Part shown: piece by piece, positions 1 through 64,000 of the stretch
Numbering within the stretch: the first letter of the stretch is position 1
Layout: the number at the start of each line of letters is the position of its first letter
Source of the DNA: Minisyncoccia bacterium
Lineage (GTDB): Bacteria > Patescibacteriota > Minisyncoccia > Phycocordibacterales > UBA918
Assembly (NCBI GenBank): GCA_041738755.1
Contig: JBGSPE010000011.1
Span: 70,658 to 134,657 of the forward strand
Reading direction: 5' to 3'
DNA length: 64,000 nt
Made by a program: the position numbers and the translations under genes
Notes under the pieces: model-generated
The model's input: only the letters and a program-made list of their open reading frames with translations
Databases searched by the model: none
What the model was told of the DNA's origin: nothing

Positions 1-183
1 TGGAGCAAAGAAAAAAGCAATGAGTCGAGATGCACTGCGGTAAAACGACGTATTACCTATATCCGAAACAGTACCAGAAAAATAGGTCCAATAGCCTATA
101 GCCAGAAAAAAGAAAAAAATACTTCCCACAACCATCAGCACGGGTGAGTTTTTAATGAGATACATTTCTCTGTGATATTTCAT
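1..183 (-). CDS. Partial ORF (N-terminal 61 codons) of a hypothetical membrane protein; continues past the window start
   Basis: Reverse-strand ATG at 183 with an open frame to position 1 (MKYHREMYLIKNSPVLMVVGSIFFFFLAIGYW...); hydrophobic; no family recognised. Confidence 0.25.
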   Translation of the reverse strand, partial: MKYHREMYLIKNSPVLMVVGSIFFFFLAIGYWTYFSGTVSDIGNTSFYRSASRLIAFFFAP

Positions 184-322
184 AAAACTCTTTGCTAAAT
201 AACTTATTAATTACGATATCTACTAGTATAACAACGCCATGAAGAACACACCATCAAAGTAGAAAACTTGAATCAGGCATTTACTTTGACTGACTGCTCG
301 CCCACCATGCTATAGTGCACCT

Positions 323-958
323 ATGTATATCTACTATGTTGGACTAGGGTTTATTGTGCTTCTGATACTTTGGTCAGTGGGCAGCTACTTGGTAATCTCA
401 ACCATCGAAAAGCCAGTCTACAGCGTTATTGAAGAGCGAGATGGTTATGAGATTCGTGAATATGCGTCATACATTGTTGCGGAAACTACAGTGAGCGGCG
501 ATCGGCAAGAAGCAACCAGCCAAGGATTTCGAATCATTGCGGACTATATTTTTGGCAATAACGTACGTAAACAAAGTATTGCTATGACGTCACCGGTGCT
601 TGAAAGTGAAACATCAGAAAAAATTGCCATGACGTCACCGGTACTGAGTAGTGAAACCTCAGGAGAAGAGCGGACGATTGCCTTTGTTCTTCCGTCTAGC
701 TATACCCTTGAAAATTTACCGATACCTAATAACCCCCAAGTCTCCATACGCGAGGTGCCAGCCCATAAGGTCGCGGTTCTATCATTTACGTGGTATGCCA
801 CTACCGCCAGAATAGAAAAGAAAAAAGAACAGCTCCTTCAGTTGCTTGAGCGTGATCAAATACTCCCTACTGGTGAGATACAAGTGGCTCAGTATAATCC
901 ACCCCTTTCAATGCCACTCACACTTCGCAATGAAATTCTTGTTCCAATAGAATACTGA
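323..958 (+). CDS. SOUL/HBP heme-binding family protein with N-terminal membrane anchor
   Basis: GYEIREY...IAMTSPV...AFVLP pattern typical of SOUL/HBP (PF04832-like); contains a 15-aa internal tandem duplication. Confidence 0.6.
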   Translation: MYIYYVGLGFIVLLILWSVGSYLVISTIEKPVYSVIEERDGYEIREYASYIVAETTVSGDRQEATSQGFRIIADYIFGNNVRKQSIAMTSPVLESETSEKIAMTSPVLSSETSGEERTIAFVLPSSYTLENLPIPNNPQVSIREVPAHKVAVLSFTWYATTARIEKKKEQLLQLLERDQILPTGEIQVAQYNPPLSMPLTLRNEILVPIEY

Positions 959-1053
959 TTCTAATGACAAGAAATAGTAACCTTACAGTGCAGTAAAAAC
1001 GACTCTACTGTGATGTAAGGTATAATACTTGTATATAAATAATTCACTACACT

Positions 1054-1902
1054 ATGAGTGATGAAATTCAAAAAACGCCTCAAGCTCTTCTAAAAGAAAA
1101 GTTACTTAATGGTTCAATTACTGAAAAAGATTTTCTGCTTGAAGTTTTGACTCTAGACCAAGAAACGGATGTAGCACTTGGCACACGACCTCACGCCAAA
1201 GCAAACGCTGACCTACTAAAAGATACAAAAGTACGAACACTCTTAAACCAACAAAAAGAGTTGAAGGATTTTTGGGAAGAATTAGAGAAGATGGTTTCTG
1301 CGCACGTACCATTTGAAGCCTGCGATCCTCGTGAAATTGGGCACCAAATGAGTTCTCTGTACTCAGACCTTGAAACAGTGCCAAAAGAGGTTGTAGATGA
1401 GTTCTACCGAAAACGAAACCTCAGCTACAGCATCAGCATCGATGCTCCAATTGAAACAGTTTTCAAAACAATTACTGATAAATCTATGTACCCAAAGTGG
1501 ACTAAGGCTTGGGGTGAAGGTATGACCTTTGAAGGTGAATGGAAACAAGGTGAACACATCTCTTTTATTGATAATTCGGGAGAAGGAACCAAAGCTCGAC
1601 TTGATGAAGTTCGAACCCACTTCGAAAAAGATCCTACTGATAACGGAGGATACGCACATATTCCATCTGCGTATGTAACGATGATTTATATTGCCAAACT
1701 GAAGGATGGCACAGAAGTCGAGAAGTTGGATGAACCATCGAGAAGATGGGTTGGTACGAGAGAGGAATACCGCATAACAGAGAATGAGGAAGGCGTTACT
1801 AAACTTTGGGTATATATATCAACTGACGAATCATTCGAGCAAAAAATGAATGATAGTTGGCCTACGTCTCTCCAGAATCTTAAAGAAATTTGCGAACAGT
1901 AG
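1054..1902 (+). CDS. SRPBCC (AHSA1/polyketide-cyclase-like) domain protein with an uncharacterised N-terminal extension
   Basis: C-terminal half (ISIDAPIETVFKTITDKSMYPKWTKAW...) resembles Activator-of-Hsp90-ATPase/SRPBCC fold proteins. Confidence 0.45.
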   Translation: MSDEIQKTPQALLKEKLLNGSITEKDFLLEVLTLDQETDVALGTRPHAKANADLLKDTKVRTLLNQQKELKDFWEELEKMVSAHVPFEACDPREIGHQMSSLYSDLETVPKEVVDEFYRKRNLSYSISIDAPIETVFKTITDKSMYPKWTKAWGEGMTFEGEWKQGEHISFIDNSGEGTKARLDEVRTHFEKDPTDNGGYAHIPSAYVTMIYIAKLKDGTEVEKLDEPSRRWVGTREEYRITENEEGVTKLWVYISTDESFEQKMNDSWPTSLQNLKEICEQ

Positions 1903-1965
1903 AACGCTTTGGTTCAGAGACACCATTCTATACATACAAGGAACAGTGCTTGCATATTAACAAAA

Positions 1966-2005
1966 GAAAACGGCCCCCACGCAAATGCATGGGGGTCGCT
2001 GGTTT
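1966..2005. terminator. Bidirectional rho-independent terminator hairpin between convergent genes
   Basis: cggcccccacgcaaatgcatgggggtcg stem-loop followed by ctggtttt (and aaaac on the other strand). Confidence 0.45.
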
Positions 2006-2021
2006 TGAACGAACGGAAGGA

Positions 2022-2159
2022 TCAGCCGAGCGCCACTTGCCGTTCGTAGTCATCGTCGACGGCAGGACTGCCGGTCACGTCGCTCGGAGCAAAATTGGTC
2101 ACATCGACCAGTGTCGCACCACCTTCGGTGAGAGCTGTCATTGCATCAATGAGGCGCAT
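2022..2159 (-). CDS. Small 45-aa acidic peptide ending in Gly (MRLIDAMTALTEGGATLVDVTNFAPSDVTGSPAVDDDYERQVALG); candidate Ubl-like tag or modified peptide
   Basis: Strong AAGGAG RBS 7 nt upstream of the ATG at 2159; terminator immediately downstream; GC about 58% versus about 43% in neighbours; sits directly downstream of the E1-like gene on the same strand. Confidence 0.35.
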   Translation of the reverse strand: MRLIDAMTALTEGGATLVDVTNFAPSDVTGSPAVDDDYERQVALG

Positions 2160-2217
2160 ACTCTGTCTCCTTGGGGCGGGATGCCCTTTCTCAATGTAAC
2201 GAAGGGCTACCCTTCCG

Positions 2218-2922
2218 TCAAGTTGAAGGCCAGTATTCTTGGGTACAAGTAAGTGTCCGTAGGTCAAAGTATACTCGATTAGCAATATCGTCAGTGTCGC
2301 CAACTCTCGCAAACTGCTCAAATTGCTTCAATGCTAAAGCTGTGGTTGCGTAAATGGCAGAAATAATTGACTGCGGTTCTGAACACCCACCAATATGATC
2401 AGCTTCCTTATCTGAATGCCAATATAACCACCAACAATCGCTCTGCTTTATATTGTGCGGATTGAAACAGTGTGAAATCGCAGTTTCAGCATCCATCCGG
2501 GTTTCAATGACACAGATGACTTCTTTATTTTCTTCTACTACCCTTTCCATAATGGCTCTTCGAGCCTGCATAGAATCAACACAGATACACACAACTCCAG
2601 ATAAGGGGATATGCTCAGACACTTCTTCTAAGTAGCAACGCACGTCACAACTTATATCAAGAGATCGCACATTCCGCCCAATTTCAACTGCTTTATTTCC
2701 TCCGATGTTCCCTATATCAATCCATTGGTTAGCTATGTTATGACATTCGAAAACATCAAAGTCATAGAGATGGATTGGGCTTTGCTGACGAACACCAACG
2801 CCCATTCTTGTCAGACCTTCAGCCATTCGACTCCCCATACCCCCACAGCCAATGATGTGGACGGGGTGATGGAATGTCTCGGGATTAAAAATTGCCTTGT
2901 GTCGGACTGAATCAATCATCAC
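2218..2922 (-). CDS. E1-like / ThiF-MoeB family adenylyltransferase (minimal, 234 aa)
   Basis: Rossmann motif HIIGCGGMGS and YDFDVFECHNIANQ (ThiF/E1 nucleotide-binding signature). Confidence 0.7.
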   Translation of the reverse strand: MMIDSVRHKAIFNPETFHHPVHIIGCGGMGSRMAEGLTRMGVGVRQQSPIHLYDFDVFECHNIANQWIDIGNIGGNKAVEIGRNVRSLDISCDVRCYLEEVSEHIPLSGVVCICVDSMQARRAIMERVVEENKEVICVIETRMDAETAISHCFNPHNIKQSDCWWLYWHSDKEADHIGGCSEPQSIISAIYATTALALKQFEQFARVGDTDDIANRVYFDLRTLTCTQEYWPST

Positions 2923-3463
2923 TTATCTCCTTAAGCAAGAGTGGCCAATCCTCAACATCATGATAAGGAGTTCCTGTATCATAGGTTTGAAGAGCTTTCC
3001 ATAGATGAGAAAAAGCTTTATTAATGTACCCTTTGCGTAATGACTGATAAATGACAAACTGTCCGCTAGAAATACAAAGCGGGGCTGTGGGTACCTGAAT
3101 ATCCTCATGTTTTTTATCAATAGCATGAGGATGCATAATAATTGACCTCAGTTTGCTGTGCTCATCATACACATCAATTGAATTTGTGACGTTTATAAGG
3201 CGAAAATCAATTTCCCATATCCTTCCTACCCGCTTCCGAATAAAAAAAATAACAAATTCTCCGATTTCGTAGCTGATTCCGTCCCATGTAATGACCAGCT
3301 CTGATGTTCCTACCATCAAGATATGTGGCTTATGAAACCCTACATATTGAATATTTGGGTTACGCTGCAACTCATTATATTCTGCCACTATGTCATCTGT
3401 ACTATGGAGCGGACTGCCACAAAATTCGATGTATTGTTCCAATACTGTTAATTCTGCCGGCAT
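2912..3463 (-). CDS. Putative E2-like (UBC-fold-like) protein
   Basis: HPH...(14 aa)...PLCIS resembles the HPN-Cys catalytic arrangement of E2 enzymes; overlaps the E1-like start by 11 nt (operon). Confidence 0.35.
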   Translation of the reverse strand: MPAELTVLEQYIEFCGSPLHSTDDIVAEYNELQRNPNIQYVGFHKPHILMVGTSELVITWDGISYEIGEFVIFFIRKRVGRIWEIDFRLINVTNSIDVYDEHSKLRSIIMHPHAIDKKHEDIQVPTAPLCISSGQFVIYQSLRKGYINKAFSHLWKALQTYDTGTPYHDVEDWPLLLKEISDD

Positions 3464-3594
3464 GACATATTCCTTTCAATGTACAAAGGTGCTATTCAAA
3501 CGAACAATACCTGAACAACAAGACGGAAGCAAGGTACTTATTTTTTATAATCAGACTAACCTTCAAAATACATTGTAAAAAAGCTAGTTCTTGA

Positions 3595-4287
3595 TTAGTC
3601 AGAACTATTGGTAAAAATAGTAAGCTCTGGTAATTCTTTAAAGATACTAAATGGGGCGGCTGGAGAAAATGTATTCATAGTACGTAACTCTTGAATCAAG
3701 TGAACCTTATCATTCCCTGTCGCATACACGATAACAGCATTCAACTGGCTTCGTAAAAACGTGTAGGTAACAGTGACTCTGTCCGGATACGGGTTAATAA
3801 TTAGAGGAACAGAATATCCGACCACCCAGGCCTCGCCACTAAAATCAACTCCCCACTCGCCTGGGAAAATCCCGGCCGTATGGCCATCTACACCAATTCC
3901 CATCGTAGCTACAACTACCCCGTTGGTATGTTGTGCTTTCCAGGCTCGCAGGGATGACTCAAATCTTTCACTGAACCCGAACAAACTTTCACCCGCCAAC
4001 ACTTTGGTATCAATTAGATGTACGCTTCGCTCAAGAGACTTGGTATAAAAACTTGTGGCTTCTAATTGAGCAAAATTGTTGATTGTTGGGTCAGTCGAAT
4101 ACCGTTCATCAAGGACAGTAAGGGTTAGGTGTGGACCAAGCACAGACGGATCAACTCCCTCGAACAAACCAAAAGCCGAGCCGCCTGACACCAAAAGAAG
4201 TATCGGTTTATCAGCATTGGCGCGGAGTGTTTCAGTGAGTGCTTTGGCCGCTTCGTTGTCTGGGTGCTCTGCCACTACAATCTTCAT
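3595..4287 (-). CDS. pgl: 6-phosphogluconolactonase (DevB/Pgl; glucosamine-6-P isomerase-like fold)
   Basis: LLLVSGGS... family pattern; last gene of the zwf-gnd-pgl operon. Confidence 0.7.
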   Translation of the reverse strand: MKIVVAEHPDNEAAKALTETLRANADKPILLLVSGGSAFGLFEGVDPSVLGPHLTLTVLDERYSTDPTINNFAQLEATSFYTKSLERSVHLIDTKVLAGESLFGFSERFESSLRAWKAQHTNGVVVATMGIGVDGHTAGIFPGEWGVDFSGEAWVVGYSVPLIINPYPDRVTVTYTFLRSQLNAVIVYATGNDKVHLIQELRTMNTFSPAAPFSIFKELPELTIFTNSSD

Positions 4288-4288
4288 A

Positions 4289-5188
4289 CTATTCGGGATT
4301 GATTACCTTGTGTCCACCAAACTGATTCCGCATCGCTGCTACTAATTTGCCTAAGTACGATGGTTGCGCGCGAGTTTGCTTCCGTTGAGCTAGGGCTGCC
4401 TCAAGCACCTTCACGTCGCCCAAGGTGGTAATGTGTTCCATTTCAAATTCAGTCTCTCCGTGCGGGACTTCGCCTTTAATCATATCAATCTGACCTTGTT
4501 CATACGCTTCACGCAACCACGAAACAAGCTTACTCGATATAATGCTTTCATGTTCGTAGGGGCGTAATACGGCTGACAGGTCAATGCCAAACATATCACT
4601 CTGTTCATGAAGAACTGTCATGCCTTCGGCAATCGCTCCCATCATGCCGTACTCAATACCGTTATGAACCATCTTCACAAAGTGTCCGGCTCCTTCTCTC
4701 CCCACCAGGGCATAGCCATCCTTGGCGGCAAGCGCCGCGAAGATATGTTCATGTATAGCAAACACCTCAGGATTTCCTCCGACCATAATCGACGCACCAT
4801 TGCGAGCGCCTTGCATACCACCTGACGTCCCACAATCAAGAAAGTGAATGTCCTTTTCTTTTAAAGCTCCGTGCCGACGAATAGAATCTTGATAAAAACT
4901 ATTTCCGCCATCAATTACGGTATCTCCGCTTGAGAGTTGTGGGACGAGTTCATCGAGCACAGCATCTACCACTCCACTTGGTACCATAAGCCAAATTACT
5001 CTTGGGCCCACAAGGGCTTGTACGAGCTGTGCCTGAGAATCAACTACTTCAATACCAGCTTTTTCTGCTTCGGCTCGCGGATCTTCGGTCTGGTTGTAGC
5101 CCACGACGCGATACCCTTTTTCAACCAACAACGTTGTCATGTTCAAACCCATCCGGCCCAAACCAATGAAACCAATTTCTTTTTGCAT
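4289..5188 (-). CDS. gnd: 6-phosphogluconate dehydrogenase, decarboxylating (short GndA-like form)
   Basis: N-terminal Rossmann IGFIGLGRMGLNM; 6PGDH catalytic region. Confidence 0.85.
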   Translation of the reverse strand: MQKEIGFIGLGRMGLNMTTLLVEKGYRVVGYNQTEDPRAEAEKAGIEVVDSQAQLVQALVGPRVIWLMVPSGVVDAVLDELVPQLSSGDTVIDGGNSFYQDSIRRHGALKEKDIHFLDCGTSGGMQGARNGASIMVGGNPEVFAIHEHIFAALAAKDGYALVGREGAGHFVKMVHNGIEYGMMGAIAEGMTVLHEQSDMFGIDLSAVLRPYEHESIISSKLVSWLREAYEQGQIDMIKGEVPHGETEFEMEHITTLGDVKVLEAALAQRKQTRAQPSYLGKLVAAMRNQFGGHKVINPE

Positions 5189-5200
5189 ATAGAGATATTA

Positions 5201-6625
5201 TTATGTATTAATCGATGGGTAACTACCTTTTGGATACTCATGAAGGGGTAGTTGTTTGAATGACTCAAGAATTGGGGTAATAAAATTCCACGCTGCCACC
5301 ACCTCTGCCCCGCTCACAAACCTAGTCTGATCGCCAACAATACAATCATATAAAACGCGCTCGTATGCCTCCGGCGACCGAAACTCCTCACCATGACACG
5401 TCGCCAAAACCAGTTCACGTTCATATAACTTGAAACCAAACCCAGGTTCTTTAATCCACATGGTAAGCATAATACTTTGTTCCGGTGAAAACGTTATTCG
5501 TAGTACATTTCGATGGGTGTGTACTTCCTCATCATTCTCAGCCGTACACCGACACGTATCTACTGGCTTAAAGGTGATCACCGCCTCAGCCCCAGAAGCA
5601 GCCAAGGCCTTCCCTGACTCAAGCGTAATCTGAACATCGTTCCAAAGTTCGTTCTCAATGTGCGTGGTTAATTTAAAGTACGTTTCTGTCTCACTCTCTG
5701 AATCGACTCCTGTTGTGTCTCGGTATCCTTCGTACTGAGCTCGGTAGGTCATATCAGTCTCTCTTCTGACCAATGATTGAACAGCGTTTAGTCGGGCAGC
5801 TCGCATCGCCTCTGCATCATGGATATCAGCTGCCTGCATCGTGAGGAGCGCTAATATCTGTAGCATGTGGTTTTGACCGACGTCCCGCAAGGCTCCAATA
5901 CCATCATAAAATGAACCCCGAGTAGCTACATCCTGCTGTTCAAACAGCTTCACTGAAATTGATTCAATGCGATTGCCGTCCCAAGAATCTGCCAAAATAC
6001 TATTAGCAAATCGAAGCGAAATAATATTTTCAATCGCTTCCTTAGCCAGATAATGATCTATGCGATAAATCTGATTTTCAGCAAACAAGTCACACAATTG
6101 TTTTTCAAGCTGCACCGCTGTGGTGAGGTCACTGCCAAACGGTTTTTCAACCAGGAGCCTTGACCATGAACCCACTCCGTCACACAGTGCCATCGCGTCA
6201 CTTTGTTTTAACTTGTCAAAAATTTCACCATAGAGATTGGGAGGAACGGCCAAGTAAAAGAGCTTACTCGTACACTGAGCAATTGAAGTATCAAAGGCGA
6301 GCAACTCCTGTTTGATGGCTTCATACGCAGCAGTGTCATTGAAGCAGCCGGCGATAAACCGGAAGTGTGAGCAAAATTGAGTGAGAAGCGATTGATCACT
6401 GGTGGGAATTTTTGAAAGAATACTTTCCCGAACAAATGCCTGATACGCTTCGTGTGATAACTCTTTCCGAGCAAGCCCGATAATGACAAATCGTTCTGGA
6501 AGGAGCTTCTGTGTATACAAATGAAATAACGATGGCAACAATTTTGTTTCTGCCAGATTGCCCGTTCCACCAAAAATAACAAAGGCTGTTGGATACATAG
6601 TTTTTGCTGTAGGTGGTTGTGACAT
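5201..6625 (-). CDS. zwf: Glucose-6-phosphate 1-dehydrogenase
   Basis: RIDHYLAKE signature (consensus RIDHYLGKE); NAD(P)-binding N-terminus. Confidence 0.9.
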   Translation of the reverse strand: MSQPPTAKTMYPTAFVIFGGTGNLAETKLLPSLFHLYTQKLLPERFVIIGLARKELSHEAYQAFVRESILSKIPTSDQSLLTQFCSHFRFIAGCFNDTAAYEAIKQELLAFDTSIAQCTSKLFYLAVPPNLYGEIFDKLKQSDAMALCDGVGSWSRLLVEKPFGSDLTTAVQLEKQLCDLFAENQIYRIDHYLAKEAIENIISLRFANSILADSWDGNRIESISVKLFEQQDVATRGSFYDGIGALRDVGQNHMLQILALLTMQAADIHDAEAMRAARLNAVQSLVRRETDMTYRAQYEGYRDTTGVDSESETETYFKLTTHIENELWNDVQITLESGKALAASGAEAVITFKPVDTCRCTAENDEEVHTHRNVLRITFSPEQSIMLTMWIKEPGFGFKLYERELVLATCHGEEFRSPEAYERVLYDCIVGDQTRFVSGAEVVAAWNFITPILESFKQLPLHEYPKGSYPSINT

Positions 6626-6783
6626 GACGGATTACTAATTTTTAATGGCAAACTTTGGCTGCAGGAAGGTCTCTTCTGTCAGCTGTTCTAATAACAAGTA
6701 TTTCAGTATGACAGACAAAGGTAGAGAAACATACTTCCCCTAGTATAAACGAACCCACCCCCGTTAGTAAAGTTGACTTTACA

Positions 6784-7347
6784 ATGAATAGCAGTTGTGT
6801 TACCGTAACAATAAAGCAATTGTACCCAAACCACATGTTACCTAAAGAACAATTCAAAACCCCTCATAAAAAAATTATCATCGTCGTTGGGTCTCTTTGT
6901 TTCGTTCTCTTTGGATACATTGCCTATGCAATCTATGACAAAACCATAGATTGTGACGATAGTCTTTGTCAGATTGACGAAGCTGAGCTCGCACTGCTAG
7001 CCAGTGATGTGGTAACTCTGCCAGAAATTGAGGGGCCCCGAGGTTCATTTGAAGCCTACAGTCCACTGAGGCTCAGTGAGATTACAAGTGGAAAGATACT
7101 CATTTTCTTTCATGCCAGTTGGTGTCCATCGTGTCGAGCACTCAGTGCTGATATTGAACGTAATGCTGGAGCGATTCCAGCAGACGTAACTATTCTAAAG
7201 GCGGATTTCGACACTGAGACCGCACTTAAGGAGCAGTATGGTGTCACATCCCAACACACCGTAGTACAAATTGACGTAAACAATAATATAATTAAAAAAT
7301 GGAGTGGCGGTTCACGCTTAGAAGCTGTACTCTTAGAAATACAATAA
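6784..7347 (+). CDS. Membrane-anchored thioredoxin-like thiol:disulfide oxidoreductase
   Basis: N-terminal TM helix; WCPSC (CxxC) thioredoxin active site. Confidence 0.7.
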   Translation: MNSSCVTVTIKQLYPNHMLPKEQFKTPHKKIIIVVGSLCFVLFGYIAYAIYDKTIDCDDSLCQIDEAELALLASDVVTLPEIEGPRGSFEAYSPLRLSEITSGKILIFFHASWCPSCRALSADIERNAGAIPADVTILKADFDTETALKEQYGVTSQHTVVQIDVNNNIIKKWSGGSRLEAVLLEIQ

Positions 7348-7351
7348 TACT

Positions 7352-8095
7352 ATGATTTTCTTTCTCATCTCAGTCCTTGCTGGCGTTCTAACCGTGCTCG
7401 CACCCTGCATTTTACCACTCCTCCCTATCGTTATCGGCTCCTCTGAAACCGGAAGCCGTAGCATTTCAAAACGCTCACTCGTGGTAATTGGTTCACTATC
7501 AATTTCAGTTATTGCCTTTACCTTACTGCTTAAGGCTTCGACCTTACTCATTGCTATCCCGCAAACATTCTGGAGCACCTTCTCAGGTGTTGTCATTATC
7601 CTGGTTGGTCTAGCAATTATTTTTCCATCATTGTGGGCTCGCATCCCCTACATGCAAAAGCTGAGCACCTTGGGTAACAAAGCTGTTGGTGCCGGCTACC
7701 AAAAGAAGAATTATTCTGGTGACGCCTTGATCGGGCTTGCGCTTGGACCAGTCTTTACGACCTGTTCTCCAACCTATCTCTTTATTATTGCCACCATTCT
7801 CCCGGCTGGATTTGCCATTGGTTTTATCTATCTTCTTGGATTCACGTTGGGTCTAGCTATCTCACTGCTTTTGATTGCCTACTTTGGTGGTCAATTGGTT
7901 AATAAGATTGTTGCTAACATGGGTGCGGCCAATCGCGTTAAGCAGATATTTGGTGCCCTTATCCTTATTGTCGGAATTGGAATCCTCACTGGATACGATA
8001 AAAAACTTGAAACGTTTATCCTTGATTCAGGCTATGGTGCTACCATTAACTTTGAAGAATCATTAATTGAACGATTTGCCCCTACCGCCGAATAA
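7352..8095 (+). CDS. ccdA: Cytochrome c-type biogenesis / thiol-disulfide transporter CcdA (DsbD family)
   Basis: LAPCILPLLP and TTCSPTY conserved Cys motifs; about 6 TM segments. Confidence 0.8.
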   Translation: MIFFLISVLAGVLTVLAPCILPLLPIVIGSSETGSRSISKRSLVVIGSLSISVIAFTLLLKASTLLIAIPQTFWSTFSGVVIILVGLAIIFPSLWARIPYMQKLSTLGNKAVGAGYQKKNYSGDALIGLALGPVFTTCSPTYLFIIATILPAGFAIGFIYLLGFTLGLAISLLLIAYFGGQLVNKIVANMGAANRVKQIFGALILIVGIGILTGYDKKLETFILDSGYGATINFEESLIERFAPTAE

Positions 8096-8138
8096 CCAAG
8101 ACTGACGACGTTATAAATCTCTAAAGTAGTACGTACAT

Positions 8139-10232
8139 ATGAACACTGAATTTGACGTCGTTGTAATTGGAGCTGGCTCAGCCGGACTGACAGCAGCCGT
8201 TGGTTTTAAAAAAGTTGGTAAACGAGTCTTACTGATTGAACGAGAACATATTGGTGGTGAGTGTACAAACACTGGCTGCGTACCGAGCAAAGCCCTCCTT
8301 CATCACGCCAAAGCGTACTATCACGCTACACAAATTTCTGGCAAAAATACCCAGACCTCTGAATACCGAGAACGTGCCTTTCCCTATGTGCGAGGAAAGA
8401 TTGCTGAAATCTTAGAGGAAGAAACGCCCGAAGTATTTGAGAAGCTTGGTATCACAGTCGTGATGGGCGAAGCAACCTTTACAGCCCCGTGTCAGGTCGC
8501 TGTTAGTGGAGTTACCTACTCATTCAAGCGAGCCATAATTGCCACTGGTTCAAGTCCTCGCCTCATTGATATTCCTGGACTTGACCCAACGACAGTCCTC
8601 ACCAATCAAAACGTTTTCGGGCTTGATACTATTCCTGCTCGTACACTGATTATTGGAGCGGGCCCAATTGGACTCGAAATGGGACAAGCATTTGCCATGC
8701 TCGGAAGCACGGTCACGATTGCTTCAATCGATACTGAATTTGCAAAACTTGAAGACCCGGCAATTCGGCCGTTACTCCAACAAAAGTTTACCTCGCTTGG
8801 GATTACCCTCGAACTAAATGCTGTGATTCAAAAAATCGAACACGGTGAAGCTGTCTTAGCCCGCACCGTAAGCGAGGCCACTGAAACCTTCAGTGTTCCG
8901 TTTGATAAGATTTTGATTGCGATTGGAAGAGTGCCGAATCTGCCACCTGGACTTGAAGCAGCACACATCAAAGCCAGTGAGTACGGCATTACGGTTGATA
9001 GCCAATACAAAACGAGCAACAAATATGTCTATGCTATCGGTGATGTCTCACAACGAGCCAAGTTCACCCATACAGCGGATGATACCGCAAGACAAGTGGT
9101 CACCCGGGTTGTCTCTCGAGGTTTACTGCGAGTGAATAACCGAAAGGCAATACCGAAAGTAACCTACACCCAGCCAGAAATAGCGCAGGTGGGGCTTTCA
9201 TGGAATGACGCAATTGCAAAGTACGGTGAGCGGCAACTAATGCGTATTGAAATCCCATTTACAAAAAATGACAGAGCAAAGACTGAAGACGATACCACCG
9301 GTTTGCTAGTTGTGATTGCAAAGCGGCTCAATGGTGTAGTACTCGGAGCACATATCATTGGACCCGCGGCGGGAGAAATACTTACTGTGTTTACCCTCGC
9401 TATCGACCAAAAAATCTCCCTCTGGAAACTTCGTTCACTTATCTACGCATATCCGACTTATAGTCTCATCATCAAGAAAGCAGGTGATGAATTTTTTGGC
9501 CGACAATTGACTGAACTGAAATCCGACTTGAAAAACCTTTTCCGCCGCCAAGCGCCTAAACTCGTTGCCTTATTATTTTGGCTCACACTTATTATTTCGT
9601 TTCAAACGTATCGGATTGAAAATGGTCTGTCGTACTCAGACTTATTACTGAATCTTATTTCATTCTTCACAAGCACCATGTGGGGGCCAGTCATCTACAT
9701 TGGGCTTTACGCTATTCGTCCACTGGTACTATTTCCGGCCACCTTACTCACCGCCCTCTCTGGAACGTTGTTTGGATTTTGGTGGGGAGTACTCTATACC
9801 ATCGTCGGTGAAAACGCCTCAGCCAACTTCGCCTACTGGATTGGGCGCTTCTTTGGTAAAGACATCAAGCTTGAGGACTCAATTATTGGGAATTGGGTAG
9901 AAGCACTGCGCGCTCGTCCCTTTGAAGCCGTTCTCTTTATGCGTCTCTTCTATATGCCATTTGACCTTACAAACTACGGAGCTGGGATTCTTAAAATAAA
10001 TTGGTCATCATACTTTATGGCTACCTTAATTGGAATCCTCCCTGGTTTGACCACGTTTGTCGCGCTCGGAGCAGCTCTCAACCTCGCTGAGTTCAGTGAA
10101 AATGGACTTAGTTTTGATGCGTTTGACCCGCGCTTCATTGCCCTCTCAGTAGCTATCTTTGTAGTCTCAATCATCCTCTCCAAATACCTTAAACGTTGGC
10201 ACGCAGCAAAAACGAAAGTGGTGGTGAAATAA
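8139..10232 (+). CDS. Pyridine-nucleotide-disulfide oxidoreductase (class I, mercuric-reductase/lipoamide-DH-like) fused to a C-terminal DedA/TVP38 membrane domain
   Basis: FAD motif DVVVIGAGSAG; redox-active GGECTNTGCVPSK; C-terminal about 220 aa (from about 9576) with DedA-family motifs (RPLVLFP...G.LFGFWWG). Confidence 0.7.
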   Translation: MNTEFDVVVIGAGSAGLTAAVGFKKVGKRVLLIEREHIGGECTNTGCVPSKALLHHAKAYYHATQISGKNTQTSEYRERAFPYVRGKIAEILEEETPEVFEKLGITVVMGEATFTAPCQVAVSGVTYSFKRAIIATGSSPRLIDIPGLDPTTVLTNQNVFGLDTIPARTLIIGAGPIGLEMGQAFAMLGSTVTIASIDTEFAKLEDPAIRPLLQQKFTSLGITLELNAVIQKIEHGEAVLARTVSEATETFSVPFDKILIAIGRVPNLPPGLEAAHIKASEYGITVDSQYKTSNKYVYAIGDVSQRAKFTHTADDTARQVVTRVVSRGLLRVNNRKAIPKVTYTQPEIAQVGLSWNDAIAKYGERQLMRIEIPFTKNDRAKTEDDTTGLLVVIAKRLNGVVLGAHIIGPAAGEILTVFTLAIDQKISLWKLRSLIYAYPTYSLIIKKAGDEFFGRQLTELKSDLKNLFRRQAPKLVALLFWLTLIISFQTYRIENGLSYSDLLLNLISFFTSTMWGPVIYIGLYAIRPLVLFPATLLTALSGTLFGFWWGVLYTIVGENASANFAYWIGRFFGKDIKLEDSIIGNWVEALRARPFEAVLFMRLFYMPFDLTNYGAGILKINWSSYFMATLIGILPGLTTFVALGAALNLAEFSENGLSFDAFDPRFIALSVAIFVVSIILSKYLKRWHAAKTKVVVK

Positions 10233-10303
10233 AGCGGAGGTTTTAATGTACACTCACATACGTCATTCTTGACGAGCTTTGCTTCGTCACTTACTGTGGT
10301 TGT

Positions 10304-10546
10304 ATGAAGCAGCTTACGGCTACAGATATAGAGCATATTATTCTCATGGCCTGGGGGGATACAATTCCCTTTGAGGTGATTCGTCGTGAATACGACCTCA
10401 CTGAAAACCAAGTGCGTGCTCTGATGCGAAAGCACCAATCCGAAAAGACGTACATTCGGTGGCGGAAGCGGGTTGAGACAAGAAGTGGCGCTAGCAGTAA
10501 GCACGAACAATTAAGCCAAAAGACGTCGACCCGGCAAAAGTTTTAA
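10304..10546 (+). CDS. Small conserved protein (TIGR03643/DUF2805-like)
   Basis: 80 aa; sequence pattern reminiscent of the TIGR03643 family. Confidence 0.35.
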   Translation: MKQLTATDIEHIILMAWGDTIPFEVIRREYDLTENQVRALMRKHQSEKTYIRWRKRVETRSGASSKHEQLSQKTSTRQKF

Positions 10547-10547
10547 T

Positions 10548-11027
10548 CTACCGAATGATTTTTTTATCCTTAAGGTAATCTGTCGTTAAAAGCGGTACTT
10601 CATTGAGATTTTGACTACCAGTTACCGACGCCACTCCCAATACATGGTCGCCCCCCACTTCTATAAAGTCGGTGAAGGTGAGGTGCATAATACCGGCACA
10701 GTCTTCGAGGTATGCCAGCTCTTCGTGAGAAGCAAGCGGGTGTTTTTTTTGAACTGATGTGAGCTTATTGATACCATGACCAGATTGCTTTCCGCAGACC
10801 TTAATAATATCGATATGATTCTCTGTTAGGAGCTGAAGGATGGCTTGAGGATTTTGTTTTAAATTCTCTAGTGTCTTGGTGTGATGATAAATCGCAATCA
10901 TCATGAGTTTTGGTTGCATCGAAATACTCGACACATAGGTACAAATATTAAAATTGCCCTTCCCTGTTTCATCTTGAGTACTTAAGCTCCAGACCGCAAA
11001 GTCTGGTCGATTCCAAATTCTTCTCAT
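10548..11027 (-). CDS. Flavin reductase-like (FMN-binding split-barrel) domain protein
   Basis: C-terminal GGDHVLGVASV resembles the flavin reductase domain GDH motif. Confidence 0.45.
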   Translation of the reverse strand: MRRIWNRPDFAVWSLSTQDETGKGNFNICTYVSSISMQPKLMMIAIYHHTKTLENLKQNPQAILQLLTENHIDIIKVCGKQSGHGINKLTSVQKKHPLASHEELAYLEDCAGIMHLTFTDFIEVGGDHVLGVASVTGSQNLNEVPLLTTDYLKDKKIIR

Positions 11028-11100
11028 CTGGTAATTGTACGGGAATTAAAAGAAAGAGAAAGACCGGACAACTTTCGTCGCCCGGTCTTAACGTGTAAAC

Positions 11101-11676
11101 CTAGCCGGCAGCCCGACCATAGGCATCGTAGCCAGCGTTTGGAACACAAGCGGGTAATGGTCCTCGACCATAGTTGCCAAAGAGCGTAACGCCATTTCGC
11201 GAGACGCGAGCACGGAAACATTCGGGGTCCAGATTGGCATGGGCCTTGCGAATGATAACGATTGGCCGGAAACCAACAACTCCCTTAGCATCGGTGACGC
11301 ACAGGAACTTGCAAGGCTTCTTATCTGGCGGATCAGGCACATCCTGATACCGAACGATTTCAACACCGACCAGGAACTTGCCCGTGTCATACCAGCCCAT
11401 GAAATCACGAACTGCAACCTCTCGCTGCATGACACTGGTGCAGCCGCCTCTGTTCTGCCAGGTCAATCGGTCATTGTTGTAGACCTGCATTTCGTTGTTC
11501 ACGCCGTTCAGCACCTGAACCATACCGTTAACGTTCAGGCAGTTAATCCGAACATTCTGCCAGCCAACGATTTCATACGTTCCCTGAGCTTGGACGGGTA
11601 CAGCACTCATCGAGAGACTGGCAAAAACTGCCAGACACCAAAAATATAATCTACGCATGTCTACACTCCTGTTCAA
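11101..11676 (-). CDS. Secreted hypothetical protein (signal peptide, Cys-containing)
   Basis: N-terminal signal peptide (MRRLYFWCLAVFASLSMSAVPVQAQG); GC elevated relative to neighbours. Confidence 0.4.
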   Translation of the reverse strand: MNRSVDMRRLYFWCLAVFASLSMSAVPVQAQGTYEIVGWQNVRINCLNVNGMVQVLNGVNNEMQVYNNDRLTWQNRGGCTSVMQREVAVRDFMGWYDTGKFLVGVEIVRYQDVPDPPDKKPCKFLCVTDAKGVVGFRPIVIIRKAHANLDPECFRARVSRNGVTLFGNYGRGPLPACVPNAGYDAYGRAAG

Positions 11677-11708
11677 AGATTGTAGAGGAACTCCCTCTAA
11701 TTTGAATA

Positions 11709-12218
11709 TTACATATTATTTTGTGAGGTCAAGTCCTTTTTTAGAAAATCTTTGACTTCAGCTAAAATTTTCCTGGTATTTTGATGGGTTAAAAGTTCAT
11801 TCGCGGTTGTAAAATCACACCATTGTACGTCGACTACTTCATGCGGTTGCGTGATTAAAGTTTTTGTGTCGTTAACATATCCGAGAAAAAATTCTACTCG
11901 CTTATGTATTTTGAGGTCTTCATGCACAAACACATATTCAGTCGAAAAAAGTATGTCGGGCAGTAACCTGATGTCAGCGATGCCTGTCTCCTCTTTAAGT
12001 TCACGTAAGGCGGTTGTTTCTTTACTCTCACCGACCTCAGGGTGACCTTTCGGGAAGGTCCAAAATTGTTCACCACGATGTGAGCGTTGATGTACCAAGA
12101 GAACCATAGTGTCACTTTCAGTTTTACATAATGGAATTACTCCATATGAAAAATCGTTTTTTGTTTCCATAGTATAAGTATACAAGACACAAAAAAGAAA
12201 GGTGTTGGTGAAACGCAC
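11709..12218 (-). CDS. NUDIX hydrolase
   Basis: Nudix box GHPEVGESKETTALRELKEETGI. Confidence 0.8.
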   Translation of the reverse strand: MRFTNTFLFCVLYTYTMETKNDFSYGVIPLCKTESDTMVLLVHQRSHRGEQFWTFPKGHPEVGESKETTALRELKEETGIADIRLLPDILFSTEYVFVHEDLKIHKRVEFFLGYVNDTKTLITQPHEVVDVQWCDFTTANELLTHQNTRKILAEVKDFLKKDLTSQNNM

Positions 12219-12420
12219 GGTGCTACCTGGCGCAGGTTACTACGTGTTTGTATGAACATAAATTTTTGTGGTCACGAATCACTACGTATATTTGTTCACT
12301 CCGTTCCAAATCTACTAAGTGTTCTCGACCCCGCCTCGGCTGTTTCTTGCTTTAAGAACTAAGCAAGAAACATGTCTGCGGCCGGCACCAAGGCACATAG
12401 GTAAAACTGTTTACCTATTA

Positions 12421-12452
12421 AAAAACGAGCAGACTTAAGTCTGCTCGTTTTT
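12421..12452 (-). terminator. Rho-independent terminator downstream of tRNA-Leu
   Basis: aaaacgagcagacttaagtctgctcgtttttt hairpin with T-run. Confidence 0.45.
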
Positions 12453-12456
12453 TACC

Positions 12457-12541
12457 TTGGTGCCCAGGACTGGACTTGAACCAGCATGCCGTGAAGCGCT
12501 ACCACCTCAAGGTAGTGGGTCTACCAATTTCCCCACCTGGG
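12457..12541 (-). tRNA. tRNA-Leu (anticodon GAG), long variable arm, CCA encoded
   Basis: Manual cloverleaf: acceptor GCCCAGG/CCTGGGC, anticodon loop TTGAGGT, T-loop GTTCAAGTC. Confidence 0.8.
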
Positions 12542-12604
12542 CACTACTTCCTTTTGAAGTCGGTGCATTATGCCTGAAGTGAGCACTTATTTCAACCTCC
12601 TCCA

Positions 12605-13477
12605 CTAATTTTGCCAAGCTTTTGGTATCCCAATACATGATACGGCCTGCTCATGGATTTCTGGTCTCGAGACAAACAGAGTTGGCTTCTTAGAAAAATC
12701 CTTCCCGTATAACTCTCTGATATCGCCTTCGTGTTTTATCCATGTATCATCTTGAAGCACACTCACCGTTCCGCCACTTGCCTGAACAAGATATACCCCC
12801 GCAGCTGAATCCCAGGCATTCATCTCAAGCTGTAGCATTCCATCAAGTCTCCCTGCAGCAACATACGCATGTTCAAGGAGTGATGAATGATAGTGGCCCG
12901 ATTTCCCAAACTCTTGGTACAACCCTTTTTGAATATTTTGCCGAGCCATTTTTATCCAAGGTGCACTACTATTTGACCCCGTGACCGTCACAAAGCTTCG
13001 TCCTCCGACCAGATTCCCCAGAGGGAGACACACCTGACCATTTTCATATACTGGACCACCCTCAAAAGAAGAAAACAATTGTCTGCTAGCTGGATTATAA
13101 ATTATTGAAAAGGTACCTTCTGTTTGTAATCCCAAACGTACAATCGTGATAGCGAAAAACGGTACCTTCCGAACAAAATTATCAGTGCCGTCAATCGGAT
13201 CAATCACCCAGACAAAGTCAGATGTCCCGGGCACAAAACCTTCCTCCTCACCATAGATGGCATCTTCTGAAAAATGTTCGCGGATAAATACTTTTAGCTT
13301 CTTTTCAATGGTTGTATCGACTTCAGTTACCACTGACCCATCATACTTCTGCGTATTCCCGGTATGAGTACCATAAAAGGCCTCTCTTGCCAGACCTCCC
13401 AACTCCCCTTCAATCAGAGTCTGTAACGCCTCGAATATGTGTTTTGTACTATTCATCGCATTATAGTGGCACGCCAA
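12605..13477 (-). CDS. Inositol monophosphatase / SuhB-CysQ family phosphatase
   Basis: WVIDPIDGT metal-binding motif. Confidence 0.8.
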   Translation of the reverse strand: MACHYNAMNSTKHIFEALQTLIEGELGGLAREAFYGTHTGNTQKYDGSVVTEVDTTIEKKLKVFIREHFSEDAIYGEEEGFVPGTSDFVWVIDPIDGTDNFVRKVPFFAITIVRLGLQTEGTFSIIYNPASRQLFSSFEGGPVYENGQVCLPLGNLVGGRSFVTVTGSNSSAPWIKMARQNIQKGLYQEFGKSGHYHSSLLEHAYVAAGRLDGMLQLEMNAWDSAAGVYLVQASGGTVSVLQDDTWIKHEGDIRELYGKDFSKKPTLFVSRPEIHEQAVSCIGIPKAWQN

Positions 13478-13534
13478 TTAACAAAAGGCCACCCATTGCA
13501 TGGGTGGCCTTTTGTTATAGGAGGTTAGTTTTAT

Positions 13535-14125
13535 CTATGCCTTAGATTCTTCTGCAGCAGCTTCTGTGTCAGCTGGAGTTTCAGCGACTTCCATTTCTGG
13601 AGTAGCTTCTGTTACTTCAGACACAACTTCTGCTTCTACTGGAGTTTCTACGATTTCTGCATCTCGGGCAGCCTGAGCTTCGGCTTCAGCGGCAGCGACT
13701 ACTTTTGCTTCCTCTGCTTCTCGGGCAGCTGCTTCAGCACCTGACTCGGTCGACATTGAGACAAGACTCATACGTCGCATTTGTCGCTTCACTTCTCGAG
13801 CTACCTTCTCTCGGATGTAGTAGAGCTTGGCTCGACGAACCTTGGCTCGCTTCACAATCTCAAGCTTATCAATCAGTGGTGAGTATAGTGGGTAGATTTT
13901 TTCAATTCCAATACCACCTGAAACCTTTCGGACCGTAAAGGTTGCTCCTGGCTCATCCCCGTGCTTTCGAGCGAGTACCAATCCTTCAAAAATCTGAATT
14001 CGAGTCTTACCCTTGTCCTGAATCTTTTGGTGAACACGAACAGTATCACCGGCTCGGAGACCTAGAGACTTTCGTTCTTCCATGTTTACTGGGGATACAT
14101 TCACCCCTGCCATTGCTGCTTTCAT
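13535..14125 (-). CDS. rplS: 50S ribosomal protein L19 with Ala/Glu-rich acidic C-terminal extension
   Basis: N-terminal 115 aa match L19; C-terminal about 80 aa low-complexity A/E tail. Confidence 0.85.
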   Translation of the reverse strand: MKAAMAGVNVSPVNMEERKSLGLRAGDTVRVHQKIQDKGKTRIQIFEGLVLARKHGDEPGATFTVRKVSGGIGIEKIYPLYSPLIDKLEIVKRAKVRRAKLYYIREKVAREVKRQMRRMSLVSMSTESGAEAAAREAEEAKVVAAAEAEAQAARDAEIVETPVEAEVVSEVTEATPEMEVAETPADTEAAAEESKA

Positions 14126-14203
14126 AATAAATCGTTGTTTTAGCTACTTTAAGTGTGCCACAATCTACCACAAAGCCTTTGAAACCGCAATATCAAACCT
14201 AAT

Positions 14204-15340
14204 TTGCCAAATCAACCGATTATGTTACGTTTTGGGTTGTCCACAACGGAGTTCATTGTCATGCAAAATATCCCAAAAATAGTCATTACTGGTGGACCAT
14301 GTAGTGGTAAAACCACGGCCCTTGCAGCGATTGTGCAGTTTTGCCAAGACCACGGATTTTTTCCCGTCATCATTCCTGAAGTAGCTACCGATTTAATAAA
14401 ATCAGGCTTCGACCGTACGGTAATATCATTTCAAGATTTTGTTACCAAAAAACTTATGTTTGAAGAGCAGATGAGACTGGAGGCGATGAACTGTGGTCAC
14501 CTTCCGCAAAACTCTGTATTTATCTATGATCGTGGCCTGTGCGACAGTGAAGCGTACGTTGGCAGATCAGCATTTTTAGAAGTCCTTGAAAGACAGGGGC
14601 TGACACTTGTAGAAGCACGTGATTTATATAGCGGTATTATCTTTCTTGATAGTGCTGCGTGCGGTGCTGAAGCGTTTTACACGACAACCAACAACTCAGC
14701 TCGAAATGAAGGGCTTGCATTAGCTCAAGAACTCAATGAACGAACAAAAGACGCTTGGATGGGTTCGCCGCACTTCAAACACATTCCTAATCGCCCGGGG
14801 GTTAGCTTTGATGGAAAAATCAATGAGTGTTTGAAGGTACTCTCTCGAATTCTTGGTGTCCCAGAGCCAATCGAAAATGAGCGCAAGTTTATAGTTGATG
14901 ACTTTCGTCCTGAAGCCCTACCAGCTCACACAATACCAATCGATATCATCCAAACCTACCTGGTAGGTATCGAGCATGGTGTCGAGCGCGTGCGGGCAAG
15001 AGGACAGAATGGTAATTACTTATACTTCCACACAATCAAAATACCGCATCCCGGTGGTGGCTCAGTTGAAATTGAACGAGTCATCGATAAATTCAGTTAT
15101 GATGAGCTACTTCTTCGGACAGACCGGACTCGGCGTCAGATTATAAAGACGCGACATTGCTTCCGATACGCTGATCACTACTGCGAACTCGACGTTTTTC
15201 GTGAAGGCGTTGTTCTAGTGATGCTCGAAATCGAGGTTCATGATATGACTGATCACGTAGATCTACCATTAGAACTTGGAGCATTCAGAGAAGTGACTGG
15301 GGATATTGCATTCTCAAATCATGAACTTTCACGACGTTAA
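14204..15340 (+). CDS. AAA (NadR/AAA_28-like P-loop) ATPase fused to a C-terminal CYTH-like domain
   Basis: Walker A ITGGPCSGKTT; C-terminal ERKFIV...LEIEV pattern reminiscent of CYTH; true start may be the internal Met at 14261. Confidence 0.45.
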   Translation: MPNQPIMLRFGLSTTEFIVMQNIPKIVITGGPCSGKTTALAAIVQFCQDHGFFPVIIPEVATDLIKSGFDRTVISFQDFVTKKLMFEEQMRLEAMNCGHLPQNSVFIYDRGLCDSEAYVGRSAFLEVLERQGLTLVEARDLYSGIIFLDSAACGAEAFYTTTNNSARNEGLALAQELNERTKDAWMGSPHFKHIPNRPGVSFDGKINECLKVLSRILGVPEPIENERKFIVDDFRPEALPAHTIPIDIIQTYLVGIEHGVERVRARGQNGNYLYFHTIKIPHPGGGSVEIERVIDKFSYDELLLRTDRTRRQIIKTRHCFRYADHYCELDVFREGVVLVMLEIEVHDMTDHVDLPLELGAFREVTGDIAFSNHELSRR

Positions 15341-15393
15341 AGTTCAAAAGGGGCGCACTTTGATGCGCCCCTTTACGTACCTTATAATAAAAC

Positions 15394-16170
15394 CTACTCC
15401 GCAATACGCTCAGCCGCCTCCTCAAAAACCTGGGGTACCGGGGCGATAAACCGCTCTCTCGAGCCATTTAAGAGATTAAACTCAAGAATATACGCATGCA
15501 GTGCCATTCGTTTTAACTCGAGGTTATTTGACCCCTCTAACTTATAGGCTGCATAGGCAGTATCGCCCACAATCGGGCGATCGATGGCTCGCAAGTGCAC
15601 TCGCAGTTGGTGGGTCCGACCAGTCTTTGGAATCAGTTTTAAGTATGAAAAAGGTTCTCCCTCATACTCACCAACACCAATCCGCTCCAAATCAGTGATG
15701 GCTTCACGCAAGGTACCTTTAGCACCCTTCATGGCCGAACGTAGTCGATGATCACGGGTGTTCCGGCCAATCGGTCGGTTGATAGTTCCCCAGCGGTCAT
15801 GGATTTGTCCATACACAAAGGCACGATATTCCTTGTATACACTTCGGTCTTTAAACTGCTTCTTGAGAAACTGATGTGCTGTTTGGTTTTTGGCGAGCAC
15901 CAAAATTCCTGACGTCTCTTTATCAAGTCGATGTACCACACCAGAACGGTTTAGCTCCTGGCCACGGGTCGAATACCCTGCCTCACCCACGCCACTTGCA
16001 GCTGGTACACGTTTCAAAAACCAGTCTACGATAATTGGCGAGTTATCAGCTTTCCCATCTTCATGAACCAACCACCCTTCAGGTTTGTTAATCAAAAGAA
16101 TATCTTCGTCTTCGAAGATTATTGTCGGCTCCTTAGGCTCCATGGCGGCGTTGTCTGCTTTCATACTCAC
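15394..16170 (-). CDS. RluA-family 23S rRNA/tRNA pseudouridine synthase
   Basis: HRLDKETSGILVLAKN catalytic Asp motif. Confidence 0.8.
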   Translation of the reverse strand: MSMKADNAAMEPKEPTIIFEDEDILLINKPEGWLVHEDGKADNSPIIVDWFLKRVPAASGVGEAGYSTRGQELNRSGVVHRLDKETSGILVLAKNQTAHQFLKKQFKDRSVYKEYRAFVYGQIHDRWGTINRPIGRNTRDHRLRSAMKGAKGTLREAITDLERIGVGEYEGEPFSYLKLIPKTGRTHQLRVHLRAIDRPIVGDTAYAAYKLEGSNNLELKRMALHAYILEFNLLNGSRERFIAPVPQVFEEAAERIAE

Positions 16171-16888
16171 TGAGTATAGTCATAAAATCCGTTTTGGATA
16201 GGGCTGGCCAGTGCGTCGGGATAAAATGGAGTTCACTATAGACTGATTTCCAGGTAAGAAAGTTTGAAAGCCGCTGTTCACCACTCGTGCGGATAATCAT
16301 ATCTGGGTCAGGTAACTCTGCCGTCCAGAGAAGCTGTTCAAAGGAGTCCGCATCGACTGGCTTACCGAGAGTAACCGCTCTATTCACGGCTTCAATAATC
16401 TCAGCCCGCCCCCCATAAGACAGTGCCACCCACACGGTGGCGATTGCTTCAGGTGTCTGACTCTTCATTTCAGCTGCTCGAATCTTGTCCTTAAGTTCAG
16501 GACTAAGATCTTCAATGTGACCGATAACTCGTAAGCGAAATGTGGTGGTCTGTGTATCTGCGTCCGTTTCTAACCGATTTAGGCATTCAAGAAATAATCC
16601 CATCAGATGATCTACCTCATGAGCTTCACGTCTCCAGTTCTCAGTCGAGAACGCATAATAGACGAGATGTTTCACTCCTGCTTCAGCAAAAAAGTTGATT
16701 GACTCCAATAATACATCAGCTCCCTTTCTATGTCCCTCCAAAAGAGGAAAGCCTTCCGCTGCAGCATACCGACGATTGCCGTCCATGATAAACCCCAAGC
16801 ATTGTGGAATTGTTTTACTCATATAATCAGTACAACAACGAAAACTCCTCGTAAGTGACCACGCCAGTACGCCAGTCGATAGCGACAC
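16133..16888 (-). CDS. uppS: Undecaprenyl-diphosphate synthase (isoprenyl transferase); probable real start near 16822
   Basis: IMDGNRRYA and ENWRR motifs. Confidence 0.85.
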   Translation of the reverse strand: MSLSTGVLAWSLTRSFRCCTDYMSKTIPQCLGFIMDGNRRYAAAEGFPLLEGHRKGADVLLESINFFAEAGVKHLVYYAFSTENWRREAHEVDHLMGLFLECLNRLETDADTQTTTFRLRVIGHIEDLSPELKDKIRAAEMKSQTPEAIATVWVALSYGGRAEIIEAVNRAVTLGKPVDADSFEQLLWTAELPDPDMIIRTSGEQRLSNFLTWKSVYSELHFIPTHWPALSKTDFMTILSEYESRQRRHGA

Positions 16889-17129
16889 TTTCTACTACTG
16901 ATAGTAGCGAGCCTTCATGAAGATATTCGATAAACTCCTTCAGGGTATCAGGTAAACCCTGCGCCACCACTGCAACAGTCCCATCAGATAGATTTTTCAC
17001 ATACCCAACAAGACCAAGATTGGTAGCAGCTTCTTGCACATAGGTTCGAAACATCACCCCTTGTACCTTTCCTGCTATGACTGCGTAGATTTCTACCATT
17101 GCGGGGTAAGTATACCGTGCCGTGTGCAT
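16827..17129 (-). CDS. acyP: Acylphosphatase
   Basis: AGKVQGVMFRTYVQ...GYVKNLSDGTVAVVAQG signature. Confidence 0.8.
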   Translation of the reverse strand: MHTARYTYPAMVEIYAVIAGKVQGVMFRTYVQEAATNLGLVGYVKNLSDGTVAVVAQGLPDTLKEFIEYLHEGSLLSVVESVAIDWRTGVVTYEEFSLLY

Positions 17130-17486
17130 TATCGTAACTATAGTAAGTAATCAAGGTTACACTGCTTGCAATTCAGCATAAAACAAACTATAAACAAGTA
17201 GATGCAACAGTGCATCGAACAACGAGGAGATCTTTATGTGGAGTCTATCCGATAATCCCTTCCGTTCAAGTGTCGCTCAGGCCAGCCAGAGAAATAAGAA
17301 AGGCCAAGTCAAGCGACCGCGTCGGGATTCGGACAGAGGCTCCGTACGTCCCCCCACAGCGATGCGCGCGTGTCACGCACGCTAACCCAGCTCTCAAGGC
17401 CGGTCCTCACAAAGGCCGGCCTTTCGCTCCCCTTCTCCCTTGAAATAATCTCAAAAAGCAGTACTATACACGTCAAGCAAATACAT

Positions 17487-17559
17487 GCGCGATTAGCTCA
17501 GTTGGTAGAGCAGTCCGTTTACACCGGAAAGGTCGGGAGTTCGAGTCTCTCATCGCGCA
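17487..17559 (+). tRNA. tRNA-Val (anticodon TAC)
   Basis: Acceptor GCGCGAT/ATCGCGC, D-arm GCTCAGTTGGTAGAGC, anticodon loop TTTACAC, T-loop GTTCGAGTC. Confidence 0.85.
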
Positions 17560-17602
17560 CAAAGAAAATGAGCCTATTATCAAGGCTCATTTTTTGTATA
17601 CG
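17555..17602. repeat. 48-bp direct repeat copy 1 (overlaps tRNA-Val 3' end and its terminator hairpin)
   Basis: gcgcacaaagaaaatgagcctattatcaaggctcattttttgtatacg; matches 18218..18265 at 45/48. Confidence 0.75.
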
Positions 17603-17673
17603 TAATTAAAATACTTGCTAGTTTCGAACTTTCAGGTATTTTATCTTTGAATTGAACATTAAGGAGATAAAAG

Positions 17674-18138
17674 ATGCCCAGTGGCAAAGTAGTATGTATC
17701 TGCATTGGTCCCGAAGCTAGTGGCAAAATGGAAGAAGTCACAGAGGTAACCGCTGAAGCTGGAAATGGTTTAGTCGGTGATAGATATTACGATGGTAACG
17801 GTAGCTACAATCGTGGCAAACCCGGAAAGCGTCAGGTTACCCTCATGAACTCAATGTTCTTCAAAGGTACGATCTTCACATATAGCGACAGTCGGCGAAA
17901 TATTTTCACCGAGGGTGTGGAACTCATGGACCTCATTGGTAAAGAATTTACCGTCGGTGGAGTCACATTTCGAGGAGTTAAGTACTGCGACCCCTGTAAT
18001 CGGCCAAACACGTTGGCTGGCATCAAGGAAAGTTTTCGAGATGCATTCTTTGATCGCGGTGGCTTAGTAGCAGAAATCGTCACCTCCGGCACCATCAAAG
18101 TCGGTGACAAGGTAAAGACGCCAATAAAAGATTATTAG
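17674..18138 (+). CDS. MOSC (MoCo sulfurase C-terminal) domain protein, YiiM-like
   Basis: AGNGLVGDRYYDG and the beta-barrel MOSC pattern; 154 aa. Confidence 0.65.
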   Translation: MPSGKVVCICIGPEASGKMEEVTEVTAEAGNGLVGDRYYDGNGSYNRGKPGKRQVTLMNSMFFKGTIFTYSDSRRNIFTEGVELMDLIGKEFTVGGVTFRGVKYCDPCNRPNTLAGIKESFRDAFFDRGGLVAEIVTSGTIKVGDKVKTPIKDY

Positions 18139-18217
18139 CACCTACATGAAGTAAGGGATTACACCCACTTCGGTAGGTGTTTTCTCTTGTAAAAAAGTTC
18201 TAACATCGTCCCATAAG

Positions 18218-18265
18218 GCGCACAAAGAAAATGAGCCTATTATCAAAATTCATTTTTTGTATACG
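18218..18265. repeat. 48-bp direct repeat copy 2 (degenerate hairpin)
   Basis: gcgcacaaagaaaatgagcctattatcaaaattcattttttgtatacg. Confidence 0.75.
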
Positions 18266-18309
18266 CCATTTAAAAGTAGAAGTTTTAAAACTTTGATTTA
18301 AGTAGAATT

Positions 18310-18888
18310 TTACTCCTCCACTTCTTCCAGTATCCATGGCATCTCCGGACTTGACGATATGTACTGCGTACAATCTTCTCCGGCTAAATTACAAGATAGT
18401 ACTCCTAATCTTCCCAAGTTATCCCAGTCACTAACTTCCCCATATATTTTATCCTCCAATCTATCTTCACCTAGGTTATAAATTTGAATAAAAGGATCTT
18501 CAAATCCGATAGCTTGTAGTGCAGCAAACTTTCTATTTGGCGAAATGAAAGCTTCTTGAAACGTTTCTATCTCAAAATACTGCTCTACATCATCAGGCTT
18601 TTTACTTCTAGCGACAATTTTCTGTTCACCATTCGATAGGCTTACTTCGATATCTCCTTCATTCACTACCTTTGCACCTGAAATTGTAATTGACGAGATG
18701 TCTTCAACTGTCGCAGGAGTGAAGGTTTCTACAAGGACCACTTTTTCTGGGGCAATATTATATCCAATCCATCCTCCAATAAACGGCATACCAATAAAAA
18801 GCGTCATTGCTACATATTTTGAAAATGGGGTCACCGTATTCAGTTGTTCAAATTTTTTGGGTTTCTCATTTTGCATTACTGTTTCCAT
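18310..18888 (-). CDS. Hypothetical membrane-anchored protein
   Basis: ORF with N-terminal TM segment; no family recognised. Confidence 0.4.
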   Translation of the reverse strand: METVMQNEKPKKFEQLNTVTPFSKYVAMTLFIGMPFIGGWIGYNIAPEKVVLVETFTPATVEDISSITISGAKVVNEGDIEVSLSNGEQKIVARSKKPDDVEQYFEIETFQEAFISPNRKFAALQAIGFEDPFIQIYNLGEDRLEDKIYGEVSDWDNLGRLGVLSCNLAGEDCTQYISSSPEMPWILEEVEE

Positions 18889-18921
18889 AGAATAATTATA
18901 CCTTAGTACTTTTACTTAAAA

Positions 18922-19332
18922 TCAATTACTTTCTACGTACGTTTTAAAATTATTCAAATATGCCTGCCATCCATCTCGTTGCATCTTAAGAGGATTTTCT
19001 GACTCAGGTTCAAAGCTTTGAGTGATGAGAACTCCCGCAAGAGACGCTTCAAATTTCACAACCACATTCCTGCCATCGTCTAAAATGTAATCGAGAGATT
19101 TGTTATCAATCACTTCGTTATATATACCCGAAAAGATAAACTCGGAACTTCCATCTTTGGCAAACATGCGACTTGAGAATTTGCCATCATTTTCTAACTG
19201 ATTAAAAACTCCTTCCGCTCCCCAGTCTTCTGATGCAAATGCCCATCCTTTTATATGTTCAACTCCAGTCCAATAGTCCCATACTTTTTGAAGTGGAGCC
19301 TGAATATGTATTTCAACAGTTATTTTTTCCAT
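18922..19332 (-). CDS. SRPBCC/AHSA1-family protein
   Basis: VWDYWT...W pattern and size (136 aa) typical of the AHSA1-like SRPBCC family. Confidence 0.55.
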   Translation of the reverse strand: MEKITVEIHIQAPLQKVWDYWTGVEHIKGWAFASEDWGAEGVFNQLENDGKFSSRMFAKDGSSEFIFSGIYNEVIDNKSLDYILDDGRNVVVKFEASLAGVLITQSFEPESENPLKMQRDGWQAYLNNFKTYVESN

Positions 19333-19442
19333 TGATTTATCCTACAGTATCTGAGAATAAAATTCTAACAGAGTCCCGTAAGGTAAACTTGGAGATTTAA
19401 AACAGAAGACCGCCCAGAGGAAGTCTTCCTTTGGGCGGTGTT

Positions 19443-19594
19443 AGCTCGGGGGTGTGATGATGACCACAACCACAAATGCAAGGAAGCAACCAAAGAAGAC
19501 AAGTCCCCCAATAGCCTTTACCCATGCCTGGATGTTTCGAAACCGTTCTCGCTTTTGCTCGACAGCAGGAGTACTTATTTTCACGATACGCATA
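19443..19594 (-). CDS. Small (50 aa) single-TM hypothetical protein
   Basis: GGAAGGAG RBS upstream; hairpin terminator downstream; hydrophobic C-terminus (GGLVFFGCFLAFVVVVII). Confidence 0.35.
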
Positions 19595-19729
19595 GCGCTC
19601 TCCTTCCAAAGAAGAAGATATCACATCTCCATAAAAAGCTCTACGTCCTCCCCTAAAGAGCACGATGATTTTACATTGCTTAATTCTGCTGGTTTGCTAT
19701 CTTTTTACTAGAAACACTGGAGAACCGCC

Positions 19730-19930
19730 GTGAACAAACTAACTCCTCCCCCACGAATACTCAATGTTCCTTACGCAGTTACAATAACCACAGCCGCTAA
19801 GCGGGCCGAGCGTGAAGCTAGTGATAAAGAACTTGCCGAAAGAGGCTGTCTGCATCGAGACCCCAATACGTCGGTCCGCTGTGGCAAATCAACACCACCT
19901 GGCTTTGGCTACTGTGACGAACACCGCTGA
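19730..19930 (+). CDS. Small (66 aa) Cys/His-containing hypothetical protein (GTG start)
   Basis: GGAG RBS 8 nt upstream of GTG; hairpin terminator overlapping the stop (caccgctga...tcagcggtgtttt). Confidence 0.35.
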   Translation: MNKLTPPPRILNVPYAVTITTAAKRAEREASDKELAERGCLHRDPNTSVRCGKSTPPGFGYCDEHR

Positions 19931-20066
19931 AAAATTACTTCTCAGCGGTGTTTTGTATAGTCGCTACACATTTTCGTATTTTAAATATATTACAATAGTT
20001 GACAACTTGCCTTAAAAATCACATATTGTTGCTACGTTCCTGTTCCCTTTTTGTAGGCAGGCTTGG

Positions 20067-20486
20067 TTGGAACGTATAAGCGGGACCTATAGGAGATACC
20101 AAATGACTGTTCTTGAACTTGGTGATATCACAAAAGCACTCTCGCAACCGCGGAAGCTACTCGCAGCGGCCTTAACTCGGTTAGCGGAAGAAAAAACTGG
20201 CCGATACTACCAAACATTTGTGCGGACAGGTCACCATGATGATAATAGCGGCCACTTGAATTTCACGCTCTTAACCGCGAGCAAAGACATCCATCTTCAA
20301 CTCGGTCGCCTCAGTTTTGAAGAGCAAATTTACTTCTGTCACGCACTCAACGAAGCGTTTGCTGAAGCTGAAAAACAGCAGCATGTCCTGGTTCGAGGCC
20401 ATAAAGATGTGACCAAGGGTTTGATTTTGGTCAGCCGATCTCAACATGGCACAGATGTTACTTTCATCCTGATACCAGCTAGGTAA
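20067..20486 (+). CDS. Hypothetical protein
   Basis: ORF only; no recognisable family. Confidence 0.3.
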   Translation: MERISGTYRRYQMTVLELGDITKALSQPRKLLAAALTRLAEEKTGRYYQTFVRTGHHDDNSGHLNFTLLTASKDIHLQLGRLSFEEQIYFCHALNEAFAEAEKQQHVLVRGHKDVTKGLILVSRSQHGTDVTFILIPAR

Positions 20487-20664
20487 ACCATATGGTCATA
20501 AAACAACGAGCGCCTGACCAGCGCTTTTTTGATAATCTAGCACACTGCTCTGCCCGTAAAATAAACTTCAGTTGAAACTTTCCAACACCCATTACAATGG
20601 GTGTTTTCTTTACTTGCTAAAGTTTCGTGTTTTGCTATCGTACTAACCAGAAAGGAGTTCTCAC

Positions 20665-21198
20665 ATGACCACTCTAAAGATTCACATCAGTCGAGACGAA
20701 GTTCCGCATCTCACCAAAACGAAACCGTTCATCCATGTTAGAAAGTGTAAGGTTAAGAAAGGTAATGAACAGATTTATCTTAAAGAACTGAAACGCCCCG
20801 GCCAAAGTGATAAATACACTGCTGTGAAACTTGTCTTGGAAAGGCGGTTTATCAATCAGCGGCTCTTTATCCCAGCCAATGTTGAGAAAGCCATTGTGTG
20901 GTATATGAATCATTACCCTGATGCAATCACCACCATCGATGACAATCGATTTGCTTACCGGGTTGCTGGGATGCAATCAACTGGTTCGTGGAACTTAAAA
21001 CGAACCCGGAGATTGCGTGCCGGTGACCAGGTATTCTTCATGAAAGAAACCACGATTGTTCAAAAAGCTATTTATATCGGGACCAATCTTTGTATCATGG
21101 TCTGGGTAACCGGTGGTCCGCTGGAGGTCACAGGACTACATGATATCAAGCAAGCTCTTGGGGCAACACACCTAGTCACCTGGCACCCAGGAGAATAA
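20665..21198 (+). CDS. Hypothetical protein
   Basis: ORF followed by hairpin terminator (cacctacgg...cgtaggtgtttt). Confidence 0.35.
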   Translation: MTTLKIHISRDEVPHLTKTKPFIHVRKCKVKKGNEQIYLKELKRPGQSDKYTAVKLVLERRFINQRLFIPANVEKAIVWYMNHYPDAITTIDDNRFAYRVAGMQSTGSWNLKRTRRLRAGDQVFFMKETTIVQKAIYIGTNLCIMVWVTGGPLEVTGLHDIKQALGATHLVTWHPGE

Positions 21199-21333
21199 AT
21201 TACCACCTACGGAAAACATCTCTCGTAGGTGTTTTCTTTTGAGATCTTTTGCTACTGTATAAAACAAACGTTTACAAATAGTATCATTCCTGTAGAGTGG
21301 CGGAGGTTTTGTTTTTAGGGAAGGGGAATAATA

Positions 21334-21621
21334 ATGACGCGCGAAGAATTTGCAGAACGCTGTAGGCTGCAAAAAATCATGTGGGCAATTGGGTTGGGGA
21401 GCCCGTTATTTTTACTACCGCAATTATTGAAGATTTTGGAAACCAAAGATGTCGGAAGTGTTTCCCTCCTTATGCTTTTGATATTACTCGTCTTTCAAAC
21501 TGCCTATGGCTTTCATGGGTTTGTTCTCAGGCAAAAAATTTACGTCATTAGTAATACGCTCGGCGCAACGATGACACTAGCTACAGCTGTGGTTGCTATG
21601 CATTTGGGAGCTTCATGGTAA
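21334..21621 (+). CDS. SemiSWEET / PQ-loop family 3-TM sugar transporter candidate
   Basis: 95 aa, three predicted TM helices, LPQLLKILETKD PQ-loop motif. Confidence 0.5.
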   Translation: MTREEFAERCRLQKIMWAIGLGSPLFLLPQLLKILETKDVGSVSLLMLLILLVFQTAYGFHGFVLRQKIYVISNTLGATMTLATAVVAMHLGASW

Positions 21622-21713
21622 TGGTTCCCTTCAGCCCATGTGCGATATATCGCGCATGGGCTGATTTTAATTACTTAGACTTACTGGTTAATATTTGTTA
21701 TCTTACTGAGCAC

Positions 21714-21784
21714 GCCCCTATAGTTTAATGGATAAAACTGCGGACTTCTAAGCCGTTGATCTAGGTTCGATTCCTGGTGGGGGC
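21714..21784 (+). tRNA. tRNA-Arg (anticodon TCT)
   Basis: Acceptor GCCCCTA/TGGGGGC, anticodon loop CTTCTAA, T-loop GGTTCGATTCC; terminator hairpin at about 21801..21830. Confidence 0.75.
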
Positions 21785-22219
21785 ACAGTCAAGTAAACAA
21801 AATGGCACTTCTCAAGAAGTGCCATTTTGTTTAGAAAGCAAACTGCTTTGCTTTCGTGCTTGACTGTGAGGCGGAAACATATTTTTCTCCCCTACCCTAG
21901 GGAGAAAAATAGTTGAGCCGGGGTCGAGAGTACTTAGATTTTTATGAACATGGTGAAATAAAAAGCTTAGTAACTCGTGACCAGTGACTTTTAAATTATA
22001 GTAACTCGTGACCACAAACGAAACTTAACCCACAATAGCCAACCCGCGCGCGAGAACCCTATCTAAATTTTAAGCAACAAGATTGTTCTGCTGGCTAAAA
22101 ATACTTAGTAGACCACAATGTGAAGTTTACTTTACATTTAGGCCCAATGTCCTTATACTGTGGTTATTGATACGTATTAAAATTATGTGCAACTTCCCTT
22201 ATAACCTACATACATACTT

Positions 22220-23662
22220 ATGATTCTTCTCCTCGTTTCTTTTGTTGCCGGATTACTTACCGCACTTGCTCCGTGCGTGTTACCACTGCTACCGATTATT
22301 GTTGGCGGGGGTATGAGCGGAGGCAAGAGTTTAAGAAGAGCAATAGTTGTCACGACTTCGCTTGCAGTATCAATTATCCTTTTTACCTTGTTACTAAAAG
22401 TAAGTACGCTTTTAATCAATGTCCCTGCCGATTTTTGGAACGTGTTTTCAGGAGGAATAATTATCACTTTTGGTATCGTAAGTTTATTTCCAAGTCTCTG
22501 GGAAAAAATACCTTTTCTCTCCAACGTACATACGAAAAGCAACCACGTACTTGCCTCCGGCTATAAAAAACAAAATATATGGGGAGACATTATTGTAGGA
22601 GCAGCACTTGGACCAGTATTTTCAAGCTGTAGTCCAACTTATTTTTTGGTTTTGGCAGCAGTGCTTCCTGAGAGTTTTACATTAGGAATAATTTACCTTA
22701 TCGCCTATTCTGTCGGTCTTTCACTCTCACTTCTATTGATTACATTTGTTGGACAAAGGGTTTTAGATAAAGCTGGTTTTGTATCAAATCCTCACGGTAT
22801 GTTTAAGAAATTTCTTGGGGTCATTTTCATTTTAGTTGGTATTACGATTATTACCGGTGCTGACAAGACACTACAGCTACGGGTTCTTGAGTTGGGTTTC
22901 TTTGATGTGACTAGCATTGAGCATAGATTGCTTGAACTTATTCCGAGCGAAGAGGTTGAAGGACCTCTGGTTGTAGATGGAGCTGAAACAGAAAAGCCAG
23001 GTATTACAAATGAGGTTGAAATTAAAGAAGCAATTTTAGACGAAGCAGAGATTACTGAGGAGGAAATCGTAGATACACCACCACAAAGAAAAGCGACTCC
23101 TACAGAGACTGTACCTGCAGTAATAAATAACCCCCCAGCACTTACCCCAGCACCAACGACACCACCTCCTCGTGTCTCAAAGAGACCCAGAACAACACTG
23201 TTGCGAGCTCCTGAGATTGTAAACCCAAGTGGATTTATTAATACCGGTGGCGAACCGATTACCTTTGAAGAATTTGAAGGTAAAAAAGTAGTTTTGGTCA
23301 GCTTTTGGACATACAGTTGTATCAATTGCCAACGAACACTCCCGTATTTGAATGATTGGTACGATACCTACAGAAATCAAGGATTAGAGATTGTGAGTAT
23401 CCATACTCCGGAGTTTGCGTTTGAAAAACTATTAGAAAATGTCGAGGAAGAAGTATTCAACACGTATAACATCAAGTATCCGGTAGTGCTCGACAATGAT
23501 CGCAGTACCTGGAGAGCTTTTGAGAATCACTTTTGGCCAAGAAGGTACCTCATCGATATTGATGGGAATATCGTATACGATCATATTGGCGAAGGAGCGT
23601 ACGCAGAAACTGAAGGTGAAATACAAAAAGCACTCGCGGAGCGGGCCGAACGATTACAATAA
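22220..23662 (+). CDS. CcdA (DsbD-family membrane domain) fused through a Pro/Thr-rich linker to a C-terminal TlpA/redoxin-like thioredoxin domain
   Basis: N-terminal 240 aa are paralogous to the CcdA at 7352..8095; C-terminal VVLVSFWTYSCINCQ CxxC redoxin motif. Confidence 0.75.
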   Translation: MILLLVSFVAGLLTALAPCVLPLLPIIVGGGMSGGKSLRRAIVVTTSLAVSIILFTLLLKVSTLLINVPADFWNVFSGGIIITFGIVSLFPSLWEKIPFLSNVHTKSNHVLASGYKKQNIWGDIIVGAALGPVFSSCSPTYFLVLAAVLPESFTLGIIYLIAYSVGLSLSLLLITFVGQRVLDKAGFVSNPHGMFKKFLGVIFILVGITIITGADKTLQLRVLELGFFDVTSIEHRLLELIPSEEVEGPLVVDGAETEKPGITNEVEIKEAILDEAEITEEEIVDTPPQRKATPTETVPAVINNPPALTPAPTTPPPRVSKRPRTTLLRAPEIVNPSGFINTGGEPITFEEFEGKKVVLVSFWTYSCINCQRTLPYLNDWYDTYRNQGLEIVSIHTPEFAFEKLLENVEEEVFNTYNIKYPVVLDNDRSTWRAFENHFWPRRYLIDIDGNIVYDHIGEGAYAETEGEIQKALAERAERLQ

Positions 23663-23805
23663 TAGACTGACTGTCAGGGGAGTATAAACGTATGTTTGCT
23701 TAGACAAACACTTCCGATAGTTTAGCTGCAAACCTTCTCTCATGCTTATTACTAGACAAAAAGAAAACCCTCAAAGAGGGTTTTCAAAATTCAAAATAAG
23801 TTTAC

Positions 23806-24414
23806 CTATTCTGTTGGTGGTAACAAAACTGCGTTAATCACGTGAGTAACACCGTTGCTTGAAATCACATCAGCAGTTTCAATCATTGCTGAGCCGTTGA
23901 CAGTGATACCATTGGCATTCTTTCGAATAGTAAGTTCTTCACCTTGGACAGTCGTGAGGGTTTGTCCATCAGCGAGATTAGCTGAGGTGTATGATCCTGC
24001 GACTACGTGGTAGGTCAAGATACCAGCAAGGTCAGCCTTGTTCTCTGGCAAAAGGAGTGTATCTACAGTACCGGCTGGAAGCGCATCAAACGCTGCGTTT
24101 GTTGGAGCAAATACAGTGAATGGTCCAGGACCCTTAAGAGTATCTACCAAATCAGCTGCTGCGACGGCTGCGACTAACGTTGTTACATTACTGGCGTTCA
24201 TGGCATTTTCAACAATGTCCATGCTCGGGAGCATCATTGCACCACCCACCATTACCCCAGCCTCTTCTTCCATCATTTCATCTTCTTTTTCCATTGGCGT
24301 GGTCGTTGCCATTGATGTATCGGTTACTGCATCATCACCACCTATTTGGGTCACTGCGAAGATACCGACGATTCCGATAGCTACGATAAGACCAATTAAT
24401 ACTGTGTTGTTCAT
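23806..24414 (-). CDS. Fasciclin (FAS1) domain protein, membrane-anchored, Met-rich N-terminal region
   Basis: FTVFAPTNAAF...TYHVV FAS1 motifs. Confidence 0.7.
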   Translation of the reverse strand: MNNTVLIGLIVAIGIVGIFAVTQIGGDDAVTDTSMATTTPMEKEDEMMEEEAGVMVGGAMMLPSMDIVENAMNASNVTTLVAAVAAADLVDTLKGPGPFTVFAPTNAAFDALPAGTVDTLLLPENKADLAGILTYHVVAGSYTSANLADGQTLTTVQGEELTIRKNANGITVNGSAMIETADVISSNGVTHVINAVLLPPTE

Positions 24415-24503
24415 ATTCTTAAAATTACATTATGATTTGATTGGTAAGGAAATACTTAACTTACTTAAGTATTTTACCGTACTGTATCCTATTTGTCTAC
24501 GCA

Positions 24504-24983
24504 TCAATCGCGTAAATGTTTCAAATCAACCTCCTTTGCAACATCAGAATACTGTTGCACAACAGTATCAAGAGTTTTTACATACCCATATAAGTCACGC
24601 TTACTCACTTTTTTAAATACAATTTTAAGCTGCGCAACGACTAATTTTTCGGTACGAGCAACGAATATCTGCCCTTCTTTTGTAATGGTTGCTATCCTTA
24701 CTCTTGAATCAACACTGTCAGGGCGGACGGTTATGAAAGATTTTATTTCTAAATGATCGACGCTTTTTGAAATATATGGAGCTTTTACCCCCACCTCTCG
24801 TGACAGTTCACTCAAACGGAATCCCTGCCTCTCACGCAACAGCAATCCCAAGACCCCCCAGTCAGTAGCATTGATATCAAGTGGCTCTAGCACTTCATTA
24901 GTTTTTTTCTTGAGAATCCGAAACGCTTTTGCTTGTAATAGCCCAGCGGTATACGAAGTTCGGTACTCAAGCATTGATTTCAT
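24504..24983 (-). CDS. MarR-family transcriptional regulator
   Basis: Winged-HTH pattern (LSELSREVGVKAPYISKSVDHLE). Confidence 0.55.
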   Translation of the reverse strand: MKSMLEYRTSYTAGLLQAKAFRILKKKTNEVLEPLDINATDWGVLGLLLRERQGFRLSELSREVGVKAPYISKSVDHLEIKSFITVRPDSVDSRVRIATITKEGQIFVARTEKLVVAQLKIVFKKVSKRDLYGYVKTLDTVVQQYSDVAKEVDLKHLRD

Positions 24984-25028
24984 ATACCACCCATCATACG
25001 GGAATAAAAAATAAAGTGTAGTTACTAA

Positions 25029-25502
25029 TTACAAAGGAGCCGGTACGATAGTGTCGTCTGTTTGTTCTAAGCTTTCTGCGGGAACAGGCGCTCCAGCTGG
25101 AATTAGGGGCGTTGTAGTCGAAATTTCTTCACCCACCTGTACGGGGCTCGTAGTGGCTACTGCCGGTGAAGAGGCTGGTACAGGAACACTTACTCTCCCA
25201 CTTGAAACTTGCAATTGCTGATAAACCGCGTCTCGTTCTTCCAACTCTTTCAACGCCGCCTCGACAATACTTTCACGGTACACCACCACCTCTTCAGCTG
25301 AATCATCCATCACGAGCGTTGTATTGATATTGCTAAAGTAAAGTTGTGCGCTGAGGGCTGCACCAACTAAAAATACCGTGACAGCAAAACAAAGTCCGAT
25401 TAGCCAGTCACGGGTTGGGTGCATGATTTGATAATCATGAAGGCCAGCTTGTCGACGCAAGATTTTCCCCGTTATTTTTGAAAATGCATTTTTATGAATC
25501 AT
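25029..25502 (-). CDS. Pilus-operon membrane protein (PilP-like position), hypothetical
   Basis: TM anchor plus Pro/Ser/Thr-rich region; last gene of the pilMNO operon. Confidence 0.3.
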   Translation of the reverse strand: MIHKNAFSKITGKILRRQAGLHDYQIMHPTRDWLIGLCFAVTVFLVGAALSAQLYFSNINTTLVMDDSAEEVVVYRESIVEAALKELEERDAVYQQLQVSSGRVSVPVPASSPAVATTSPVQVGEEISTTTPLIPAGAPVPAESLEQTDDTIVPAPL

Positions 25503-26019
25503 AAGATAATACGTATACTAAAAGGGTAATTTTAGCTTCCCAGTTTGTGGGTGTGTCAGCGGTAACTGAGTATTGCGTGACGTATGAAACGTACGGAAGA
25601 TGTTCAAGTATGTTGGTAAAGCGATTAACACTTTCCCGTGAGCCATTGTAGGTAAATCCAACCTCAATCCAGTTATCACCCGCCTTAGTTTCAGGAAGCT
25701 GATTCAAACTATTTGTTTCAAGTGATACACCAATGGTAGGTGCAAGGGATTCGACTTGATTGAGAAAATTGATACTGTCACCCTCTTGAAGCAGGAAATA
25801 ACTCTGTAACTGAGCTCTATCTTCAGCAGACTCTTCAGCGATTCGCTGTAATCGGAAAAATGAGTTTTCCTGACCCTGCTGTTCTGCCAGCGTACGGACC
25901 TGTTCGGCTAATAAAGCTCGTTTTGCTTCAATGTTATATAATACAAACCCAAAAATCCCCACGATGAGCAGTAATATAAGGGAAGACAAAATAAGATTAC
26001 GAAGCGTTACCTGACTCAT
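25492..26019 (-). CDS. pilO: Type IV pilus assembly protein PilO-like
   Basis: N-terminal TM plus coiled-coil; operon position after PilN. Confidence 0.45.
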   Translation of the reverse strand: MSQVTLRNLILSSLILLLIVGIFGFVLYNIEAKRALLAEQVRTLAEQQGQENSFFRLQRIAEESAEDRAQLQSYFLLQEGDSINFLNQVESLAPTIGVSLETNSLNQLPETKAGDNWIEVGFTYNGSRESVNRFTNILEHLPYVSYVTQYSVTADTPTNWEAKITLLVYVLSYDS

Positions 26020-26561
26020 GGTGTTTTGCTGTTAGCAACAGTGATGGTAATTGAAAACGAAATATCTTTATCTTTCGCCAAGTTAGCAATCGGTAGCTCT
26101 ACCGCACTAAACTGCTCCTCATTTAAAAGTCTGTCTCGAAACGCTGCAAGGGATTGTCGGTCGAGCGCTACTCCAGATAATTGAATCGGCGCAATTCCCT
26201 CTTCTGCCCGTGACATTGATACATTCGTAATGGTAATATTGTTTCCTTGTGCGGCATTAATAATTGACATGTATTCTGAGACCGGTGTGAAGTTTGCACC
26301 AGCCATAACCGTCCTCGCTTCCTGGCTTGCTCGAACTAATCCCGTAGTCACATTTTCATAGCTAGCTATTTTGGCAGAAGCTGAGTTAGCTGACTCGGTA
26401 TATGCATCAACCTGCGAACTGATAAGCACGTAGACGGGTAAAAATATAAAACTTGCGCACGCTAAAGCAAACGCGAGTAATAATGCCCACACCGAACCAA
26501 CCCTCACCCAATATTCAAGGGTGATATTTTTTTTAGCCTCTGGTGGGATGAGATTAATCAT
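26016..26561 (-). CDS. pilN: Type IV pilus assembly protein PilN
   Basis: N-terminal INLIPPE motif (PilN INLLP signature) followed by TM. Confidence 0.6.
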   Translation of the reverse strand: MINLIPPEAKKNITLEYWVRVGSVWALLLAFALACASFIFLPVYVLISSQVDAYTESANSASAKIASYENVTTGLVRASQEARTVMAGANFTPVSEYMSIINAAQGNNITITNVSMSRAEEGIAPIQLSGVALDRQSLAAFRDRLLNEEQFSAVELPIANLAKDKDISFSITITVANSKTP

Positions 26562-26563
26562 AT

Positions 26564-27655
26564 TTATGCAACGGTTTTAAGCGCCAATCCGATTGCGGCA
26601 GCGTAACCAAACGAGTGCCTGAGATCAATTGGTGGTACGGTGTGTTCAAGTGAGAAAGCATTCTCCCAAACATTACCGCGATACGTAGGGATACCAATGG
26701 TCTCAGTTAGGTATTCAGGTAACCCCTTAAGATTAGCACTCCCCCCACATAAAATGATTGTACTAATTCGCCGATTACCTTCATTACCAATTCGCATATG
26801 CCAATACTGCATCCTCGTAGCAATCTCATCTTTTATCACTGATACTGTTGAAAGTAATGAATCAGTCACTTCTGAAGAATCAACTCCACGAACAAGCCCC
26901 TGGGTATTCTTAATCTGGGTTAATTCAGCTTCAGGAGTATTTTCTCCGAGTACTTTTCGTAACACTTGTGAGAGCTCAACTCCTCCAATATCAATTGTTG
27001 ATGTATACAAAAGAGCACCCTGATAAACAATACCGATACCGGTTCTAGTTTTACCAAAATCAACCAACAGTGATGCTTGCGTAGCGGCTCGAGGCACCAC
27101 CGCCCGAGCCATGGCTTGCGCTTCTACTTCAAACGAAACAGGTCGCAGTCCAGCTTCAATACACGCGTCAAAATACGTCTGCACGGTCTCCTTTGCATAT
27201 GCCACGACTGATACCTGTGCTGAGCGTGAATCTTTGCTCAACGGTAAAATAGAATAATCAAAAAATGCTTCTCGTGAGGGAATTGGAACGTTCTCTTCCA
27301 GACGAAACTCAAGTAAACTGCGAACTTCCTTCATCGGAATATTTTTCTTTATCTCAGTTTCAAATAAGTATGCTCGCTCTTCAGGTAGTGATACTCGAAC
27401 AAACTCCGCATTTGTTTTATCTTTAAATTCTTTCAGGACTGAAACTAATTGTTTTGGCTCTTTTATTTCTCCTCGTGACAGTGTTCCAGCTGGAATATTG
27501 ATATCGCCCCAGGCAGTTAATTTCCGATCAACATTATCAAGTAGCGTAGGTTTAAACGATACATATTTTAATGAGGTATCAGAAATATCTACCCCCATAC
27601 AAGGCATGGTGATATACGCCGGTGGTGGCAAAAGACGAGAAAGAGCGCTAAGCAT
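26564..27655 (-). CDS. pilM: Type IV pilus assembly protein PilM (actin-like ATPase)
   Basis: Actin/HSP70-fold motifs (GVDISDTSLKYV ... LCGGSANLKGL). Confidence 0.75.
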   Translation of the reverse strand: MLSALSRLLPPPAYITMPCMGVDISDTSLKYVSFKPTLLDNVDRKLTAWGDINIPAGTLSRGEIKEPKQLVSVLKEFKDKTNAEFVRVSLPEERAYLFETEIKKNIPMKEVRSLLEFRLEENVPIPSREAFFDYSILPLSKDSRSAQVSVVAYAKETVQTYFDACIEAGLRPVSFEVEAQAMARAVVPRAATQASLLVDFGKTRTGIGIVYQGALLYTSTIDIGGVELSQVLRKVLGENTPEAELTQIKNTQGLVRGVDSSEVTDSLLSTVSVIKDEIATRMQYWHMRIGNEGNRRISTIILCGGSANLKGLPEYLTETIGIPTYRGNVWENAFSLEHTVPPIDLRHSFGYAAAIGLALKTVA

Positions 27656-27711
27656 GTCTTTACAGTATACGTTGTTTGGTCAGAAATATTGTGAGGAAAC
27701 TCACATCTTGA

Positions 27712-28326
27712 CTACCACCAGTAGGTATACAGCAAATATCCGATTGCTGCTCCAATGGAAAGTATCGACGCAAGTGTAAGGTGACGCGTTGCTAATGCCA
27801 ATGCCTTTTCACCGAACCGGTACGTGAGATACGCGACAACGCCAAAGCGCAGTGTTCGACCCAAAGCAGAACCAATAATAAACATTACGAGACTCCCTTT
27901 TAATACTCCAGCTGCCACCGCAACAATACCGTACGGAATAGGCGTAAACGCCCCTAGAAATGCCACGGTGAAGGTACCTTGGTCAAAAGTCGCTACCATC
28001 TGACTAAAAGTAGAGAATGATTCAGGCGATAAAAATCCGAGCAGTTGGTCGGTAAAAAAAGCTGCAAAAATATATAACATTACTCCACCCAACACAGACG
28101 TTGCTACCGAAACAAATAACGCGAGCCAGGCTTTTGAACGATTAGCCACAATGTACGCAGCGAGAAATGGATCAATCGGACCAGGGAACGCGAGGGCTGA
28201 ATCCACAAAACTAATTGCCCCCAAAACCCACAAACCGTATCGTGACCGTAAAAGCTGCCCAGATTTTTTTACAATTCCGGTTACTTCTTTTTCGTAGGTT
28301 TCTGGAAGATTACTAATTTTAGTCAT
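27712..28326 (-). CDS. DedA/YqaA-family membrane protein
   Basis: VLGAISFVDSALAFPGPIDPFL motif; polytopic. Confidence 0.55.
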   Translation of the reverse strand: MTKISNLPETYEKEVTGIVKKSGQLLRSRYGLWVLGAISFVDSALAFPGPIDPFLAAYIVANRSKAWLALFVSVATSVLGGVMLYIFAAFFTDQLLGFLSPESFSTFSQMVATFDQGTFTVAFLGAFTPIPYGIVAVAAGVLKGSLVMFIIGSALGRTLRFGVVAYLTYRFGEKALALATRHLTLASILSIGAAIGYLLYTYWW

Positions 28327-28331
28327 TACAA

Positions 28332-28664
28332 TTATTTGACTTTTGTTCCTGTAGGAAGGTCAATGTTTGGATGAAGTAACGCCAGTCCACTGTCTGCCGA
28401 GGCGGCGAGAATCATACCATTACTTTCAAGTCCTCTGATTGTCCGTGGTGCAAGGTTAGTGATAAAAGGGCACTGCTTCCCCACCAAACTTTGCTCATCT
28501 TCAAAATACTCTCGAATTCCTGAAAGAATCTGCCGAAATTCTGACTCCCCAAAATCTACCTCGAGTCGTAATAACTTATCTGCTCCTTCAACAATCTCGA
28601 CAGTTTTTATCGTACCGAGTTTAATTTCCAATTTTGCAAAGTCATCGTACGTAATCATTTCCAT
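28332..28664 (-). CDS. tRNA-binding domain protein (CsaA/EMAP-like OB fold)
   Basis: FAKLEIKLGTIKTVE...GMILAAS pattern of the Myf tRNA-binding domain. Confidence 0.6.
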   Translation of the reverse strand: MEMITYDDFAKLEIKLGTIKTVEIVEGADKLLRLEVDFGESEFRQILSGIREYFEDEQSLVGKQCPFITNLAPRTIRGLESNGMILAASADSGLALLHPNIDLPTGTKVK

Positions 28665-28665
28665 A

Positions 28666-29046
28666 TTATTTTTTTCGAGTGATAAAGCTATCGAGAATTA
28701 TTGCAGCAGCGGCGGCATCAGTCTGTGAATTCTTACCCTGGATGCGGATTGCTTGTTGCGTTGAGTATTGTTCAGGTTCTAGGTGAATAGGAATAGGTAA
28801 CGCGAGCGTAAGGTCAGTCATAAACGATTCTACGGCGCGGTGGATTGGATTGGCTTTACCGGCTTTATCAACTGAGTAGCCGATGACGATTTCTTGAACC
28901 TGCTCCTTTTCAATTAAGGCTGTGACGGTAGCAAGTAGTTTCGAGTCATTTGGAATAACTCCCCGCGGGAATGCCATCACCCCAGACTCATCGGTGAGAG
29001 CAATGCCCACGTTCTTACTCCCAAAATCTATCCCCATTTTTCTCAT
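28666..29046 (-). CDS. ruvX: Putative pre-16S rRNA nuclease / Holliday junction resolvase-like YqgF (RuvX)
   Basis: MGIDFGSKNVGIALTDE N-terminal signature. Confidence 0.8.
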   Translation of the reverse strand: MRKMGIDFGSKNVGIALTDESGVMAFPRGVIPNDSKLLATVTALIEKEQVQEIVIGYSVDKAGKANPIHRAVESFMTDLTLALPIPIHLEPEQYSTQQAIRIQGKNSQTDAAAAAIILDSFITRKK

Positions 29047-29101
29047 GGAGGTAGCATACCACGAGTCTTCAACCTTGGCTTCTCGCTAACCAAAGAAGCC
29101 T

Positions 29102-29899
29102 CTATAGGCGATAGAGTATTGAATCTTGAGGAGAAAATGGTAATAACTGCTCAGCTGGAACTGTCACGGGCTCAGCGCACGCCTCAATCACATGAGGATA
29201 TTGCGGTCGTACCACAATAGCCTGAGTTGTTGTAGCAAGCCTGAAATCGTGAGTATAGTTTAAAAGCGTCTCGAGGTTATTTACAACTGAACAACTCCCC
29301 TCCTCTGCAATATCAGCACTCATTTCAGCCAGCGTGATTTGTGCAGCATAGATAGTTTCAAGAATTAATTCCTGATCTGTATCAAACGACTCAAATAACA
29401 TCGGGAATTCTATTAACTCACCGGTTGTCATATCAAAGGTGAGCGTCTGTGTAAAATTATTGACGGGATAGGCACCTCCACAAAAATAATTTCCACTTGC
29501 GTTTACACTAAAGATATCATTTTCAGCATAGTCGACTGTTGTTACAACATTCCATTCGAAGGTTTCGTCAGATGTGTCTGGTCCGCAACCAGCCTGACCA
29601 AATGTCTCAGCAATTTTTTGATTTACTTGCTCCAAGATTAGCGGTTCACGGAATGAGGTAATTTGTGGATAGGTGAATGCAGGGTCATTCGTTGGAACCA
29701 TGGTGTATGGTATGCCGGTAGTGCTCGCCTGTGTTGTTGGCGGTGTATTGATTGTGTATGTCTGCTCTGCGTCTTTCTGAAGTTCCAGCACAATGCCATA
29801 TTGCATACCAAGATAAAACGTCACGAGAGGAAAGACTCCCAAAAAGAACACAATCGCAGCCAGTTTTGAGTACCAGGTAACTTCATTAAATTTTATCAT
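29102..29899 (-). CDS. Hypothetical membrane-anchored extracytoplasmic protein (possibly DUF3298/DUF4163-like)
   Basis: N-terminal TM; no firm family assignment. Confidence 0.3.
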   Translation of the reverse strand: MIKFNEVTWYSKLAAIVFFLGVFPLVTFYLGMQYGIVLELQKDAEQTYTINTPPTTQASTTGIPYTMVPTNDPAFTYPQITSFREPLILEQVNQKIAETFGQAGCGPDTSDETFEWNVVTTVDYAENDIFSVNASGNYFCGGAYPVNNFTQTLTFDMTTGELIEFPMLFESFDTDQELILETIYAAQITLAEMSADIAEEGSCSVVNNLETLLNYTHDFRLATTTQAIVVRPQYPHVIEACAEPVTVPAEQLLPFSPQDSILYRL

Positions 29900-29965
29900 A
29901 TATACGAATGGTAGATTAGAATCCTAGATTATTAAAATGACTTATTAACGTACCGCAGATACGCC

Positions 29966-30574
29966 TTACTTGAGCTCGTTAAGGATGGTTTTAATTTTGC
30001 GAACTCTTGCCGCTTCGGACTTTAGGTTAAAGAGACTCTCTAGGCGACCACGCTTCCAAGATCGAGACTTTAATTCCCAGACTTTGTGTAAATTTTCTTT
30101 CGTTAAAGTAACCTTAAAATCCTCTGGTAGCTTTAAGTTATCAACTTCGATCAAAGCGTTCCAGGTGCCAGTTTTCTTAGCTAACGTAACCATGGCTAAT
30201 CCACTTTTTTGCATTCGGTTTTCTTTTGTAAGGATCTTTATTTTCTGCTTATTTACGTTTGACCAATTACTCTTAGGGTTCCGGGGGGAGATGCGAATAC
30301 TAGTGACTTCGTCGTTTACTTTTCTCGGCAAACTATCTATCCAACCATAACAGAGTAATGAATCAACTATTTTTGAGTATGTTAGATCACTTTTTTGAAG
30401 TGATTGTTTGTAGTAATGTAACCAAATTGATTCGTCTCTATCGTAATGCTTAGCTAACCACACTTCGAGTTCAGATTGTGAACGTACAAATATATATTCA
30501 TTGTTTGATTTTACAGTATCCATGCACTGATTTATTTTATTTTTTCTTTTTCGAAGAGAACCACTTGGCCGCAT
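29966..30574 (-). CDS. YdeI/OmpD-associated family protein (likely true start near 30520)
   Basis: CYGWIDSLPRK...SPRNPKSNWS pattern characteristic of YdeI (PF13376-like). Confidence 0.5.
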   Translation of the reverse strand: MRPSGSLRKRKNKINQCMDTVKSNNEYIFVRSQSELEVWLAKHYDRDESIWLHYYKQSLQKSDLTYSKIVDSLLCYGWIDSLPRKVNDEVTSIRISPRNPKSNWSNVNKQKIKILTKENRMQKSGLAMVTLAKKTGTWNALIEVDNLKLPEDFKVTLTKENLHKVWELKSRSWKRGRLESLFNLKSEAARVRKIKTILNELK

Positions 30575-30824
30575 CAGGTCGTCGATGCGGGCAACCTGGC
30601 CAACAACACGGTCGTTTTTTGCCCTTTAATAAATCTTCTTGCAAACGGCGGAGATGGTCTGCTCTGGTCTCAGCTTTTTTCACAATCGTGACATAACAAA
30701 TCCATTCATTGCGAGCGAGCGGGGTTAATGTCTCCCACTTCGCAGCGACCTTAGGCGACATACCCAAAACACCAGCCAGGTCTTTGGGGATTTTATGCAT
30801 GAAGCTGGTGGGTGTAGATTTCAT
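30537..30824 (-). CDS. Small protein resembling the YdeI C-terminal region
   Basis: IPKDLAGVL...AKWETLTPLARNEWI...AETRADHLRRLQEDL. Confidence 0.35.
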   Translation of the reverse strand: MKSTPTSFMHKIPKDLAGVLGMSPKVAAKWETLTPLARNEWICYVTIVKKAETRADHLRRLQEDLLKGKKRPCCWPGCPHRRPDAAKWFSSKKKK

Positions 30825-30833
30825 GCGCAGTAG

Positions 30834-31292
30834 TTAGGTAACATCTATATCAAAGTGGGTAATATCAGTTTCAATTTTACTTGCTAGCTTCGTGTATAAC
30901 GCTACCGCAGGTGCATCGATATTGTCAGCTTGCACAAAAATTACCTCAGCTCCTCGTTCCCGAGAGATTATTTTTAACACTGCAATTAATTTCGTCGCAA
31001 TTCCTTGCCGGCGGTACTGTTCACTGACTGCTAAATCATACAAATATACTTCGCTTCTCTCTTGTTCAAATTTTTGAAGTTCATACGCTACCAAGCCTCC
31101 AACCACCTCCTCTTCTTCTTCAGTGACTGCAACGAGAACAATATTGTTTGGATTTTGTAGTAGTAGCTTGATATATGTTTTTGTCGGTAACTTTGCTTGG
31201 TAGGCTTCATTATCCTCAAATGCCTCAGCAAAAACCTTCATGAGTTTTTGAACGAAAGCATCATCATTTTCAGTGAGTAATGAATATTTCAT
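30834..31292 (-). CDS. GNAT acetyltransferase closely resembling AAC(3)-I aminoglycoside 3-N-acetyltransferases
   Basis: VAYELQKFEQERSEVYLYDLAVSEQYRRQGIATKLI...VIFVQADNIDAPAVALYTKL...HFDID parallels the AAC(3)-Ia core as recalled from memory. Confidence 0.6.
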   Translation of the reverse strand: MKYSLLTENDDAFVQKLMKVFAEAFEDNEAYQAKLPTKTYIKLLLQNPNNIVLVAVTEEEEEVVGGLVAYELQKFEQERSEVYLYDLAVSEQYRRQGIATKLIAVLKIISRERGAEVIFVQADNIDAPAVALYTKLASKIETDITHFDIDVT

Positions 31293-31476
31293 AGGTACAT
31301 TTTACCATGATTTATGACGGTTAAAGCTTATATCTTTAACGCAATTACACAGTATGGTTCCCCCCAGCATGGCTCCAGATTTAGATTCCTAACGCAACTG
31401 TACGCAGGGCACAACACAAAAAGTAAATATAAAAACACCCCATCAAGGTGAGGTGTTTTTTTATTAAAGATATACT

Positions 31477-32085
31477 TTATTTTTTACTCTCAACCTCCAT
31501 AGTCATCACTACTGATGGACGTAGAGCGACTCTTTCTAAGTATGTCGTAAGGTTTTTGTGTTGACTGATATCAAACTGGAATATGTGGCGCCAGTTAAGT
31601 ACTGTAAATGCATATGCGTCTGCCACGGTAAAACTATTACCGAACAAAAATTCATGCTTAGCCAATTGGCTATCCAAGTAAGCTAGTCGTTTATGCAATT
31701 TTTCAACATGCATAGCAAAACCTTCTTCAGTGTATATAGACTTAGCAAAAAATTGACTCATTCCCTTATGTAATTCTGAACTAATAAAAGTCATAAGCTC
31801 TTGGAAGTGATATTTTTCCATTCCCTCACCAGAGGGATTGAGTCCTTTTTCAGGCTTCTGGTCTCCCAAGTACATAAGAATTGCCACACCTTCAGTCAAC
31901 ATGTGTCCCTCTGCAATTTCAAGCGCGGGAACATAGCCTTTAGGATTAATCGAATAATAATCACTACCATCTTCAGTAGTGTGTGACTTCAAGTCTACTT
32001 TGATCGGCGTCACTTCAAGTTCAAGTTCTTTGGTCACAATGTGTGATGCCATAGAACAAGCCCCGGGTGCGTAATAGAATTTCAT
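31477..32085 (-). CDS. gstA: Glutathione S-transferase (beta class, GstA-like)
   Basis: MKFYYAPGACSMASHI...NPKGYVPAL...LTEGVAILMYL closely parallels E. coli GstA. Confidence 0.85.
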   Translation of the reverse strand: MKFYYAPGACSMASHIVTKELELEVTPIKVDLKSHTTEDGSDYYSINPKGYVPALEIAEGHMLTEGVAILMYLGDQKPEKGLNPSGEGMEKYHFQELMTFISSELHKGMSQFFAKSIYTEEGFAMHVEKLHKRLAYLDSQLAKHEFLFGNSFTVADAYAFTVLNWRHIFQFDISQHKNLTTYLERVALRPSVVMTMEVESKK

Positions 32086-32225
32086 AATTTAAAATTTAAT
32101 ATGTAACATAAACAGTATAGCTACCTACTTTACTTTGTAAAGTATGGCAATATGCGCACGCATCTAATACCATCCGGGCCATTAGGAATGTAATCGTGTT
32201 CTTTTCGACCGTGAGGGCACAAACG

Positions 32226-32256
32226 AAAAAGGCACCCTTTGCAGGGTGCTTTTTTT
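32226..32256. terminator. Bidirectional terminator hairpin
   Basis: aaaaaggcaccctttgcagggtgcttttttt. Confidence 0.45.
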
Positions 32257-32257
32257 A

Positions 32258-32475
32258 TGTGTGCTCCCGCCAGGAAGTTCGGTCACTCTCATGGATATTT
32301 TGTCGCTTGCGACAAAATATCTCATTCGCTCGACCCCCACTCATTGCGGTCCTCGGCTACCGCCTGCGGGCTTCGCCGCAACTCGGTTCGATTCCTGGAG
32401 GAAGCTACAACGGCAAAGGCCCAGAAAGTATTCACTTTCTGGGCCTGCCATTTGTGCTCCCGCCAGGAATCGAAC
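32258..32475. repeat. Region containing two extra copies of a 17-23 nt tRNA-Arg 3'-end fragment (cctggcgggagcaca) and an oppositely oriented tRNA T-arm fragment
   Basis: tgtgctcccgccaggaa at 32258, 32448 and, in the intact tRNA, 32611; ggttcgattcctgg on the + strand at 32385. Confidence 0.5.
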
Positions 32476-32614
32476 ATTACATGTTCAGTACAGGTTGTCG
32501 CTATTTTTACAAAATAGCTGGCAACCTTTTCGATTCTTGCCACGGATTTTTTACAAAAATCCTGCAACTGGCGGAAGCACGAGAAAAGCCGGCTAACGCC
32601 GGCCACCCTTCTTG

Positions 32615-32686
32615 TGCTCCCGCCAGGAATCGAACCTGGAGCACCGGTACCGCAAACCGATATTTTATCCATTAAACCACGGGAGC
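32615..32686 (-). tRNA. tRNA-Arg with an apparent GCG anticodon (unusual)
   Basis: Acceptor GCTCCCG/CGGGAGC, anticodon stem TCGGT/ACCGG with loop TTGCGGT, T-loop GGTTCGATTCC; D- and T-arms nearly identical to tRNA-Arg(TCT). Confidence 0.55.
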
Positions 32687-32733
32687 AAATAATTTCTTTT
32701 CTACACCAAAGCTGATGTGTGGCACATCTTACA

Positions 32734-33234
32734 TCAAAAACCGAAAATTTCCAGCACTTTCAAGAAGAAGGGTTCGTGTAGTTCTTCTTCGGGAATTCGC
32801 TCACGGAGGATGTCCTCAATCGCATCAACATGCTCGAGGGGCAAAGGAAGAACAAGGAGTGGAACAGACTTGCGGGTGGTTCTGATAAGAAGCTGTGGGC
32901 CTCGTGGATCTTCTTCGTCAAGATGGTATGAAACAAGGAGTGGGAACGGAAATAATTCATCTTCAACTTTAATGCCTCGCACACTTACACCGTACGGTAC
33001 AATCGCTGGACGTTTAGCTGCTGAAATTGCGAGCACCCCGCCAGCTAATCCAAGCAAAAGAGCGAACATTACATTATCTAAAAGAATAGCTGTGAATACG
33101 AGCGCCGCCACAACAATAAGCAAGGCCAAAAACCAGTCATTTCCCTTCTCAACATGGTGATGTTGTGGGGCCTCCCAAGAAATTCCACGTGCTGTTGGTT
33201 CCATTTCCAAAATTGTAGCACGGGGACTTGCCAT
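32734..33234 (-). CDS. Hypothetical two-TM membrane protein
   Basis: ORF with two hydrophobic helices; no family recognised. Confidence 0.35.
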   Translation of the reverse strand: MASPRATILEMEPTARGISWEAPQHHHVEKGNDWFLALLIVVAALVFTAILLDNVMFALLLGLAGGVLAISAAKRPAIVPYGVSVRGIKVEDELFPFPLLVSYHLDEEDPRGPQLLIRTTRKSVPLLVLPLPLEHVDAIEDILRERIPEEELHEPFFLKVLEIFGF

Positions 33235-33316
33235 GAGTGTACAATTCGCCTGTCTTCTGTTACTATCTTGGCCACAAATAACTAGTTATTTGTCCTGATG
33301 AAAAATTGAATATATT

Positions 33317-33405
33317 GGAGGGATGGCTGAGTGGTTGAAGGCGGCAGTCTTGAAAACTGTTAAGGGTTTACGCCCTTCGAGGGTTCGAATCCCTCTCCCT
33401 CCGCC
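33317..33405 (+). tRNA. tRNA-Ser (anticodon TGA), long variable arm, CCA encoded
   Basis: Acceptor GGAGGGA..., anticodon loop CTTGAAA, variable arm, T-loop GGTTCGAATCC. Confidence 0.85.
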
Positions 33406-33498
33406 AAGTCGTGCTAGCACGAGACGCGTCAAAATGGCGCTACTCTAGCAAGTAAAAAGCTCGTCAGAAATGACGAGCTTTTTACTATCTGTTGATAT

Positions 33499-35262
33499 CT
33501 ACTGACTAGATTTTTGAATATGTTGAATGATTAAATTACGATTTTTTAACCTAAACGAATGACACAATGCGACTGCCTCAAATTGAGCAATTTTAGATTC
33601 AAATCGTCTTGCTTCAAAATTTGCACGAGTCATGGCTGTTCCGTGGGCACACGCCATTACATAAATTCGTTCCTTTTCCGTAAAAAGAGTAACGAATTCA
33701 TCCTCCGACATCTTTGCCCGCTCTCCCGCATGCCACCTTTGGTAATACTCTCGCAACTTACTACCATCTCCTCGTGCTGACTCTTCAATCACATCAGCGG
33801 CTATTTCCAGCTGCGAAACAGCATCCCGTACGGAACCAGCAAAACCATCTTTAACCTGAATTATATAGAGCTTATTTTCCGAAACATGAAGCAAATCAAA
33901 GAGTTCGACTTTCCCTCTTCCGTCCCAAAGATAATATTTGTCCCCGAAATAAAAATTATCGCTATCGATATAAGCCTCGTTATAAACACCTTCATCTGCA
34001 TGATTCCAGTTAATAAAAGGTATGTCAGTACTCAGATGACCACGCTCAAATAACTGTTCAACCAGGTCTTCAAGAAGATAGTCGAAAAAACTACCAACAG
34101 GTTCATACCATTTACCATCAACATAGAAGTATGTCTTTCCGTCGATATGTACTTCACCATGAAAGTACTTCCTCAGCTTAGCCTCAAAAGGTGCGGCATC
34201 CTCATGGGCCTTAAAAGTGAAGTCAAATTTTTCAAAGCTTTTTATAAACTCATCAATACCTTCATGATAGTTCACCAAGTTAGCTGTTCGCATATGTTGC
34301 AAAACCTGTACAGCATTCGGAGCATGAGCTTCGTCGACCATTGAATTTCCTACTTGATACTCACACCCAGACAAAAACTCGGTCACACTCTCAGGGTGAC
34401 AAAAATCATAATCAGCTACTCTACCGTAGGTATCGTCCACTAACGCACGATAGAAAATTGTAAGTAATGAGGTTTCGAGTCGTTCTCTCATTTGCTTTGA
34501 CTTAACCTCAGCAAGAGTGTCGAGGTATTTAAACTTTTCTTTACGTTCAGCGCTCAGTGCGGGCAAGCCTTGGAGAGCATTTATGAGCTTAATTATTTGC
34601 TCCAGATTCACTGATTTACGGAAAGTAAACGACGACTTCATTTCGGCACTAATCTTTTTTCGATGATCTAGCACAAGACTTAGCTCCGGATTGTTCTGAA
34701 TGATGGTGGCATCAATTTCCCCGTACAGTTTTTTCCAGACCTTTCCAAAAGCTTCTGAGCGAGAATAACTGTACGAGCGGCGGTAGTTCTCTGTTTTTGA
34801 GTATACTTCACTCACTAGGTCACGTACTTCCGCGTATTTGAACTCACCTTGAAATAACTTTTTTGAGACCTCTAGGGGAAATGAGTCATCAGTGTAGGTT
34901 TGAATGGCGAAATAACCTGCGCCGGCTGTGAGTACAAAGATGTCATTTACATCATATACAAATAAAATGAAGTCCTTGTTTATACTTTGGAACAGTTCAG
35001 AATTATTACGCTCGTCCTCATTTATTGGATCTACAAAATCCGCCCAGGTAAAGGAGATGCGTTTTTTATTAAATAATTGGATTCTTTTTTCTTGGAACGT
35101 TGCGGCAACGTTTACTGGCGATAGTTTAAAGTCTTCATTTTGCTCTTTAGTATTATAGTTTTCAACTATAAGTCCTATAGTCTGATCAGTCGTCATACCA
35201 GCAAACAAAGTCCGATCTCTATCTATTTTCCAAATTGCAAGGTTGCTTTTCTTTTCTGACAT
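33499..35262 (-). CDS. Large uncharacterised protein (587 aa); possible C-terminal PD-(D/E)xK-like nuclease motif
   Basis: ELFDLLHV...LYIIQVKDG resembles the hhD...(E/Q)xK nuclease core; last gene of the cassette. Confidence 0.35.
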   Translation of the reverse strand: MSEKKSNLAIWKIDRDRTLFAGMTTDQTIGLIVENYNTKEQNEDFKLSPVNVAATFQEKRIQLFNKKRISFTWADFVDPINEDERNNSELFQSINKDFILFVYDVNDIFVLTAGAGYFAIQTYTDDSFPLEVSKKLFQGEFKYAEVRDLVSEVYSKTENYRRSYSYSRSEAFGKVWKKLYGEIDATIIQNNPELSLVLDHRKKISAEMKSSFTFRKSVNLEQIIKLINALQGLPALSAERKEKFKYLDTLAEVKSKQMRERLETSLLTIFYRALVDDTYGRVADYDFCHPESVTEFLSGCEYQVGNSMVDEAHAPNAVQVLQHMRTANLVNYHEGIDEFIKSFEKFDFTFKAHEDAAPFEAKLRKYFHGEVHIDGKTYFYVDGKWYEPVGSFFDYLLEDLVEQLFERGHLSTDIPFINWNHADEGVYNEAYIDSDNFYFGDKYYLWDGRGKVELFDLLHVSENKLYIIQVKDGFAGSVRDAVSQLEIAADVIEESARGDGSKLREYYQRWHAGERAKMSEDEFVTLFTEKERIYVMACAHGTAMTRANFEARRFESKIAQFEAVALCHSFRLKNRNLIIQHIQKSSQ

Positions 35263-35347
35263 AAGTTGCTTTTATACACTTTTAACTATTCGACCAGTTA
35301 ATTATGCCGCTATCAAAACAACCTGGCAGCTAGCCGCCAACTGCAAA

Positions 35348-36151
35348 CTATGTTGTAGCGGCATTTATATCTGCTGCGGTTTTTTCAATTAAATCTTTAA
35401 GGGAATTTGCCTCTAAAGTGATGATTTTCTTCGTACCGTAAGCTAGATTCAGCTCCTTCATTAGTTTTCGAACTCTCTCTCGAGAACTGGCAAACTCAGT
35501 ATGGGTACCTAGATAATCTAGGACTGATATTAAGATCCGATTTGATCGTCCCATCGCACGTTCGAGCACCTGCTGATAGATATCTTGAGTAGACAGCAAA
35601 ATACCAGTGTAGTAATAAGGATCGTCCTTCTTTAACCCTCCAAAGAATTCTGGATCGGTCTCCCACGGAGCATGTGTCAGGTGTGCAGCCCACCACAGTC
35701 GTGCGATTGCATGACGACGAAGATCGCGATCGTTGCCACTAATGAACCAGTGTTCAAGTAGGTAGTTAATTGCTTTACTTTTTTCCACCGAATCCTTAAG
35801 GCTCTCGAGGGATACATTCAGCCCCCATCGGGTGAGAGAGTATTTTCTAAATTCCACATGACTCAGGTAAGTCCATAGTCGAGGATCGGACGCCTGTGTT
35901 TCGTCTAGATTTTTGTAGTGCTCGTGGAGTGAAATGGCGTTGTCCAAATCAGCAGACACAGGATCTTTTTCAGGTGTCGCAAGTACCGGTGGCTTGCCCC
36001 CAAGAGCTATTGTAGAAGTGAGTAGTTCTGCTTCGTTCACTGGAAAATCTTCCTTGAAATAGTTTTCAAGAGAAATTCCGGACCGCAAATCATTGCGCAT
36101 CTTATCGACTACCGCCCGTTTAAATATTTTTTGTGCAAGGTTTTTACTCAT
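35348..36151 (-). CDS. Uncharacterised protein (267 aa), cassette component
   Basis: ORF; 8-nt overlap with the upstream gene (translational coupling). Confidence 0.35.
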   Translation of the reverse strand: MSKNLAQKIFKRAVVDKMRNDLRSGISLENYFKEDFPVNEAELLTSTIALGGKPPVLATPEKDPVSADLDNAISLHEHYKNLDETQASDPRLWTYLSHVEFRKYSLTRWGLNVSLESLKDSVEKSKAINYLLEHWFISGNDRDLRRHAIARLWWAAHLTHAPWETDPEFFGGLKKDDPYYYTGILLSTQDIYQQVLERAMGRSNRILISVLDYLGTHTEFASSRERVRKLMKELNLAYGTKKIITLEANSLKDLIEKTAADINAATT

Positions 36152-36917
36152 ATTCTTCTTCGTCTGCTGTGCTAATAAGTGTACTTATACCCGCATATCC
36201 GCGTGATGCTGGATTATCCAAGATCTTCTGCGCTGCTTCAAACGGATCCTTATCGTCGAGTCTCTTCGCTTCAAGTATGGCAGTCAACCTACCATACCAA
36301 TTCGCATTCTCGTACTCGCTATTTGACGTCTGAATTTTATGAATAGCATCAACAAGAGCTGGGAAAACTATGGCGCTGTGAAGTATGCCCTGAACTGGCT
36401 TCTGTCCGCGTACCTCGAGGTAGTTCCGCCAATCAACCTTAGACAGAACAATAGTGATTTTTTCTGTTTCGTAATCAATCTGCATCGGACCCTCGTGTTG
36501 TGTACCTTCCATGATTGACATGAATGAAGAGACAGGGGGACGTAGTGGATCAAATGCCTTTTCCGCAATAAATGATGCTTGTCCTCCTACAGCTAGAATT
36601 TCTCCAGCCTCAATGTTAAAAGTTTCACCCTCGTAGTCGGAGTGCGGTTCTGTTGGACGATACCCTTTAATGTTTTGGTCCGCACAGATTGAGAAAGTAA
36701 CAGTGACGCGTTCACGGAGCATCTTGGAAGGAATGGTCATTTTGTCATCAAGTTTACGCGTTGAAAAACTCCTGCGGAAGAATGTGCTTCGACACTCAAC
36801 TTCGATTGTGAATGAGGCCTTTTCTTTCTTCAATAATTCCTCTATTCCGCCGTTCTTCAAAGAGAATGACGGGCTGAGTGTTACCGCGTCTCGGCCAAGT
36901 TCGTACGGTAACTCCAC
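36144..36917 (-). CDS. Uncharacterised protein (257 aa), cassette component
   Basis: ORF co-oriented and tightly spaced with flanking cassette genes. Confidence 0.35.
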   Translation of the reverse strand: MELPYELGRDAVTLSPSFSLKNGGIEELLKKEKASFTIEVECRSTFFRRSFSTRKLDDKMTIPSKMLRERVTVTFSICADQNIKGYRPTEPHSDYEGETFNIEAGEILAVGGQASFIAEKAFDPLRPPVSSFMSIMEGTQHEGPMQIDYETEKITIVLSKVDWRNYLEVRGQKPVQGILHSAIVFPALVDAIHKIQTSNSEYENANWYGRLTAILEAKRLDDKDPFEAAQKILDNPASRGYAGISTLISTADEEEYE

Positions 36918-36977
36918 TTTGAAGAAGCCCCGAGGTCATCCCCGTTGCTGAGTACCGGATGTGGATATGATTTAGTG

Positions 36978-38903
36978 TTAACCTTCATATGTTTCTATGC
37001 CGAGAGCATACTTATTCGCTGACGGAAGCTTAACCGCAAGCTTTAATGTTTCTCCGACTTTGACAATTAGACCTTTTATAATCGAGTCGCCGATTTCGTA
37101 TACTTTTCCGCTCTTTACATCTTTAGCCGATACAATATCCACTGGGTAACTACCATCATCGCCGACAGCGACTATACGTATAGAACCTTCACAGTCTTCA
37201 TGCCCAGTAATAGCTAGGCGGTATTCCATTCCATTTTTCGAATCATGTACGAAACTACGAAATGAAATGGATGATGTTTTGATTCTCATACCATCGTCTG
37301 TTCCGGACTTTGCTCCAGTCTCACGACTACGAGTACCACTACCCGGGCCTTCTGGTGGTACATGTATCACTTTATCTTGTTGCTTATTTGTCACAATGCT
37401 CTTACGTGTAACCGAGCTTGTATCAGCAATGTCCGCATCGCGATCTGCACCAATTTCCCGACCTGACTCTATGCCGGTTGACATACCAGTCTCTTCAAGA
37501 GCCTCACTACCATCAGAAGGCATGTAATCACGCTCTTCGCTGTCAGGAAGATAGCGGTCAAGTCCAGGGATATCCTCAGGCTCACTTGTCAGCGACTCAG
37601 CCATAGTCTTCAGCGACTGTTTTATAAATAAATCAAGCTCTCTAAGAGCCGCCGGTCCCTTGGAGGAACGTGCGTGATCCCACTTATCATGCGCGGGTGG
37701 TTCTATGTCACGAAGTATTTCATTGCCACGATCATCTTCACAAATAAAGACTCCTGAGTACGGTTCTCGCAAAACTCGATATGCTTTCTCCTGTACGAGC
37801 ATCTTTGGCTTACGCACCATCATGACTCTGCTAGGATAGCCGTCGTTTTTACGAACGTATAACTTGACCTTACCTAGATTTCGCAGGTCTTGTTCAAATA
37901 TATTGCTCGACGGGCTGGTTACCGCATCAAAATGGAAACGAGCATCCCCAACATCATAATCTTCAAAGCATTGCTGAAGATTGTCTTTAGTAATTACTAG
38001 CTCTCCACCATCACGAATGGTAACTTCTAGGTTACCGTGAAGAATGGTCAGCCAAAAATTATGTAGCACCGATTTAATAAGTTTCTCTTCCCATTCTGGA
38101 CCAGCATCGTATCCCATAATGAATATATCTGTACCGCGCTCTTCGCGTTTGAACAAAGAAGGAACGATATCGGCCTGCCTGATTGCTTTATATCCTTCAA
38201 CTCCAAAAAATCCAACACCCTGGCGTACATCCTTCTTTTCATTGTGATGACTAACGAGGCGAGCCTTTCCTTGGCAAACGAGTTCATTTTTGTCATTGAT
38301 GCTTGAATAGAAAACCGTACGTAGCAAGGACGCAGCAATAGGCGCACCTTTGCCGATACCGAAAGAACCTCCCCCCACTCCCTTAAAGTTACTGGTACCT
38401 GCAGCACGTACGAGACGGTACCAATTCCCTTCAACTTCCGAGTCCCCTCCTGAAAGTCCCTTGGTATTGAAATCACTGATTTTAAGAACAGGTAGTTTGT
38501 TACTTTTAAGAAGGGCGATAGCGTCTTTGAAGAATTTTTCGGCTTTTTCCTGACCTTTCACGAAGACAAGACACTGATGCATACGCCTAAGCAACTCGTC
38601 CCGACCCGGCACATCTTTAGGATTCACTGTCAGCCGTTCAAATACCACTGATACCGGTACATTGTATTCTAAGCGTGCATCTATAGAGTTTTGAATCGCC
38701 TCACGAGCGATATATTTCTCATGATCACCTTGGAAATATTCTAGAAGTGAGTCGGAAAATCCGTGATTCTCACCATGATCTGTGCTCGGGAAAAACCAAC
38801 AGAGATCTGCACTCTTCTTTTCTTCCTCCTTCGTTACTTTTTTTATTGAGGCCTTCTTTTGGTGTTTGGTTGGCATGTTATTAAAGTTTGAATTCTTTAT
38901 CAC
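36978..38903 (-). CDS. GHKL-superfamily (HATPase_c / MORC-MutL-like) ATPase, 641 aa
   Basis: N-box EAIQNSIDA and G-box NFKGVGGGSFGIGKGA of the Bergerat ATP-binding fold; long Ser/Gly/Asp-rich linker and a C-terminal beta-rich region. Confidence 0.6.
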   Translation of the reverse strand: MIKNSNFNNMPTKHQKKASIKKVTKEEEKKSADLCWFFPSTDHGENHGFSDSLLEYFQGDHEKYIAREAIQNSIDARLEYNVPVSVVFERLTVNPKDVPGRDELLRRMHQCLVFVKGQEKAEKFFKDAIALLKSNKLPVLKISDFNTKGLSGGDSEVEGNWYRLVRAAGTSNFKGVGGGSFGIGKGAPIAASLLRTVFYSSINDKNELVCQGKARLVSHHNEKKDVRQGVGFFGVEGYKAIRQADIVPSLFKREERGTDIFIMGYDAGPEWEEKLIKSVLHNFWLTILHGNLEVTIRDGGELVITKDNLQQCFEDYDVGDARFHFDAVTSPSSNIFEQDLRNLGKVKLYVRKNDGYPSRVMMVRKPKMLVQEKAYRVLREPYSGVFICEDDRGNEILRDIEPPAHDKWDHARSSKGPAALRELDLFIKQSLKTMAESLTSEPEDIPGLDRYLPDSEERDYMPSDGSEALEETGMSTGIESGREIGADRDADIADTSSVTRKSIVTNKQQDKVIHVPPEGPGSGTRSRETGAKSGTDDGMRIKTSSISFRSFVHDSKNGMEYRLAITGHEDCEGSIRIVAVGDDGSYPVDIVSAKDVKSGKVYEIGDSIIKGLIVKVGETLKLAVKLPSANKYALGIETYEG

Positions 38904-39096
38904 GGTTAGGGAAGGTGAATTTTGATTTCGCTTCTCTAATCTTTTTTTCTATTTCAGAAAAAATCTTATTCACCTCATCCTCAGTGTAATCGTAATGGCT
39001 ACGGTTCGCACAGTTGGCCAGTATTTTCACACGTCGAAGCACCTCATTTGTCCGAGTAGTAGCAAGCCTCTTAAAATTTTCTCTCCTGTCATCCAT
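38881..39096 (-). CDS. Small (71 aa) basic protein preceding the GHKL ATPase; possible regulator
   Basis: ORF overlapping the GHKL start by 23 nt; located between Dcm and the cassette. Confidence 0.3.
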   Translation of the reverse strand: MDDRRENFKRLATTRTNEVLRRVKILANCANRSHYDYTEDEVNKIFSEIEKKIREAKSKFTFPNRDKEFKL

Positions 39097-39202
39097 AGAT
39101 AATATATATCATAGGACAATACATTATGTCAAATAGTAGTCTATTTACATAAAATAACGTTCATTTAGAAATTGGTTATTTGGCAGTTCTTTTAGGACCA
39201 CC

Positions 39203-40177
39203 TCACGATTCAAGGGCAATACGAATATTTTCTGCAATTCTAGAAATAACAGGAACAGTTACTGAATTACCGACCTGCTTGTAAAGATGTGAGTTCGCCT
39301 GGTCTTTAGGCAGTTTGAACGACTCGGGAAATCCTTGGAGACGGGCGCATTCGCGCGGAGTGAGTTTTCTAATTCCTTTTGCATCTCTAATGATCGGCAC
39401 ATTATGGCCACCCATACCCATACTCGCTGTAAGTGTCGGAGCCATGCCATTCTTGAGTTCGCGAACGTATACGCGACGATATTGGTAGAACCGATCGCGG
39501 TGCTTTACAGCTTTCTTTACCCTGTCGTATATCTCGCCATAGCGCTTATCATAATAGAATTCATCTCCTACATTCTTTTCCAAAATGTTAGACATTTTCT
39601 TCGTGAGCACTATCTCATCTGGAAAGCGGAACTTCATAAGTGTCCTCGGCGAACGGAACGCGACAATATAAATTCGCTCTCTAGATTGCGGAACGTTGCC
39701 GTGCGTCGAACTATTGAGAACTTGTGCCTTCATGTAGTAACCAGCATTTTTTAATTCCTCTTCTATCCGCTTGAAGGTTTTTTCATCGTCGTGATTCATG
39801 AGGTGCTTTACGTTCTCGAGGAATACCGCATCTGGCTTCCGACTTTTGAGAATATCAATCACCGCGAACAGTGCATTACCTCTGTTCTTAACATCTTTAA
39901 ATCCCTGCTTATTGCCAGCAACAGAGAATGGTTGACAAGGAAAGCCTCCGAGAAGAATGTCAAAACGCTTAGGTACTTTCTTCATATCTGAATCCTTAAT
40001 CACCTCAAAAAGATCTCGATTGTCTAATTCGCCAAAATTAAGCTTATATGTTTCGGCAGCATGCTTATCAAAATCATTCGAGTAAGCTATTTCAAAACCC
40101 GCAGATTCAAATCCAATACGAATGCCACCGATACCGGCAAACAAGTCAATCGCCTTTAAATTCTTTTTACGCGCCAT
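39203..40177 (-). CDS. dcm: DNA (cytosine-5)-methyltransferase
   Basis: Motif I DLFAGIGG, motif IV GGFPCQPFS, motif VI ENV. Confidence 0.85.
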   Translation of the reverse strand: MARKKNLKAIDLFAGIGGIRIGFESAGFEIAYSNDFDKHAAETYKLNFGELDNRDLFEVIKDSDMKKVPKRFDILLGGFPCQPFSVAGNKQGFKDVKNRGNALFAVIDILKSRKPDAVFLENVKHLMNHDDEKTFKRIEEELKNAGYYMKAQVLNSSTHGNVPQSRERIYIVAFRSPRTLMKFRFPDEIVLTKKMSNILEKNVGDEFYYDKRYGEIYDRVKKAVKHRDRFYQYRRVYVRELKNGMAPTLTASMGMGGHNVPIIRDAKGIRKLTPRECARLQGFPESFKLPKDQANSHLYKQVGNSVTVPVISRIAENIRIALES

Positions 40178-40235
40178 AATAATTTCCTTACATTATAGCT
40201 TTTTTCATAAAATTTCGCTGCAGTCGTTATCAAGA

Positions 40236-41566
40236 CAGCTAACACTTTATATGCTCAACTTTTTACCTTGCATAAAGATAGTCGAACTAAAGCAGGAAAT
40301 CACGTCCCGCTTCTCCTCCATCGTTCCATCTTTAAGTAGGAACTTCACATAATCCTTCACATCAATGTCGCTCACAGCCACGTCCGACCTCTCCCCTAAC
40401 AGTGACCTGTGAAATTTCTTGTATCTGATTACCTCAGCCTCAACTTTCTTTTTAACTCTCGTCTCGTTGAGATTTGCCGTATCGATGAGCTTTTGAAGTT
40501 ATGTTATTAGGTCATCTTCATTGATGTAGCCACACGGACAATGCGGGTCTCTTGCTTTCGTACATCCGTAATAGACATGAGTCTTTATAGTCCCGTTCTT
40601 ATGCTTCTTATACTTTGCATCAGCACTAATGCCAGATCCACATAGCCCGCATGTCATGAGTTTAGTAAATGCAAACTCTTTATCTTGTCGTGTCTTTAGT
40701 TCATTACCTTTAAGCTGTACTTGAACAAGGTCGTAAAGTTCTTTTGTTATGAGTGGTTTGTGTTTACCCTGATACCAGTTCCCGCTGTCTCTTGGGTATT
40801 CAAAGACGCCATAGTAGAAGTGATTCTCAAGCAAGCGGTAAATGTTACCAAGACTGAGTGGCTTCTTACTTGGAAGAGCTTTAAAGTTAAGGTCAAACTT
40901 AAGCCAGTGATACAGCTTTCTCCCACTCCACTTATCGTACGCTACTTTTTCAAACATCTGCTTCACAACATGTCCTCTTTCAGGATCGATTAGCGTCTCG
41001 CACTTTCGATCCATTCGTTTTTCTTTTAAGTACCCAGTCGGCGCTGGTGCGGGCCAGAGTCCCATTTCAACTCGTGTCTTTAAACCTCGCTTCACATTGA
41101 TACTTTTGTTGTCGTTCTCGAGCTTTGCCTGAGAACAGAGAATCATTAGTAGAAACTTTTCACTTGGTGTATTTGTGAACGTCTGTCCATACGTTCGTAT
41201 CTCGTGTAGCAAATGTTGATCCATAAGGTCTACGAGTGATCCTAAGTCACCAGCATTACGGCTAAGGCGATCTGGATGCCAAACAATAATCCCGTTAAAT
41301 CTTTCTCTTCGAATGTCCTCCAGTATTTCTTTAAAAACAGGACGTTGTCCAGAGTCTTTCGCAGAATGTGACTCTCTTCGTATCTCTACTATGTCCAACC
41401 CCTCACGTTCAGCGATAGCAAGCATCTCTTTAACCTGTGAATCAATTGAGAGCGCTTGCTTCTCATCAGATTCGGTAGATTTTCTAGCGTAGAGCAAATA
41501 TTTAACAGGTACTTTTGGTACCTCAGTTTTAACCCCAAAGTTGTTCATCATCTGTGTTTCCATCAT
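40236..41566 (-). pseudogene. Large serine recombinase interrupted by an in-frame TAA (stop at 40499..40501); the frame continues for 84 more codons
   Basis: Resolvase catalytic domain YARKSTESDEKQ, recombinase domain, zinc ribbon CGLCG...C..C, then ...NEDDLIT*LQKLIDTANLNETRVKKK... in the same frame. Confidence 0.65.
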
Positions 41567-41902
41567 TAATTAATGACAGAACCATGTATGGTGCAAAGCT
41601 ATGCAGAACTAGGTAAACGTCGCATACTCCTCCTTAAGACTTAGCAAAACAGCAAACGTGCGATAGGGTGAAAACGGTAGCAAAAACTGTTATTATGTTC
41701 GTTACAACACCTAAACCAGATAGTAATTTCTGGCATGGTGCAAAGAAATCCTACGCAAATAGAAACGGCCACATAAGCCGGCACTTATTTGCGTAGGTTC
41801 GCTCTCGAAAGGGAGCGGGATAATTCCGAAAGGAGTTGTCGTCGGTCTTGTGTGGCCATTTGTGTTACCAAGATTTTATAAATAAAACCTACGCAAAAAA
41901 AT

Positions 41903-42112
41903 ATGAACAAATGGGAATACAAAGTTATCACTCCTAAAATGGAGGGTTGGATTAAGAAGAAGGTGTCAGCAGACACCTTCGACGAATTGAATGAGTTAGG
42001 TATTCAGGGGTGGGAGTTAATTAACGTTGTGCCTGTGACAGCAAATACGGGTACGAGCTGGGGCGGTACTACAGCGTCATTTGTGTTTTTCCTCAAACGG
42101 ACTCTTTCTTAA
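41903..42112 (+). CDS. DUF4177-like small protein
   Basis: MNKWEYKVITPK...GWEL pattern typical of DUF4177. Confidence 0.45.
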   Translation: MNKWEYKVITPKMEGWIKKKVSADTFDELNELGIQGWELINVVPVTANTGTSWGGTTASFVFFLKRTLS

Positions 42113-42488
42113 GCTTCATAAATTTAGCAAGCATATCTTCCATAGTCTTCAATTCACCCTCGTCTAACTTGTCTGGTGGAGGCTGTTTGGATATAGGTAC
42201 ATTATCTGATTGTGGTTTATAACTCGGATGTCGGTGTTGGAGCCAAAAGCGTACAGCTGCCCAGTTTTTCTCTTGAGCCATCCTCAGTAACTGACTCTCA
42301 GTCATATCGTTCATGTTAGCAATACCTTCCTGCATCGCCTTATCCATTTCAAGTTCAAATCCATGGTCCTCACGACACCAACGGTAAACAGTTTGCCTAG
42401 CAATACCGACTATTTTGCAGGCATTCAAGACATTGGGTACTTTCCGAAGCTCATCGAGGAATTGCTTCGAGTACTTAGGCTTTTTCAT
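42093..42488 (-). CDS. HTH protein resembling the phage terminase small subunit N-terminal DNA-binding domain
   Basis: KYSKQFLDELRKVPNVLNACKIVGIARQTVYRWCRED pattern. Confidence 0.4.
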   Translation of the reverse strand: MKKPKYSKQFLDELRKVPNVLNACKIVGIARQTVYRWCREDHGFELEMDKAMQEGIANMNDMTESQLLRMAQEKNWAAVRFWLQHRHPSYKPQSDNVPISKQPPPDKLDEGELKTMEDMLAKFMKLKKESV

Positions 42489-43785
42489 AATAGCCTTTAA
42501 TTATCTCCGCCTTTTTGCCTGTCAGCTTCTCGTACCTATTGATTGCCAGTTGGCAAAAGATGGGCTCAATCTCAGTGGCATACACTCGACGCTTCAACTG
42601 TTCAGCCGCAATCATGGTACTCGCTGATCCAGAAAATGAATCAAGGATAATATCGCCTGGCCTAGAACAGCGTTTGATAGCTTTTTCGTGTAATGTCGGT
42701 GGTTTAGAGGTGGCGTGTTCGTAGTCCTTAGAATTGAGTCGTTTTGCACTCCAAACGTTTGTAACGTCTTCTAGCAGCTCGTTGCCAGTACCTAGCTCCT
42801 TATTCATTATCTCGTTAGCGTTACGCACTTGGTCAGACAAGAATGGTGAACCCGTAGTGCCATAGACGCAGAACTCAGTCACTTTGTTGAAAGCTACGGT
42901 AGGGGTCGGGGAAGCGTTATTCTTCAGCCATAAATTTAGACGGCGGTTTTTGATACCCAGCTCGTTATAGAGAGTTTGGAATACCCACACCCACGCCTCA
43001 TCACACCAATAAAAGTAGTGTGCATCAGGTTGTGTTACCGACATTGCTGCTTTGAGTGACTTCTCAATAAAGGACTTATACTCACTAGCAGTTTTATTAT
43101 CATCTACCGTACCGCCATAGTTTTGCTTATTCCCAACGCCTTTGTCATAGCTTAAACCAATATTATAGATTGGGTCGCTATAGACCATGGCGGCTTTGTC
43201 TCCATTAAACAGCGCCTTAAGCGCATCAGGGTCAAGAGCATCGGCACAAAGGAGTTTATGGTCACCAAGGATAATCAGATCACCTAGCTCTATATCAGTC
43301 TCCTTAATTTTCTTTATCTCCTTGTCTGGATTAAACGTGTCGCCTTTAACTTCTACTTCCGCGTCCCAGAACTTACTCAACTCAACTTGGTCAAATCCTA
43401 TATCAGTTAGTAGCTCAAGACCAAAGTCTTTGAGTAACTCGTAGTCCCAGTCACCAGTTACAGCGTTAGAAGTGATGAGATACTGTCGGTACTCATCTTC
43501 TGTTAGCTTACGATTAGGAACTCGTACATCAATTACTTCTTTACCTCGTCCCAGTAACTGCATCACCTTTAGTCGTTGGTGACCAGCCACTATTCGACCA
43601 TCAGTATCAATCACAGGGATTTCAACTAGGTTGAACTTGGTAAAACTTTTCTTCAGGTCAGATAATTGCTTTGAGCTAATAGTACGAGGGTTCTTCTCAT
43701 ACGGTATTAGCGTATCGACAACACGGGTTTCCGTGTGCCATGAAAGAGTGTTCATGAGCGTATAGTTACGCGAATAAAATTGCAT
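42475..43785 (-). CDS. ParB-like nuclease domain fused to a beta-class N6-adenine/N4-cytosine DNA methyltransferase
   Basis: N-terminal ParB-N-like region (GHQRL); motif IV SDPIYN (DPPY) precedes motif I ILDSFSGSAST. Confidence 0.75.
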   Translation of the reverse strand: MQFYSRNYTLMNTLSWHTETRVVDTLIPYEKNPRTISSKQLSDLKKSFTKFNLVEIPVIDTDGRIVAGHQRLKVMQLLGRGKEVIDVRVPNRKLTEDEYRQYLITSNAVTGDWDYELLKDFGLELLTDIGFDQVELSKFWDAEVEVKGDTFNPDKEIKKIKETDIELGDLIILGDHKLLCADALDPDALKALFNGDKAAMVYSDPIYNIGLSYDKGVGNKQNYGGTVDDNKTASEYKSFIEKSLKAAMSVTQPDAHYFYWCDEAWVWVFQTLYNELGIKNRRLNLWLKNNASPTPTVAFNKVTEFCVYGTTGSPFLSDQVRNANEIMNKELGTGNELLEDVTNVWSAKRLNSKDYEHATSKPPTLHEKAIKRCSRPGDIILDSFSGSASTMIAAEQLKRRVYATEIEPIFCQLAINRYEKLTGKKAEIIKGYYEKA

Positions 43786-44156
43786 ATAGTGCCTGCCTAT
43801 TTCTAGACCCGGACTTTTTTCACAAATTTCATCGCGACCATTAACTTACGTCATGATCGTTACTTAGACGATATACCTACTGGGCTGTAATTGGAAGAGT
43901 ACACAGTTGTACACCTTGTGGATAGCCGAGTAACAAAACGAAACAAAAAAGTTACAGGGTACTGTAACTTGAGAAGTGAAAAATCTGTCACTTTTGTCAC
44001 TTTTTAATGAGCACGAGACCCTTCGATTTATGAACCTCGGAAGTAGCAAAACGGCCAAGCCCTGCTTGACGGCTCACGGTTCTAGCACGAGACGGCCCGC
44101 TCATTGAAAATGCACCCATCTTGGGTGCTATTTTCTAGAGTGGAGAGGATTAAACT

Positions 44157-45017
44157 TTACAAATCAGACTGTGAAGTCCATACGGTTGTAGTTGTGGTTT
44201 TCACTGAACCGTTGGCACTAGTGACAGTTTCCGTTCTAGATGATCCACCAGTATCTCTAAAACTATTATGTTGGTCGGTAAGCTCACTATTAAAGACCTT
44301 CTCAAATACTGTACCAACTGTATATGGGGCGATTTTTTTACGAAGATTTAAGTTAACTTCAATGAATTTATAAAATAAACCTTTTTCACCTGGTTTGCGA
44401 TGTTCAGAAATATGGAAATAAGCATCAAAAGTAGTTTTAAAAGTAAGGAGTAATATTGCTGGCAATAAATCAACAAACGTCGCAGTTTCACCAGCACTTG
44501 CTAGTGAATTAATCACATCTGGTAAAAATACAATTACCATTACATGTGTAAATATAACTCTTTTAAAGGGTGTGAAAATCGCATTAAAAGAAGCATCAAA
44601 TTTTTCATATTCTTTACTAAGCAGAAAGTTTGTGACGTATGATATACCGTGGCTTGCAAGTAAGGTACCAATTATTATCGATAGATCTGAGACGTTTATA
44701 CCGAGATTCTGGTACCCACTAAAGTAAAATATAGCAAATAAAACCAAGCCATGAACTAAGCTAAAACCCCCAAAAAAGATGATAAAGAACGTAGAATCTT
44801 TATTCTGTACAGCCGTATTGGAAGACCTTTCGATTTTCTTTAACTTAAGTAAGGAGAATAAAAGTACGATAAGATTTTCAAACCAGTACGCAACTATAAT
44901 TGTCGTAATATCCCAGCCAAGGAAAACGAAACCGTAGATAGTAAATACATTTGCTGCAATTAAGCTTGAAAGCGCGTAGCCATTAGAAACATGTAACATA
45001 CATAATAAGTATAACAA
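44157..45017 (-). CDS. Polytopic membrane protein, hypothetical
   Basis: Multiple TM helices; no family recognised. Confidence 0.4.
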   Translation of the reverse strand: MLYLLCMLHVSNGYALSSLIAANVFTIYGFVFLGWDITTIIVAYWFENLIVLLFSLLKLKKIERSSNTAVQNKDSTFFIIFFGGFSLVHGLVLFAIFYFSGYQNLGINVSDLSIIIGTLLASHGISYVTNFLLSKEYEKFDASFNAIFTPFKRVIFTHVMVIVFLPDVINSLASAGETATFVDLLPAILLLTFKTTFDAYFHISEHRKPGEKGLFYKFIEVNLNLRKKIAPYTVGTVFEKVFNSELTDQHNSFRDTGGSSRTETVTSANGSVKTTTTTVWTSQSDL

Positions 45018-45067
45018 TGATTATGTGCTATCTGCCTTACGTACTAACGTTTTAGATTGCTACATTC

Positions 45068-45964
45068 CTAGCTTTTATATTCCACCGCAAACTTCTGGAC
45101 CGTGTGATTAATTTGCTCACGCAATTTGAGACTAGCTTTTTTGGTCGGTGCCTCGAGTGAAAAGACGATATCATCTTTCGTATTTTCCTTTACGTATAAC
45201 TTACACTTATCAAGTTCAAACGTGTTTGGATATTGTATATCCAGGTGCTTTAGGAGGGCTTGCTCAAACGGATCCACTGCAGTGAGTTGCGCCCGGAGCA
45301 TGCGAAACTCAGTGTTAATTCTTTTTGGCTTTAGTTTACTAAAATTCACCACTTCTTTGGCGTGAATTACCGTGTTAGGAATAAAAAGCACATCACCTGA
45401 TTCAGTCTTCAGTTGAACACTGGAGAAAGTCACGTTTCGGATTACTCCTTTTGGCATATCCCCTACTTGAATATAGTCCCCGATTTCATAATCAACAGAA
45501 AACATAATTGAAAATCCAAACAGGAAGTTTTTGATAAAGTCTTGGAAGATAATAGTGAGTGCAACTGCAACAAGCGCAATCGAACTTAAGAAACTTCGAA
45601 ACTCAATATCAAAGACTACAAAGATAAAAGCGACCGTAGCAAAACCCGTAAGAGCATTCACCAGAGCGTTCACACCGACCGTAAAATTATCGTGCTCCTC
45701 GGTTGAAATATTGCGCCGCCGACGGTGGCCAGAGACAACTAGAATACGAATGATATTAATACTGATATTTGTTATCAGGGTATACAGAACCACCCAAAAG
45801 GTTTGGAGTGCATAAGGTATCTCAACGAGAAGTGGGTGAGCAAACCATTTAAACACTGCCAGGGTAGCTAGCAAAACAATCGACAGCACAAATTGTTGCT
45901 TTCGATGGGCTGATACCAGGGATGATTGGAGTGTGATTGTTTGCAAAAATTGTTTCATTATCAT
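45068..45964 (-). CDS. Small-conductance mechanosensitive channel (MscS family)
   Basis: IGDYIQVGDMPKGVIRNVTFSSVQLKTESGDVLFIPN MscS beta-domain signature. Confidence 0.75.
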   Translation of the reverse strand: MIMKQFLQTITLQSSLVSAHRKQQFVLSIVLLATLAVFKWFAHPLLVEIPYALQTFWVVLYTLITNISINIIRILVVSGHRRRRNISTEEHDNFTVGVNALVNALTGFATVAFIFVVFDIEFRSFLSSIALVAVALTIIFQDFIKNFLFGFSIMFSVDYEIGDYIQVGDMPKGVIRNVTFSSVQLKTESGDVLFIPNTVIHAKEVVNFSKLKPKRINTEFRMLRAQLTAVDPFEQALLKHLDIQYPNTFELDKCKLYVKENTKDDIVFSLEAPTKKASLKLREQINHTVQKFAVEYKS

Positions 45965-46068
45965 AAGCCTACCGTGTTATGTGAGACGATGCTAGAGGAG
46001 AATTATTACAAGGTATACAAAAACACCCACATAAGTGAGTGTTTTGTCTTCTCAGACAACCGAGCTAG

Positions 46069-46521
46069 TTACTGTGCAACACACTCTCGATACGTCACCT
46101 GACCTTGTTCAGTCAAAGTCGCCTGTCCGTTGTTTTCCGTGTAAATAATACTCCCATCTACCGTTGAGTACTTTGCCCCGTCTGGGGTAATGTCTTGCGG
46201 TAGTACATATGAGACTTCGGGAGAAATAATTACAGTTAAAGCATTTGAACCCAGGTCATACTTTGTAATAATAGACTTTCCATCAGCGCAGTTAAATTTA
46301 TTATCAATTGTCTGCCCACTTGGCTCAAGGGGTGCTCGCTCTACCAATTCGCCACTTTCATTGAGTATCATTGAACTATCGATTGGTTTTGGAGTTGCTG
46401 CTACCACAATTACCAATACTGCAACCGAGAGCACCAGTGCAATAGCGCCACCGATAGCAATGAACGGTTCGTTCTTTATAAGTTTTTTCAAAGTGTTCAT
46501 ATTTTTAGTATTAATTTTCAA
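46069..46521 (-). CDS. Membrane-anchored protein, possibly MliC-like lysozyme-inhibitor fold
   Basis: TM anchor; two Cys; size and pattern compatible with MliC, but weak. Confidence 0.3.
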   Translation of the reverse strand: MKINTKNMNTLKKLIKNEPFIAIGGAIALVLSVAVLVIVVAATPKPIDSSMILNESGELVERAPLEPSGQTIDNKFNCADGKSIITKYDLGSNALTVIISPEVSYVLPQDITPDGAKYSTVDGSIIYTENNGQATLTEQGQVTYRECVAQ

Positions 46522-47452
46522 TCATAACTTCCGGGTCAGTTACCTCATTATCTTCTTTTACAGGTGATTCGTCTACCGTATCGAAAAAGCTATTTGTCTC
46601 AAGGAGTGACTGAGCTTCTTCAGCAAATTCTACTGCTTGTTTTAAGTCTCCTGCTTCAAGCGTAGTTTCTACATCTTCAAGGTAAGCGCCCAACTCTACA
46701 GCAGAACTTGAAGCGACCTCAGGATCAATAGCGACTTGATTACTAATATCTTCCAATAAAGACTCGACGTACTCCGGAACAGCAGCTGGTGTAGCAGCAA
46801 CAAATTCTACCAATTCTTCTTGGTATAAATTATCAATTTCAGCTTGAACAACATCAAGTTCTGAGGGACGCTCCGTACCAAATTTTTTATCTGCCAAAAA
46901 TGCTTGTTTGCGTAGCGCTACAGAAACTGTCGATACTGCATCGAGAGAATCTTCAGCCGTAATTCCGACCGAATCAATCTCGGTTAAAAATTCTTCAAAC
47001 GTATTTGCTTGTTCTTCAATTTGAGTCTCAAGTACCAGCACTTCTGATTCAGTAAGTTCATTATTCTTGTATAACGTTTCCATTTCGGAGACACGCCGCT
47101 CCATGAGTTCTAACTGGTATACCAACTGTTCAGTAGTACCAAACTGGCCAAAACCTATTACAGGCTCTACCACAGAAACTTTCACTTCGTACAATACATC
47201 GCCTGGCAAACTCTGTGTTGAAGCCACTCCTGTACCCACAGTTACCAAAAAAACTGAAGCAATGGCAATTGACCATTTCGAAAATAGAAATACCGGTCGC
47301 TTCAATGGAGATTGAACCCCTGGAGCCGCTGGTGCATGCAACGTAGTAAATGCCTGCAACTCTGAAAACATTACGTCACGTTCAGTCACACTCAAACCAA
47401 CCTCTTTTTGTGAGGTAAGTAGTGTTTCTATATTGTCAGGTAGTTTTTTCAT
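46511..47452 (-). CDS. Putative anti-sigma factor (single TM, acidic extracytoplasmic domain)
   Basis: Immediately downstream of and overlapping the ECF sigma gene; TM at about residues 60-80. Confidence 0.4.
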   Translation of the reverse strand: MKKLPDNIETLLTSQKEVGLSVTERDVMFSELQAFTTLHAPAAPGVQSPLKRPVFLFSKWSIAIASVFLVTVGTGVASTQSLPGDVLYEVKVSVVEPVIGFGQFGTTEQLVYQLELMERRVSEMETLYKNNELTESEVLVLETQIEEQANTFEEFLTEIDSVGITAEDSLDAVSTVSVALRKQAFLADKKFGTERPSELDVVQAEIDNLYQEELVEFVAATPAAVPEYVESLLEDISNQVAIDPEVASSSAVELGAYLEDVETTLEAGDLKQAVEFAEEAQSLLETNSFFDTVDESPVKEDNEVTDPEVMIEN

Positions 47453-47457
47453 GGTAG

Positions 47458-48027
47458 TTACGTTTCGTTTGGTCGATAGTGTTCTTTTAGTTTTTCGAGG
47501 GCTCGCGCGATTCGCATGGAAATATTTGTCTCTTTCTCTTCAAGGAGGACTGCGATATCTTTGACTGCCAACCCTTCGATATATCTCATGACGAGTACTG
47601 TTCTATACGTGTCCGGCAAATACTCAAGGAGCCTTAAGACCTCTGTTTGCTCGCTATACTCCAACGGATTGACTTCATTCGTTGAAGGCTCAAAGCTCGT
47701 CTCTTCGACCAATGCTTCAAGTGAGTGATTTGTCTTGTCAGTGCGAATCTCATTAATAAACAAATTTCCCGCTATCTTATATAAGAAGGCTTTTTCATAT
47801 GAAATCTCTTTTCCTGCTGCCAAGTGCTGCCAAGTTCGCATAAAAACTTCCTGTGTCAGCTCTTTGGCTCGCTCTCGGTTTCCCAGTCGAAAGTACAGAT
47901 GTCGAAAGATGGCATCACTGTAGGTATGGAATAAGGTTTCAAATTGTTTGTTGAGCGCCTCCATAAGATAAGACACAGTATGCAGAAAAAACTCACAAAA
48001 GACAAAGTGTGAGATTTTGCGTACCAC
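47458..48027 (-). CDS. ECF-type RNA polymerase sigma-70 factor (probable start near 47961)
   Basis: Region 2 (FRHLYFRLGNRERAKELTQEVFMRTW) and region 4 HTH (GLAVKDIAVLLEEKETNISMRIARALEKL). Confidence 0.75.
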   Translation of the reverse strand: MVRKISHFVFCEFFLHTVSYLMEALNKQFETLFHTYSDAIFRHLYFRLGNRERAKELTQEVFMRTWQHLAAGKEISYEKAFLYKIAGNLFINEIRTDKTNHSLEALVEETSFEPSTNEVNPLEYSEQTEVLRLLEYLPDTYRTVLVMRYIEGLAVKDIAVLLEEKETNISMRIARALEKLKEHYRPNET

Positions 48028-48158
48028 TGTGTCTTAAGTAGTGCACGTTGATAACAGTATCTCGTGTGATAGTGCCGAATATACTTTGTATTCAAAACGT
48101 GCCGCAAAGGACGAGATACTATCGATAAAATTACTTAAAAACATATTAAAAATTATTT

Positions 48159-50156
48159 ATGAATAGTTCATTTAAAAAGAGCGTCATTGCCGGTATGCTG
48201 GCATTGACCGTAGTGGGCGGAGCGACCCCAGCCGCCTCTGCTCAAACCCCCTCAATCAGTGATCTCCAAGCACAGATTGCACAATTAGTAGCGACGATTA
48301 ACAACCTTAAACTCCAATTTGGCCAAGGTGGCAATGCAGCCGCGACTTGTTCAAACTACACCTGGGCCCGTTCGCTGGGACAGCGCTCAACCGGAGCTGA
48401 TGTACTGAAGTTACAACAATTCCTTAATAGTGATCCGGACACCCGTGTTGCAGTCTCAGGTGCAGGTTCTCCAGGTTTTGAAACCACCTACTTTGGACCA
48501 GCCACTGCAGCGGCAGTGTCTAAGTTCCAGATAAAGTACCGAAGCGAAATTTTAACTCCAAATGGTCTCGTGAATCCAACAGGGTTCTTTGGCCCATCAT
48601 CAATTACCAAAGCAAATACCTTGTGTGCTGCAGTACCAAGTACACCAACCAACCCGAGCACTCCACCAACCAACGGAGGTAACGAGCCAGAAACACCAGA
48701 ACTACGTGGTGAAGGTACCCTTGATACCTTTGAAATCGACGATGCAGATAGCACCGACGTTGAGGAAGCCTCAGGTGACGCCGTTATTGCTGAACTAACC
48801 ATCGAAGCACGAGATGGCGATCTCGAAATCAATCGAATGGACTTCGCACTTGTGGCTGACCCAGCAAACAACGAACGAGATCCGTGGGATACCTTTGAAA
48901 CCCTCTCACTCTGGGTAGCCGGCGAAAAAATCGCTGAAGTGAATATTGAAGACCGTGATGATTATCTCAATCGAAATCTGGGTACAGTTCGATTCTCAAA
49001 CCTTGACTTAGTACTTGAAGAAGATGAGGAGGTAGAAGTACAAGTAGCTGTCTCAATTCGAAACAACATTGATGGCGCAGGATCTAATGCCGATTGGAAT
49101 ATTAGTGTCGAACGACTTCGATACTTTGATGCTGATGGTGTAGCTACCGACGAAACCTCATTTGGTGACCTTGGTGACAGTGTTACATTCTCAATTGTCG
49201 AACGAGGCGACGGTGAAGAACTTAAGTTTGCCTTAAGTGGAAACAATGATGACAATCGAAATATCGTGGTAGATGATTCAAGACGAACTAATAATGAAAC
49301 CATTCTTGAATATACGATTGAAGCCATTGATAACGATATTGAACTTGAAACACTTTTCGTCAATATTCAAACTGGAACCGCTTCATTTGATGACGTAGTA
49401 CACGATGTACGATTGGTTATTAATGGACGGACCTTCCGTAAGGAAGCTGTGGTGACCACTGGTGACTATAGTGCAAATAATGTCCGAGTTGCATTCGATA
49501 TTGATGGTGACATCACAATTGATGAAGATGATAAGGAAGCAGTCAGTGTAGTGATAGATCTTAAGTCTCGAACAGCGTTCGCCAATGGTGAAACCATCAA
49601 GGCACAAATCACTTCTGCTGAACGTGATCTTACAGAGGCTGAAGGAGCTGATGATGTAACTGATTTTTCAGGAACCGTAGTTGGAAAAGAAATCCGACTC
49701 ATCTCTGAAGGTATTATCACGTCTCCTGACAACGTCGCTTTTACCTTCAAAACTCAAGGGCAAAACGATACAACCGGTATCTTTGAAATCGAATTCGAAG
49801 TAACAGCAGTTGAGGGAGATTACTACATCAACAGTAACGCTACGAGCTCAAGTGCCACAAGTTCAGGCGGCGTACAATTCTCAGTTGATACTGTTGTCGA
49901 CACTCCGACAAACGTTAGTGCTATTCTAGAGGCAACTGCGCGAGAAGACCAAAATGGCGTGTTCGTTGTTCGAGAAGGTCGAACTGAAACATTCACCCTC
50001 CGGGTTACTGTGGATGCATCTGTAGCCGGACAACACCGAGTTGTCCTTAACGCAATCCACTTCTCTGACGAGACCGATGGTGTAACTGATGTTGAAACCT
50101 ACGTGACCCTCCCGGTAAACGATTACCGAAGTCCCTACGGATTTATTAACGAATAA
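48159..50156 (+). CDS. Large secreted protein with N-terminal peptidoglycan-binding (PG_binding_1) domain and acidic beta-rich repeats
   Basis: Signal peptide; LKLQQFLNSDPDTRVAVSGAGSPGFETTYFGPATAAAVSKFQ PG-binding motif. Confidence 0.5.
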   Translation: MNSSFKKSVIAGMLALTVVGGATPAASAQTPSISDLQAQIAQLVATINNLKLQFGQGGNAAATCSNYTWARSLGQRSTGADVLKLQQFLNSDPDTRVAVSGAGSPGFETTYFGPATAAAVSKFQIKYRSEILTPNGLVNPTGFFGPSSITKANTLCAAVPSTPTNPSTPPTNGGNEPETPELRGEGTLDTFEIDDADSTDVEEASGDAVIAELTIEARDGDLEINRMDFALVADPANNERDPWDTFETLSLWVAGEKIAEVNIEDRDDYLNRNLGTVRFSNLDLVLEEDEEVEVQVAVSIRNNIDGAGSNADWNISVERLRYFDADGVATDETSFGDLGDSVTFSIVERGDGEELKFALSGNNDDNRNIVVDDSRRTNNETILEYTIEAIDNDIELETLFVNIQTGTASFDDVVHDVRLVINGRTFRKEAVVTTGDYSANNVRVAFDIDGDITIDEDDKEAVSVVIDLKSRTAFANGETIKAQITSAERDLTEAEGADDVTDFSGTVVGKEIRLISEGIITSPDNVAFTFKTQGQNDTTGIFEIEFEVTAVEGDYYINSNATSSSATSSGGVQFSVDTVVDTPTNVSAILEATAREDQNGVFVVREGRTETFTLRVTVDASVAGQHRVVLNAIHFSDETDGVTDVETYVTLPVNDYRSPYGFINE

Positions 50157-50250
50157 ATCTCGTAAAGAAATTATAAAAGGCCCCGCGATAGCGGGGTTTT
50201 TTGTATCTAGAATTTTTACTAAATGCAGTTGGAAGATATAAATTCTATAC

Positions 50251-51582
50251 CTACTCTTGTATTTGCTGCTGGTTTATAAAGATAACTTCAACTGTCTCTG
50301 AACTCAGTCGCTGCTTGAGCCAGTTTGTTATCATTTTTTGATCCACCTCATCACCTTGATCTGTATTTTCAGATACATACACCAAGACAGTTATTATTTC
50401 TGTACTTCTCTCGTCAAGATACCTTACCGCCGTACCGAGAGCAATATCTACCACTTGATTATCAAGTACAAAAAGTTCATTCTTTAGCTGTTCTGGTGTG
50501 ACCAAAATCTGAGCTCTATTTGTAATTTGCTCTTCAAGGAGCTGCATGCGCTCCTCATCATCTTTAGTTGCCTCTACGAGACTCCTCCACTCTTCTTCAG
50601 TCAAAGCAAACCTGTTTTGTCGGACGACAAGATCAGTATCTTTAAGCCCGAAATCAATTAATCTCTGCTCGAGTACTCGCTCCTCTTCTTCAGTCACCCT
50701 ACGTGAAAGGAAGGCCAGTTCAATTCGCTTCTCACTTTGGGTATATTGGATATTTTTATAAATAATAACGTACCCTTCATTTTCAAACACTGAGGTTATA
50801 TATCGTTCAGCGTTGATAGTGAAATTGTTTTGCTTCACCACAACCACAGCCTGATAAATAGCCGGAATTACAATTGCTGTGATAACTAGTACAATGATTC
50901 TTTTAATACGTCTCTTTTTGAGTTGGTCTGTATATTCTTTTTTGGGTAGTTTTAAGTATTTTGCTACTACCAAAGATGCTAAACAGATGAATATACTGTT
51001 GATTAAAAATAAGTAAAAGGCACCAATAATAAATTTTGGCTGCCATGTCCCTATACCATAACCAACCGTACACAGCGGAGGAATCAAAGCTGTGGCGATT
51101 GCCACTCCTGGCACAATGTTATTTTGTTTTGCTCGACTAATCCCAATGAAACCAGCCAATCCTCCAAAGGTAGCAATCAGTACGTCAAATAGTGTCGGCT
51201 GGATGCGAGCCAGAAGTTCTGATTGTGCATTTGTGATAGGTGTAAGAGCAAAGTACAGTGATGAAATAATAATACTAATCGCAGTTTGGATGAAAAGATT
51301 TTTCCCAGAACGTCGCACTAAACCCCAATCTTCAATAGCCAAACCGAGACCAAGACTTACAATTGGTCCCATCAGCGGTGAGATAAGCATAGCTCCAATT
51401 ATGACGGGGGTTGAATTTATATTTAATCCAACTGACGCCAGCACAATCGCACACACAAGTACCCATACTCGAGCGCTACTGAATACTGTGTCATCTTTTA
51501 TATTTTCAACAATCTCTTTTTTTGACTGTGCTCCCTCTCGTAAGTCGAATAATTTTCGAACCAAGTTTGTGTATGTACCCAT
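50251..51582 (-). CDS. DUF389-family membrane protein
   Basis: N-terminal polytopic hydrophobic domain with a TIGR00341/DUF389-like pattern. Confidence 0.5.
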   Translation of the reverse strand: MGTYTNLVRKLFDLREGAQSKKEIVENIKDDTVFSSARVWVLVCAIVLASVGLNINSTPVIIGAMLISPLMGPIVSLGLGLAIEDWGLVRRSGKNLFIQTAISIIISSLYFALTPITNAQSELLARIQPTLFDVLIATFGGLAGFIGISRAKQNNIVPGVAIATALIPPLCTVGYGIGTWQPKFIIGAFYLFLINSIFICLASLVVAKYLKLPKKEYTDQLKKRRIKRIIVLVITAIVIPAIYQAVVVVKQNNFTINAERYITSVFENEGYVIIYKNIQYTQSEKRIELAFLSRRVTEEEERVLEQRLIDFGLKDTDLVVRQNRFALTEEEWRSLVEATKDDEERMQLLEEQITNRAQILVTPEQLKNELFVLDNQVVDIALGTAVRYLDERSTEIITVLVYVSENTDQGDEVDQKMITNWLKQRLSSETVEVIFINQQQIQE

Positions 51583-51643
51583 TCAGTAATCATAGCAAAC
51601 AAAAAAGCCCCGAGGGGCCTTTTGTATATACTATTTAATACCA

Positions 51644-52054
51644 TTACGTATTCTGCCTTTCTAAGCTCACACCATTGATACAGAACCGATTGTGATTGCC
51701 AAAGTCTCGCGGCCCATCGCCCGTTCGTTCTGGTCCATCTGGAAAGACGTGTCCGAGGTGAGCATCACAGGTGGCACATCGCACTTCTGTCCGTCGCATC
51801 CCATGACTTCTGTCTTCAATTAATCGCACCGCTTCTTTATTCACCGGATCAGTAAATGACGGCCAGCCGCTCCCTGAGTCAAACTTCGTATCAGAACTAA
51901 ACAATAGTGCGTTACAAACCGCACAGTGAAACATTCCCTCATCATCAACGTGTAGCAAGTCACTGCTATGAGCAGGCTCAGTTCCGCCTTCACGGGCAAT
52001 GCGATATAACTCAGGATTTTCTTTCTTTAGCTGTTCATCGGTTTTCATACTCAT
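51644..52054 (-). CDS. msrB: Peptide-methionine (R)-S-oxide reductase MsrB
   Basis: CxxC...CxxC zinc motifs and the HLGHVF catalytic motif. Confidence 0.8.
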   Translation of the reverse strand: MSMKTDEQLKKENPELYRIAREGGTEPAHSSDLLHVDDEGMFHCAVCNALLFSSDTKFDSGSGWPSFTDPVNKEAVRLIEDRSHGMRRTEVRCATCDAHLGHVFPDGPERTGDGPRDFGNHNRFCINGVSLERQNT

Positions 52055-52195
52055 TGTTATTTAATGTTAAGTACACTTTACTACGTAATGTATTGTCTAA
52101 TATTACAATAATTATTAGTGTGTTGCCTATCGATAAAACCAAGTTATGTAAAGCTGGCATAATAAAACCCGCTTTTGGAGCGGGTTTTATTAGTA

Positions 52196-52462
52196 TTACT
52201 TACTCGCGTTCTTGATTCGAGCACTCAGACGAGACTTCTTGCGAGCTGCGGTATTGTCTTTGATGACTCCACGCTTGGCTGCTTTATCGATTGCTTTGTA
52301 CGCTTTTGGTAAAAGTTCCTTGGCTGTCTTGGTGTCACCACTTAATACAGCTTTGTTTACATCCTTCACGACCTCCTTCATTGCAGTCTTACGACGTAAA
52401 TTGAAGATACGCTTTTTTTCTGATTGGCGATAAGCCTTTTCTGCTCCTTTGGTAATTGGCAT
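52196..52462 (-). CDS. rpsT: 30S ribosomal protein S20
   Basis: MPITKGAEKAYRQSEKKR... basic alpha-helical S20 pattern; the listed ORF has a spurious 18-codon N-terminal extension. Confidence 0.8.
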   Translation of the reverse strand: MPITKGAEKAYRQSEKKRIFNLRRKTAMKEVVKDVNKAVLSGDTKTAKELLPKAYKAIDKAAKRGVIKDNTAARKKSRLSARIKNASK

Positions 52463-52555
52463 ATATATATTTATATAAAGTGCGGATACTGTACCCCAGG
52501 ACCATAAAAATGGCAAGCGGTCGCAATCTCCCTCGAGACTTAGTACAATACACGA

Positions 52556-53134
52556 ATGATTCGTTCACTCACGGGAGAAATTAGCGCCCTTACGGAAGGG
52601 TATGTTGTAGTAACTGTTGGTGGCATTGGTTATTTGGTTGGCACCCCAACCAAAACTACACAATATGTACTTGGTACAACCGTCCACCTCCACACCTACC
52701 TCGCTGTCCGAGAAACTGCACTTGATCTCTACGGCTTTGTTAACCAATCTGAACTCGATTTATTTGAATTACTGCTACTAGTTCCTAAAATTGGCCCAAA
52801 GTCGGCCCTCCAGATTCTGAACCAAGCGAGTCCTACCCTCTTGCTCGAAGCCATCGGTAAAAAAGATGGTGCCTACCTGCATAAGCTTTCTGGTATTGGC
52901 AAAAAAACCTGCGAGAATATTGTCCAGTTCCTCCACGATAAAATTGAAAACTTGGCCTTTGCGCCTGAACTTACCCTAAGTAATGGCTTCACTCCAGCCC
53001 AGACCGATGCCATGGATGCGCTCGTCTCACTTGGCTACGACCTCACCTCAGCACGTGAAGCGGTAAAGAACCTTGGTACTGACGATAGTACGGCCAATGA
53101 ACTTATCACCCTCGCCCTTAAAAAAATCCAATAA
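52556..53134 (+). CDS. ruvA: Holliday junction DNA helicase RuvA
   Basis: MIRSLTGEI...GGIGYLV N-terminus; HhH domain. Confidence 0.85.
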   Translation: MIRSLTGEISALTEGYVVVTVGGIGYLVGTPTKTTQYVLGTTVHLHTYLAVRETALDLYGFVNQSELDLFELLLLVPKIGPKSALQILNQASPTLLLEAIGKKDGAYLHKLSGIGKKTCENIVQFLHDKIENLAFAPELTLSNGFTPAQTDAMDALVSLGYDLTSAREAVKNLGTDDSTANELITLALKKIQ

Positions 53135-53199
53135 GCAACACCAGCCAAAACACCCCGTGCCTAGTAGCCGAAAGACTCTTCGGTGCATATAATTGATAC

Positions 53200-54480
53200 A
53201 TGACTGATATTAGAATTTTTGTTAAACGTGTTGTTCCAAAACCGGTATTTACCTTCCTACAACCCTACTATCACCTTGCGCTCGCCTGGTATGGTAATCA
53301 ACGATACAAAAACCCCTCAAAACAGCTAACTGTCATTGCTGTGACTGGTACCAAGGGTAAGTCGACCACGGTGGAACTGATTGAACAAATTCTCCGAGCT
53401 GGTGGTATTAAGGTAGCCTCACTTTCAACCATCCAATTTTCACTCAACGGAAAGAAACAACGAAACCTTTTTAAGATGACTATGCCTGGTCGTTTCTTTG
53501 TGCAGAAATTTTTACGCGATGCAGTTGACGCTGGCTGCACGCACGCCGTAGTGGAGATGACCTCAGAAGGTGCAAAACAATTTCGCCATAAATTTATTGC
53601 GATTGACGCCTTAGTATTTACCAACCTCACTCCAGAACATATTGAATCTCACGGTTCATTTGAAAAATATAAAGAAGCAAAGTTACGCTTGGCTGAAGCA
53701 GTAGCAACTTCACCAAAACGTCCACGTATTTTGGTTGCTAATGCGGACGATAGTCACGGCCAAGACTTTCTTAATTTTGCGGTTGAGAAAAAAATCCCGT
53801 ATCAATTATCTGATTTAAGCCTTTACTCGCTCCACAAGGATAACGTGAGCTTGGTGTACAACAACGTCACTATCCGTGTACCAATAGTTGGGGTGTTTAA
53901 TGTTTCTAATATCCTGGCGGCACTAAAAATCACCGAGGCTTATGGTGTCTCAACTGAAGTTGCAGCCGAGGCGCTGCGAAACCTCGAGACAATAGCTGGC
54001 CGGGTGGAACAATTTGAAAGTCCAAAAGAATCGCCAAAACATATTACAGTGGTCGTAGATTACGCCCACACCACAGACTCACTACAAAAACTCTACGAAG
54101 CATTTCCTGATCGTTCTAAAGTATGTGTCCTGGGAAACACTGGCGGCGGACGTGACACCTGGAAACGACCTGAGATGGCCGCTATTGCTGAACGACACTG
54201 TGAGCAGATTATTCTTACTAACGAAGACCCTTACGACGAAGACCCCGTGAAGATTCTTGAGGACATGGCGGAAGGAATTACTGACAAAACAAAGCTGACC
54301 ATTATTATGGACAGAGAAGCAGCTATTGCGCACGCTATGGATAGCGCGCCGGCTGATAGTTACGTACTTATTTCAGGTAAAGGAACTGATCCATATATCA
54401 TGGGACCAAACGGCACCAAACAACCATGGAGTGATGTTGAGGTAGTACAAAAGCTCCTTAAAGAACGTGCTGCTCGTTAG
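53200..54480 (+). CDS. Mur ligase family protein (MurE/MurF/MurT-like ATP-dependent amide ligase)
   Basis: P-loop VIAVTGTKGKSTT and the Mur ligase middle-domain pattern; exact specificity unclear. Confidence 0.55.
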   Translation: MTDIRIFVKRVVPKPVFTFLQPYYHLALAWYGNQRYKNPSKQLTVIAVTGTKGKSTTVELIEQILRAGGIKVASLSTIQFSLNGKKQRNLFKMTMPGRFFVQKFLRDAVDAGCTHAVVEMTSEGAKQFRHKFIAIDALVFTNLTPEHIESHGSFEKYKEAKLRLAEAVATSPKRPRILVANADDSHGQDFLNFAVEKKIPYQLSDLSLYSLHKDNVSLVYNNVTIRVPIVGVFNVSNILAALKITEAYGVSTEVAAEALRNLETIAGRVEQFESPKESPKHITVVVDYAHTTDSLQKLYEAFPDRSKVCVLGNTGGGRDTWKRPEMAAIAERHCEQIILTNEDPYDEDPVKILEDMAEGITDKTKLTIIMDREAAIAHAMDSAPADSYVLISGKGTDPYIMGPNGTKQPWSDVEVVQKLLKERAAR

Positions 54481-54965
54481 TGATACATCACAATTCCGGC
54501 CGTTACCGAAACATTGAGTGATTCTTTTTGGCCGAGCATGGGTAATTCCAAAATAACGTCTGCTTGAGCAAGAGCCTCACGGCTTACTCCAGTCACTTCA
54601 TTTCCCATAATGTAGGCTACCTTTTCAGGCACAATAAAGTCTTTAAGCATGACGCTCTGCGGGGCTTGCTCTACAGCGACCACGGTGACGCCTTGGGTTT
54701 TCAATTCTAGTATGAGCTGACTGATATCACTGGCAGCTTCCCACGGCATTGTTTCACTCGCACCAAGCGATGTCTTACTAATCTCAGCCTGCACCCGTCC
54801 AAACCTATCTATTGGTGCAGGCGTGTAGCCAAGCAAAAATACTTTAGTCACTCCCGCCCCGTCAGCAGTTCGAAACATTGCCCCAACATTGTAGGCACTT
54901 CTAATATCTTCGAGGATAAGGTATTTCATTGTTGGTAGGGTAGCAAATTGAGGTGATATATACAA
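54477..54965 (-). CDS. SpoU/TrmH-family RNA 2'-O-methyltransferase (SPOUT)
   Basis: AYNVGAMFRTADGAG ... IMGNEVTGVS ... LNVSVTAGIVMY SPOUT motifs. Confidence 0.7.
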   Translation of the reverse strand: MYISPQFATLPTMKYLILEDIRSAYNVGAMFRTADGAGVTKVFLLGYTPAPIDRFGRVQAEISKTSLGASETMPWEAASDISQLILELKTQGVTVVAVEQAPQSVMLKDFIVPEKVAYIMGNEVTGVSREALAQADVILELPMLGQKESLNVSVTAGIVMYH

Positions 54966-55142
54966 AAGTGGTGCGACAAATTACAGCCATGTTTACCGAA
55001 GTTTATTGTCGTCACAAGTCCTCAGAAAGTTTATTCCTTACAGTCATTACTTTCTGGGCTCGCGACCCCGGCTCATCTGAGCGCAGGCTCACATGATTCC
55101 GCCTCGGACGAGCGCCGCATGTGACGCAGGTCACATGCTAAC

Positions 55143-55178
55143 AGAAAACTCCTAGTCATATGACTAGGAGTTTTCTGT
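55143..55178. terminator. Perfect hairpin terminator downstream of tRNA-Lys
   Basis: cagaaaactcctagtcatatgactaggagttttctg. Confidence 0.5.
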
Positions 55179-55186
55179 TACGCTCG

Positions 55187-55259
55187 TCCGCCCTCCAGGG
55201 CTCGAACCTGGGACCATCTCCTTAAAAGGGAGCCGCTCTACCAACTGAGCTAAGGGCGG
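55187..55259 (-). tRNA. tRNA-Lys (anticodon TTT)
   Basis: Acceptor CCGCCCT/AGGGCGG, D-arm GCTCAGTTGGTAGAGC, anticodon loop CTTTTAA, T-loop GGTTCGAGCCC. Confidence 0.8.
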
Positions 55260-55351
55260 ATATTTGATTGTGCACCGTTCCTTGTTTAAAGGTGGGTATT
55301 TCTTTGTTTCCAAAGTCGCAAAACTATACCATTTTGAATTTATAAATCAAA

Positions 55352-56044
55352 CTATACAGTAAGCACCCACCGCTCTAAACTCGTCTCCATTGCTGCTCCT
55401 CCTTGGTGGTCTTCATGATAGAGCACAAGTAGCGTGTCTGATAATTTCTCTATTTCTCCCGGGGCAAAATTCCGCAGTGACTGCTTAGCCTTTTTATATG
55501 GATACTCTTTGAGTCCAGCTGCTTCAGCTGATGGAGTGAGCGTTGCTAGGCGAAGCGTTTTTAATTGCCACCATAAAATTCCAACCAGTTCCTCTTCCCG
55601 TATTTGCTGCAACCGTGCTTGCTGGAGCAACACCCATAATTGTTTTTTATCTTTTCTGGCCAGCGCTTCAGCTAAGCTAAACGGATTGAACCGTTCAGTC
55701 TTTTCAGTCGTAAATTCTTCGATACTATTGGCATGCTTTGTGTACTTCTTTTTAAACTCTGCCAAGAGCCCTCCTTCAAGCACAATAAATACATTACTCG
55801 AAGCGGTGAGAGCTGAGAGTGACTCCAAAACTTCAGCTTCAAACTCGGTATTCCCTGATGGAGTATCGAGCAAAAAATACTCAACCCCTCCAAAGAGTGA
55901 GGCGGTCCCTACAGCACCTGTTACCACACCTTCAAAATAAGTTGTCTCGTCAATAATTGTCGGCCGAACGTCTTGTGACTCAATTATTTTATATGCCGCA
56001 TCGCGAACTTTTGTGCGGTTAGTTCCGTAAAAAACATTCAACAT
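55352..56044 (-). CDS. holA: DNA polymerase III delta subunit (HolA)-like protein, short
   Basis: C-terminal helical region resembles HolA; 230 aa is shorter than canonical. Confidence 0.45.
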   Translation of the reverse strand: MLNVFYGTNRTKVRDAAYKIIESQDVRPTIIDETTYFEGVVTGAVGTASLFGGVEYFLLDTPSGNTEFEAEVLESLSALTASSNVFIVLEGGLLAEFKKKYTKHANSIEEFTTEKTERFNPFSLAEALARKDKKQLWVLLQQARLQQIREEELVGILWWQLKTLRLATLTPSAEAAGLKEYPYKKAKQSLRNFAPGEIEKLSDTLLVLYHEDHQGGAAMETSLERWVLTV

Positions 56045-56045
56045 A

Positions 56046-58427
56046 TTATTTCAAAATTCTGGTCATCTCTGCCCAGTTTTGACCAACCTTCACCTCGGCT
56101 TTAATGGGAACTCCCAGCGTTTCCTTTCCTACCAAGACATCCTCCATCTCCTGCAAAAGCAGTGGCGTGTATTTCTCCACCAGACCATCTTTAATTTCAA
56201 AAACTAATTCGTCGTGAATTTGCAGCAACATCCGAACATCGTTTGATAGATTTTGTTTTGTAATTAGATGTGCGATAGCAACCATCGCCACTCGGACAAT
56301 ATCTGCGGCTGTACCCTGAATTGGTGCGTTAATGGCCATTCGTTCAGCTTGAGCTCGGATAAACGGCACACTGGAAGCGATACCTGGGAAATGTCGTCGA
56401 CGTCCGAAGAACGTCTCGGTATATCCAAGCTTGCGCGCTTCTGATTTGGTGTCTTCAAGATATTCGGCCAATCGAGTGAAGGTTTGAAAGTACGCAGTGA
56501 GAAAGGCTTGTGCCTCTTCGCGCTTCGTATCTTCACCAAGATTCTGTCGCAGCGCGTTCACCCCCATGCCGTAGAGGATGCCGAAGTTAATCACTTTTGC
56601 CTTGCGTCGCATATCTGCGGTAACCTCATCGCCTGATACACCAAATACTCGACTCGCCACCCCTTGGTGAACGTCCTCACCTCGTTTGAAAATCTCTACT
56701 AGGTTTTTATCTTGTGAAAGAATAGCGGCAATGCGTAATTCAATCTGAGAGTAATCAATGGCAACGAGCACATACCCCGGCGAAGCCACAAAAGCCTGCC
56801 GAATAGCCATCCCTTCCTTAGTCCGAACAGGAATATTTTGAATATTTGGATCTTTACTTCCCATCCGACCGGTGGTGGTTCCCGTCTGTAAAAACGTCGT
56901 GTGTAGTTTCCCGTCAGTCCCCACCATGGTTGGAAGTGTATCAATGTAGGTTGAAACTAATTTCTGTAATTCACGGTAGCGAAGAATGTCATCAATTATT
57001 GGATGTTCTCCTTTGAGCTTCTCGAGTTCAGATTCTTTGGTAGAACGCTGTCCGCCGGCGGTCTTTTTGGCATTTTTAATTTTTAATCCTAACGTATCAA
57101 AAATAATATCTCCGAGTTGTTTTGGGGAATTAATATTGAACTCCACTCCGGCGTGGGCATAAATTTTCCCTTCAAGTTCGGTCAATTCCTTATGGAGCCG
57201 AAGTGAAAGTTTCTTAAGATACCCAACGTCGAGTGTAATGCCATTTGTTTGCATCCCTTCAATAATTGAAATAAGTGGGCGCTCAATCTCATCAAAGAGT
57301 GGCCACAGGCCTTCTTCTGTTACCTTCTTTTGCATCGCAGTCACGGTGTCTTCCCAACCATTCGTTTTTAAAAATGACCGACCATAATCAATAATGTCAT
57401 CAATACTTGCATTGGTGCGCTCGCTCTCCAAAAGCCACAGGAGAATAGCGGCTTCTTTATGGTCAGTGATAGAAATACCTGATACATCAGTTGGAACTTC
57501 AGCGGCAGTAATATCGAATAACCTTCTTATTCTGTCGGTTACTGTCCTAAAACCAAATTCACTGAAAAGATTTAAAATAGTATCTGTGCTAGCTCGCTCC
57601 CGCCAGCGCGTTTCCTCTACCGCAAAGCTCTCGAGGGCATCAACTCTAATTGTGGCAAGCATTTTTGAAAATTCAGCATCCTCTTTCCCCTCTTTAAGTA
57701 AATTAATCATCCGGGGAGTGATGCCGAGCTCTTTAAAGGGTGCCTCATCTTTGAGGAGTACCTTATACATTTTTTCAATTGAACCAAAATGAGAGATGAG
57801 AATCGTGGCAGTCTTTTCTCCAATGCCAACAATCCCGGGAATATTATCTGAGGTATCGCCGCGTAAACCTTTGTAGTCTGGAACGTGTACCGGGCCGAAG
57901 CCATAGCGATCTTTGACCGTCGCTTCATCATAGAGAATGGTGTCTTTAATTCCCTTTTTCAAGGTGTACACCTGTACCCGTTTTTTATCAACACACTGCA
58001 AGGTATCCATATCGCCTGAAGCAATAATTACCTTAAGATTTTTTTGAGCCTTGGTGAGGTGAGCAATTGAACCGAGCAAGTCATCAGCTTCAAATCCCGG
58101 CCGCTCAAAGATTTGAATACCGAATGCCGCAAAGATATCGCGTGACCGCTCAATCTGCGCCACCAGTGATTCGTCAGTTTTTGAACGACCAGCTTTGTAT
58201 CCTTCAAATGCTGTGTGGCGATACGTCGCTTCTGGTAAGTCATAGCAAGCGACGATGTATTCTGGCTTAAACTCCTCAATAATTTTAAGAAGCATGGTCA
58301 CCACTCCATACAACGCCCCGGTTGGTTCTCCCGTCGGGGACGAAAAATCTGGTAGCGCATGATAGGCCCGATGCAATATTGCATGTGCATCAAGAATTAC
58401 GAGTGTTTCATCAGTTACGTTTGCCAT
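56046..58427 (-). CDS. polA: DNA polymerase I (5'-3' exonuclease plus polymerase domains; 3'-5' exonuclease domain apparently absent or vestigial)
   Basis: Motif A LVAIDYSQIELRIAA, motif C LLQIHDELVFE; N-terminal FEN-like domain. Confidence 0.9.
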   Translation of the reverse strand: MANVTDETLVILDAHAILHRAYHALPDFSSPTGEPTGALYGVVTMLLKIIEEFKPEYIVACYDLPEATYRHTAFEGYKAGRSKTDESLVAQIERSRDIFAAFGIQIFERPGFEADDLLGSIAHLTKAQKNLKVIIASGDMDTLQCVDKKRVQVYTLKKGIKDTILYDEATVKDRYGFGPVHVPDYKGLRGDTSDNIPGIVGIGEKTATILISHFGSIEKMYKVLLKDEAPFKELGITPRMINLLKEGKEDAEFSKMLATIRVDALESFAVEETRWRERASTDTILNLFSEFGFRTVTDRIRRLFDITAAEVPTDVSGISITDHKEAAILLWLLESERTNASIDDIIDYGRSFLKTNGWEDTVTAMQKKVTEEGLWPLFDEIERPLISIIEGMQTNGITLDVGYLKKLSLRLHKELTELEGKIYAHAGVEFNINSPKQLGDIIFDTLGLKIKNAKKTAGGQRSTKESELEKLKGEHPIIDDILRYRELQKLVSTYIDTLPTMVGTDGKLHTTFLQTGTTTGRMGSKDPNIQNIPVRTKEGMAIRQAFVASPGYVLVAIDYSQIELRIAAILSQDKNLVEIFKRGEDVHQGVASRVFGVSGDEVTADMRRKAKVINFGILYGMGVNALRQNLGEDTKREEAQAFLTAYFQTFTRLAEYLEDTKSEARKLGYTETFFGRRRHFPGIASSVPFIRAQAERMAINAPIQGTAADIVRVAMVAIAHLITKQNLSNDVRMLLQIHDELVFEIKDGLVEKYTPLLLQEMEDVLVGKETLGVPIKAEVKVGQNWAEMTRILK

Positions 58428-58466
58428 TTGTTTCTTTAGTATACCTGGTTTCTCAAGGCTGGCACT

Positions 58467-58985
58467 CTATACTTCCTCGCCGGTAACTTGTGCGATTCGC
58501 CTTTCTGTCTCATCAATTTCTATTGAAATGTGTATATGGTCAGGTGGCAAGACAGGGGCAATTTTCTCTGGCCATTCAATACATATGAGCGTGTGTGCTT
58601 GTTCGAGTAACTGAGAAAATTGTAATGGCCGAAGCTCATCCAACTCTTCAATTCGATAGGCATCAATGTGTACTAATTCGGAGAACTGCGGGTGGGTTGT
58701 CTGATACTGCTTCATAATAGTAAAGGTTGGGCTGGTGACGATATCTGTTACACCCAACTGCTGCGCCAACTCTTGAACAAAGGTTGTCTTCCCTGCCCCC
58801 AAATCACCTTGAAACGATAATACGACCGCCTTATTCTTTGGTCGCTCTGCTGCCATCAGGATGACATCAGTCACCACACGGGGTAAATCTTCTAATTGAT
58901 AGATGTACTTCTTTTCGAACATATCGACTGACTGTAGCAAATCTAATCGCTTCTGAACACTATGCATTTCAGCACTTTTTTGCAT
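58467..58985 (-). CDS. tsaE: tRNA t6A37 biosynthesis protein TsaE (YjeE); probable start near 58922
   Basis: Walker A LSFQGDLGAGKTTF. Confidence 0.75.
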   Translation of the reverse strand: MQKSAEMHSVQKRLDLLQSVDMFEKKYIYQLEDLPRVVTDVILMAAERPKNKAVVLSFQGDLGAGKTTFVQELAQQLGVTDIVTSPTFTIMKQYQTTHPQFSELVHIDAYRIEELDELRPLQFSQLLEQAHTLICIEWPEKIAPVLPPDHIHISIEIDETERRIAQVTGEEV

Positions 58986-59002
58986 GGTATCATTATTGGT
59001 AC

Positions 59003-60742
59003 ATGATTCAATTTAACGATTCGTTCTCAAATACCAAACTAGCCGGTCTTCATAATGTTGAGGAAGAGCGATTTGTGCAAACTATTGCCAGCCAATATGG
59101 GATGAATTATATCAATCTTCAAGGGTATACCATCAACCCTGAAGCACTCGTAATGGTGCCAGAAGCTAAGTCACGGAAACTAGAAGTAGCTTGTTTTGAT
59201 CACAGTCAGAGCTCAATCAAGATAGCTGCCAAAAACCCTAATGATCCAGCGGTGCAAAATCTTTTCCAAGAACTAGCAGCGCGCAAATATGTCCTCGATA
59301 TTTATATCTGCTCAAACGGAAGTCTTGAACATGCCTGGAAACGCTATCAAGATGTCGTAAGTTCAAACGCTGAAAAAAAAGGTGTCTTAGAGATTGATCC
59401 AAAAGACATCGAACGATTGATGGGCAGTATCAAGGAGTTAAAAGATGTGGATGCAGTCTTAAAACATATCACCACCATTAACAATTCAAGGCGTATCAGT
59501 GAAACACTCGAGCTTATCTTTGCGGGGGCAATTGCCCTGCGAGCATCTGACATTCACATTGAACCAGAAGAAGGAAGCGTGCGCGTACGGTACCGATTTG
59601 ATGGTGTGCTTCATGATGCGACCGATGTAGATAGCTACATTTACAAAAGAATTATCACTCGCCTCAAACTGCTTTCAGGCATGATGCTCAATTCAAAAAA
59701 AATCGCTCAAGATGGTCGTTTTACCTTCACGGCTGGCGAACGTGAGATTGAAATCCGCTCATCGATTATTCCTGGCTCAATTGATGAATCAATTGTGATG
59801 CGTATTCTCGACCCTGGTGTCGCAAGTTTCAGCATGGAAAAGCTTCGCCTTAACAACATCATCTCAGCCGTGATTAAGGAGCAAATTAAAAAACCCAACG
59901 GGTTAATTTTTACAACCGGGCCGACTGGTTCAGGAAAGACGACAGCCCTATATGCCTTTTTGCGTGAGGCTCACAATGACGGAGTTAAAATTATCACGAT
60001 TGAAAATCCCGTTGAATACAAACTCGAAGGAATCGTCCAAACCCAAACAGACAAAGACTATACGTTTGCAAGCGGCTTGCGAGCAATTCTGCGCCAAGAC
60101 CCCGACATCATTATGATTGGAGAAGTCCGTGATCAAGAAGTGGCTGAGACGGCCATGCATGCCGCCCAAACCGGACACTTGGTTTTCACTACGTTGCACA
60201 CCAACAGTGCTGCTGCTGGCTTCCCGCGTCTGATTGACCTCGGGATAGACCCGCGTATCTTTGGTACCTCAATTAATATCATGTTGGGGCAGCGACTCGT
60301 TCGAATCTTATGTCCAGAATGTAAGGCCGCCCACCCTGCCAACGCCGCTGAGGAAAGACTCATTACCACGGTTCTGGCCACTCACCCGCACCCCCAAACA
60401 GCCACTTCTCCGTTCACGCTATACCAACCTGTTGGCTGTGGCCACTGTGGTGATACTGGCTATAAGGGACGAGCAGGTATTTTTGAAGGAATTATTGTTG
60501 ATGATGCAGTGGAGGAAGCAATTATCCGAGACCCGCGCGAGCATGTGATTTTAGATGCAGCCAGGCCGCAAGGCATTCCAACCATGCTCGAGGATGGTAT
60601 TGAAAAAATCCTCAACGGCACCACTTCGATGGCTGAGCTTGCTCGCGTGATTGAACTCCCAAATGAACATGAATTAGCCGCAGTTCCAGATACAACAAAA
60701 AAACCATCTGTCGAAGATGATTTCTCGTCACATATTGTGTAA
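59003..60742 (+). CDS. pilB: Type IV pilus assembly ATPase PilB (GspE family)
   Basis: T2SSE N-terminal domain; Walker A GPTGSGKTT; tetracysteine CPEC...CGHC. Confidence 0.85.
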   Translation: MIQFNDSFSNTKLAGLHNVEEERFVQTIASQYGMNYINLQGYTINPEALVMVPEAKSRKLEVACFDHSQSSIKIAAKNPNDPAVQNLFQELAARKYVLDIYICSNGSLEHAWKRYQDVVSSNAEKKGVLEIDPKDIERLMGSIKELKDVDAVLKHITTINNSRRISETLELIFAGAIALRASDIHIEPEEGSVRVRYRFDGVLHDATDVDSYIYKRIITRLKLLSGMMLNSKKIAQDGRFTFTAGEREIEIRSSIIPGSIDESIVMRILDPGVASFSMEKLRLNNIISAVIKEQIKKPNGLIFTTGPTGSGKTTALYAFLREAHNDGVKIITIENPVEYKLEGIVQTQTDKDYTFASGLRAILRQDPDIIMIGEVRDQEVAETAMHAAQTGHLVFTTLHTNSAAAGFPRLIDLGIDPRIFGTSINIMLGQRLVRILCPECKAAHPANAAEERLITTVLATHPHPQTATSPFTLYQPVGCGHCGDTGYKGRAGIFEGIIVDDAVEEAIIRDPREHVILDAARPQGIPTMLEDGIEKILNGTTSMAELARVIELPNEHELAAVPDTTKKPSVEDDFSSHIV

Positions 60743-61081
60743 TTTAGAGGGAGCAACATTTGAGAAGTGAATCGACGCGGGGTCAATACAACATCTCAAA
60801 TTTTTATGATACTGTCAGGTCAGTTCCTGACGGCTCCAGAATATAACTCTCTAAGCAAGACTTCCGCATTGAAAGTGAATACCGCGCTAAGGAAGTCTAC
60901 AGCACTCTCACTCCAGGGTGAGCGCCATGTACCCCTCGCAACGTATCCAAGTTTGCTTAGAGAGTTATCGTCTGGAACAGACAATGGTTTATAAAAACAG
61001 TGTGCAAAGCACGGTGGCGGGGCCACGAGAACAATCAATTGCATATATCTTAGCATATATTAATTATTTGTCAACTACCTT

Positions 61082-62131
61082 GTGGTCGTTTCTATTTCAT
61101 GTCTCTCTTCGCCCGAAAAGGCGATTTTTGTTATACTAGAAGACATGGAAAAACCACTGACTGTTACCAAAGATGATGCCGGTGGTCTTGATAAGTCACT
61201 CCGCCCTCAAGCGTGGGAAGAATACATCGGACAAAGTAAAACCAAGGAAAATCTCCGAATTCTTTTAACCGCCGCGCGCGAACGAGGCCACGCCGCCGAG
61301 CATATTCTGCTTTATGGTCCACCCGGGCTTGGGAAAACGACGCTCGCCAACCTGATTGCAAAAACATTGGGCACCAACATGCGGATTACCTCTGGTCCAG
61401 CCATTGAACGGGTTGGGGACTTAGCGGCAATATTAACTAACCTCTCGCCCGGGGACGTGTTATTTATTGATGAAATCCACCGCCTGTCAAAAAGTATCGA
61501 GGAGGTTCTCTATCCAGCCATGGAGTCAGGGGTACTCGATATTATTATCGGCAAAGGCCCGTCAGCTCGAACCGTCCAACTCGACCTTCCCCCGTTTACA
61601 CTGGTTGCTGCAACGACCCGCATCTCCCTTCTCTCTTCACCACTTCGGTCGCGATTTTCGGGAGGGACATTTCGACTCGATTTTTATACTGAAACTGAAA
61701 TTGCGGAAATTCTAAAACGTTCGGCAACCTTGCTTAAGGTAGATACTACCGATGAGCTACTTCATACTGTTTCAAAACGATGCCGTGCCACACCACGAAC
61801 CGCCAATTACCTACTCAAGCGTTGTCGAGACCTCGCCCAGCTTGAGAGTAGCCCCCTCACTGCGGAACTACTTGAAAAAACTTTTAATCTTTTAGAAATC
61901 GACACCTTAGGCTTAGGACGACCCGACCGGTTTGTGCTTGAAACCATCATCCACAAATTCAACGGTGGTCCAGTGGGACTCAACACTATTGCCGCAGCCA
62001 CGGGTGAAGAAGCTTCAACCGTAGAGGATGTAGTTGAACCATACCTTATTCGATTAGGACTCCTTGAACGAACTCCTCGTGGCCGCATCGCCAGCCCCGC
62101 CGCCTACGAACACCTACAAAATCAAATCTAG
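61082..62131 (+). CDS. ruvB: Holliday junction branch-migration helicase RuvB (probable start near 61145)
   Basis: [18 protein letters not shown] Walker A; RuvB sensor motifs. Confidence 0.9.
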
Positions 62132-62134
62132 TGT

Positions 62135-62692
62135 ATGTCTGGACATAATAAATGGTCAAAGATTAAACATAAGAAAGCCGCTACCGATGCACAAAAGAGT
62201 CGAGTGTTCTCCAAACACGCTGCGCTTATCACTATGGAAGTAAAGAAAGCAGGTGGCAACACGGACTCCGCCAATGTCTTAGCTGCCGTTGAACGAGCAA
62301 AAAAGGACTCAATGCCAAAAGAAAATATTGAACGTGCGCTACAGAAAGGAAAAGGGGTGGATGCGGCAGCCTTAGAAGAAATTATGTTCGAAGGCTATGG
62401 CCCTGGTGGAGTTGCTCTTCTCATAGAAGTAGTGACCGACAATAACAACCGCACGGCACCGCTCATTCGCCATGTCTTTACCAAAGCTGGACTTGAACTC
62501 GGGAGTCCCGGATCGGCTGTTTGGGCATTTTCTAAATCAGCCGATGGCTACACTCCCACTAATCCACTTACTCTCACGGACGAAGCTGGAGAAAAACTGG
62601 CAGATTTTATAGAACGACTGGAAGAAATTCCTGATGTGACTAATATTTATTCCGCCGCTGATACTAATGAAGACGAGTATGAGAGTAATTAG
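62135..62692 (+). CDS. yebC: YebC/PmpR-family transcriptional regulator (short variant, 185 aa)
   Basis: MSGHNKWSKIKHKKA...EGYGPGGVALLIE signature. Confidence 0.8.
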   Translation: MSGHNKWSKIKHKKAATDAQKSRVFSKHAALITMEVKKAGGNTDSANVLAAVERAKKDSMPKENIERALQKGKGVDAAALEEIMFEGYGPGGVALLIEVVTDNNNRTAPLIRHVFTKAGLELGSPGSAVWAFSKSADGYTPTNPLTLTDEAGEKLADFIERLEEIPDVTNIYSAADTNEDEYESN

Positions 62693-63158
62693 TGTTGACC
62701 CTGGCTACGACAGACTGGGGGTAGCCGTTCTTGAATATCAAAACGGTAAGGAGTTTCTTCTCTACTCGGGCTGTATTGAAACTAATAAAAAGGCTAGTTT
62801 AAACGAGCGGCTTTATGAATTAGGGATGGCGTTTACAGTTATTTTGGAGACGTATCAACCTAACACCTTAGGAATTGAGACACTCTTTTTTAACAATAAT
62901 CAAAAAACTGCTATTGGTGTTGCTGCCGCCAGAGGAATTATTATGTATCTAGCTCAAGTCGCCGACTGCACTGTTTATGAGTTTGGTCCACAAGAAGTAA
63001 AAGTGGCTATTACTGGCTACGGCAAGAGTGATAAGGCTGCTGTAACTGACATGGTACGACGACTTCTCACAAACGCTCCGGCGATCGCCCTTGACGACGA
63101 GTATGATGCGATTGCTGTCGGCATAACGTGTCTTGCACATCACGGCAGAAACCAGTAA
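62682..63158 (+). CDS. ruvC: Crossover junction endodeoxyribonuclease RuvC
   Basis: MRVISVDPGYDRLGVAVLE N-terminal catalytic Asp; overlaps the yebC end. Confidence 0.85.
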   Translation, partial: RVISVDPGYDRLGVAVLEYQNGKEFLLYSGCIETNKKASLNERLYELGMAFTVILETYQPNTLGIETLFFNNNQKTAIGVAAARGIIMYLAQVADCTVYEFGPQEVKVAITGYGKSDKAAVTDMVRRLLTNAPAIALDDEYDAIAVGITCLAHHGRNQ

Positions 63159-63228
63159 AATCCCCTCTTGATACGAGCCGGCCATTGTCAGAAGTTCGTT
63201 TCTTTGTTACAAAAAAACCGTAACCGAT

Positions 63229-63507
63229 TTGCATATGAATTATATTAGAATTGAAGATGAGGAAGAGGAAGCGGAACTCGATGATGAGGTAGCTTCGCTG
63301 GATGATGACCTCCTTGATGAGGTGGCTGCTCCAGAAGAAGATGAACTCGAGGATGAAGTAGAAGGATTCGGATTGATTGCAGAGGATGACGAAAAAGAGG
63401 AAGAGGAAGAAAAAGAGGAAGAGGATGAACTCGATGAAGTTGCTGAACTAGAAGATGATGTCGAAGACGTCGACTACGATAGCTTCGATGATGTCGATGA
63501 GATGTAA
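63229..63507 (+). CDS. Extremely acidic (Asp/Glu-rich) low-complexity 92-aa protein
   Basis: ORF followed by a strong hairpin terminator (aaaaaactccccgaccggggagtttttt). Confidence 0.35.
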   Translation: MHMNYIRIEDEEEEAELDDEVASLDDDLLDEVAAPEEDELEDEVEGFGLIAEDDEKEEEEEKEEEDELDEVAELEDDVEDVDYDSFDDVDEM

Positions 63508-63537
63508 TAAAAAACTCCCCGACCGGGGAGTTTTTTA

Positions 63538-64000
63538 TTACATCATGATGACCGAAAGATGTTTCTTCCCGCGTTTTAAAATTCCAACTCCGTTAATACC
63601 ATCGATGGCGGATAGTTCAGCATCCACGGTGAGAATCTTTTCACCATTTAAGGTAATGGCTCCGCTTTCAATAAAGGTACGAGCTTCTCGTTTACTTGAT
63701 GCCAACGACGTAGCTACCAGCACATCCACTGCCGACATAGCCTGTACTAACGCAAAAGTAGGGGCATTGCTTTGGATGACTTCTTTTTGCGCGTCAGTCA
63801 GTGACTCAAGTTTTGCCTCCCCAAATAGCAGGTCCGAAACCGAAGCAACAATCCCCGCTTGTTCATTCCCATGCACAATCGAAGTCACTTCGGCCGCCAA
63901 CACCTTTTGAGCCTGCCGCTTTCCAGGATTCAGCGTAAAATCTTTTTCAATTGCAGCAATCTCTTCTAAGCTCAAGAATGTAAACAGCTTGAGGTAGTCG
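63538..64000 (-). CDS. tyrS: Tyrosyl-tRNA synthetase, C-terminal part (S4-like domain); gene continues beyond the window end
   Basis: ARTFIESGAITLNGEKI S4-like motif; frame open to the window edge. Confidence 0.55.
   Translation of the reverse strand, partial: DYLKLFTFLSLEEIAAIEKDFTLNPGKRQAQKVLAAEVTSIVHGNEQAGIVASVSDLLFGEAKLESLTDAQKEVIQSNAPTFALVQAMSAVDVLVATSLASSKREARTFIESGAITLNGEKILTVDAELSAIDGINGVGILKRGKKHLSVIMM

Follow-up and report, generated by a model that had tools for sequence, protein, structure and literature searches.

A three-gene cassette as a candidate ubiquitin-like conjugation system with a short linear peptide for a modifier

What does a ubiquitin-type E1-E2 pair act upon when no ubiquitin-like protein is encoded beside it? 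The question is raised by a compact cassette (positions 2022-3463, 1.44 kb, minus strand) in the window, i.e. the whole 64-kb stretch of DNA that was analysed. Its open reading frames code for a 183-aa E2-like protein, a 233/234-aa E1 and a 45-aa peptide, all recovered as the three co-directional minus-strand genes that an earlier note on this DNA had reported. As that note also had it, the cassette lies downstream of zwf-gnd-pgl, the upstream genes coding for G6PD, a short 6PGD and a 6-phosphogluconolactonase-type protein, and the cassette neighbours include no JAB, β-grasp or CD-NTase gene by Pfam, NCBIfam and PADLOC profiles and gene context. An AHSA1-like protein and a SOUL protein are among the other neighbours in the window. 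On the basis of sequence, predicted structure and gene context we propose, with confidence a little better than even, that these three genes by themselves make up a ubiquitin-like conjugation system, one in which a short linear peptide takes the place of a β-grasp protein as the modifier.

The unit of E2-like protein, E1 and peptide recurs in 18 distinct loci with unrelated genomic contexts in our related-locus comparison, which is far more than expected by chance. Conservation of the neighbourhood had been suggested as a check, and the peptide ORF stays with the E1 gene in all loci with enough contig downstream (18/18). The possibility that the E1 is simply a stray MoeB/ThiF paralog beside sulfur-carrier genes likewise finds no counterpart in these loci, where the E2-like gene and the peptide invariably lie on either side of it. 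No further neighbour is conserved across the related loci, no sulfur-carrier partner gene is conserved nearby, and the survey of neighbours across loci found no E3, reader or target gene encoded near the cassette. The coding regions of the E2-like protein and the E1 overlap, with the stop of the former lying over the start of the latter, which suggests translational coupling. Because of this overlap, and because one homologue (P0228) is a natural E2-E1 fusion that has kept its own downstream peptide, the two enzymes are taken to be functionally linked. A phage-borne or defence-island element was considered and rejected, since the peptide-type cassette was not found in the viral contigs searched and its contexts resemble housekeeping regions.

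The E1-like adenylyltransferase (2218-2922, minus strand) is minimal in its architecture. As recognized earlier, the ORF carries the GCGGMGS loop and DFDVFECHNIANQ; it matches the Pfam ThiF model PF00899 over residues 21-192 with 62.4 bits (cut-off 28.1) and has an adenylation-domain fold. The GxGGxGS loop, D53xD55, K76, D115 and R141 (the last in the context R141-M-D-A) are invariant in 18 E1 homologues. The start codon is probably the ATG at 2919, for a product of 233 aa that agrees with the database copy (P0011) and the homologues; a GTG at 2922 would give 234 aa. An invariant G178-C179 lies in the sole low-confidence loop of the predicted structure, just ahead of a long helix (residues 185-206). 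We regard Cys179 as the putative catalytic Cys of a crossover loop, its equivalence to the loop Cys of MoeB/ATG7 being inferred. The protein reads H-N-I-A-N-Q where an N-L-x-R-Q motif is expected, so that the canonical Arg of that motif, going by comparison with MoeB, is replaced by Asn.

The partner upstream (183 aa; 2912-3463, minus strand) has a predicted UBC fold. The E2-like arrangement HPH...PLCIS described for it is present, with HPH at residues 111-113 and the putative catalytic Cys130 within PLCIS; Asn91 and Trp173 are also invariant. Across 168 representatives of the family the three HPH residues are kept in 160, 167 and 164 of 167, respectively, and the Cys in 165/166. Neither the lack of a UBC-like fold nor the lack of a conserved Cys, either of which would have spoken against an E2, is seen. 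The most common HPH-to-Cys spacing is seven residues (70 representatives), as in the canonical HPN-x7-C, while the subfamily of the window has 16; the third motif residue is His, not Asn. The 183-aa protein has no match to described E2 families (Pfam UQ_con, Prok-E2_A-E and the PADLOC E2 models), nor any Pfam, NCBIfam or PADLOC hit at E <= 1, and the profile of its family, run against PDB sequences, picked up no solved E2 structure at E <= 10.

The third gene (2022-2159, minus strand) codes for MRLIDAMTAL...YERQVALG-stop (in full MRLIDAMTALTEGGATLVDVTNFAPSDVTGSPAVDDDYERQVALG), is called as a gene in the database copy, and has 17 distinct homologues besides that of a further locus, L127. The view that this Gly-ended peptide is a real gene product is borne out by a downstream peptide of 45-60 aa in all 18 readable related loci. 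Its acidity, in contrast, is not a family trait, net charge ranging from -8 to +4. In these peptides a helix-like motif is conserved at the N-terminus and the consensus E-R-x-V-x-L-G-stop (18 distinct loci) at the C-terminus, with low-complexity sequence between the two: the last residue is Gly in 16/17, preceded by Leu in 17/17, with Val at -4 in 14/17, Arg at -6 in 13/17 and Glu at -7 in 15/17. As the peptide of L127 likewise ends in Leu-Gly, Gly is last in 17/18 overall and Leu always penultimate, the single exception (L061) having Ser in place of Gly. Small and polar residues (G/S/T/P/A/Q/N/D) make up ~50-72% of these peptides, and aromatic residues number 0-2. In the closest pair dN/dS is ~0.09, and the variation at the penultimate Leu is synonymous only; by this measure, the peptide is under purifying selection. 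At 45 aa (45-60 in the family) and with no hit to ThiS or ubiquitin families in Pfam and NCBIfam, it does not qualify as a β-grasp domain. It does have an exposed C-terminal Gly, but the end is LG and not GG, and this ending is unique to it among the real genes of the 64-kb window. An RNA element in place of a peptide gene was rejected on account of the lack of an Rfam match, the conservation at the protein level and the dN/dS value. Also rejected was a 99-aa ORF (2022-2321) as a possible Ubl: it is the peptide frame extended to a TTG, and was dismissed because it overlaps the 3' end of the E1 gene in another frame and because in all homologues of the peptide translation begins at the MRM/MST methionine, which follows a ribosome-binding site.

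The peptide gene appears to have its own expression signals, all on the minus strand. A promoter-like element picked up by a scan (2193-2221) comprises a -35 TTGACG (2221-2216) that overlaps the E1 stop codon, a 17-nt spacer and a -10 TACATT (2198-2193), and each of the 17 distinct related loci, as well as L127, has a TTGAC-N17(18)-TAnnnT arrangement too. A small hairpin, GGGC-ATCCC-GCCC (2174-2186), lies where the peptide transcript is predicted to begin; ViennaRNA folding of the predicted leaders gives a stem of 4-9 bp at the equivalent position in 17/18 loci, with differing sequences and individually modest z-scores. The AAGGAG ribosome-binding site and the terminator ascribed to this gene were both located: the former (2172-2167) lies 7 nt before the ATG and has GGAG-type equivalents at equal distance in nearly all related loci, and the latter is an intrinsic terminator-like hairpin, CCCCCATGCATTTGCGTGGGGG, with a T run (1964-1995; stem 1995-1974, 9 pairs, 7 of them GC). 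Comparable GC hairpins with a T run follow the peptide stop in L002, L003, L006 and L127.

From the gene structure, folds, conserved residues and strict co-occurrence observed, a sequence of steps may be derived by analogy with the chemistry of these enzyme families. The E1, probably a homodimer like MoeB/ThiF, would bind ATP and the peptide tail E-R-x-V-x-L-G and adenylate the carboxylate of the C-terminal Gly. Cys179 on its flexible loop would then attack the adenylate to form an E1~peptide thioester, from which the peptide would be handed to Cys130 of the E2-like protein, beside the invariant HPH motif. Finally an amine, most likely that of a lysine on a target protein, would attack the E2~peptide thioester without the help of an E3. 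The N-terminal helix-like motif would stay free on the conjugate and could be gripped by the E1/E2 or recognised by a downstream reader. Since the peptide is translated with its Gly already terminal, no processing peptidase would be needed; its own promoter, 5' hairpin and strong ribosome-binding site fit a stoichiometric tag, produced in larger amounts than the two catalytic enzymes. A precedent is presented by Cap2: a CD-NTase has a conserved, disordered C-terminal tail, which this enzyme adenylates and conjugates (bioRxiv 10.1101/2022.03.31.486616). Counting against conjugation are the E1 without the canonical motif Arg, the lack of a peptidase, target, E3 or reader nearby, and the Ser end in L061. 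Further, all characterised bacterial ubiquitin-like pathways include a deconjugating peptidase (PMC11601596), whereas the cassette has none. Still more tentatively, and with the balance tilting against it, we entertain a specific form of this mechanism: a dedicated tag free of the ubiquitin fold, in which a 45-60-aa disordered peptide would be placed on protein lysines by an E1-to-E2 thioester relay, without E3 or deubiquitinase, and its N-terminal helix read by a downstream factor such as an unfoldase or protease. A literature search returned no description of the three-gene cassette, though a prior mention in the Aravind-lab papers on the E1/E2 superfamilies is possible.

The relay might also operate as proposed but with a lipid head group, a cell-envelope precursor or a small amine as its final acceptor in place of a protein lysine, much as Atg8 is joined to phosphatidylethanolamine by ATG7/ATG3. 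We consider this unlikely, as a nucleotidyl-transferase neighbour is limited to one lineage and is missing from the window and most other loci, and the polar peptide with its few aromatics gives no hint of membrane association. Sulfur transfer, with the Gly adenylated and then converted to a thiocarboxylate as in ThiS/MoaD/CysO and the 183-aa Cys protein acting as persulfide donor, appears rather improbable: the peptide is not a β-grasp protein and ends in LG instead of GG, its partner has a UBC-type fold with an HPH-x7-C motif and resembles neither a rhodanese nor a cysteine desulfurase in fold, genes for the synthesis of thiamine, molybdopterin or cysteine or for tRNA thiolation are not conserved in the vicinity, and the E1 scores 40-55 bits on ThiF/MoeB equivalog models with cut-offs of 145-275.

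We give a similarly low probability to a ribosomal natural product, whereby the E1-like enzyme would alter the C-terminus of the peptide (by nucleotidylation, as with MccB in microcin C, dehydration, as with PaaA in pantocin, or macrocyclisation) to yield a secreted or bioactive compound. An exporter, immunity or leader-peptidase gene was not found alongside the cassette, and we know of no role for a conserved-Cys E2-fold protein in such pathways. The N-terminal peptide-clamp region of MccB and PaaA is absent from the 233-aa E1, residue 16 of which aligns with MccB ~114-117 and residue 6 with PaaA 121, leaving nothing upstream. For this reason, and because the peptide conserves a terminal Gly at the position at which MccB chemistry requires Asn and is never without a Cys-bearing E2, our analysis leans, of the two fates envisaged for the peptide in the earlier note, to a conjugated Pup-like tag over an MccB/PaaA-like product. 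Lastly, the peptide might only regulate or inhibit the E1/E2 as a small partner, the true target being the C-terminus of another protein encoded elsewhere. Cap2-type enzymes can indeed use the tail of an ordinary protein, as with the CD-NTase. This is nonetheless the least probable of these alternatives: the strongest conservation in the peptide is in its last seven residues with Leu-Gly right before the stop, and a conserved tail of this kind is the expected signature of an E1 substrate; in addition, the peptide is alone among the real genes of the 64-kb window in having such an end, and it alone always travels with the E1 and E2.

In the characterised bacterial ubiquitin-like pathways E1 and E2 are paired with a peptidase, and the modifier is either a β-grasp protein or the tail of a CBASS enzyme (PMC11601596). 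A stand-alone linear-peptide modifier, if true, would imply that the E1-E2 relay is independent of the ubiquitin fold, with the C-terminal tail as the chemically essential part. In the specific tagging form entertained above, the cassette, with its 1.44 kb, would rank as the smallest complete ubiquitination-type system known and would reside in genome-reduced CPR bacteria, and its tag would be a functional analog of Pup or ssrA built on ubiquitin chemistry. A linear-peptide modifier would also point to an unrecognised post-translational modification in the CPR/Patescibacteria, whose biology is mostly uncharted. With just three genes in 1.44 kb, the system should be easily reconstituted, and a minimal ATP-driven pair for C-terminal peptide ligation could serve protein engineering.

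Among known systems, type II CBASS deploys Cap2, an E2-E1 fusion acting on the C-terminal tail of the CD-NTase and reversed by Cap3. The cassette has the tail on a free peptide of 45-60 aa, encoded by a separate gene under its own promoter, whereas in CBASS it is part of the signalling enzyme; further, the cassette has no CD-NTase, effector or Cap3/JAB peptidase, its E2 and E1 are separate in most members, the PADLOC E1-E2 models match only the nucleotide-binding part of its E1, and its context is chromosomal, probably CPR, and not a defence island. The Bil (BilA-D) and Bub (BubA-E) systems are alike in having a separate E1 and E2 and a dedicated modifier, without an E3, and BubB, BubCD and BilD are among the structural matches returned by fold comparison. 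Their modifiers, however, are β-grasp Ubls and both encode peptidases (JAB or DUF6527); the Bil E1 has tandem adenylation domains and a Cys domain (IAD-AAD-CYS), and Bub forms Tyr/Ser oxyesters (PMC11601596). By comparison, the cassette E1 consists of one domain of 233 aa, a Cys is retained in both proteins, and there is neither peptidase nor Ubl.

The ThiF-ThiS and MoeB-MoaD pairs differ from the cassette, whose carrier is non-β-grasp and has no GG end, which lacks any sulfur-transfer or cofactor gene, and in which an E2-fold protein is always present. MccB-MccA and PaaA-PaaP, the enzymes of which are detectable relatives of the cassette E1, resemble it in that a ThiF-fold enzyme acts on the C-terminus of a short linear peptide encoded adjacently; they differ in their N-terminal peptide-binding domain, absent from the cassette E1, in having no E2, and in that their products are free antibiotics. 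The MccA peptide ends in Asn, and PaaP is modified internally. To Pup-PafA/Dop (and UBact) the likeness is conceptual only, lying in the use of a small tag, largely disordered, that is joined through its C-terminus: Pup is ligated via the side chain of its C-terminal Glu by a glutamine-synthetase-like ligase, without E1 or E2, no PafA/Dop-type gene is found in the cassette, and profile searches detected no sequence similarity between Pup and the peptide.

The nearest relatives outside the cassette family are distant four-gene operons of Methylomirabilota/NC10, Nitrospinae and Saccharibacteria, which combine an E2-domain protein, a JAB-like protein, an E1 of ~215 aa and a ThiS-like protein of 76-84 aa ending in GG. 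Their E1 proteins share 26-32% identity with that of the cassette over the full length, and their E2 proteins are matched by the same profile (E 1e-4 to 1e-9). Unlike the cassette, they keep a β-grasp-sized modifier (weak ThiS match, E 0.001) and the JAB-like protein, and their E2 is 370-480 aa long. An origin of the cassette from such operons is proposed because these distant E1 relatives (~30% identity) sit with the profile-matched E2, the JAB-like protein and the GG-ended ThiS-like protein. The cassette of the window, best read as a reduced ubiquitin-like conjugation system, has lost the JAB component and carries the 45-aa peptide in the place of the modifier.

The cassette comprises three minus-strand genes in the same orientation, as the earlier note had claimed: an E2-like protein of 183 aa (2912-3463, -), an E1-like protein (2218-2922, -) and a 45-aa peptide, MRLIDAMTALTEGGATLVDVTNFAPSDVTGSPAVDDDYERQVALG (2022-2159, -). 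The E1 measures 234 aa when read from a GTG and 233 aa from the ATG at 2919; the ATG is the start used in the database copy (P0011) and agrees better with the homologues. The E1 start is overlapped by the stop codon of the E2-like gene. The peptide ATG is preceded, 7 nt upstream, by the AAGGAG ribosome-binding site and its gene is followed by a hairpin and T run resembling a terminator (1995-1974), both of which had been noticed in the initial reading. The proposed position beside zwf-gnd-pgl also holds, with G6PD, a short 6PGD and a lactonase-type protein encoded upstream on the same strand; downstream, on the opposite strand, lie an AHSA1-like and a SOUL protein. The gnd gene of this cluster (4289-5188, -) encodes a 6-phosphogluconate dehydrogenase of just 299 aa, in which the C-terminal 6PGD domain is matched over its first 53 positions only. 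In a 697-aa protein elsewhere in the window (8139-10232, +), a pyridine-nucleotide disulfide oxidoreductase (Pyr_redox_2 and dimerisation domain) is fused to a VTT/DedA-type membrane domain at the C-terminus; neighbouring genes encode a thioredoxin-like protein and a membrane protein of the DsbD/CcdA type. A LOOT RNA (Rfam RF03000), a structured RNA with no assigned function, is found at 41708-41840 (+; 72.5 bits, gathering score 46.4).

The 183-aa protein has zero matches in Pfam, NCBIfam and PADLOC at E <= 1, and its family profile recovered no E2 from the PDB sequences. Its AlphaFold model, computed with 20 homologues, is confident (pLDDT 92.9, pTM 0.87): two N-terminal helices precede a four-strand meander, followed by a loop/hairpin with the HPH motif and Cys130 and then by two helices. 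When a profile was run against 1.84 billion cluster representatives, 762 proteins matched at E <= 1e-3, of which 144 also passed E <= 1e-10; most measure 170-210 aa. Across 168 representatives from this search, conservation was counted for G68 (167/167), N91 (158/166), H111 (160/167), P112 (167/167), H113 (164/167), C130 (165/166) and W173 (161/162). The modal spacing between HPH and Cys is 7 residues (70 representatives), that of the window's subfamily being 16; canonical E2s have HPN-x7-C, e.g. H75-P76-N77...C85 of UbcH5. Members with the short loop read HHPHINSR-NIFCM, where the corresponding UbcH5 sequence is YHPNINSNGSICLD. The E2-like identity first suggested for this protein is thus upheld by the predicted fold and by retention of the HPH/Cys motif across homologues, and we conclude that its fold and its active-site motif are both of the E2 type, with the protein standing outside every described E2 sequence family. 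A natural fusion of 465 aa (P0228; L127 1202-2790, Logan ERR3534980 contig) comprises the E2-like domain at residues 11-168 and a ThiF domain at 245-430, and is itself followed by a promoter-like element, a ribosome-binding site, a 52-aa peptide ending ...TVSLG and a terminator.

The ThiF/E1 assignment of the second protein is supported by its Pfam ThiF match (62.4 bits, cut-off 28.1). Matches to the NCBIfam ThiF/MoeB/PRTRC models all fall far under their cut-offs, and those to the PADLOC E1-E2 (Cap2-type) models are limited to the nucleotide-binding part. With a profile of 18 homologues, the best solved structures are the active adenylation domains of UBA7/UBA6/UBA1, followed by UBA5, ThiF, MccB, TcdA, MoeB, BubCD, PaaA and Cap2. 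Residues invariant in these homologues include R6, GxGGxGS, D53xD55, H60-N61, Q65, K76, D115, R120, R141-M-D-A and G178-C179. The protein has no Cys-domain insertion, second adenylation domain, rhodanese domain or N-terminal peptide-clamp region. In its model, pLDDT drops below 50 only at 178-180, the Gly-Cys loop that leads into the long helix 185-206; in non-canonical E1s, e.g. ATG7 and Cap2, the catalytic Cys occupies this kind of position (bioRxiv 10.1101/2022.03.31.486616). From this positional agreement, we infer that the Cys179 loop is probably equivalent to that site.

The peptide gene was already annotated in the database copy of the locus. Related loci were gathered through exact-protein look-ups, species-representative genomes and metagenomes. 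Wherever the E1 scores > 230 bits against the family profile, the E2-like gene lies directly upstream, as far as the contig reaches, and an ORF of 45-60 aa directly downstream, so that the non-conservation that would have counted against the earlier note is not seen. The 17 distinct peptides gathered, not counting the one after the L127 fusion (which likewise ends ...VSLG), have Gly at -1 (16/17), Leu at -2 (17/17), Val at -4 (14/17), Arg at -6 (13/17) and Glu at -7 (15/17), with the stop codon immediately after. The exception to the terminal Gly, at L061 (about 910-1090), ends ...ERRPTLS-stop; as the contig is a single metagenomic one of 1.2 kb, the change may be genuine or may stem from a sequencing error. 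The peptides open with a helix-like motif (M-R-M-Q-E-A-M-A-A-L-x-G-G type), and their G/S/T/P/A-rich middle varies in sequence and length; aromatic residues number 0-2 and lysines 0-5 per peptide, with no lysine in that of the window. The closest gene pair shows dN 0.18 and dS 1.96, and Leu(-2) is encoded by four different codons with the amino acid unchanged. No Rfam family matches the peptide region, and among the real genes of the 64-kb window this one alone ends ...LG. Given its shortness and polarity, the peptide would not form a beta-grasp domain.

Upstream of the peptide gene, all 17 distinct loci, the window included, and L127 have a TTGAC(N)-17(18) nt-TAnnnT promoter-like element at the same position (window, L002, L003, L006, L010, L015, L054-L069, L127), its -35 usually overlapping the stop codon of the E1. 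The window copy spans 2193-2221 (-), with hexamers at 2221-2216 and 2198-2193. In 17 of 18 leaders, the predicted start of the transcript folds into a hairpin of 4-9 bp (2174-2186, -, in the window; equivalent in 16 other loci), whose position is the same although the sequences differ; the fold z-score of any one leader is modest (range -0.6 to -3.2). This may be an mRNA-stabilising 5' stem-loop, and a GGAG-type ribosome-binding site lies 3' of it. Given the promoter-like element, the peptide appears to be transcribed separately from the two enzymes, as would be expected for a consumed substrate beside two catalysts.

An all-against-all comparison of flanking ORFs at 17 loci found the E1 and the E2-like gene to be the only shared genes, the peptide being below the size limit of the screen. 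The E1 is 68% identical in a Candidatus Parcubacteria MAG and 54% in a Candidatus Saccharibacteria MAG; given these nearest relatives, the window is probably of CPR origin. The cassette was also recovered from metagenomes of marine (TARA) and freshwater origin, and no cassette of the peptide type was found on IMG/VR viral contigs. In one lineage, four to five loci (L006, L010, L064, L069 and a JGI 3300056388 contig) have one or two divergent NTP_transferase (nucleotidyl-transferase) genes directly upstream, with DUF2238, Zincin_1, GatC/GatA and LigA close by in conserved order, which suggests vertical inheritance of the cassette there. E1 genes about 30% identical occur on phage-like contigs (L013 3532-6168; viral loci L131-L144) with SNF2 and Pam3_Gp34 neighbours, adjoining larger proteins that weakly match JAB or the E2 profile; a short LG-ended peptide is present at none of these.

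On this computational basis, we lean somewhat towards an E1/E2 relay that conjugates the Gly-ended peptide. Gly45 would be adenylated by the E1 and passed into a thioester on Cys179, the peptide would then be handed to Cys130 of the E2, and the thioester would be resolved by an amine, probably of a protein lysine. A processing peptidase would be needless since translation already leaves the Gly at the end of the peptide. The missing deconjugating enzyme is unusual, such an enzyme being part of every characterised bacterial pathway (PMC11601596). That the acceptor is something other than protein is unlikely. We hold it for quite improbable, and to the same degree, that the peptide is a thiocarboxylate sulfur carrier or that it gives rise to an MccB/PaaA-like natural product, and least probable of all that it serves as a regulator instead of a substrate. 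Sequence conservation argues strongly for the cassette, which we rate as belonging with bacterial ubiquitination-like conjugation, all support being computational; it is small enough for a direct test.

Neither the E2-like protein nor the peptide is covered by any relevant model of four profile libraries, and a literature search found no description of an E1, E2 and linear-peptide cassette, though Aravind-lab papers may hold an earlier mention; every operon type in Iyer et al. 2006 includes JAB and/or Ubl. E1s that are 26-32% identical along their whole length occur in Methylomirabilota/NC10, Nitrospinae, Saccharibacteria and Solirubrobacterales, several in four-gene operons (L016, L017, L019, L021, L023, L024, L025 and L027, from NC10/Methylomirabilota, Nitrospinae and Saccharibacteria). 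These encode a protein of 370-480 aa, to the C-terminal part of which the E2-like profile aligns at E 1e-4 to 1e-9; a JAB-like protein of about 215 aa, Prok-JAB being weakly matched in two cases; an E1, likewise of about 215 aa; and a protein of 76-84 aa with a weak ThiS match, ending ...KIRGG, ...NG or ...MG. Most of the operon proteins have no significant Pfam match. L024 has two tandem E1 and Ubl pairs. Given this classical layout among distant E1 relatives, the window cassette appears to derive by reduction from a Ubl/JAB/E1/E2 system, in which JAB would have been lost and a linear peptide stands in place of the modifier; change probably ran from the former to the latter. A precedent is presented by Cap2, the E2-E1 fusion of type II CBASS, which binds its CD-NTase at a conserved C-terminal tail and then adenylates and conjugates that tail (bioRxiv 10.1101/2022.03.31.486616; PDB 7tsq), a disordered tail thus being handled by E1/E2 instead of a beta-grasp domain.

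What the first reader, a model, noticed from the sequence alone, without database searches (positions are those of the whole stretch)
33406..44095. About 10.7-kb island beside tRNA-Ser bounded by a short direct repeat
Immediately 3' of tRNA-Ser(TGA), the palindromic sequence gtgctagcacgagacg recurs at 44081 as ttctagcacgagacgg, with a partial copy at 44009. The interval holds mobile and defence-type genes only: an interrupted serine recombinase, a Dcm, a ParB-methyltransferase fusion, a terminase-small-like HTH gene, a DUF4177 gene and the GHKL cassette. Flanking genes (membrane and MscS on one side, a two-TM protein on the other) look chromosomal. A 13-15 bp match alone is not statistically decisive in 64 kb, so the boundary is tentative.
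Basis: partly seen in the sequence, partly recalled or inferred. Interest (0 to 1): 0.6.

Follow-up and report, generated by a model that had tools for sequence, protein, structure and literature searches.

The report
Serine-recombinase defence island in tRNA-Ser
A 10.7-kb mobile island carrying anti-phage genes is inserted in the last bases of a serine tRNA gene of a Patescibacteria genome, and it belongs to a widespread family that appears to use a serine recombinase, not the usual tyrosine integrase, to insert into tRNA genes.

Summary
Five related Paceibacteria genomes keep the same tRNA-Ser(UGA)/p166/tRNA-Arg synteny but have an empty site. Homology to the window stops at base 33404, inside the tRNA 3' end.

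The 13-bp direct repeat is not a target duplication. Both copies lie inside the element and are the two binding arms of a quasi-palindromic attP of about 64 bp. The real crossover core is the 4-nt CCGC of tRNA positions 71-74 (33401-33404 and 44097-44100).

83 loci encoding relatives of the island's large serine recombinase (LSR) show a shared layout: conserved end module, ParB-methyltransferase, TerS-like HTH, often TerL, a divergent LOOT RNA, the LSR, variable defence cargo, then a tRNA whose 3' end faces the LSR (26 of 26). Targets are Ser, Gln, Trp and Asn tRNAs, and the element-side core changes with the target.

The window copy is degenerate: one CAA>TAA nonsense codon in the LSR, no TerL, no repressor, no Vsr. 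Its cargo is Dcm, a GHKL-ATPase cassette (PDC-M33) and a DUF6119 protein.

The papers I could read say serine integrases are not known to use tRNA genes. I rate it a new variant of a known kind, interest 0.7.

The parts
33317..33406 (+). tRNA-Ser(UGA), the integration target. The bases after the crossover (G73, CCA) now come from the element.
   Evidence: Orthologous tRNAs in relatives are 88 nt and lack the encoded CCA.
33401..33404 (+). attL core CCGC (tRNA nt 71-74). The predicted crossover dinucleotide is CC at 33401-33402.
   Evidence: Homology to empty-site relatives ends at 33404. The core covaries with the target tRNA in 10 elements. The CC dinucleotide is the symmetry centre of the arms.
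33405..33432 (+). P' arm of the element: CAAGTCGTGCTAGCACGAGACGCGTCAA.
   Evidence: The same palindrome directly follows Ser, Gln and Trp tRNAs in LSR loci. It is absent after 118 control tRNAs.
33499..35262 (-). Cargo: DUF6119 / TIGR04141 'sporadically distributed' protein, 587 aa.
35348..36151 (-). Cargo: PDC-M33C (DUF6339).
36144..36917 (-). Cargo: PDC-M33B.
   Evidence: E 3e-54.
36978..38903 (-). Cargo: PDC-M33A, a GHKL (Bergerat-fold) ATPase with a transducer-like domain.
   Evidence: PADLOC E 2e-141. Invariant E68/N72/D75, D144/G149 and G179-G184. AlphaFold2 pLDDT 81. Foldseek top hits are Hsp90, TRAP1, TopoVI-B, GyrB and SMCHD1.
38881..39096 (-). 71-aa ORF conserved with the Dcm/PDC-M33 cassette in other contigs.
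   Evidence: 90% identical ORF in the same position in L004, L005 and others.
39203..40177 (-). Cargo: Dcm C5-cytosine methyltransferase. The Vsr gene that follows it elsewhere is missing here.
40247..41566 (-). Large serine recombinase, full-length frame (438 sense codons) with one in-frame TAA at 40499-40501 (CAA>TAA, codon 356).
   Evidence: Resolvase + Recombinase + Zn_ribbon_recom. 83% identical over 443 aligned positions to full-length P0025. Sequence read. The same stop appears in two independent Logan contigs.
41708..41840 (+). LOOT RNA (Rfam RF03000), divergent from the LSR gene and 142 bp from its ATG.
   Evidence: 72.5 bits against a gathering score of 46.4. Found in 32 LSR loci, always in this position and orientation. 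Strong covariation. Promoter-like site at 41668-41696.
41903..42112 (+). DUF4177 gene downstream of LOOT, in a variable slot.
   Evidence: Pfam annotation. No homologue in any other locus fetched by then; genes in this position differ between loci.
42093..42488 (-). TerS-like HTH protein, 131 aa.
   Evidence: phrog_4044 terminase small subunit E 9e-9. Weak HTH Pfam hits. Follows ParB-MTase in every locus that retains that region, about 50 of them.
42475..43785 (-). ParB-like N-terminal domain fused to an N6/N4 DNA methyltransferase.
   Evidence: 97% identical protein in L012.
43949..44096 (-). Conserved end module. It holds the P arm (44066-44096, with the right repeat copy), a hairpin at 44054-44070, an internal GTCTCGTGC site (44011-44026), the GTGACA-AAA-GTGACA repeat (43986-44005) and a palindrome at 43949-43970.
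   Evidence: nhmmer finds the module at the ParB-MTase side of about 20 loci. Alignment to L012. Terminator-like hairpins.
44097..44100 (+). attR core CCGC.
44101..44135 (+). B' flank: the displaced original trailer and terminator of tRNA-Ser (hairpin 44112-44128).
   Evidence: Same architecture as the trailers of the empty-site tRNAs in relatives. Bidirectional terminator-like hairpin.

Best explanation
Window 33403-44098 (10,696 bp) is an integrated copy of a mobile element. A large serine recombinase (LSR) inserted it into the 3' end of the tRNA-Ser(UGA) gene.

Proposed mechanism: the circular element carries an attP of about 64 bp. It has two imperfect inverted arms (TTGACG-N10-CTAGCACGA ... 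TCGTGCTAG-N9-CGTCAA) around a short core that copies the tRNA acceptor end. The LSR pairs attP with an attB made of the tRNA T-arm/acceptor 3' strand plus the trailer. It exchanges strands at a non-palindromic dinucleotide, CC at tRNA positions 71-72. The tRNA is rebuilt with its last bases, including an encoded CCA, supplied by the element.

The family core is: end module, ParB-methyltransferase, TerS, TerL, LOOT RNA, LSR. Three slots hold variable defence cargo. With terminase genes but no capsid genes, the family most likely spreads as a phage-satellite-like element; this step is inferred.

The window copy has lost TerL and the repressor, and its LSR carries a nonsense codon. It is probably now a fixed defence island. 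Its cargo is Dcm, the PDC-M33 GHKL cassette and DUF6119.

Shown: the insertion, its ends, the family architecture, and covariation of the core with the target. Inferred: that the LSR is the catalyst, the exact crossover dinucleotide, and the satellite lifestyle.
For: 1. Empty site. Nine contigs from five related genomes have tRNA-Ser(tga), p166 and tRNA-Arg(gcg) in the same arrangement. Their tRNA ends in ...CCCTCCGC followed directly by a terminator. In L226-L229 MscS is the next conserved gene, as in the window. blastn homology stops at 33404 and resumes at 45073.

2. Mobility. Host housekeeping proteins are singletons at 90% identity. In contrast the LSR cluster has 84 members, ParB-MTase 12, Dcm 6 and HTH 6.

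3. Family architecture. 83 LSR loci were fetched. ParB-MTase, HTH and LSR are collinear. The first tRNA downstream of the LSR faces it with its 3' end in 26 of 26 loci. The P' palindrome starts right after the tRNA.

4. Core covariation. In 10 elements with both ends, the 4 nt at the far end equal tRNA nt 71-74: CCGC (Ser), CAGC or GAGC (Gln), CTGC (Trp), GGAG (Asn).

5. LSR-type att anatomy. Identity between attL and attR is only 4-7 bp. The arms are in-register inverted repeats. GGTTC of the P arm sits at -19..-15 from the core, exactly as the tRNA T-loop does (read from the sequences).

6. Specificity tracks the LSR. The LSR tree clusters by target tRNA. LSRs that are 99-100% identical sit at tRNA-Trp (L018) and tRNA-Ser (L019), which share ...CCGCCA.

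7. Tandem, attP-like junctions occur in L046, L049, L060, L071 and L073.

8. No other recombinase was found. The LSR is the only one in the island, and all 9 complete elements carry one.

9. TerL (phrog_38, E 1e-73 to 1e-78) lies between TerS and the LSR in relatives and is present in 44 loci. The cargo is defence-type.
Against: - There is no direct evidence of excision or integration. No free attP was found in viral contigs, and no read-level data were available.
- The window LSR has a premature stop, so this copy cannot mobilise itself unless it is read through or helped in trans.
- The element lacks TerL and the S24 repressor found in relatives.
- Composition differs only modestly from the host. 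GC is 42.5% against 43.5%. Tetranucleotide distance is about 2-3.5 sd above background.
- The Pfam tally for the family shows only the 25 commonest families. A tyrosine recombinase in one or two of the nine elements is therefore not strictly excluded.
- The satellite lifestyle rests on gene content only.
Confidence: 0.8

Rival explanations
1. The island is the decayed remnant of an ordinary temperate phage. ParB-MTase, TerS and the LSR are what is left after the structural genes were deleted. It is not a member of a compact satellite-like family.
For: ParB-MTase, TerS and TerL in that order is a typical phage packaging module. L004 carries the same Dcm/M33 cassette in a context that looks like a prophage, with a LexA-like repressor, ParB-MTase and further genes. 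Three loci come from IMG/VR viral predictions.
Against: Nine elements bounded by both att ends are only 9-18 kb. None has capsid, portal or tail families among the families detected. In every one the LSR follows TerL, or TerL and a single cargo gene, with no structural genes after it. That consistency argues for a stable compact architecture rather than independent decay.
Confidence: 0.1
2. The island was inserted by a tyrosine integrase of the classical tRNA-targeting kind, which has since been lost. The LSR is a passenger, for example a resolvase or invertase for internal rearrangements.
For: tRNA 3' ends are the classical targets of tyrosine integrases. The papers I read state that serine integrases are not known to use tRNA genes (PMC4383910, PMC9262239).
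Against: - No tyrosine recombinase is present in the island, and none is among the common families in nine complete elements.
- attL/attR identity is only 4-7 bp, not the long tRNA-derived repeat left by tyrosine integrases.
- The arms form an LSR-style quasi-palindrome.
- LSR phylogeny tracks the target tRNA.
- The protein has the large-serine-recombinase architecture (Resolvase, Recombinase, Zn ribbon), not that of a small resolvase or invertase.
Confidence: 0.04
3. The region arrived by homologous recombination or gradual accretion at a variable hotspot downstream of tRNA-Ser, and the repeat is coincidental.
For: The gene on the far side of tRNA-Ser differs among relatives: MscS, a Pyr_redox protein or a methyltransferase-like gene. 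DUF6498 is an extra accessory gene just outside the element. GC content is host-like.
Against: The same two end motifs bound related elements at different tRNAs in unrelated contigs, with covarying cores. Homology with relatives breaks at the predicted crossover to the base. Only one P arm and one P' arm exist in 64 kb.
Confidence: 0.03
4. The element is still active. The TAA in the LSR is read through, is an assembly error, or is complemented in trans by related LSRs in the community.
For: There is only one lesion, and the rest of the frame is intact at 83% identity to functional-length homologues. Both att sites look intact. Related LSRs are abundant in the same kinds of samples.
Against: The stop is present in the NCBI assembly and in Logan contigs from two runs. 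It removes the C-terminal ~85 residues. No second LSR is in the 64-kb window.
Confidence: 0.15

Closest known systems
tRNA-inserting genomic islands and prophages with tyrosine integrases (Islander/TIGER-type islands)
   Same: Insertion into the 3' end of a tRNA gene with reconstitution of the gene by the element. Empty sites in relatives. Tandem arrays at the same tRNA. Integrase clades that track the target tRNA.
   Different: The only recombinase is a large serine recombinase. The shared core is 4-7 bp rather than a long tRNA fragment. The ends are quasi-palindromic arms. One LSR (99-100% identical) is found at two different tRNAs.
Large serine recombinase integrases (phiC31, Bxb1, SPbeta, CcrAB of SCCmec; catalogue of Durrant et al., PMC10083194)
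   Same: Resolvase, Recombinase and Zn-ribbon architecture with the Y-x-R-x-S-T catalytic motif. Short core with a non-palindromic central dinucleotide. Imperfectly palindromic attP of about 50-64 bp. SCC-like tandem arrays.
   Different: Described targets are protein-coding genes or intergenic sites. PMC4383910 and PMC9262239 state that serine integrases are not known to use tRNA genes. Here attB is the T-arm and acceptor end of several tRNAs, and attP mimics it.
Tycheposons and PICI-like phage satellites (Hackl et al., bioRxiv 10.1101/2020.12.28.424599)
   Same: Compact (about 10-17 kb) cargo-carrying elements at tRNA genes. Some carry terS. Remnants and tandem copies occur. A satellite-like dispersal is inferred.
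   Different: 910 of the 937 integrase-carrying elements in that study use tyrosine recombinases and the other 27 a large serine recombinase, whose att sites are not described in the text I read. Tycheposons often carry replication modules. The present family has TerS plus TerL, a ParB-methyltransferase and the LOOT RNA, and is found in Patescibacteria.
PDC-M33 candidate defence system (PADLOC-DB 2.0). From my own knowledge: MORC-like GHKL ATPases linked to DNA methylases (Iyer, Abhiman and Aravind 2008).
   Same: All three PDC-M33 proteins match strongly. They are adjacent to a Dcm methylase, as in other contigs.
   Different: No experimental validation is known to me. The Vsr gene that accompanies Dcm in L004, L005 and others is absent here.
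LOOT RNA (Rfam RF03000; Weinberg et al. 2017, PMC5737381)
   Same: Full-length match well above the gathering score, with the four-hairpin structure supported by covariation.
   Different: Rfam types it as an sRNA, and the main text of the source paper does not discuss it. Here it has a fixed genomic context: divergent from, and about 140 bp upstream of, an LSR gene inside a mobile element.

Membership tests
Large serine recombinase (integrase) family | N-terminal resolvase catalytic domain with the nucleophilic serine | tested here: met
   PF00239 E 6e-22. YARKSTESDE motif in the alignment.
Large serine recombinase (integrase) family | Recombinase domain plus zinc-ribbon domain C-terminal to the catalytic domain | tested here: met
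   PF07508 and PF13408. phrog_95 integrase E 4e-59.
Large serine recombinase (integrase) family | Intact open reading frame | tested here: not met
   In-frame TAA at codon 356 (40499-40501). Homologues have Gln at this position.
Large serine recombinase (integrase) family | att sites with imperfect inverted arms around a short core with a non-palindromic central dinucleotide | tested here: met
   Reconstructed attP arms are in register (13 of 20 identical). The core is CCGC, CAGC or CTGC. The centre is CC, CA or CT.
Large serine recombinase (integrase) family | The protein catalyses attP x attB recombination | not testable with these tools
   Requires a recombination assay.
tRNA-targeting genomic island | Absent from the same locus in related genomes (empty attB) | tested here: met
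   L223-L231.
tRNA-targeting genomic island | The tRNA gene is reconstituted by element sequence | tested here: met
   The window tRNA is intact. Its terminal CCA is element-derived; empty-site orthologues and 4 of 5 other window tRNAs lack an encoded CCA.
tRNA-targeting genomic island | A displaced tRNA fragment at the distal end as a direct repeat | tested here: inconclusive
   Only 4 nt (CCGC) are shared, far shorter than in classical islands. However, this core covaries with the tRNA in 10 elements.
Phage satellite (PICI-like) | Packaging gene(s) without capsid, portal or tail genes | tested here: inconclusive
   The window has only a TerS-like HTH. Relatives have TerS plus TerL and no structural families among those detected.
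Phage satellite (PICI-like) | Repressor and induction by a helper phage; packaging into helper capsids | not testable with these tools
   An S24 LexA/CI-like repressor is in 5 of 9 complete relatives but not in the window. No helper phage is known.
PDC-M33 candidate defence system | Co-located A, B and C proteins | tested here: met
   E 2e-141, 3e-54 and 2e-35.
GHKL ATPase superfamily (PDC-M33A) | Bergerat-fold N, G1 and G2 motifs and the GHKL fold | tested here: met
   Invariant E68/N72/D75, D144/G149 and G179-G184. Foldseek hits to Hsp90, GyrB, TopoVI-B and SMCHD1, E 5e-8. There is no Pfam or PDB sequence hit.
Type II restriction-modification system | Methyltransferase paired with a restriction endonuclease | tested here: not met
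   Dcm and ParB-MTase are present. No recognisable REase is in the island, and Vsr is absent.
LOOT RNA (RF03000) | Score at or above the Rfam gathering threshold over the full model | tested here: met
   72.5 bits against 46.4, model positions 1-121 of 121.

The most novel reading that the evidence does not exclude
This is a member of an undescribed, widespread family of large serine recombinases whose natural attB is the T-arm/acceptor 3' end of tRNA genes. Its attP mimics that end and regenerates the tRNA. The LSRs mobilise terminase-bearing, satellite-like defence islands among Patescibacteria. The orphan LOOT RNA is a dedicated component of the recombinase module, acting as a regulator or cofactor.
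Probability: 0.45. Interest if true: 0.8.

Novelty: new variant of a known kind. Interest (0 to 1): 0.7.

Why it matters
- Target range of serine integrases. tRNA genes have been treated as the territory of tyrosine integrases. A serine-recombinase lineage that reads the near-universal T-arm/acceptor end, and retargets by changing a 2-4-nt core, would widen the known target range of LSRs. As far as I know, LSRs are the preferred unidirectional, cofactor-free integration tools, and tRNA landing sites exist in every genome.
- Gene flow in Patescibacteria. It shows a concrete route by which restriction-modification, Shedu and GHKL-type candidate defence systems move between ultra-small genomes, for which few mobile elements have been described as far as I know.
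- LOOT RNA. It gives the orphan LOOT RNA a reproducible genomic context, so its function can be tested.
- This genome. It explains an 11-kb strain-specific insertion and marks it as probably immobilised.

Tried and rejected
- DUF6498 as a synteny probe: the genome-contig scan found nothing, and the nearest homologue is 30% identical. The gene is accessory, so I switched to p166, which worked.
- Exact 16-mer GCACGAGACGCGTCAA in viral contigs: four hits, all chance matches inside coding sequence.
- The tRNA 3' 23-mer in genome contigs was too generic. I reused it as a negative control.
- attP junction and P-arm patterns in viral contigs: no hit, then one chance hit. No free circular form was found.
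- Sequence searches of PDC-M33A (single sequence and profile) and DUF6119 (single sequence) against the PDB found nothing. The fold search was needed for M33A.
- Logan contig breaks at 33398, 41113 and 41837 as evidence of population heterogeneity: rejected. These are sequences shared with other community members (the tRNA, the LSR, LOOT), so assembly-graph branching is expected anyway.
- LOOT as a guide ('bridge') RNA for the recombinase: by eye I found no LOOT segment that matches the att core or differs between Ser- and Gln-targeting elements (alignment). It remains speculation only.
- A GCGTCTCGTGC-like motif about 28 bp upstream of the LSR ATG in many loci: it was scored at 2 mismatches in an 11-mer, which is noisy, and it is not evident in the window. 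Not pursued.

Full report
**1. Observation**

ARAGORN places tRNA-Ser(tga) at 33317-33406 on the + strand. The 13-mer CTAGCACGAGACG occurs exactly twice in the window, at 33414-33426 and 44082-44094. GCACGAGAC recurs at 44011-44019.

- DUF6119/TIGR04141, 33499-35262.
- PDC-M33C/DUF6339, PDC-M33B and PDC-M33A, 35348-38903.
- A 71-aa ORF.
- Dcm, 39203-40177.
- A large serine recombinase (LSR), 40499-41566.
- DUF4177, on the + strand.
- A TerS-like HTH, 42093-42488.
- A ParB-N6/N4 methyltransferase, 42475-43785.

The LSR is 'interrupted' by a single in-frame TAA. tblastn with the full-length homologue P0025 aligns 443 positions (83% identity) in one frame from 41566 to 40238. The stop sits where homologues have Gln, so the change is CAA>TAA at 40499-40501. 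The same stop is present in Logan contigs from two sequencing runs.

PDC-M33A is a GHKL ATPase. E68/N72/D75, D144/G149 and G179-G184 are invariant in 37 homologues. An AlphaFold2 model (pLDDT 81) hits Hsp90, TRAP1, TopoVI-B, GyrB and SMCHD1 by Foldseek, with E down to 5e-8.

**2. Host, and first signs of mobility**

The nearest PolA homologues (81% identity and below) come from Candidatus Pacebacteria, Parcubacteria and Paceibacterota, so the host is a Patescibacteria (CPR) bacterium.

Host proteins (RuvA, MscS) are singletons at 90% identity. The LSR cluster has 84 members, ParB-MTase 12, Dcm 6 and HTH 6. The island's core genes therefore circulate among organisms.

GC content does not discriminate (42.5% against 43.5%). 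Tetranucleotide usage of 5-kb windows inside the island is the most deviant in the window: 0.0132-0.0153, against a background of 0.0114 +/- 0.0011.

**3. The empty site**

The protein beside the tRNA (p166, 32734-33234) is conserved in Paceibacteria. Contigs encoding its 76-84% identical homologues were retrieved (L223-L231, five distinct genomes). All carry tRNA-Ser(tga), p166 and tRNA-Arg(gcg) in the window's arrangement.

In all of them the tRNA ends ...CCCTCCGC and is followed directly by an A-run and a terminator hairpin. There is no island. In L226-L229 the next conserved gene is MscS, preceded by MliC, MsrB, S20 and RuvA, as in the window.

blastn homology between the window and these relatives stops at 33404 (33407 for L223) and resumes at 45073.

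The DUF6498 gene (44157-44999) lies inside the non-homologous stretch but outside the element. It has no close homologue anywhere.

**4. The true ends**

A JGI contig (L012) carries a 90% identical ParB-MTase/HTH segment followed by an intact LSR. Window 43974-44136 aligns to a segment 5 kb upstream of that module in L012. The tRNA-proximal 16-mer GCACGAGACGCGTCAA recurs beside a different tRNA (Gln) in L012.

I then fetched 83 loci encoding LSR relatives. Findings:
- ParB-MTase, HTH and LSR are collinear wherever the contig reaches.
- The first tRNA downstream of the LSR points its 3' end at it in 26 of 26 loci. The targets are Ser (five anticodons), Gln (two), Trp and Asn.
- In 21 of those 26 loci the sequence right after the tRNA is the palindrome (A)NTCGTGCTAGCACGA or a close variant; the rest carry a longer or diverged form.
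- None of 118 tRNA genes from other phyla with the identical 23-nt 3' end has this palindrome.
- At the other end, a module of about 150 bp is conserved in about 20 loci.

In 10 elements with both ends, the four bases that follow a 3-nt spacer beyond ...CGAGAC equal positions 71-74 of the target tRNA: CCGC (Ser), CAGC or GAGC (Gln), CTGC (Trp), GGAG (Asn). So the exchange happens inside the acceptor 3' strand.

In the window the cores are at 33401-33404 and 44097-44100, which makes the element 10,696 bp.

The two arms are in-register inverted repeats, 13 of 20 identical next to the core, each ending in TTGACG/CGTCAA. The symmetry centre falls on CC (CA or CT in other elements), a non-palindromic dinucleotide.

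This is LSR-type att anatomy. It is not the long tRNA-derived direct repeat that tyrosine integrases leave.

The P arm's most conserved block, ACGGTTCTAG, places GGTTC at -19..-15 from the core. That is exactly where G52-C56 of the T-loop sit in the tRNA (sequences). This suggests how the family can move between tRNAs.

Two further results agree with that:
- LSRs that are 99-100% identical are found at tRNA-Trp (L018) and tRNA-Ser (L019), which share ...CCGCCA.
- The LSR tree clusters by target.

The element supplies the tRNA's encoded CCA. The empty-site orthologues, and four of the five other tRNAs in the window, end at C74.

attP-like junctions (P arm, core, P' arm) in L046, L049, L060, L071 and L073 indicate tandem copies. 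The window holds exactly one P arm and one P' arm.

**5. What kind of element**

Nine complete elements (9-18 kb, 114 ORFs) were scanned against Pfam. Families found, by number of matching proteins:
- LSR, 9.
- N6/N4 MTase, 8.
- Peptidase_S24 (LexA/CI-like repressor), 5.
- N6_Mtase, 4; ResIII, 4; Shedu SduA_C, 4.
- Eco57I, 3.
- MTES_1575 REase, 2; ImmA/IrrE, 2.

The protein of about 495 aa between the TerS-like gene and the LSR is a terminase large subunit (phrog_38, E 1e-73 to 1e-78). It is present in 44 loci. No capsid, portal or tail family appears.

So the family core is: end module, (repressor), ParB-MTase, TerS, TerL, LSR. Cargo sits in three slots. This gene content resembles phage satellites and tycheposons more than prophages. 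That reading is an inference from gene content alone.

The window copy lacks TerL and the repressor. It also lacks the Vsr gene that follows Dcm in the otherwise identical Dcm, Vsr, 71-aa, M33A/B/C cassette of L004, L005 and others.

**6. An unexpected component**

Rfam finds LOOT RNA (RF03000) at 41708-41840 (+), at 72.5 bits against a gathering score of 46.4. It lies between the LSR start and DUF4177. A promoter-like site sits at 41668-41696.

A covariance model built from nine copies finds 32 LOOT-like RNAs in 950 kb of LSR loci. Every one is on the strand opposite the LSR and 130-330 bp upstream of its ATG, typically 142 bp.

Of the cells, 96.6% form standard pairs, and 38 of 44 pairs show compensatory changes, against about 40% paired in slid controls. 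One caveat applies: the alignment was fitted to the model.

The genes downstream of LOOT vary between loci.

**7. Comparison with the literature**

- The Islander paper states that only tyrosine-family integrases are known to target tRNA or tmRNA genes (PMC4383910).
- The large LSR catalogue of Durrant et al. analyses protein-coding targets only and never mentions tRNA (PMC10083194).
- The tycheposon preprint reports that 27 of 937 tRNA-island-associated elements carry an LSR. The text I read gives no att description for them. This is the closest possible precedent.
- I could not read Mageeney et al. 2020, and the search library is incomplete. Prior description therefore cannot be excluded.

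**8. Verdict**

The nature of the repeat is corrected: it is the pair of recombinase arms, not a target duplication.

Mechanistically the island is best explained as a now-degenerate member of an LSR-driven, tRNA-3'-end-targeting family of satellite-like defence islands in Patescibacteria.

What remains inferred: catalysis by the LSR, the exact crossover dinucleotide, the mode of intercellular transfer, and any role for LOOT.

Noticed in passing
window 41708-41840 (+); also L021 8925-9057, L028 4385-4517, L029 9728-9860 and 28 more loci: LOOT RNA (Rfam RF03000, which Rfam types as an sRNA) is a fixed component of this LSR module. It is always divergent from the LSR gene, typically 142 bp from its ATG, and has very strong covariation. 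A different gene follows it in each element.
   Followed up: yes
window 44157-44999 (-): The DUF6498 membrane protein next to attR lies outside the LSR element, yet it is absent from all syntenic relatives. Its nearest homologue is 30% identical. It is a separate accessory gene at the same hotspot.
   Followed up: partly
L223 (~3770-3800), L226, L228 (about 45 nt beyond the tRNA-Ser terminator); window 44137-44156: Empty-site relatives carry an inverted fragment of the tRNA-Ser 3' end (GCGGAGGGAGA...ATTCGAA) just beyond the tRNA terminator. The window has a decayed trace (GGAGAGGATT). It could be a scar of earlier integration or inversion events, or a secondary att-like site.
   Followed up: no
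L012 20056-20600: Three extra copies of the 5' fragment of tRNA-Gln (ccattagacgaaccggcaat), at intervals of roughly 150-215 bp, lie on the 5' side of the tRNA-Gln that hosts the L012 element. They look like remnants of another kind of element that targets the 5' half.
   Followed up: no
L073 949-1704; also L046 ~130, L049 ~1749, L060 ~6942, L071 ~96: attP-like junctions (P arm, core, P' arm) show tandem elements. In L073, a unit of about 640 bp consists only of the end module plus a P' arm. It may be a miniature non-autonomous derivative.
   Followed up: partly
window 39097-39202: The Vsr very-short-patch repair endonuclease gene that follows Dcm in L004, L005, L007, L008 and L009 is cleanly missing here; only 106 bp remain. 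T:G mismatches arising at Dcm sites would then lack their dedicated repair.
   Followed up: partly
L044/L045 1650-3300; L066: More distant relatives have tRNA-Arg(gcg) and a p166 homologue (34-45% identity). In L044/L045 the conserved-end-module side of an LSR element abuts p166, so the element is in the opposite orientation to the window. This suggests a different tRNA arrangement or an inversion at this hotspot.
   Followed up: partly
window 33398, 41113, 41837 (ends of Logan contigs L101 and L001): Independent assemblies of the same organism break at the tRNA 3' end, inside the LSR and at the LOOT 3' end. These sequences are shared with other community members. This is consistent with multiple related elements in the sample, but it is not evidence of excision.
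   Followed up: partly
window 44011-44026 and 43986-44005: Inside the end module lie a third GTCTCGTGC site (resembling the distal half of the P' arm) and a tandem GTGACA-AAA-GTGACA repeat just upstream of ParB-MTase. Both are conserved in about a dozen loci. They are candidate accessory recombinase, RDF or repressor binding sites.
   Followed up: no
window 12458-55259 (the six tRNAs): Only tRNA-Leu and the element-repaired tRNA-Ser encode CCA. The other four tRNAs end at C74, so this host depends on a CCA-adding enzyme.
   Followed up: partly

Follow-up and report, generated by a model that had tools for sequence, protein, structure and literature searches.

A methyltransferase-linked GHKL-type ATPase locus in a Minisyncoccia bacterium as a copy of the candidate defence system PDC-M33

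In the window, the 64,000-nucleotide stretch of Minisyncoccia DNA analysed here, five minus-strand open reading frames (33499-39096) lie downstream of a cytosine methyltransferase gene, and the initial annotation read them as a candidate novel five-gene restriction or defence cassette centred on a GHKL ATPase. This raises the question of which genes form a unit, whether the methyltransferase belongs to it and how such a unit would act. An ORF check found all five frames with the lengths and positions first assigned to them. The core of the proposal also holds: a methylase-linked module of several genes, with a GHKL-type ATPase at its centre and in mobile or defence-related surroundings, is upheld by a gene order that recurs in other genomes. 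Judging from sequence comparison, there is a somewhat better than even probability that the locus is a copy of a mobile methyltransferase-linked, methylation-gated, ATP-dependent defence module, the PDC-M33 candidate.

The conserved unit and the island that carries it

The methyltransferase, Dcm (39203..40177, minus strand), is a C5-cytosine DNA methyltransferase (Pfam DNA_methylase, E = 2.4e-84; TIGR00675) whose nearest solved relative is M.HhaI, matched over the full length (E = 1e-55). Four further minus-strand genes follow: s71, a protein of 71 residues that opens the effector module (38881..39096), the GHKL-type ATPase (36978..38876), protein B (36144..36988) and protein C, of 267 residues (35348..36151). 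The reading frames of B and C share 8 nt, as first described. The ATPase was initially given, from the ORF list, as a 641-residue frame (36978-38903) whose start overlapped the 71-residue gene. Its homologues (at least 632) all start at the position of the ATG at 38876, as does the NCBI model; the protein therefore has 632 residues, and the s71 gene ends 4 nt upstream of it with no overlap.

A PADLOC search showed that ATPase, B and C match PDC-M33A (E = 1.9e-141), PDC-M33B (E = 3.3e-54) and PDC-M33C (E = 1.5e-35), in consecutive co-oriented genes and in the PADLOC order, so a system proposed as novel is already catalogued. Protein C also matches Pfam DUF6339 (136.7 bits, cut-off 23.2). The large proteins had been described as belonging to no nameable family: no named function is attached to them, but the families exist (PDC-M33A/B/C, DUF6339 and, for the fifth gene, DUF6119/TIGR04141). 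PADLOC terms its PDC systems “unpublished candidate systems” (PMC11811056), and a literature search found no paper on PDC-M33 or DUF6339. Copies on plasmids of Lactococcus, Priestia and Ligilactobacillus match the same models. The PADLOC definition comprises three genes, to which we add s71 and a neighbouring methylase that may be accompanied by Vsr; the window copy differs in carrying a frameshift in B.

Almost every one of 57 species-level loci repeats the order s71, ATPase, B, C; the four genes are co-conserved across these loci, and the arrangement is far beyond chance. Homologues of s71 lie directly 5′ of the ATPase gene in about 40 loci. The conserved unit thus comprises a C5-methyltransferase, often with Vsr, followed by s71 (71 residues), the ATPase (632), B (281) and C (DUF6339). 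It occurs in CPR, Bacteroidota, Deinococcota, Bacillota, Actinomycetota and other taxa; the family is common in Patescibacteria and is also found on plasmids of Lactococcus, Priestia, Planococcus, Arthrobacter and Deinococcus. Small Patescibacteria genomes carry it especially often. Plasmids, prophage-like contigs and serine-recombinase islands carry the block, as do six IMG/VR viral contigs, and serine recombinases flank it in 10 other loci. Its neighbours elsewhere include CBASS, Shedu, AbiG, AbiE, DarT and type II restriction-modification (R-M) systems.

In the window, the island’s mobility gene is a large serine recombinase of 355 residues (40499..41566, minus strand; Pfam Resolvase, Recombinase and Zn_ribbon_recom), which stops shortly past the zinc ribbon. 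A repeat search returned a 16-nt direct repeat (33411..33426, plus strand, with its partner at 44079-44094) as candidate limits of a 10.7-kb island, the end of which abuts a tRNA-Ser(tga) gene (33317..33406, plus strand; ARAGORN and Rfam). The 12-mer core of the repeat has three matches with at most one mismatch (two of them exact), against 0.16 expected.

The fifth gene of the proposed cassette (33499..35262, minus strand) encodes a 587-residue DUF6119/TIGR04141 protein (Pfam E = 1.4e-21, 77.2 bits against a cut-off of 27; TIGR04141 E = 1.1e-19, 70.3 bits against a cut-off of 35), from a family with 521 cluster representatives; no sequence match was found in the PDB. The DLLHV...IIQVKDG segment is present, and its suggested likeness to PD-(D/E)xK nucleases agrees with an invariant D...K core of the kind that a putative nuclease with a restriction-endonuclease fold would have. 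The family invariants are E424, E453, D456, K471, R479 and Q484; in an alignment of 39 sequences the first four are invariant and the residue two before the lysine is H or Q, neither D nor E. Together with the lack of a recognisable nuclease in the core and the location of the gene directly 3′ of C, these residues could suggest a five-subunit machine in which the DUF6119 protein brings the nuclease missing from s71, ATPase, B and C. We consider such a machine very unlikely. Outside the window, just one species has the gene next to the module, in the same position (loci L006, L007 and L067, whose contigs are identical or nearly so). It is missing from about 50 other module loci, including the three closest relatives and relatives with an 80-88% identical ATPase. 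Between the two co-occurrences the DUF6119 proteins are 40% identical, versus 65-69% for the core proteins. An 85-nt gap separates the gene from C and contains a terminator-like hairpin (35326..35344, minus strand, detected by a consensus scan only). Four other loci carry DUF6119 without the module, beside Mrr-like, Shedu or unrelated genes, and the window protein has no PADLOC match. Its solitary occurrence elsewhere marks the gene as a neighbour of the module, not one of its subunits, and the five-gene cassette reduces to four genes and the methylase. The DUF6119 gene is better described as an independent predicted nuclease gene of the same island.

Protein B had been listed as a protein of 257 residues (36144-36917). 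This frame is what remains of a gene of 281 codons which starts at the ATG at 36988, overlapping the ATPase stop codon (ATGAAGGTTAA), and which has suffered a 1-nt deletion at 36929/36930 (window CTCGGGGCTTC versus CTCGGAGGCTTC in relatives). Homologues of B have 281 residues and the N-terminus MKVNxKSYPHPVLGNGDD, with an invariant YPxPxL peptide. The deletion strips B of this conserved N-terminal motif, so the window copy may be inactive and the module is probably damaged here; Dcm may be a functional orphan that acts alone.

Linkage of the module to DNA methyltransferases

The methylase had been regarded as a mere upstream neighbour of the cassette, a view which the comparison of loci overturns. 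Of the 39 loci with flanks long enough to score, 35 have a C5 methylase no more than 912 bp from the module: 28 carry it upstream and co-oriented, the other seven downstream and convergent. Dcm identity across loci co-varies with ATPase identity (Spearman 0.956), and the identities of Dcm, B, C and s71 all track that of the ATPase (Spearman 0.86-0.96). Dcm is part of the conserved unit and is co-inherited with s71, ATPase, B and C. In other lineages the four-gene block lies beside larger Dcm enzymes or beside HsdM and HsdS, and in Ligilactobacillus the position of Dcm is occupied by the type I subunits HsdS and HsdM, which points to functional coupling between methylase and module.

Defence genes generally cluster, and a shared location could also arise if the module were a modification-dependent (type IV-like) or abortive-infection system that makes no use of the neighbouring methylase. 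On plasmids of Arthrobacter, Planococcus and Priestia the Dcm next to the module has its own type II endonuclease, so that the linkage could partly reflect clustering with R-M genes, and no adjacent methylase was found in four Clostridia loci. We nevertheless rate this explanation as improbable: the methylase abuts the module across phyla in two fixed arrangements, the identities of methylase and ATPase co-vary, no other endonuclease was found alongside Dcm in the CPR loci, and the replacement by HsdS and HsdM has occurred in place.

The ATPase and its partners

The ATPase comprises an N-terminal ATPase domain, a middle region with an invariant ExxxH-W pattern, an acidic linker and a C-terminal β-rich domain. 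The two motifs by which it had been recognised, EAIQNSIDA and GVGGGSFGIGKGA, are both present, and the description of the linker as acidic and Ser/Gly-rich is accurate (21 Asp and Glu and 30 Ser, Gly or Thr per 95 residues). We defined GHKL membership by motifs I-IV in order (ExxxNxxD, a DxGxG-like motif, GxxGxG and GT). These correspond to E59/N63/D66, D135/T138/G140, G170/G173/G175 and G248, which are kept in 31-32 of 32 diverse members; conserved in the same set are R58, Q62 and K176, and further invariants are R355, N385, E392, H396 and W399. T249 is invariant in a 12-sequence alignment. The window ATPase has no Pfam or NCBIfam match, and no sequence relative of it was found in the PDB; among 21 diverse members, two match HATPase_c_3 below threshold (best E = 0.0017). 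From these motifs and matches the protein is probably a GHKL-type ATPase, and it is probably paraMORC-like.

Likeness to MutL is confined to the N-box. An hhalign comparison with residues 1-350 of E. coli MutL aligned only 14-17 N-box residues with a probability below 4%, and DQHA of the MutL endonuclease motif DQHA(X)2E(X)4E was not seen in the ATPase sequence, so we rejected its assignment as MutL. The same result bears on a repair role. MutL stimulates Vsr in E. coli, and Vsr is encoded in 22 of the 39 loci, so one might picture the ATPase as a MutL-like accessory of Vsr in very-short-patch repair of T:G mismatches left by deamination of 5-methylcytosine. That picture is extremely improbable: neither the window nor 17 of the 39 loci encode Vsr, the module is also found next to the N6-adenine enzymes HsdM and HsdS, on viral contigs and near Abi, CBASS and Shedu genes, and B, C and s71 would be left unexplained.

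The partner proteins show few signs of catalysis. The small protein s71 is basic, as first noted (pI 9.6), and displays the conserved pattern F..A..R...L.NC.N...Y.Y....V.K.F, with no match among Pfam or PADLOC families. The model of B (pLDDT 86) shows an Ig/FN3-like β-sandwich and a helical domain, and has no nuclease-like structural match. Protein C is all-α and aromatic-rich, and no relative of its helical fold was found in the PDB. It was also considered as a HEPN RNase, and a conserved Rx4-6H in a four-helix bundle was not found. Neither B nor C has invariant charged residues, and s71, B and C showed no nuclease fold, no other effector domain and no invariant acidic/His catalytic set. Within the core, enzyme-like invariants are confined to the ATPase (GHKL motifs I-IV, R355, N385 and ExxxH-W). 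The patch formed by N385, E392-x3-H396 and x2-W399 would accordingly be the only likely place for a further site of catalysis or substrate contact.

Relation to known systems and possible mode of action

We know of almost no GHKL ATPase from an R-M operon that has been studied. Iyer, Abhiman and Aravind (2008) predicted a role in R-M systems for paraMORC ATPases of the GHKL type that are linked to Dcm and Vsr (PMC2292703). The module resembles these operons in having a GHKL ATPase by Dcm and Vsr and a sporadic, laterally mobile distribution. Most of the MORC/paraMORC R-M operons include an SF2 helicase or a restriction-fold endonuclease (PMC2292703), whereas the module has neither and pairs its ATPase with s71, B and DUF6339. 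An ExxxH motif is described after the ATPase of paraMORC2 (PMC2292703), and the invariant E392-x3-H396 stands in a like position, a similarity that comes from the published description only. In proven anti-phage defence, a GHKL ATPase is found in the GHKL-Shedu protein VcSduA (paraMORC3; PMC12137116); there a DUF4263 PD-(D/E)xK nuclease is fused to the ATPase in one polypeptide, and no such domain was detected in the module.

Like type I R-M, the module would combine a methylase with an ATP-dependent multi-subunit effector, and in Ligilactobacillus the block occupies the hsdR position after hsdS and hsdM. It differs in lacking an SF2 translocase and a PD-(D/E)xK nuclease and in its usual partner, a type II-style C5 methylase; we rejected a type I assignment as no gene has a helicase domain and HsdS and HsdM accompany the Ligilactobacillus variant only. 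A classical type II system was also rejected: the methylase is present, but B and C show no nuclease fold and s71 no family match. AbiR, from the Lactococcus plasmid pKR223, is a multi-gene system beside R-M genes that relies on the C5 methylase next to it and turns toxic when that enzyme is missing (PMC13064643), and so offers a precedent for methylase-gated non-classical defence. Its proteins are the σ70-like AbiRa, the ParB-like AbiRb and the SNF2/endonuclease AbiRc, with no GHKL protein, B or DUF6339 (PMC13064643), while lactococcal homologues of the module match PDC-M33 models only. The module is not AbiR, as the components differ and no PADLOC match besides PDC-M33 was found at E up to 0.01, save for generic methylase models (e.g. 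DrmMII, DruM) matched by Dcm. BREX, DISARM and MANTIS would share with it methylase self-marking, ATPases and proteins of unknown role, but no shared components were detected.

In the favoured reading, the methylase would mark the host’s own DNA, and s71, ATPase, B and C would form an ATP-dependent complex directed against unmodified incoming DNA, like the restriction half of an R-M system. ATP may drive dimerisation of the ATPase, which would then clamp DNA or loop it in the manner of MutL, MORC and topoisomerase VI-B, with the invariant R355 as a putative phosphate-sensing finger; B (β-sandwich and helices) and C (helical) could serve as non-enzymatic adaptors or DNA readers. With no recognisable nuclease in the core, this complex might either cut DNA or merely block it.

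The second of these could take a BREX/MORC-like form, in which ATPase, B, C and s71 entrap or compact DNA not marked by the methylase and so halt its replication. GHKL proteins act as clamps whose dimerisation is driven by ATP, and BREX is to our knowledge a methylation-based defence in which no nuclease has been identified; these precedents, with the restriction of enzymatic features to the ATPase, make such a non-cutting block conceivable, if rather unlikely. The N385/ExxxH-W patch could instead be a new metal site, and the middle or C-terminal domains of the ATPase may hold a nuclease fold. There is likewise a small chance of nuclease-free, methylation-gated immunity in which a MORC-like GHKL clamp and three small or non-enzymatic partners trap or silence unmethylated invading DNA; alternatively, the patch could be a new nuclease site.

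For the window itself, where the copy is probably damaged and Dcm may act alone, the practical weight of the locus is smaller. For the family, the comparison defines the real unit (methylase, s71, ATPase, B and C), removes a false component, the 587-residue gene, and narrows the candidate catalytic residues to a single protein, the ATPase, while the exchange of Dcm for other enzymes indicates that one effector block can be served by more than one kind of methylase. Plasmid copies in culturable Lactococcus, Priestia, Planococcus, Arthrobacter and Deinococcus make ordinary hosts usable for testing. If the module does act without a nuclease, it would represent a new mechanism in methylation-based immunity, tied to eukaryotic MORC biology as a bacterial counterpart of MORC silencing.

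A methylase-linked four-gene block

The ORF listing for 28-45 kb of the window contains exactly the five minus-strand ORFs claimed by the initial annotation, with the gene of a C5-cytosine methyltransferase (Dcm, 39203-40177, minus strand) upstream of them, and the motifs it quoted are present in the window. A homologue scan restricted to a single genome for each species yielded 57 loci, spread over Patescibacteria, Bacteroidota, Deinococcota, Bacillota, Omnitrophota and other groups. In tBLASTn searches and in a clustering of all ORFs around these loci, four genes keep a fixed order in this block: s71 (71 aa), a GHKL-type ATPase (632 aa), protein B and protein C. The feature is genuine and not a product of chance. 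The proposal of a methylase-linked GHKL defence candidate holds, while the unit boundaries first drawn were wrong: the fifth gene (587 aa; 33499-35262, minus strand) lies outside the unit.

Linkage to the methylase was counted in the 39 loci that have 1.5 kb or more on each side of the block. A C5 methylase lies within 912 bp in 35 of them: in 28 it is upstream in the same orientation, in the other 7 downstream and convergent. Its identity to the window Dcm tracks that of the ATPase (Spearman 0.956, n = 29), as do the identities of B, C and s71 (Spearman 0.86-0.94), and co-inheritance with the methylase is thereby demonstrated. Vsr is encoded in 22 of the same 39 loci. A role of the block as a Vsr repair helper is an unlikely rival model.

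The four exceptions without a near C5 methylase belong to a Clostridia variant (seen in the six loci L044, L045, L047, L050, L053 and L054), in which a conserved protein of 920-1020 aa (324 aa as called in L050) precedes s71, in the position of Dcm. This protein has a sigma70-region-4-like HTH and no methylase domain; its identification as AbiRa is unsupported, the sole match being a 34-residue HTH match to MzaA. L053 has an N6/N4 methylase downstream of the block instead.

Mobility is likewise demonstrated: the block occurs on six IMG/VR viral contigs and on plasmids of cultured bacteria. Dcm, Vsr and a hypothetical gene precede it in Deinococcus, and an AlwI-family endonuclease, Vsr and Dcm in Planococcus. 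The Arthrobacter plasmid has Dcm, Vsr, a type II endonuclease and DUF3320 before the block and Shedu after it, and in Priestia a convergent Sau3AI-family endonuclease and Dcm come after the block. It adjoins AbiG in Lactococcus and comes after HsdS, HsdM and a small ORF in Ligilactobacillus. The methylases beside the block are demonstrably swappable. Neighbours elsewhere include CBASS, AbiE, DarT and serine recombinases, a demonstrated defence-island context. A type IV-like or Abi system which merely clusters with restriction-modification genes is a less likely rival reading, against which the shared inheritance of Dcm and ATPase speaks.

The large proteins had been described as beyond any nameable family, which is incorrect. 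PADLOC models PDC-M33A, PDC-M33B and PDC-M33C match the 632-aa (E = 1.9e-141), 257-aa (E = 3.3e-54) and 267-aa (E = 1.5e-35) proteins, respectively. The 267-aa protein C is Pfam DUF6339, and the 587-aa protein is DUF6119/TIGR04141, with no PADLOC match. For s71, profile searches of Pfam, NCBIfam and PADLOC gave no family match. PDC systems have been termed unpublished candidates (PMC11811056). Our literature search found no paper naming PDC-M33 or DUF6339, and no functional information on PDC-M33, DUF6339, DUF6119 or TIGR04141. The window locus is thus a member of PDC-M33, a candidate family already catalogued and uncharacterised.

The ATPase and its partner proteins

Across 32 ATPase sequences with identities down to ~25%, the invariant residues are R58, E59, Q62, N63 and D66; D135, T138 and G140; G170, G173, G175 and K176; and G248. 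Judged from sequence, GHKL motifs I-IV are represented by these four groups, in the correct order, demonstrating an intact ATPase signature. Profile evidence is weak, with sub-threshold HATPase_c_3 matches in 2 of 21 members. Ties to solved structures or to MutL do not extend past the N-box, to which the hhalign alignment with MutL is confined, and there is no PDB sequence match. Beyond the motifs, R355, N385, E392, H396 and W399 are invariant in the 32 sequences. The ExxxH motif agrees with the published paraMORC2 signature (PMC2292703), which we treat as a lead and not as a test.

Conservation in B and C was assessed in ~52 diverse sequences. Apart from the initiator M, the only conserved residues of B are P9, P11, L13, G129, A133, L212 and W231; those of C are N71, A87, W93, Y104, L152, W153, W154, T159 and T182. 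Neither protein has a charged catalytic set in this sample, which leaves the ATPase as the single enzyme of a core in which no nuclease is recognisable. A PD-(D/E)xK nuclease fold was rejected for B, whose model is a beta-sandwich with helices, with only generic FN3/Ig matches and no invariant charged residue. Some DUF6339 homologues (P0318, P0328 and P0329; 370-383 aa) carry a fusion to PF08299, the C-terminal DNA-binding domain of DnaA (a DnaA-type HTH), which hints that protein C may act on DNA.

The window copy and its island

The ATPase starts at the ATG at 38876 in every homologue and in the NCBI model of the identical protein, giving 632 aa. The 71-aa gene consequently does not overlap it, as had been annotated, and ends 4 nt before this start, a spacing also seen in the closest relative. 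The 257-aa ORF is not a complete gene; it is the downstream remnant of a frameshifted B. Homologues of B are 281 aa and have the N-terminus MKVNxKSYPHPVLGNGDDLGGFF, which the window encodes from the ATG at 36988, overlapping the ATPase stop. One base has been lost at 36929/36930 (CTCGGAGGCTTC in relatives, CTCGGGGCTTC in the window). Because the frameshift takes away this universally conserved N-terminal peptide, the effector of the window copy is probably disabled, unless the frameshift is an assembly error.

An 85-nt gap holding a terminator-like hairpin separates C from the 587-aa DUF6119 gene. A five-gene machine including DUF6119, as the initial annotation had it, is not borne out: besides the window, the gene adjoins the block only in L006, L007 and L067, near-identical Magasanikbacteria/Paceibacterota contigs in which DUF6119 is 40% and the core proteins 65-69% identical to those of the window. 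The three closest relatives (ATPase 80-88% identical) lack it, and four other loci have it without the block, beside Mrr-like, Shedu or unrelated genes. Scanning metagenomes for DUF6119 with a single protein as query found nothing; a narrow alignment as query found 6 loci. The family counts 521 cluster representatives. Its invariant residues are E424, E453, D456, K471, R479 and Q484, a pattern compatible with a putative restriction-endonuclease-like core. We conclude that this is an independent gene within the island, possibly also defensive.

In the window Dcm, motifs IV (PCQ) and VI (ENV) are present, and the resemblance to M.HhaI runs along the full length. Avoidance of GCGC, the M.HhaI site, is not notable in the window (observed/expected 0.87), so it does not back a call on Dcm specificity. 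GATC is strongly under-represented across the whole window (105 observed vs 224 expected, ratio 0.47; other 4-nt palindromes 0.82 to 1.03), which hints at a GATC-specific restriction system in the host, present or past.

The putative island spans ~10.7 kb between tRNA-Ser and a 16-nt repeat. Besides the block, it carries genes for a short serine recombinase, a ParB-like N6/N4 methylase and an HTH protein, as well as a LOOT RNA. The 16-nt direct repeat lies at 33411-33426 and 44079-44094 (GTGCTAGCACGAGACG and GTTCTAGCACGAGACG), its first copy beginning 5 nt past the tRNA-Ser 3' end, with a partial third copy (AGCACGAGAC) at 44011-44020. The pair bracketing ~10.7 kb may mark island limits or att remnants. 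The large serine recombinase (40499-41566, minus strand; 355 aa) stops directly past its zinc-ribbon domain; those beside other copies of the block have 470-630 aa, and that of the closest relative is short too (331 aa). The protein may be truncated, and the island would then be immobile. Between its gene and the HTH gene lies the LOOT RNA (41708-41840, plus strand; Rfam RF03000, 72.5 bits vs a gathering score of 46.4). The N6/N4 methylase (42475-43785, minus strand; 436 aa, with an N-terminal extension) is the second methylase here, and no endonuclease partner is visible for it; a relative that lies in L059, next to a different copy of the block, has a weak ParB_N match.

The region 32190-32629 is extremely structured (minimum-free-energy z-score -12.7 on the minus and -13.5 on the plus strand) and matches no Rfam family. 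The final 17 nt of tRNA-Arg(gcg), TTCCTGGCGGGAGCACA, are found there in three minus-strand copies: that of the tRNA itself at 32613-32629, and two more at 32453-32469 and 32260-32276, with perfect hairpins between the copies. These repeats could have been left behind by repeated integration at the tRNA, or could represent a small repeated element.

A possible mode of action

AbiR of Lactococcus, a non-classical block which depends on an adjacent methylase, offers a precedent, with proteins unrelated to those encoded here. Identity with AbiR, suggested by the Priestia- and Lactococcus-type contexts, was rejected: the proteins differ, and PDC-M33 HMMs alone match. MANTIS and MADS have different components. 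In the mechanism we propose, the methylase would shield self DNA, and a four-protein ATP-dependent complex would act on unmodified DNA, which would be cleaved, perhaps via the ExxxH-W patch of the ATPase, or merely blocked, as by BREX or MORC.
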